In this document: one piece after another, positions 1 to 18,862 of the stretch | Layout of the letters: each line of letters opens with the position of its first letter | Position numbering within the stretch: the first letter of the stretch is position 1 | From: Octopus sinensis | Taxonomy: Eukaryota | Direction: 5' to 3' | DNA: 18,862 bases | NCBI RefSeq assembly: GCF_006345805.1 | Contig: NW_021824451.1 | Span: 1-18,862 of the forward strand | Translations under genes and position numbers: made by a program | The notes under the pieces: model-generated | What the model saw: the letters and a program-made list of their open reading frames with translations, nothing else | What the model was told of the DNA's origin: nothing | Database searches by the model: none

Positions 1-440
1 CCTTAACAGCTGTTTCTAGAATAGCAGGAACGATCAGAGTGAAATGTGTAAGTATTATGTACGTCCATGCTCGAATGAAAGAAAAAGTCCATTAGCAATT
101 GGTAAGGAGAATGTCTAAAAAGATAATCCACGGCAAAGGATAATAGAAGTTATTAGCTCCATTTTTGAACAAGCATTCTCTTTCGGAACTGCTGACGGAC
201 TTTACTTAAAACTTTATTATTCTTTCAAGCACGGAGCTACATATGCTATTATATTTCACTCTGATAATTCTTGTTTTTTTTTTCTACACACCCAGTGGGG
301 CGGGGGTACTAATATCCTCGATCAAGGATCCCTCTTCATATTTATACTTTTCCGACACCTCTCTCAATCTCCGATGACGCCATACCTACCTTATTCACTG
401 CCTTACTTACTTCTTGGCTATTCTATAAACAGCTGCTAGA
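1..440. repeat. Diverged inverted repeat (fold-back): arm 1-120 versus arm ~165-273 plus 417-440
   Basis: The reverse complement of 1-120 (CATTCTCCTT..AATTGCTAATGGACTTT..GAGCATGGACGTACATA..ATTTCACTCTGATCGTTCCTG-CTATTCTAGAAACAGCTGTTA) aligns by eye with the plus strand (CATTCTCTTT..AACTGCTGACGGACTTT..AAGCACGGAGCTACATA..ATTTCACTCTGATAATTCTTG [insert] GCTATTCTATAAACAGCTGCTA). Confidence 0.7.
274..410 (-). mobile_element. Short poly(A)-tailed retro-insertion with a 6-bp target-site duplication
   Basis: TTCTTG at 268-273 and 411-416 flanks a 137-bp segment that starts with T10. Removing the segment restores collinearity with the other arm of the inverted repeat. Confidence 0.5.
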
Positions 441-710
441 GACGCTATCTGTTAATATTCTCTATCTATATAAAATGTTTTTTTTTTCAAATGATGTTAA
501 ATGTTTTGCTTTCTCATTTTCTTTTATTTTAATCTATTTCCACCTGCTCAAGGAGAAACCACTTCTAGCCGCCTTTGATAGGCAATCTCAATACCATATT
601 TTTATGCAGTTGCAATTCAAGCCGGAGGTTTAGTGGTAAACCAGACTCAACAATCATAGTACATACCTATTACATTACGTCAGTTGGCGAAAACAACTTC
701 TTCATTCTCC

Positions 711-758
711 ATGTACGTATGTATGTATGTATGTATGTATGATGTATGTATGTATGTT

Positions 759-790
<32 letters not shown>

Positions 791-813
791 TGTATGTATG
801 TATGTATGTATGA

Positions 814-844
<31 letters not shown>

Positions 845-1250
845 CATGTATGTATGTATGTATATATATATGTATGTATGTATGTATGTACGTATGTATG
901 TATGTTTGTATTATGTATGTTTGTATATTTGCATGTATGTATATATATATGTATGTATGTGTATGTATGTATGTTTGTATGTATGTCTAAGTATGTATGT
1001 CTATGTATGTATGAATGTATTTATGTATGTGTATGTATGTCTGAATGTATATATGTGTGTATGTATGTATGTATGTGTGTATGTATGTATGTATGTATGT
1101 ATGTATGTAGTAATGTTTTTACGCGCGCGGATGAATGTGTCTATCCAAACAAGAGAGTATGCATATATGTGTGTGTTTGCGTTTGTGTATGTGTGTATGC
1201 ATGTGTGTTTGTGTGTGCGTGTAATTGTGTGTGTGTGTATGTGTGCGTAT
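711..1250. repeat. (TATG)n tetranucleotide microsatellite decaying into (TG)n
   Basis: Direct reading. It explains the MYVC/VCMY ORFs at 684-1345. Confidence 0.97.
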
Positions 1251-1424
1251 TAATGCATGTAGCTGAGTATATGTCATTGATATTAATCAAATTAAAATGT
1301 CTACCAGTAATTCCAATTAAAATATTTGAAATATTTTTCAGTTGATTTCTTTATAAGGAATCGAAACTGGACAATTTATACTCCCCACTCCTTCACTTTC
1401 ACGATCTCTTGCTCTCACAACTTA

Positions 1425-1913
1425 CTCCATACATACATAAATGCATACATACATACATACATACAGACATACACACACACTCATACATACATACATACAT
1501 ACATACATTCATACATACATACATACATACATACTTACATACATACACTCATACATACATACATACATACATACATACATACATACATACATACATACAC
1601 TCATACATGCATACATGCATACATACATACATACATACATACATACTCATACATACATACATACATACATACATACATACATACATACATACATACTCAT
1701 ACATACATACATACATACATACATACATACATACTACTCACTCATACATACATACATACATACATACATACATACATACATACTCACTCATACATGCATA
1801 CATACATACATACATACATACTCATACATACATACATACATACATACATAATACATACTCACTCATACATGCATACATACATACATACATACATACATAC
1901 GTACATACATACA
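1425..1913. repeat. (CATA)n microsatellite with recurring CACTC interruptions
   Basis: Direct reading. It is the reverse complement of the (TATG)n tract upstream and explains the HTYI ORFs. Confidence 0.97.
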
Positions 1914-2217
1914 TAAAAATTTACAAAACTAAAATCAAACGTGACGTGTGCCTATAAACATACATATAAATTAATAATATATAGGAACGAAGAAAATTAA
2001 AATATAATAATGAAAAGACTATATATTATAATGATGATAAAATAAACAAGGACAAAGAAATATATATTCGAATAAAAACTATGGATAAAAGTGGACGTAA
2101 ACAAATACGAATGAATGACAAAATGCAAAAAGTATAAAAAGATATAAAACGAAATCTACGGACAAAAAATTTTTAAATGATAAAATATAATAAAGTTAAT
2201 TTACAACATAAAAGTTA

Positions 2218-2303
2218 ACGTAAAAAATAACGTAAAAAAATATCGTAAAACAAATGTCGTAAAAGTATCGTAAAACAAATGTCGTAAAAATATCGTAAAA
2301 AAA
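2218..2303. repeat. CGTAAAA-core minisatellite (7 cores) with a 25-bp higher-order unit
   Basis: TATCGTAAAACAAATGTCGTAAAA(G/A) occurs at 2241-2265 and 2266-2290, with a partial copy from 2291. Confidence 0.85.
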
Positions 2304-2971
2304 ATATGTATGTTCAATCTACCGTTGTATAACATGGTCATAATTCGAGCTAAGTACAACAAAACGCCGCAAGACTTAGCGAAAATATCTATCTACCCAA
2401 TAACCAGCAGGGATTTGGGTCGGCGATGCTTTGCTGATGAGATCTAAACAGGCGGAAACACTCTCTGTATTTGTTATCGTACTTGATAACAACGATCAGG
2501 GCTTGTGTGTTTATGTGTAGGTGTGTAAGTGCGTATGTATGTGTGAACTTGTATTTATTCGAGTTGTGTCTCAATATATCCCTATGCAATTAGTATTGTT
2601 TAGCCCAAGGTTATATCTCCTAGTTCCATCTACCTGTGATCATCCGGTCTTTTCTTTTTTGATACGTAAGCCAATACATCTTTTCCTGCGAATGGTGTGT
2701 GATTTAAGGAAATTTGGCTGTTGTTTTTAGTGTGTTTAGCAGCCAAAAGGTGTTCAGTGTGTACGTTTAAATGCAGAGGAATTTGGTGGTGTCTGGCGAT
2801 GTCTGGTAGGGGTCTAGTGCTGTCTGGAATTACCTGTTGGTGCCTAGGGGTGACCTGTGGTGCCTGGCAGTGGCGGTTCGTAGATTAACAGAGATTAACA
2901 AATTATTAGTATTTATTTCACTGTAAACATAATGAATTTAATGTTTTAATTATTTCCATGAGATCAGGACA

Positions 2972-2988
2972 GTTATAAACACCCTGTA
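2972..2988. mobile_element. Possible right terminus of a Tc1/mariner-type element (…AAACACCCTG|TA)
   Basis: The reverse complement reads TA|CAGGGTGTTT, a typical Tc1/mariner terminal motif with a TA target. No matching left end was found. Confidence 0.3.
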
Positions 2989-3330
2989 CACACACACATA
3001 TATATATGTGCGTGTTGGTGTGTGAATATATATATTATATATAATATCCGTAATAATGAAGGGTGAAATTATTAATTTGGAAAAATTATCAATTACACCA
3101 AGTAGTCTTCGCATGTAAAGCCTCATTCGAGGAAAATTTAAGTAATACTAAGCAATAAGGGTTTAGCAACGAGTTGCCTTACCACATACCGAATTTAGAA
3201 ATAGCAGTCAAAGGGTTATAGCTATTTCTTCTACTAACAAGGGAGATCTCCAGTAAAAACAGCATTTGGAAGGCAGACACAAACAGGTAAGAGAATGAAT
3301 TGACTGCAATCTATCATACATTTTTTTTAG

Positions 3331-3452
3331 TATCCCACGACGTACGTTTCGAAATCAAGTTTTTAGGAAAGCATAAGAATTCAATATTAAATATTAAATA
3401 ATTCTAATAATTCGACTTACCGAAACTTCTTCTTTTCTCTCAGCGTAGAATA
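3331..3452 (-). ncRNA. Type I hammerhead ribozyme motif, unit 1 (degenerate)
   Basis: The core reads CTGAGAG (one base missing from CTGAAGAG) and stem I' is shifted (GTC|GTGGGATA). This copy is either inactive or carries sequence errors. Confidence 0.5.
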
Positions 3453-3944
3453 CTATAATCATAAATGATTATATATTGAATTTTGAGATACCAGAAGGCA
3501 CCAACTCAACTCAGTATCAGAGCGAGCTAGAATCCGCAACTGATATCACACCGAATCATTTGTGAATGAAACGATTGTGTCAACAGCCCCTTCCACCCCG
3601 CGTGTAGCCAAAACAAGATGCTGTGTCATCTACTGAGATAAAATATGGTTATCCGTAATAATGAAGGGTGAAATTAATTAATTTGGAAAAATTATCAATT
3701 ACACCCAAGTAGTCTTCGGCATGTAAAAGCCCATTCGAGGAAAATTTAAGTAATACTAAGCAATAAGGGTTTAGCAACGATTGCCTTGCCTTACCACATA
3801 CCGAATTTAGAATATAGCAGTCAAAGGGTTATAGCTATTTCTTCTACTAAAAAGGGAGATCTCAGTAAAAACAGCATTTGGAAGGCAGACACAAACAGGT
3901 AAGAGAGAATGAATTGACTGCAATCTATCATACAATTTTTTAGT

Positions 3945-4056
3945 TATCCACGGACGTACGTTTCGAAATCAAGTTTTTTAGGAAAGCATAAGAATTAAAT
4001 ATTAAATATTAAATAATTCTATCTTACCGAAACTCTTTTCTCTTCAGCGTATAATA
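3945..4056 (-). ncRNA. Type I hammerhead ribozyme motif, unit 2
   Basis: Minus strand: TATTATACG-CTGAAGA-G…C-GAAAC-GTAC-GTC^CGTGGATA. There is one mismatch in stem I. Predicted cleavage is between 3953 and 3952. Confidence 0.75.
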
Positions 4057-4540
4057 CTATAATCATAAATGATTATATATTGAATTTTGAGATACCAGAA
4101 GGCACCAACACTCAACTCATACAGAAGCGAGCTAGAATCCGCAACTGATATCACCGAATTCAATTTGTGAATGAAACGATTGTGTCAACAGCCCCTTCCC
4201 CCCGCGTGTAGCCAAAACAAGATGCTGTGGTCCTCTACTGAGATAAAATATGGTTATCCGTAATAATGAAGGGTGAAATTATTAATTTGGAAAAATATCA
4301 ATTACACCAAGTAGTCTTCGGCATGTAAAAGCCTCATTCGAGGAAAATTTAAGTAATACTAAGCAATAAGGTTTAGCAACGAGTTGCCTTACCACATACC
4401 GAATTTAGAAATAGCAGTCAAAGGGTTTAGCTATTTCTTCTACTAAAAAGGGAGATCTCAGTAAAAACAGCATTTGGAAGGCAGACACAAACAGGTAAGA
4501 GAGAATGAATTGACTGCAATCTATCATACATTTTTTTAGT

Positions 4541-4650
4541 TATCCACGGACGTACGTTTCGAAATCAGTTTTTAGGAAAGCATAAGAATTAAATATTAAA
4601 TATTAATAATTCTATCTTACCGAAACTTCTTTTCTCTTCAGCGTAGAATA
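4541..4650 (-). ncRNA. Type I hammerhead ribozyme motif, unit 3 (intact)
   Basis: Minus strand: TATTCTACG-CTGAAGA-[G…74-nt stem II…C]-GAAAC-GTAC-GTC^CGTGGATA. Stem I TCTACG/CGTGGA pairs (one G-U) and extends past a bulge. Predicted cleavage is between 4549 and 4548. Confidence 0.85.
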
Positions 4651-5130
4651 CTATAATCATAAATGATTATATTGAATTTTGAGATACCAGAAGGGCACCA
4701 ACTCACTCAGTATCAGGCGAGCTAGAATCCGCAACTGATCTCACCGAATTCAATTTGTGAATGAAACGATTGTGTCAAACAGCCCTTCCCCCCGCGTGTA
4801 GCCAAAACAAGATGCTGTGGTCATCTACTGAGATAAAATATGGTTATCCGTAATAATGAAGGGTGAAATTAATATTTGGAAAATTATCAATTACACAAGT
4901 AGTCTTCGGCATGTAAAAGCCTCATTCGAGGAAAATTTAAGTAATACTAAGCAATAAGGGTTTAGCAACGAGTTGCCTTACCACATACCGAATTTAGAAA
5001 TAGCAGTCAAAGGTTATGCTATTTCTCTTCTTCTACTAAAAAGGGAGATCTCAGTAAAAACAGCATTTGGAAGGCAGACACAAACAGGTAGAAGAATAAT
5101 TGACTGCAATCTATCATACATTTTTTTAGT

Positions 5131-5240
5131 TATCCACGGACGTACGTTTCGAAATCAAGTTTTTTAGAAAGCATAAGAATTAATATTAAATATTAAATAA
5201 TCTATCTTACCGAAACTTCTTTTCTCTTCAGCGTAGAATA
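5131..5240 (-). ncRNA. Type I hammerhead ribozyme motif, unit 4 (intact)
   Basis: Same core and stems as unit 3. Predicted cleavage is between 5139 and 5138. Confidence 0.85.
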
Positions 5241-5619
5241 CTATAATCATAAATTATATATATTGAATTTTGAGATACCAGAAGGCACCATCAACTCAGT
5301 TCAGAGCGAGCTAGAATCCGCAACTGATATCCACCGAATTCAATTTGTGAATGAAATTGTGTCAACAGCCCCTTCCCACCCGCGTGTAGCCAAAACAAAT
5401 GCTGTGGTCATCTACTGAATAAAATATGGTTATCCGTAATAATGAGGGTGAAATTAATTAATTTGGAAAATTATCAATTACCCCAAGTAGTCTTCGGCAT
5501 GTAAAAGCCCATTCGAGGAAATTTAAGTAATACTAAGCAATAAGGGTTTAGCAAACGATTTGCCTTACCACATACCGAATTTAGAAAATCGCAGTCAAAG
5601 GGTTATAGCTATTTCTATA

Positions 5620-5890
5620 AAGTTTCGGTAAGATAGAATTATTTAATATTTAATATTTAATTCTTATGCTTTCCTAAAAACTGATTTCGAAACGTACGTC
5701 CGTGGATATAAAAAAAAACTGTATGATAGATTGCAGTCAATTCATTCTCTCTACCTGTTTGTGTCTGCCTTCCAAATGCTGTTTTTACTGAGATCTCCCT
5801 TTTTAGTAGAAGAAATAGCTAAAACCCTTTGACTGCTATTTCTAAATTCGGTATGTGGTAAGGCAACTCGTTGCTAACCCCTTATTGCTT
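5620..5890 (+). mobile_element. Inverted, truncated partial copy of the tandem unit (unit positions ~380 to ~105)
   Basis: AAGTTTCGGTAAGATAGAATT…CGAAACGTACGTCCGTGGATA…CTTATTGCTT is the reverse complement of the unit. It contains only the 3' half of the hammerhead and lacks CTGAAGA. Confidence 0.92.
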
Positions 5891-5908
5891 TATATATATT
5901 ATATATAC

Positions 5909-5949
<41 letters not shown>

Positions 5950-6027
5950 TATATACATATACATCTACACCATACAATATGCATATATACATATATATAT
6001 AGACGCTAATACATACATATATGTATG

Positions 6028-6109
<82 letters not shown>

Positions 6110-6135
6110 ATATATATATATATATATATGTATGT

Positions 6136-6179
<44 letters not shown>

Positions 6180-6260
6180 TGTATGTATATATATAATATA
6201 TATATGTGTGTGTGTGTGTGTGGTAGGGTGTATGTATGTGTATACATGTGTGTGTGTGTG
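5891..6260. repeat. (TA)n then (TG)n microsatellite
   Basis: Direct reading. It explains the YI-repeat ORFs. Confidence 0.97.
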
Positions 6261-6262
6261 TA

Positions 6263-6703
6263 CAGTGTGTCCCAGAAAGATTTACCCCTGTTTAAAACTC
6301 TTCCTAAAGAATGTCACTTCCGGTAATATCATCCATATTTTACATAAAAATTTGCATGAATGACTTGTTTATGTTTCGTTTGTCTTTAACAAGTTTGTAA
6401 ACAAACATGGCGTCGAAAGCAAAACGTGGCCAGGTTGTCGCTTTGAAAACAGCTGGAGTGAGCAACAAGGACATGCGAGTCGTAAAACAGTGTTCAATAC
6501 CTGGAAAACAATATATGGAGTTCGCCACCTTCTCTACGAAGCCAACTGCTGGTAAGAAACGATCAATTCGTAGCAAACAAACTGTTGAAACTGTGAGGAA
6601 GCGAGTGAACCGAAATCTTCGTAGGAGTGCAAGAAAAACCGCAAAAGCTCTTGATATTTCGAAATCGTCAATGTACAGGATATTTAAAGATGATTTGAAA
6701 CCG
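6263..6703 (+). mobile_element. 5' half of a Tc1/mariner (maT/DD37D-like) DNA transposon
   Basis: The left end TA|CAGTGTGTCCCAG at 6261-6275 is followed by the N-terminus of a transposase starting at ATG 6407. Confidence 0.8.
6407..6703 (+). pseudogene. Truncated Tc1/mariner transposase, N-terminal double HTH DNA-binding region, no DDD domain
   Basis: …AGKKRSIRSKQTVETVRKRVNRNLRRSARKTAKALDISKSSMYRIFKDDLK matches the mariner/maT GRPR-linker and second-HTH pattern. The first-HTH segment RKTVFNTWK lies in another frame. Homology stops at ~6703. Confidence 0.8.
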
Positions 6704-6708
6704 AGTGA

Positions 6709-6798
6709 GGCGTCTTGTCCTACAACGTCAGACCGACCAACGTGAGTTAATTTGGTTGACGGAGACTGAAAGAAACGTGCCGTATATATATATATATA
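6709..6798 (+). mobile_element. Diverged fragment of SINE family A (CORE-like part plus TA tract)
   Basis: GACCGACCAA..GTGAG..ATTTGGTTGACGGAGACTGAAAGAA followed by (TA)n resembles 17080-17156. Confidence 0.6.
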
Positions 6799-7000
6799 GT
6801 CAAAAATTGTGAAGCATGACTGTCACCACTACTACATGAACCTGAAGATTGCAGAATTTAATGCATGAAAGTACTAGTTCAATCAGAATGAACATTTAAC
6901 ATTCTATTATTTTACTTTATTATATTATATTATCTTATATTATATCATTATAAGATTGTAAATAAAACGTGAAAATCAGACAAGGTTTGAATTCCTTTTA

Positions 7001-7003
<3 letters not shown>

Positions 7004-7068
<65 letters not shown>
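7004..7068. repeat. (TA)n microsatellite
   Basis: Direct reading. Confidence 0.97.
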
Positions 7069-7740
7069 CCAAATACATAAGAGATACCCCCCACACACAC
7101 ACAACAAACAAAAATAGGGTATCTGACTCACTAGAAAGAGCAGTTAATCTCCAAGCCACTAATTGTAATTCCGAAAGGGATTGAAAAATATAAACTTTTA
7201 CCTTATTATCCTAGACCATGCATGGTTTCTGCAGACTTAAATACAGATTGAAATAAAATAATTTCAATCTATATCTGGTGCTGCTTCTTCGGTAGGTTGC
7301 CAGGACCGAACACATAGATACGGAGCGATAGATAATCCGCCACGTGTCTTTACGCTCTAAATTTTCGAATCCACCGCGCAAATGCGGAACTCACCGGCGG
7401 TAAATAAATAAATTGCCGATTTTCTTCCAAAATTAGCCAAAAACATTTTATCATTAATAAGGACTTTGGAAAATTAGAGGAATCTTTATCCCAGTTAATT
7501 AACTCAACACCAATTTAGCCAAGCTCTTCCTGTTGCCAAACACTATGTCTTAAGTTAACCCAGCTCTATGACTGAAGTTAGCTAATTTCCTAATCTCACG
7601 TTAGTTAATTTCGAAGTCTTAATGTAGCCAGGGCTATAACAGTGAAACCAGCCAGACTGTAGGAAATCGCAACAATAAATGCTAGGTCTCAGCCAAAGAT
7701 CGAACCTTATTTTGCTACATCATGGCATAAACATATAATT

Positions 7741-8280
<540 letters not shown>

Positions 8281-8615
8281 GAATGAATGAGTCAACGACG
8301 CTCTAAATAACCAGGCCATTCACTTGTCTAAGCCCACTTAAGAATCGTTTATCTCAAAGCATTAATACACAGCTTCCAGATTTGACCACCCACCAAGGGT
8401 ACCTACCACACATATACTTAGACATCTAACCTCAGTCCTCAACCCTTAACTAAAACAGGGAGGGTACCGTGTAGGTGAACGGGTGGATAAGTGAGTAACT
8501 CATGTACATATTTATTACAGATACCAACATTATTCTTGCTTGTATTCAATTAAGTCGAATCTACTTTGTTGAATTTCTTTGTGAGAAATTGTTTTCTGAA
8601 AATAATCCATTATAG

Positions 8616-8987
8616 TCTTTTACTCCATTACTTGTTTCAGTGATTTGACTGCGGTCATGCTGGAGCAACACCTTATGGATTTTTGGTCGAACAAATCGAC
8701 CCCGGGACTTATTCTTAGTAAGCCTAGTACTCATTCTGTCACTCAAAGACACCAACATCGGTTATCAAGAATGAGGGGGGGTAAAACACAGACATAAACA
8801 CACAAACACCCCCCCCACACACACACACGCATGACGGGCTTCTTTCAGTTTCCGTTTCACTGACAAAGTTTTAATCGACTCGAGGCTATAGTAGAAGACA
8901 CTTGCCCAAGGTGCCAAGCAGTGGGACTGAAACCGGAACCAAATAGTTGGGAAGCAAGCTTCTTACCACACAGCCACACATGCCCCT
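8616..8987 (-). mobile_element. tRNA-derived SINE family A, diverged near-full-length copy
   Basis: Collinear with the full copy at 15036-15444: tail, GACTGCGGTCATGCTGGAGC, internal CA tract, GTAGAAGACACTTGCCCAAGGTGCC and tRNA-like head. Confidence 0.85.
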
Positions 8988-9019
8988 ATGTTGACGCCTT
9001 TGACTCCTATGTTGACGCC

Positions 9020-9700
9020 AGCAATTTTAGGGGTTAGTCCACTGGTACTTATTTTATCGACTCCAAAAGGATAAAAACGCCAAGACGACCTCGGCGGGAT
9101 TTGAATTCCAAATAAAGAGAATCCGGAGAAATGCTACTTACCATTTTATCCGGAGAGCTAACGATTCTTCCCTCTCGTCGCCTTTGGTTCCATATTTTGG
9201 TACAAGGCTAGTAATTTCATGGGCGGATAACTCGAGTACATCCACGCTAGATCTCAACTGGTTCTTATTTTATTAACTTCGAAAGGGTCAATGTCGAAGT
9301 CGACCTCCGCAGATTTTGAACTCAGGACATGCCAATTAGCGTTTTGTTCGGAGTGAGCTAATTGCATCCACCGCAGTGCTCAACTGGTACTTATTTTATC
9401 GACCCCGAAAGGATGAAAGGTCAAGTTGACCTCGGCGGAATTTGAACTCAGAACGCAAAGAACCCTAACAGATGCTACTAAGCATTTTGTCCAGCGTGCT
9501 AACGATTCTGCCTCCACGTCGCCTTTGGTTTCAAATTTGGGCTCAAGGCCAAAACTTTTAGCGTGGCGAGTGGGTGGTAAATTGCTTCCATCCACCCCGC
9601 TGCTCGGTTGATACTTAATTTCTTGAACCAGAAAGGATTTAATGCAAGGTTAACCTTGATGGGATTTGAACTGAGAACTGAGAACTGAGAACGTGAAAAC
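9020..9700 (-). mobile_element. Head-to-tail cluster of about four diverged SINE family C modules
   Basis: The motif CTGGTACTTATTTTATCGACCCCGAAAGGATGAAAGG..GACCTCGGCGGAATTTGAACTC recurs at ~9040, ~9255, ~9385 and ~9605. It is the reverse complement of 10550-10630. Confidence 0.8.
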
Positions 9701-9710
9701 CAGCGAAAGA

Positions 9711-9762
9711 AATTCTGTGCTGATGAAGGGAAATAACCCGGAAATTGCGATACATAGATATT
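9711..9762 (+). ncRNA. Candidate minimal type I hammerhead ribozyme, unrelated to the array motif
   Basis: AAT-TCTGTG-CTGATGA-AGGG-AAATAA-CCCG-GAAA-T-TGCG-A-TA^CATAGA-T-ATT. Stem I TCTGTG/CATAGA, stem II GGG/CCC and a short near-palindromic stem III are present, with an AUA triplet. The A-G pair at the base of stem II is non-canonical. Confidence 0.5.
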
Positions 9763-10127
9763 ATTTTGAGCTGAGTTGGAGTACTAGATTCCCTTATTCG
9801 AAAATACAAAGACACAGATCGTGTCGTATAGCCAGCTGGAGACGATGTCTCCTGGGGTTAAATTACAGCAGCATTCGTCCTAAACCAGGACTGCCATGTT
9901 ATGTTGGCAAACAATCTTTACTACAAAGTAATGTGGCTGAATATCTCACGTTGTAATTTTCTAAAAGAAATCCTGTTGAGCATTTCATCCAACCTACCAA
10001 CAATGCTTCCTGTTCGTCGCCTTCCTTTCGAATTAAGTTTTCACAATTCCAGTTTTGGAACCTACGTTATTACTGTGGAACACAAATGCGTTTTGGAAAT
10101 CGTTTATTTTTTTCTCATTTACATGCT

Positions 10128-10200
10128 CCGTTATTGGACAGCGGCCATGCTGGAGCAAAGTCTTGAAAGGTTTCAGTCGAACAAATCGACCCCAGTACTT
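10128..10200 (-). mobile_element. SINE 3' module fragment (shared with family A)
   Basis: GCGGCCATGCTGGAGCA…GTCGAACAAATCGACCCCAGTAC matches the family A 3' region. Confidence 0.7.
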
Positions 10201-10223
10201 TTGTTATTGCTATTATTATTGTC

Positions 10224-10348
10224 ATAATAATAATAATAGTAATAGTACTAATAATAATAATAATAATAATAATATAATAATAATAATAATAATAATAATA
10301 TAATATAATAATAATTATTATTATTATTATTATATTTATCTTACATCA

Positions 10349-10408
<60 letters not shown>

Positions 10409-10470
10409 CTAAGTATTATTACTACTATTATTATTATTATCATTTATTATTATTATTATTATTATTATTT
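10224..10470. repeat. (TAA)n switching to (TTA)n microsatellite
   Basis: Direct reading. Polarity switches near 10315. Confidence 0.95.
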
Positions 10471-10472
10471 AT

Positions 10473-10893
10473 GGCTAAGGCGGCGAACTGGCAGAAACGT
10501 TAGCACGCCGGGAGAAATGCTTAGCAGTATTTTGTGTGGCGTTACGTTCTGAGTTCAAATTCCGCCGAGGTCGACTTTACCTTTCACCCTTTCGGGGTTG
10601 ATAAAATAAGCACCAGTTACGCACTGGGGTCGATATAATCGACTTAATACGTTTGTCTGTCCTCGTTTGTCCTCTCTGTGTGTAGCCCCTTGTGGGTAGT
10701 AAAGAAATAGGTATTTCATCAGTCTCCACGTTCAGAGTTCAAATTCCGCCGAGGGTGGCTTTGCCTTTCTTACGTTCGACCTCGATAACATAAGTACCAG
10801 CTTTGCACTAGGGTCAATATAATCGACTTAACCCCCTCCTCCAAAATTGCTAGTCTTCAGCCAAAGTTTGAAACCACTATTATTATTACTATT
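10473..10893 (+). mobile_element. SINE family C composite: head plus central domain plus tail 1, then a second domain plus tail 2 and (ATT)n
   Basis: GGCGGCGAACTGGCAGAAACGTTAG head, B-box-like GAGTTCAAATTCC at ~10553 and ~10736, and the GAGGTCGACTTTACCTTTCACCCTTTCGGGGTTGATAAAATAAG domain. From memory this domain resembles the Meta-SINE central domain; unverified. Confidence 0.85.
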
Positions 10894-11264
10894 GGTGCTG
10901 TTTAGCCCTAGGCCAGTACTGATGCGGCAAGGCCAAAGATTAAAGATCTCAGGGCCATTAGTAAACAACCTGCCTTATGTTTTTCAGACCCACTGTAGCT
11001 AGGCTTGCATCATTCATTGTTTACTTTCTTTTAATCATGACGGGGGTGTGATTTGAGGAGAGATTTGGATGGTATTTCCAGAATTCGAATTAATTTAAGA
11101 AATATATAGATAGAGTCGGGGTTTTTTTAATGAAACCTGAGGCGTTTGAGACGGTTAAACGTTATTAAAGTCCTGTTTATAAACGTTATCAAATGTTTGG
11201 TTGTAACCAAACTTCAAAACAAATTTTTACTCGTAAACACAAATATGGAAGCCTCTGAGTGTGT

Positions 11265-11392
11265 GTATGTGTGTGTGTGTGTGTGTGGTGTGTGTGTGTG
11301 TGTGTGTGTGTGTGCATGTGTGTGTGTGTGTGTGTGTGTGTGTTTGTGTGTGTGTGTTTCTGTTTGTGCACATATATATGTTTGTGTATGTA

Positions 11393-11439
<47 letters not shown>

Positions 11440-11915
11440 CGTAGCTCTCTAATGTGCTGAATCTTCATCCTAAGTGTAGATTCCTTATGTGTATATAAAT
11501 ATACACTATCGTATAATATATACATATATATATATATATACACATATATGCATATATACATACATATGTATATATGATATATATAATGAAGGATATATAT
11601 ATGTAACATTTATGTATAATATACCATATTGTTATATGTATACGTATATGTGTGGTATGTGTATGTATATATATATATATATGTTTGTATTTAGGTATTT
11701 AACAGTTAGGTATGTAACAGTTATAGTATATCTTATAGTATATATCTATGTATGTATGTATGTATGTATATATATATATATAACACACACTATATTTATA
11801 TTTATAGTATTTAAGTTATATTTTTATACGAATATGTACGTGTGTGCAAAGCATATGTGTATGCTTGTGTGTATGTGTATATGTGTATGTGTATGCCCGT
11901 GGGTGTGTGTGTGTG
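11265..11915. repeat. Compound (GT)n/(TA)n/(TATG)n low-complexity tract
   Basis: Direct reading. Confidence 0.92.
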
Positions 11916-12157
11916 CAGTTTTACTCTTTACTCGGTCATCAGCAGACGAATATCGCAATTAAATTAAACTTCATTATTGCTAATTAGAAAATTATTACTG
12001 TATCATTTAATATTAATTTATAGGCGGCTGCAATATAGAATAACATGGCTGCAGCAAATGCTGGTTTCTTTATGTAACGAGAAATAAAATAACAATAAAT
12101 ATAATTACAACTGAACTAATTGCAGCGACCTAATTAATGAAGCCTGCGTGTGGTTGT

Positions 12158-12269
12158 TCATCATCACCATCGAAATCGTCACCAACACGTCGTCAACATC
12201 ATCGTCAACATCATCATCATCATCATCATCATCATCACCACCGCCATTACCATCATTGTCTTCGTCGTT

Positions 12270-12304
<35 letters not shown>

Positions 12305-12330
12305 TATCACCACCACTATCATCGTCGTTG

Positions 12331-12378
<48 letters not shown>

Positions 12379-12426
12379 CCACCATCATAACTATCATCAT
12401 CCTCGTCGTTGTCATCATCATCGTCG

Positions 12427-12458
<32 letters not shown>

Positions 12459-12735
12459 TCATCATCATCATCACCACCACCACCACCATAGTCGTCGTCA
12501 TCATCATCATCATCATCATCGTCATGATCATCATCACCATCATCATCCTCGTCGTTGTCATCATGATCATCATCATGATCATCATCATGATCATGATCAT
12601 CATCATCATCATCATCACCACCACCACCACCACCACCATCATCGTCGTCGTCATCATCATCATTATCATCGTCATCATCATCATCACCACCATCATCTTC
12701 GTCGTCGTCATCATCATCATCATCGTTTTTATCAT
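12158..12735. repeat. (CAT)n trinucleotide microsatellite with CAC/CGT variant blocks
   Basis: Direct reading. It explains the poly-H, poly-S, poly-I and poly-M ORFs. Confidence 0.95.
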
Positions 12736-12867
12736 CAAACCCTTAGACGTTACTGTCCGGTGTCCTAAGACTCAAAGAGCTTCTTACGCGGTTTCCATGG
12801 TGAATGAGTGACCCAGATCACAACACCTTACCTTGAAGTTTTCCATATTCTTCTTGAGACGATGGCA

Positions 12868-13140
12868 TTCTTTTACTCTTTTACTTCTTTCAGTCAGTTG
12901 ACTGCGGCCATGCTGGTGCACCGCCTTTAGTCGAACAAATCGACCCTAGAACTTACTCTTTGTAAGCCTAGTACTTATTCTATCGGTAACTTTTGCCGAA
13001 CCGCTAAGTTACGGGGACGTAAACACACCAGCATCGGTTGTCAAGCGATGTTGCGGGGACAAACACATACAAACACACTCACACAGACACACACACACAT
13101 AGCTTTGGTCAGCCCGAAAGGTATAGTAGAAGACACTTGC
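12868..13140 (-). mobile_element. SINE family A, 5'-truncated with an internal deletion
   Basis: Matches 15036-15365 from the (AAAGAGT)n tail to GTAGAAGACACTTGC. The tRNA head is absent. Confidence 0.9.
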
Positions 13141-13223
13141 TAGATCCGTGGGAGCAACACCCTAACCACTAGGCCACGCGCATTCGTATATAATGTAAGT
13201 AATGTACATGTTTATACGTATAT

Positions 13224-13590
13224 GTCTGTCTGTCTGTCTGTCTGTCTGTATGTATGTATGTATGTATGTATGTACGCATGCATGTATGTATGCACGTATG
13301 TATGTATGTATGTATGTATGTATGTATGTATGTATGTATGTATGTATGTGTGTATGTATGTATGTATGTATGTATGTATGTATGTATGTATGGATGGATG
13401 GATGGATGTATGTATGTTTGTATGTACGTACCCATGCATGTAAGTAAGCATGTATGTATGTATGCATGCATATATGTATGTTTATATGTACGTATGTATG
13501 TATGCATGCAGCATGTATGTATGCATATATGTATGTATATATATGTATATGTGTGCATGCATGTGTAGATGTGCATGTATGTGTGGATGT
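13224..13590. repeat. (TCTG)n-(TATG)n-(TGGA)n compound microsatellite
   Basis: Direct reading. Confidence 0.95.
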
Positions 13591-13819
13591 GTATGACATA
13601 ATTGACTCAGTTTATAGACAAATATGCCCATATTTACGTGTGTACATGCACCTTCTAATTAAAAAAATAATTAATTACACTTGAAACTTTAACGTTTTAA
13701 ATATGTTCACAGCTTCATAATGGTTCATAAATTGTAATTTCTTAATTATCCGTGACCTTTCCCCAGACTGGCGCTGAGGCAGTTGGTTCCATATACAAAT
13801 GCCCCACTAATTACGAGTA

Positions 13820-14137
13820 CGTGGAGGCGCAATGGCCCAGTGGTTAGAGCAGCGAACTCGCGGTCGGAGGATCGCGGTTTCGATTCCCAGACCGGGCGTT
13901 GTGTGTGTTTATTGAGCGAAAACACCTAAAAGCTCCACGAGGCTCCGGCAGGAGGTGCTGGCGACCCCTGTTGTACTCTTTCGTCCCGACTTTCTCTCAC
14001 TCTTTCTTCCTGTTTCTTGAGTAACGCTGCGATGAACTGGCGTCCTGTCCAGCTGGGGGGGGACACACATACGCCACAGAAACCGGGAAACCGGGCCCAT
14101 GAGCCTGGCTAGGCTTGAAAAGGGTGAAAGAAAGAAG
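13820..14137 (+). mobile_element. tRNA-derived SINE family D, tail type 1, with an 11-bp TSD
   Basis: A-box TGGCCCAGTGG and B-box GGTTTCGATTCC are present, with an (AAG)-rich tail. TSD AATTACGAGTA lies at 13809-13819 and 14138-14148. Confidence 0.92.
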
Positions 14138-14836
14138 AATTACGAGTATACTTCTAAAATAATGTACGAATGCATGTGTATGTATGTGTACGTTTCTTTG
14201 TCTGTCTGTCTGTATGTGTCTACGTACGAGCACGTAAATATGTGCGTACGCATCTCTGTATGTCACGTTACTCTTAGTTTGACTGGCAACTTGTTAAGTC
14301 GGTACAGCTATCGCATGGTCGAGCCGTTGGCGACTAAACTGGAGACCCTACCGACCCTGTTTAATAAGGAACGTTGGTTTTCGTTGGACAACGTGCAGAG
14401 GGGAAAATAAAGCCTTTGAGAGGACATATGGATTCGGTAGAGTCAACAGCTGGGAGAAGCGGGACCCTTGTTTTTGTTTACACATCTCGTTGGGAGAAGA
14501 AAAACACTGATATAACACCTGCGACTTAGCTTACCTCTCTATGTCCACTTCTTCCAGAGGACATAGAAATACCGGATGTAACACCACGAATCTAGCGGGA
14601 GTGTCCTACACTAAGATTCCTTTGAAGCAAATGTCAAGGATGAAATTCCGAAATAACATCCGCCTCATTGCGAAACCTGTGTTCTTGCTTCAAACTCTTC
14701 TCATAATCTTTTCCTTTTTCCTAAGAGGCAAAGTTCTTGGCTGAAGCTCCTAAAAGAAAGCAGACACAAAGAACTAGAAGAGTGGCTTTCAGGCGGTGCA
14801 GCACGACGGACTATGATTTGAATGCTCGGCTGCTTT

Positions 14837-14944
14837 CGAGGGTATAGTAGAAGACACTTGCCCAAGGTGCTACGCAGTAGGACTGAACCCAGAACCATGT
14901 GGTTGGTAAGCAAGCTACTTACCAAACAGCCACTCCTTGCGCCT
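14837..14944 (-). mobile_element. SINE family A, 5' fragment (tRNA head plus CORE-like start)
   Basis: Matches 15335-15444. Confidence 0.88.
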
Positions 14945-15035
14945 ATATAAAGGATAAATAACCTTAACTGAGTTTCAAACCTTATTGGGTTCTCACCAGA
15001 AGCTTCTACCTCATTCGGGCAATTATATTCTGGCA

Positions 15036-15444
15036 TTACTCTTTTACTCTTTTACTTGTTTCAGTCATTTGACTGCGGCCATGCTGGAGCACCGCCTTTA
15101 ATCGAGCAACTCGACCCTAGGACTTATTCTTTGTAAGCCCAGTACTCATTCTATCGGTCTGTTTTGCCGAACCGCTAAGTGACGGGGACATAAACACACC
15201 AGCATCGGTTGTCAAGCAATGCTAGGGGGACAAACACAGACACACAAACACACCCGCATATATATATATATACATATATACGACGGGCTTCTTTCAGTTT
15301 CCGTCTACTAAATCCACTCACAAGGCTTTGGTCGACCCGAGGCTATAGTAGAAGACACTTGCCCAAGGTGCCATGCAGTGGGACTGAACCCGGAACCATG
15401 TGGTTGATAAACAAGCTACTTACCACACAGCCACTCCTGCGCCT
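15036..15444 (-). mobile_element. Full-length tRNA-derived SINE family A (~410 bp)
   Basis: Minus strand: A-box TGGCTGTGTGG, B-box-like GGTTCAGTCCC, CORE-like GGCACCTTGGGCAAGTGTCTT, internal (TA)/(TG) tract, 3' hairpin CAGTCA-AA-TGACTG and (AAAGAGT)n tail. Confidence 0.93.
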
Positions 15445-16314
15445 ATATATTATATATTTCTTCCTATTTATATCATCAAATGAGGGAACTTTCGGTGCCA
15501 ATTTACATCTGTAGCGTCAGTCACTAAGCACTTCGAAACTTCCCGTAAAAACTTGACGAATAAAGCAAAGAAATTTCCAAAATATTGCAAGACTTTTGAC
15601 GCAACCCAATCTAACAAAACATTTAATCCTTATCCATTGTATACATAGATTGCATCGCGATTCTCAATCTCGGGTTGCATAAAAGTAATTAAAAATCCAT
15701 TTAAACAAACATGTTATAAATACAACTTACGCATAGCAACTCTCTTACTTAAAAATCAAAGCTTTATACAGGATGTAGGCAGGCTTTCTTTAACCTAAAC
15801 TGTTCCTAAAATTTTAATCAACATCATCAGTTTTTTTTTCTTCTCCCAGTTAAATATAGGTTAATTTAAATTTAATATATCTGAATTGGTCTTAATGAAT
15901 CTATGATTACTTACAGGGGCGAGACAATATTGTTGTGCAATTAAAACTATTGTATTTCAGTATGATGAAAATTAATTCCGAGTAATGCAAAACTGGAGTT
16001 AGTAATATTCTACAGGAGGAGAAAAGACTGATTTAATTCACACAGAAAACTGCTGTGATTAACTATAATTGAAAGATTTGCTTTTAAATATTATGAAACT
16101 AAACGATAATGTAATTATTTTTGAAATTAATCAGAGGAACCTAAAATCGCATATCAAACCCCTAAACAGAATAAAATAAAGAATACTAATATCAACAGAA
16201 TGGAGATTCTGGTTATTGTAATTAGAATTAATATATGTAATTGTTGAATGTTGCCCTAAGGAGGGGCTGTTAGGAATGAGAAACGGCTCAGGTAGTTGTA
16301 CGCCAAACTTTATA

Positions 16315-16487
16315 TATTTCTTATATATTTCACAAGGGGCTAAAAACAGAGGGGGACAAACAAGGACAGACAAAGGGATTAAGTCGATTACATCGACCCC
16401 AGTGCGTAACTGGTTCTTAATTTATCGACCCCCGAAAGGATGAGAGGTAAAGTCGACCTCGGCGGAATTTGAACTCGGAACGTAACA
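16315..16487 (-). mobile_element. 5'-truncated SINE family C with a perfect 17-bp TSD
   Basis: GTACGCCAAACTTTATA lies at 16298-16314 and 16488-16504. The body is the reverse complement of ~10545-10715. Confidence 0.93.
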
Positions 16488-16569
16488 GTACGCCAAACTT
16501 TATAAGCACCACAGCAATGTACAAAAGTGACTGGAAGCACTCTCTACGCAAGAACATATTCTTACTTTT

Positions 16570-16712
16570 TATAACCCTTTCTTACTATAGGCACAATGTC
16601 TGAAATTTTGGGGGACGGGGCCAGTTTATTAAATCAATCCCAGAGCTCTTCTGTTACTTATTTTATCGACATCGCAAGTACGACAGGCTTGGTCGACGTC
16701 GGCGGATTTTGC
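16570..16712 (-). mobile_element. Old diverged SINE family C-like fragment (tail type 2)
   Basis: TACTTATTTTATCGAC…GTCGACGTCGGCGGATTTTG and AAATTTTGGGGGA resemble the reverse complement of 10740-10878. Confidence 0.6.
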
Positions 16713-16747
16713 TATTTGTAATAACAGATGCTATTATAAAAGATAAT

Positions 16748-16929
16748 ATGAAGGATGCTGTGACAAGGGTCCTGGACACATTCCAAGGAACCTTCACGAA
16801 GTGGCTGGAACGCCACAAAGAGTACATTGAAGTCAGGGGATTCTATTTGGAAGATTAGTTTCCTACATCTTTGAAATTAATAAATGTTTATCTCGAAAAA
16901 GATCCAAAACCTCTCAAATACATCTTGTA
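16748..16929 (+). pseudogene. Mariner transposase C-terminal relic plus degenerate 3' end
   Basis: 16748-16858 translates as MKDAVTRVLDTFQGTFTKWLERHKEYIEVRGFYLED*, matching the mariner C-terminal pattern (W..R..KCI...G.Y.E). The segment ends …CATCTTG|TA at 16929. Confidence 0.65.
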
Positions 16930-16993
16930 TGTATGGCGGTTTCAAAAATTAACAGGTTGTTAAAAAAAAATAATAAAAATTTTATTCAAAATT

Positions 16994-17156
16994 AAGAAGT
17001 TTGCTTACCAACCACATGATTCTGGGTTCAGTCCCACTGCGTGGCACCTTGGGCAAGTGTCTTCTACTATAGCCTCGGGCCGACCAAAGCCTTGTGAGTG
17101 GATTTGGTCGACAGAAACTGAAAGAAGCCTATCGTATGTATATGTATATATATATA
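16994..17156 (+). mobile_element. SINE family A, partial (B-box, CORE-like region, TA tract)
   Basis: Reverse complement of ~15270-15420. Confidence 0.9.
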
Positions 17157-17264
17157 ACGATTTAAATATATTCTTTAACCATAAAACACAAACCTTTTGT
17201 AGTTTTCTACTCTATTTTCTCTTTTATACATCCAACCACGTGCTTTCACATACCAACTCTCTCA

Positions 17265-17483
17265 CCTCAGTTCACTCAGCTGTAGAAATGAGTTGCGACG
17301 TCACTGGTGCCAAGCTGTATCGACCTTTGTCTTTCCCTTGGATAACACTGGTGGCGTGGAGAGGGGAGGCTGGTATGCATGGGCGACTGCTGGTCTTCCA
17401 TAAACAACCTTGCCCAGACTTGTGCCTCAGAGGGTAACTTTCTAGGTGCAATCCCATGGTCATTCATGACCGAAGGGGGTCTT
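17265..17483 (+). mobile_element. SINE-like repeat family E, 3' part
   Basis: GC-richer module ending CATGACCGAAGGGGGTCTT plus (TA)n. A second, inverted copy follows. The family was not identified. Confidence 0.65.
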
Positions 17484-17560
17484 TTATATATATATATATA
17501 TATACAGAGTGAGAGACAGATAAACAGAGAGACAGACAGACAGAGATGTATGTATATAAG

Positions 17561-17678
17561 AAGACCTCCTTCGGTCATGAATGATCATGGGATTGCGCCT
17601 TGAAAGTTCCCCTCCGAGGCACAAGCCCAGGCAAGGTTGTTTATGGAAGACCAACAGTCGCCTGTGCATACCAACCTC
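17561..17678 (-). mobile_element. Inverted copy of the family E 3' end
   Basis: Reverse complement of 17366-17483 with 13 mismatches in 118 bp by manual alignment and no gaps. Confidence 0.9.
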
Positions 17679-17883
17679 TTGGCGTTAACCCTGAAATAGT
17701 TAAAGAACCTGAAACCACTGCCACAAAACAAACAAAACGGATCAAGCAGACTGCGAAAAAGAACTGGTGGAAACAAATTGAGGAGCGATGGAACCAGAAA
17801 CTTTTGCACGGACAATATATACTTCGAAGTCGAAATGCTGATGTACATCAAGCAACAACCCAACAGTGGCTGAGAAGTTCCGG

Positions 17884-18022
17884 GTGACCTTGCCTTTCAT
17901 CCTTTCGAGGTCGATTAAATAAGTACCAGTTATGCACTGGGTCGATGTAATCGACTTAACCCTTTTGTCTGTCCTTGTGTGTCCCCTCTAGGTTTAGCCC
18001 CCTGTGGACAATAAAGAAAAAA
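17884..18022 (+). mobile_element. 5'-truncated SINE family C
   Basis: GACCTTGCCTTTCATCCTTTCGAGGTCGATTAAATAAGTACCAG…TTAGCCCCCTGTGGACAATAAAGAAA matches 10570-10712. Confidence 0.88.
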
Positions 18023-18059
18023 ATATATTTAGTTATAGAGAGAATATGGAATATGACAG

Positions 18060-18441
18060 TGGAGGTGCAATGGCCCAGTGGTTAGGGCAGCGGACTCGCG
18101 GTCATAGGATCGCGGTTTCGATTCCCAGACCGGGCGTTGTGAGTGTTTATTGAGCGAAAACACCTAAAAGTTCCACGAGGCTCCGGCAGGGATGGTGGTG
18201 ATCCCTGCTGTACTCTTTCACCACAACTTTCTCTCACTCTTACTTCCTGTTTCTGTTGTACCTATATTTCAAGGGGCCGGCCTTGTCACTCTCTGTATCA
18301 CGCTGAATATCCCCGAGAACTACGTTAAGGGTACAGATGTCTGTGGAGTGCTCAGCCACTTACACGTTAATTTCATGAGCAGGCTGTTCCGTTGATCGGA
18401 TCAACCGGAACCATCGTCGTCGTAACCGACGGAGTGCTTCC
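18060..18441 (+). mobile_element. tRNA-derived SINE family D, tail type 2, with a 14-bp TSD
   Basis: Same head as 13820. TSD ATGGAATATGACAG lies at 18046-18059 and 18442-18455. Confidence 0.93.
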
Positions 18442-18862
18442 ATGGAATATGACAGGAAGAGTGGAACCAATTGCGACTGGAGCTCTTGGGTGGTAAATAA
18501 AAGCCTTCAGAAACCTTGACACCATTGGGATTTGTTCCAGAATTACAACTTTGCAAAAGACAACACTTTTGGAAACAGCAAGTGTCTTGCGGAAGAGTAC
18601 TTTTATCTGGGGTTACATAACATGATAGGGGTGGAGTCAGTTAAATGCCCCAGGGTTGACAAGATCATCGCTGTGCGCACATCAGCAATTTTCTTAGCAG
18701 AATGGGTGTTAGTTGATTACAATGTCCTCAGAACTTGTCTGGTATTTCACTCATTCGACCGCGGAAGGATGGAAGGCAAAGTGGAACTCTAATGAAAGTA
18801 CGAATTGAAGAGAAAGGCGGGTGGAGAGCAACGAAGCAGATAGCAAGGAAGAGGATGTGAAC

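What the first reader, a model, noticed from the sequence alone, without database searches (positions are those of the whole stretch)
3045..5890. Hidden self-cleaving retroelement: ~600-bp tandem units, each with a minus-strand hammerhead ribozyme
Seen in sequence: what looks like a plain satellite has every hammerhead core nucleotide on the minus strand of units 2-4: stem I TCTACG, CTGAAGA, G…C-closed stem II, GAAAC-GTAC-GTC, CGTGGA. Established: Penelope-like elements and metazoan non-LTR retrozymes occur as tandem repeats carrying type I hammerheads, and cleavage of multimeric transcripts gives monomers that can circularise. Inference: a minus-strand transcript would be cut at 5139, 4549 and 3953 into ~590-596 nt monomers, larger than the ~150-400 nt metazoan retrozymes I know. 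This would be a non-coding ribozyme/circRNA retroelement family mobilised by a Penelope-like RT. I cannot tell whether it is already described in cephalopods.
Basis: partly seen in the sequence, partly recalled or inferred. Interest (0 to 1): 0.92.

Follow-up and report, generated by a model that had tools for sequence, protein, structure and literature searches.

The report
Hammerhead-ribozyme tandem retroelement (retrozyme-like)
A non-coding ~595-bp repeat inserted in a TA microsatellite carries a complete type I hammerhead ribozyme in each intact unit. It has the layout of animal "retrozymes"/Penelope-derived repeats, so it is a real but already known kind of element, with an unusually long ribozyme stem II.

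Summary
Window 3045-5616 holds about 4.3 head-to-tail units (590, 596 and 614 bp plus two partial units). Three units carry a complete type I hammerhead on the minus strand, with C17 at exactly 5139, 4549 and 3953. A fourth copy (C17 at 3339) has a broken core.

Chance is unlikely: 0.7% of dinucleotide-shuffled windows and 0.02% of shuffled units contain such a motif. Rfam's Hammerhead_1 aligns over its full length to all three copies. It scores only 18 bits against a gathering score of 34, because helix II holds a 70-72 nt insertion, so a whole-window scan misses it.

Helix III (ACGUACGU) is palindromic. The unconstrained minimum-energy fold of a transcript spanning two units is the classical double hammerhead.

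The layout fits one target-primed insertion by Penelope-like machinery: both outer ends lie in (TA)n, the two arms meet head-to-head, and a 17-bp repeat flanks the insert. No RT or GIY-YIG coding sequence lies in the window.

Verdict: a non-LTR retrozyme / pLTR-derived element, a new member of a known kind. Catalysis, circular RNA and other genomic copies could not be tested. The host was not identified. Moderate interest.

The parts
3045..5616 (-). Head-to-tail array of ~4.3 non-coding units of ~595 bp (hammerhead sense = minus strand). The unit nearest 5616 is 5'-truncated. The 3' end at 3045 abuts (TA)n.
   Evidence: GC is 0.35. No ORF of 70 aa or more is listed inside it.
5133..5237 (-). 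Intact type I hammerhead, C17 = 5139. Helix I is 6 bp and helix II is 74 nt.
   Evidence: Rfam RF00163 17.9 bits, model 1-45.
4543..4647 (-). Intact type I hammerhead, C17 = 4549.
   Evidence: Rfam RF00163 18.0 bits, E 0.046.
3947..4053 (-). Type I hammerhead with an intact core, C17 = 3953. Helix I carries one A.G mismatch (UAUACG/CGUGGA). Helix II is 76 nt.
   Evidence: Rfam RF00163 17.9 bits.
3333..3449 (-). Degenerate hammerhead copy (homologous C17 = 3339). The core reads CUGAGAG, the helix I 3' strand reads GUGGGA, and helix II has an 8-nt insertion.
5620..5890 (+). Inverted, 5'-truncated partial unit (hammerhead sense = plus strand). It holds only the 3' half of the ribozyme (GAAACGUACGUC^CGUGGA, C17 = 5700). 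Its 3' end at 5890 abuts (TA)n.
5617..5619 (.). About 3 nt of filler (ATA; boundary uncertain by 2 nt) at the head-to-head junction of the two arms.
   Evidence: read against the unit alignment.
3027..3043 (+). Left copy of the 17-bp direct repeat TATATATATTATATATA (candidate target-site duplication).
   Evidence: The same 17-mer occurs 9 more times in the window's TA microsatellites, so this is suggestive only.
5891..5907 (+). Right copy of the 17-bp direct repeat, starting immediately after the insert.

Best explanation
The region is one insertion of a non-coding, non-autonomous retroelement of the animal non-LTR retrozyme / Penelope pLTR-derived kind.

Proposed mechanism (mostly inferred):
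1. The array is transcribed on the minus strand into a multimeric RNA.
2. Each unit carries a type I hammerhead whose helix III is only 2 bp plus a GUAC loop, so a single motif is weak.
3. The octamer ACGUACGU is self-complementary. Two neighbouring hammerheads therefore pair into a double hammerhead, with an 8-bp shared helix III and swapped helix I strands.
4. [quoted passage not shown]
5. A host RtcB-type ligase can close these monomers into circles. In the monomeric circle the ribozyme is largely off.
6. A Penelope-like RT/GIY-YIG enzyme supplied in trans nicks AT-rich DNA and copies a circular or multimeric template from both target strands. That would give several tandem units plus an inverted 5'-truncated arm inside a (TA)n microsatellite.

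Shown here: the motif, the repeat structure, the layout and the predicted folds. Inferred: transcription, cleavage, circularisation and the identity of the mobilising enzyme.
For: (1) All invariant hammerhead positions are present in three copies: C3 U4 G5 A6 N7 G8 A9, G10.1-C11.1, G12 A13 A14, A15.1-U16.1 and C17. The motif occurs nowhere else on either strand of the window. The chance rate is 0.7% per shuffled window and 0.02% per shuffled unit.
(2) Rfam Hammerhead_1 (RF00163) aligns over its full length (model 1-45) at all three sites with ~18 bits and E ~0.05. It is the best hit among 4227 families. The alignment shows one local insertion of 70-72 nt inside helix II.
(3) The geometry equals the canonical metazoan type I motif: helix I is 6 bp followed by an internal loop and 4 more bp, helix II is 4 bp (GAAA/UUUC) before its first internal loop, and helix III is 2 bp plus a 4-nt palindromic loop (definition in PMC4209133).
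(4) RNAcofold of two 105-nt motifs gives a double hammerhead at -42.2 kcal/mol, against -29.8 for two separate monomers. The unconstrained minimum-energy fold of the natural 711-nt transcript 5245-4535(-) is that same double hammerhead.
(5) The circular monomer folds better than shuffles on the hammerhead strand (z = -4.2 and -2.5). The other strand is weaker (-2.4 and -1.25). Retrozyme circles are described as highly self-paired (PMC7761336).
(6) Layout: both outer ends lie in TA microsatellite, the two arms are joined head-to-head with ~3 nt of filler, and a 17-bp repeat flanks the insert. PLE insertions are described as partial tandems with an adjacent inverted 5'-truncated copy and a (TA)n bias (PMC8557442). 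A purified PLE protein cuts AT-rich DNA at 5'-ATT-3' and extends both strands (PMC11167929). With cDNA primed from both target 3'-OH ends, the template RNA must be hammerhead-sense in both arms (inference).
(7) The element is non-coding and non-autonomous. No ORF of 70 aa or more is listed in the array. No Pfam family matches any stop-free segment of 40 aa or more elsewhere in the window.
Against: - The Rfam gathering score is not met (18 versus 34 bits). Whole-window and 4-kb scans report nothing.
- A 74-76 nt helix II is atypical, and added stem length can reduce hammerhead activity (PMC3088659).
- The isolated 105-132 nt motif is no more stable than shuffles (z 0.1 to 1.0).
- No copy outside this window could be retrieved, so family-level conservation and covariation are untested.
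- Within the array the motif decays like its surroundings: one copy is broken and one has a helix I mismatch.
- The 17-bp flanking repeat is low-complexity and recurs elsewhere in the window.
- For one purified PLE, hammerhead cleavage was not needed for insertion in vitro (PMC11167929).
Confidence: 0.72

Rival explanations
1. Dead relic. The unit descends from a hammerhead-bearing retroelement, but the ribozyme no longer works, for example because of the 70-nt expansion of helix II. The array now persists only as inert or DNA-level satellite sequence.
For: - The Rfam score is about half the gathering score because of the helix II insertion.
- The motif's folding energy is not better than shuffles.
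- One of four copies is broken and one is mismatched.
- Units differ by 3-8% plus indels, so the insertion is not very recent.
Against: - Every invariant core position is intact in three copies and in the half-copy of the inverted arm.
- The extension starts exactly after the canonical 4-bp helix II and is itself a hairpin, so the core geometry is kept.
- The dimeric transcript folds into the double hammerhead without constraints.
Confidence: 0.18
2. Solo pseudo-LTR array of an autonomous Penelope-like element. The units would be the terminal non-coding region of a coding PLE whose ORF was lost or never copied (extreme 5' truncation or partial tandems), not an independent non-autonomous family.
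For: - PLE hammerheads lie in pLTRs, and PLE insertions form partial tandems with inverted truncated copies (PMC8557442).
- Retrozyme consensus sequences match pLTRs of PLEs in Xenopus.
Against: - More than four consecutive units have no ORF between them.
- No RT or GIY-YIG remnant lies anywhere in the 18.9-kb window.
- The distinction from a retrozyme is partly semantic.
Confidence: 0.2
3. Plain satellite DNA in which a hammerhead-like string arose by chance and was multiplied by unequal crossing-over.
For: - The three hits are copies of one ancestral sequence, so they count as one event.
- No external copies were found.
Against: - The chance rate is 0.02% per shuffled unit.
- Features not in my descriptor are also present: a fully palindromic helix III, the 6-bp/4-bp helix geometry, G10.1-C11.1 and a full-length Rfam alignment.
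- The inverted arm and the TA-target layout are not produced by unequal crossing-over.
Confidence: 0.04

Closest known systems
Metazoan non-LTR retrozymes (Cervera & de la Pena 2020, PMC7229834; Li, Clavereau & Pollet 2026 preprint, 10.64898/2026.07.22.740005)
   Same: - Head-to-tail, non-coding, low-GC repeats with one type I hammerhead per unit.
- A weak palindromic helix III that implies dimeric cleavage.
- A self-paired monomer RNA.
- No LTR.
- Presumed mobilisation in trans by Penelope-like elements.
   Different: - The unit (~595 bp) is above the 150-450 bp range of the 2020 study, though inside the 51-972 bp range of the 2026 preprint.
- Helix II is 74-76 nt instead of about 4 bp plus a loop, so Rfam's gathering score is missed.
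- Expression and circular RNA were not shown here.
Newt/salamander satellite 2 and the axolotl HHR_Amex1/HHR_Amex2 hammerheads
   Same: - Tandem repeats with a type I hammerhead.
- Helix III of 1-2 bp capped by a palindromic tetraloop.
- Efficient cleavage only as double hammerheads in multimeric transcripts.
   Different: - Those units are ~330-350 bp.
- Their helix II is short, with loop 1/loop 2 tertiary contacts.
- They have been verified experimentally.
[quoted passage not shown]
   Same: - Type I topology, G10.1-C11.1 and a palindromic 15.2-16.2/loop 3.
- A larger than usual helix II.
- Tandem or inverted arrangements.
- Insertion into AT-rich or (TA)n targets with an inverted 5'-truncated copy (PMC8557442).
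   Different: - PLE 'min-HHRs' usually lack helix III altogether and have a helix II of 6-8 bp.
- They flank an RT/GIY-YIG ORF, which is absent here.
Rfam RF00163 Hammerhead_1
   Same: - Full-length alignment (model 1-45).
- Core identical to the consensus.
- Helix III ACGUACGU against consensus ACGcgCGU.
   Different: - Scores 18 bits against a gathering score of 34, because 70-72 nt replace the model's 10-nt helix II interior.
- Standard annotation would not report it.

Membership tests
Hammerhead ribozyme, type I (Rfam RF00163) | Invariant core C3 U4 G5 A6 N7 G8 A9 / G12 A13 A14 / A15.1-U16.1 / H17 | tested here: met
   CUGAAGA ... GAA-A...U-C is present at three sites, with C17 at 5139, 4549 and 3953. 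The copy at 3339 fails (CUGAGAG).
Hammerhead ribozyme, type I (Rfam RF00163) | Three helices around the core: helix I open, helices II and III closed, G10.1-C11.1 closing pair | tested here: met
   Helix I is 6 bp (4 bp contiguous, 5 of 6 positions paired, in the 3953 copy). Helix II starts with GAAA/UUUC, beginning with G-C. Helix III is AC/GU plus a GUAC loop.
Hammerhead ribozyme, type I (Rfam RF00163) | Score at or above Rfam's gathering score (34 bits) | tested here: not met
   No hit at the gathering score, and none at E<=10 on 4 kb. The score is 17.9-18.0 bits with E ~0.05 on ~141-nt sub-windows. The deficit comes from the 70-72 nt insertion in helix II.
Hammerhead ribozyme, type I (Rfam RF00163) | Covariation or compensatory changes in the helices among homologues | not testable with these tools
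   No copies outside the window could be retrieved. The in-window copies differ mainly by indels.
Hammerhead ribozyme, type I (Rfam RF00163) | Site-specific self-cleavage 3' of H17 | not testable with these tools
   Needs in vitro transcription of monomer and dimer constructs.
Metazoan non-LTR retrozyme | Head-to-tail tandem repeats, each unit with a type I hammerhead on the same strand | tested here: met
   About 4.3 units. Three hammerheads are intact and one is decayed.
Metazoan non-LTR retrozyme | Non-coding, low GC (<45-50%), no LTRs | tested here: met
   GC is 0.35. No ORF of 70 aa or more is listed in the array. The only repeats are the units themselves. PBS and PPT motifs were not searched for.
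Metazoan non-LTR retrozyme | Unit size in the reported range | tested here: met
   590-614 bp. This is outside the 150-450 bp range of PMC7229834 but inside the 51-972 bp range of the 2026 preprint.
Metazoan non-LTR retrozyme | Expressed as monomeric linear and circular RNA | not testable with these tools
   No transcriptome data were available. Only predicted folds were obtained.
Metazoan non-LTR retrozyme | Dispersed multi-copy family with target-site duplications | tested here: inconclusive
   There is one locus only. A 17-bp flanking direct repeat is present, but it is low-complexity and recurs elsewhere in the window.
Penelope-like element (autonomous) | ORF with a telomerase-like RT and a GIY-YIG endonuclease | tested here: not met
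   No Pfam family matches any stop-free segment of 40 aa or more in six frames outside the array. The ten ORFs tested gave only weak HTH hits. A motif regex found nothing convincing.
Penelope-like element (autonomous) | Insertion signature: partial tandems, adjacent inverted 5'-truncated copy, AT-rich/(TA)n target | tested here: met
   compared with PMC8557442 and PMC11167929.

The most novel reading that the evidence does not exclude
The 70-nt hairpin replacing loop 2 is a functional module rather than junk. It might be a binding or priming site for the mobilising RT, or a switch that tunes dimer-dependent cleavage. If so, it would define a lineage of large (~600 nt) retrozymes that Rfam-based annotation systematically misses, possibly abundant in an under-surveyed invertebrate group.
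Probability: 0.2. Interest if true: 0.55.

Novelty: new member of a known kind. Interest (0 to 1): 0.35.

Why it matters
Hammerhead-bearing tandem repeats are a source of abundant small circular RNAs in animals, and their link to Penelope-like elements is still being worked out. This locus adds two modest points.

First, a hammerhead with a perfect core can sit at about half the Rfam gathering score because loop 2 has grown into a 70-nt hairpin. Genome annotations may therefore undercount such elements.

Second, one insertion preserves the whole layout: a tandem arm and an inverted arm, both ending in (TA)n, with a short filler between them. This is what is expected if an enzyme primes cDNA synthesis from both target strands on a hammerhead-sense circular or multimeric RNA, as shown biochemically for a lizard PLE.

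Neither point changes the current picture. Both are directly testable.

Tried and rejected
- TRF found no ~600-bp period because its maximum period is 500. The repeat finder and blastn were used instead.
- Rfam at the gathering score on the whole window, and at E<=10 on 4 kb, gave no hammerhead, only spurious miRNA hits in TA repeats. The hit appeared only in ~141-nt sub-windows.
- Exact 21-mers from the ribozyme and from the most conserved block of the unit found nothing: viral contigs, metagenome contigs (two scans) and genome contigs all returned 0.
- I queried a chimera of all long stop-free translations of the unit against 5.8 billion proteins, hoping for spurious ORFs called on related repeats. 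Nothing scored.
- To identify the organism, I queried a chimera of the HTH-ORF and a possibly LINE-like ORF (no homologue or Pfam hit supported that guess). It gave one anonymous ENA metagenome protein on a 637-bp contig. The host stays unknown.
- A full-text search for the ribozyme's sequence strings returned only an unrelated bacterial paper.
- The folding-energy z-score of the isolated motif is uninformative (0.1 to 1.0) because helix II is AU-rich.
- Conservation of the core relative to the rest of the unit within the array was considered and dropped. Four to five neutrally decaying copies give no statistical power.
- An alternative short helix II (GAAA-AGAAG-UUUC) was rejected because no GAAA follows it.
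- ARAGORN found no tRNA-like sequences in the window.
Full report
**1. What is in the sequence**

The window is AT-rich (GC about 0.28-0.47) and full of microsatellites, which is typical of an animal genome. TRF did not report the feature because its longest period is 500.

The repeat finder, blastn of one unit against the window and a MAFFT alignment show a head-to-tail array at 3045-5616. Read on the minus strand it consists of:
- a 5'-truncated unit (5616-5139, ~477 nt);
- three full units, 5138-4549 (590 nt), 4548-3953 (596 nt) and 3952-3339 (614 nt);
- a 3' partial unit (3338-3045, 293 nt).

Units are 92-97% identical ignoring gaps and differ by many 1-nt indels. The unit occurs nowhere else in the window.

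It is joined head-to-head to the array through about 3 nt of filler.

**2. The hammerhead motif**

The minus strand reads UCUACG-CUGAAGA-G[74-76 nt]C-GAA-AC GUAC GU-C^CGUGGA.

- All invariant positions are present: C3-A9, G10.1-C11.1, G12-A14, A15.1-U16.1 and C17.
- The 3953 copy has one A.G mismatch in helix I.
- The copy at 3339 is broken (CUGAGAG; GUGGGA; an 8-nt insertion in helix II).
- The inverted arm keeps only the 3' half of the motif, with C17 at 5700 on the plus strand.

**3. Is it more than chance?**

My own descriptor finds only these three sites on either strand. It hits 0.7% of 1000 dinucleotide shuffles of the window, 0.1% at the observed helix lengths, and 0.02% of 5000 shuffled units.

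Rfam gives nothing at the gathering score on the window and nothing at E<=10 on 4 kb. Searching ~141-nt pieces changes this. The best hit among 4227 families at each of the three sites is Hammerhead_1 (RF00163). It aligns over the full model (1-45) with 17.9-18.0 bits and E about 0.05, and it shows a single 70-72 nt local insertion inside helix II.

The gathering score (34 bits) is not met. By Rfam's criterion this is not an annotated member, although every defining nucleotide is there.

**4. Anatomy compared with the literature**

Cervera & de la Pena (PMC4209133) define the canonical metazoan type I hammerhead as follows: helix I of 6 bp, helix II of 4 bp, and helix III of 1-2 bp capped by a 2-4 nt palindromic loop. 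It is inefficient alone and active as a dimer in tandem repeats.

This motif matches that definition:
- Helix I is 6 bp, followed by a 2x2 internal loop and 4 further pairs (UAGU/ACUA).
- Helix II begins with exactly 4 bp (GAAA/UUUC), followed by an internal loop.
- Helix III is 2 bp plus GUAC, and the octamer ACGUACGU is fully self-complementary.

The difference is that the position of loop 2 is occupied by an imperfect AU-rich hairpin of about 66 nt.

**5. Predicted folds**

- The isolated motif adopts the hammerhead topology in the minimum-energy fold, but it is no more stable than shuffles (z 0.1 to 1.0).
- Two motifs co-fold into a double hammerhead, with an intermolecular 8-bp helix III and swapped helix I strands. 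The energy is -42.2 kcal/mol, against -29.8 for two monomers.
- The unconstrained minimum-energy fold of the natural 711-nt transcript spanning two adjacent ribozymes (5245-4535, minus strand) is this same double hammerhead.
- The circularised monomer is more stable than shuffles on the hammerhead strand (z = -4.2 and -2.5). The complementary strand is weaker (-2.4 and -1.25). This agrees with the self-paired circles described for retrozymes (PMC7761336).

**6. Evidence for retrotransposition rather than satellite expansion**

- Both outer ends of the composite lie in TA microsatellite.
- The 17-mer TATATATATTATATATA directly abuts both ends (3027-3043 and 5891-5907). It is a candidate target-site duplication. 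The same 17-mer recurs nine more times in the window's TA repeats, so I count it only as suggestive.
- The two arms point outward with their 3' ends and meet at 5'-truncated ends.
- The arms end at different unit positions, about 100 nt apart. This is possible on a circular or multimeric template.

The literature describes the same pattern. PLE insertions are partial tandems, often with an inverted 5'-truncated copy at the upstream end and a (TA)n bias (PMC8557442). A purified lizard PLE protein cuts AT-rich DNA at 5'-ATT-3', extends both strands and starts reverse transcription internally on the RNA (PMC11167929).

If cDNA is primed from the 3'-OH of each target strand, the template must have been hammerhead-sense in both arms. 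This is an inference, but it independently points to the minus strand of the array as the RNA strand.

**7. Coding capacity and neighbourhood**

- No ORF of 70 aa or more is listed inside the array.
- None of the ten ORFs tested matched RT or GIY-YIG domains.
- All stop-free segments of 40 aa or more outside the array, in six frames, gave no Pfam family at E<=0.01.

The element is therefore non-autonomous, and no mobilising enzyme is encoded within 18.9 kb.

**8. What could not be done**

- No related copy was found in viral, metagenome or prokaryote genome collections, or among predicted proteins.
- The host could not be identified. 'Cephalopod' is therefore unverified.
- In the literature I searched, the only cephalopod statement is 235 Rfam Hammerhead_1 hits in the giant squid genome, listed without analysis (PMC6962438).

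**9. Comparison and novelty**

Functionally and structurally this is a metazoan non-LTR retrozyme / PLE pLTR-derived repeat (PMC7229834; PMC7761336; preprint 10.64898/2026.07.22.740005).

The unit is larger than 150-400 nt, but the 2026 preprint reports consensus lengths of 51-972 bp, averaging 650 bp in ray-finned fish.

The distinctive features are the 74-76 nt helix II, which hides the motif from standard Rfam annotation, and the well-preserved two-armed insertion. I rate it a new member of a known kind.

**10. Verdict**

- Confidence that this is a genuine hammerhead-bearing retroelement insertion: about 0.72.
- Confidence that the ribozyme is active as a dimer: about 0.55.
- No step had to be referred.

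Noticed in passing
window 6407-6745 (+): A 112-aa ORF with a weak helix-turn-helix match (Pfam HTH_7, E 3e-4, below cut-off). In a joint query with the 17585-17884 ORF, the single hit was a 192-aa protein from an ENA metagenome contig (51% identity over 38% of the query). By eye that hit aligns to this ORF. It looks like the N-terminal remnant of a DNA transposase. The rest is missing, and TA repeats follow at 6900-7068.
   Followed up: partly
window 8613-8989, 12863-13082, 14836-14949, 15031-15449, 16993-17156: One family of dispersed short repeats, 72-93% identical, in both orientations. They are SINE-like by size and dispersion, but ARAGORN finds no tRNA-like head.
   Followed up: partly
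window 9038-9550, 10477-10835, 16311-16486, 17882-18025: A second family of ~100-170 bp dispersed or locally tandem repeats, 72-90% identical, in both orientations.
   Followed up: no
window 13821-14017 and 18059-18254: A pair of ~197-bp direct repeats, 91% identical and 4.2 kb apart. Their nature is unknown.
   Followed up: no
window 17366-17678: A ~313-bp stretch that is 81% identical to its own reverse complement, centred near 17522. This is two repeat copies head-to-head, with ORFs mirrored on both strands.
   Followed up: no
window 711-1109, 1428-1915, 12193-12724, 13221-13564: Very long microsatellites: (ATGT)~100, (CATA)~126, (TCA)~178 and (TATG)~86. There are also long (TA)n tracts at 5891-6205 and 7765-8162. 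They create long spurious ORFs and spurious miRNA hits in Rfam.
   Followed up: no
window 3045-5890: Most differences between units are 1-nt length changes in homopolymer runs. These could be real decay or long-read assembly error. This matters for whether the 3339 hammerhead copy is really broken.
   Followed up: no
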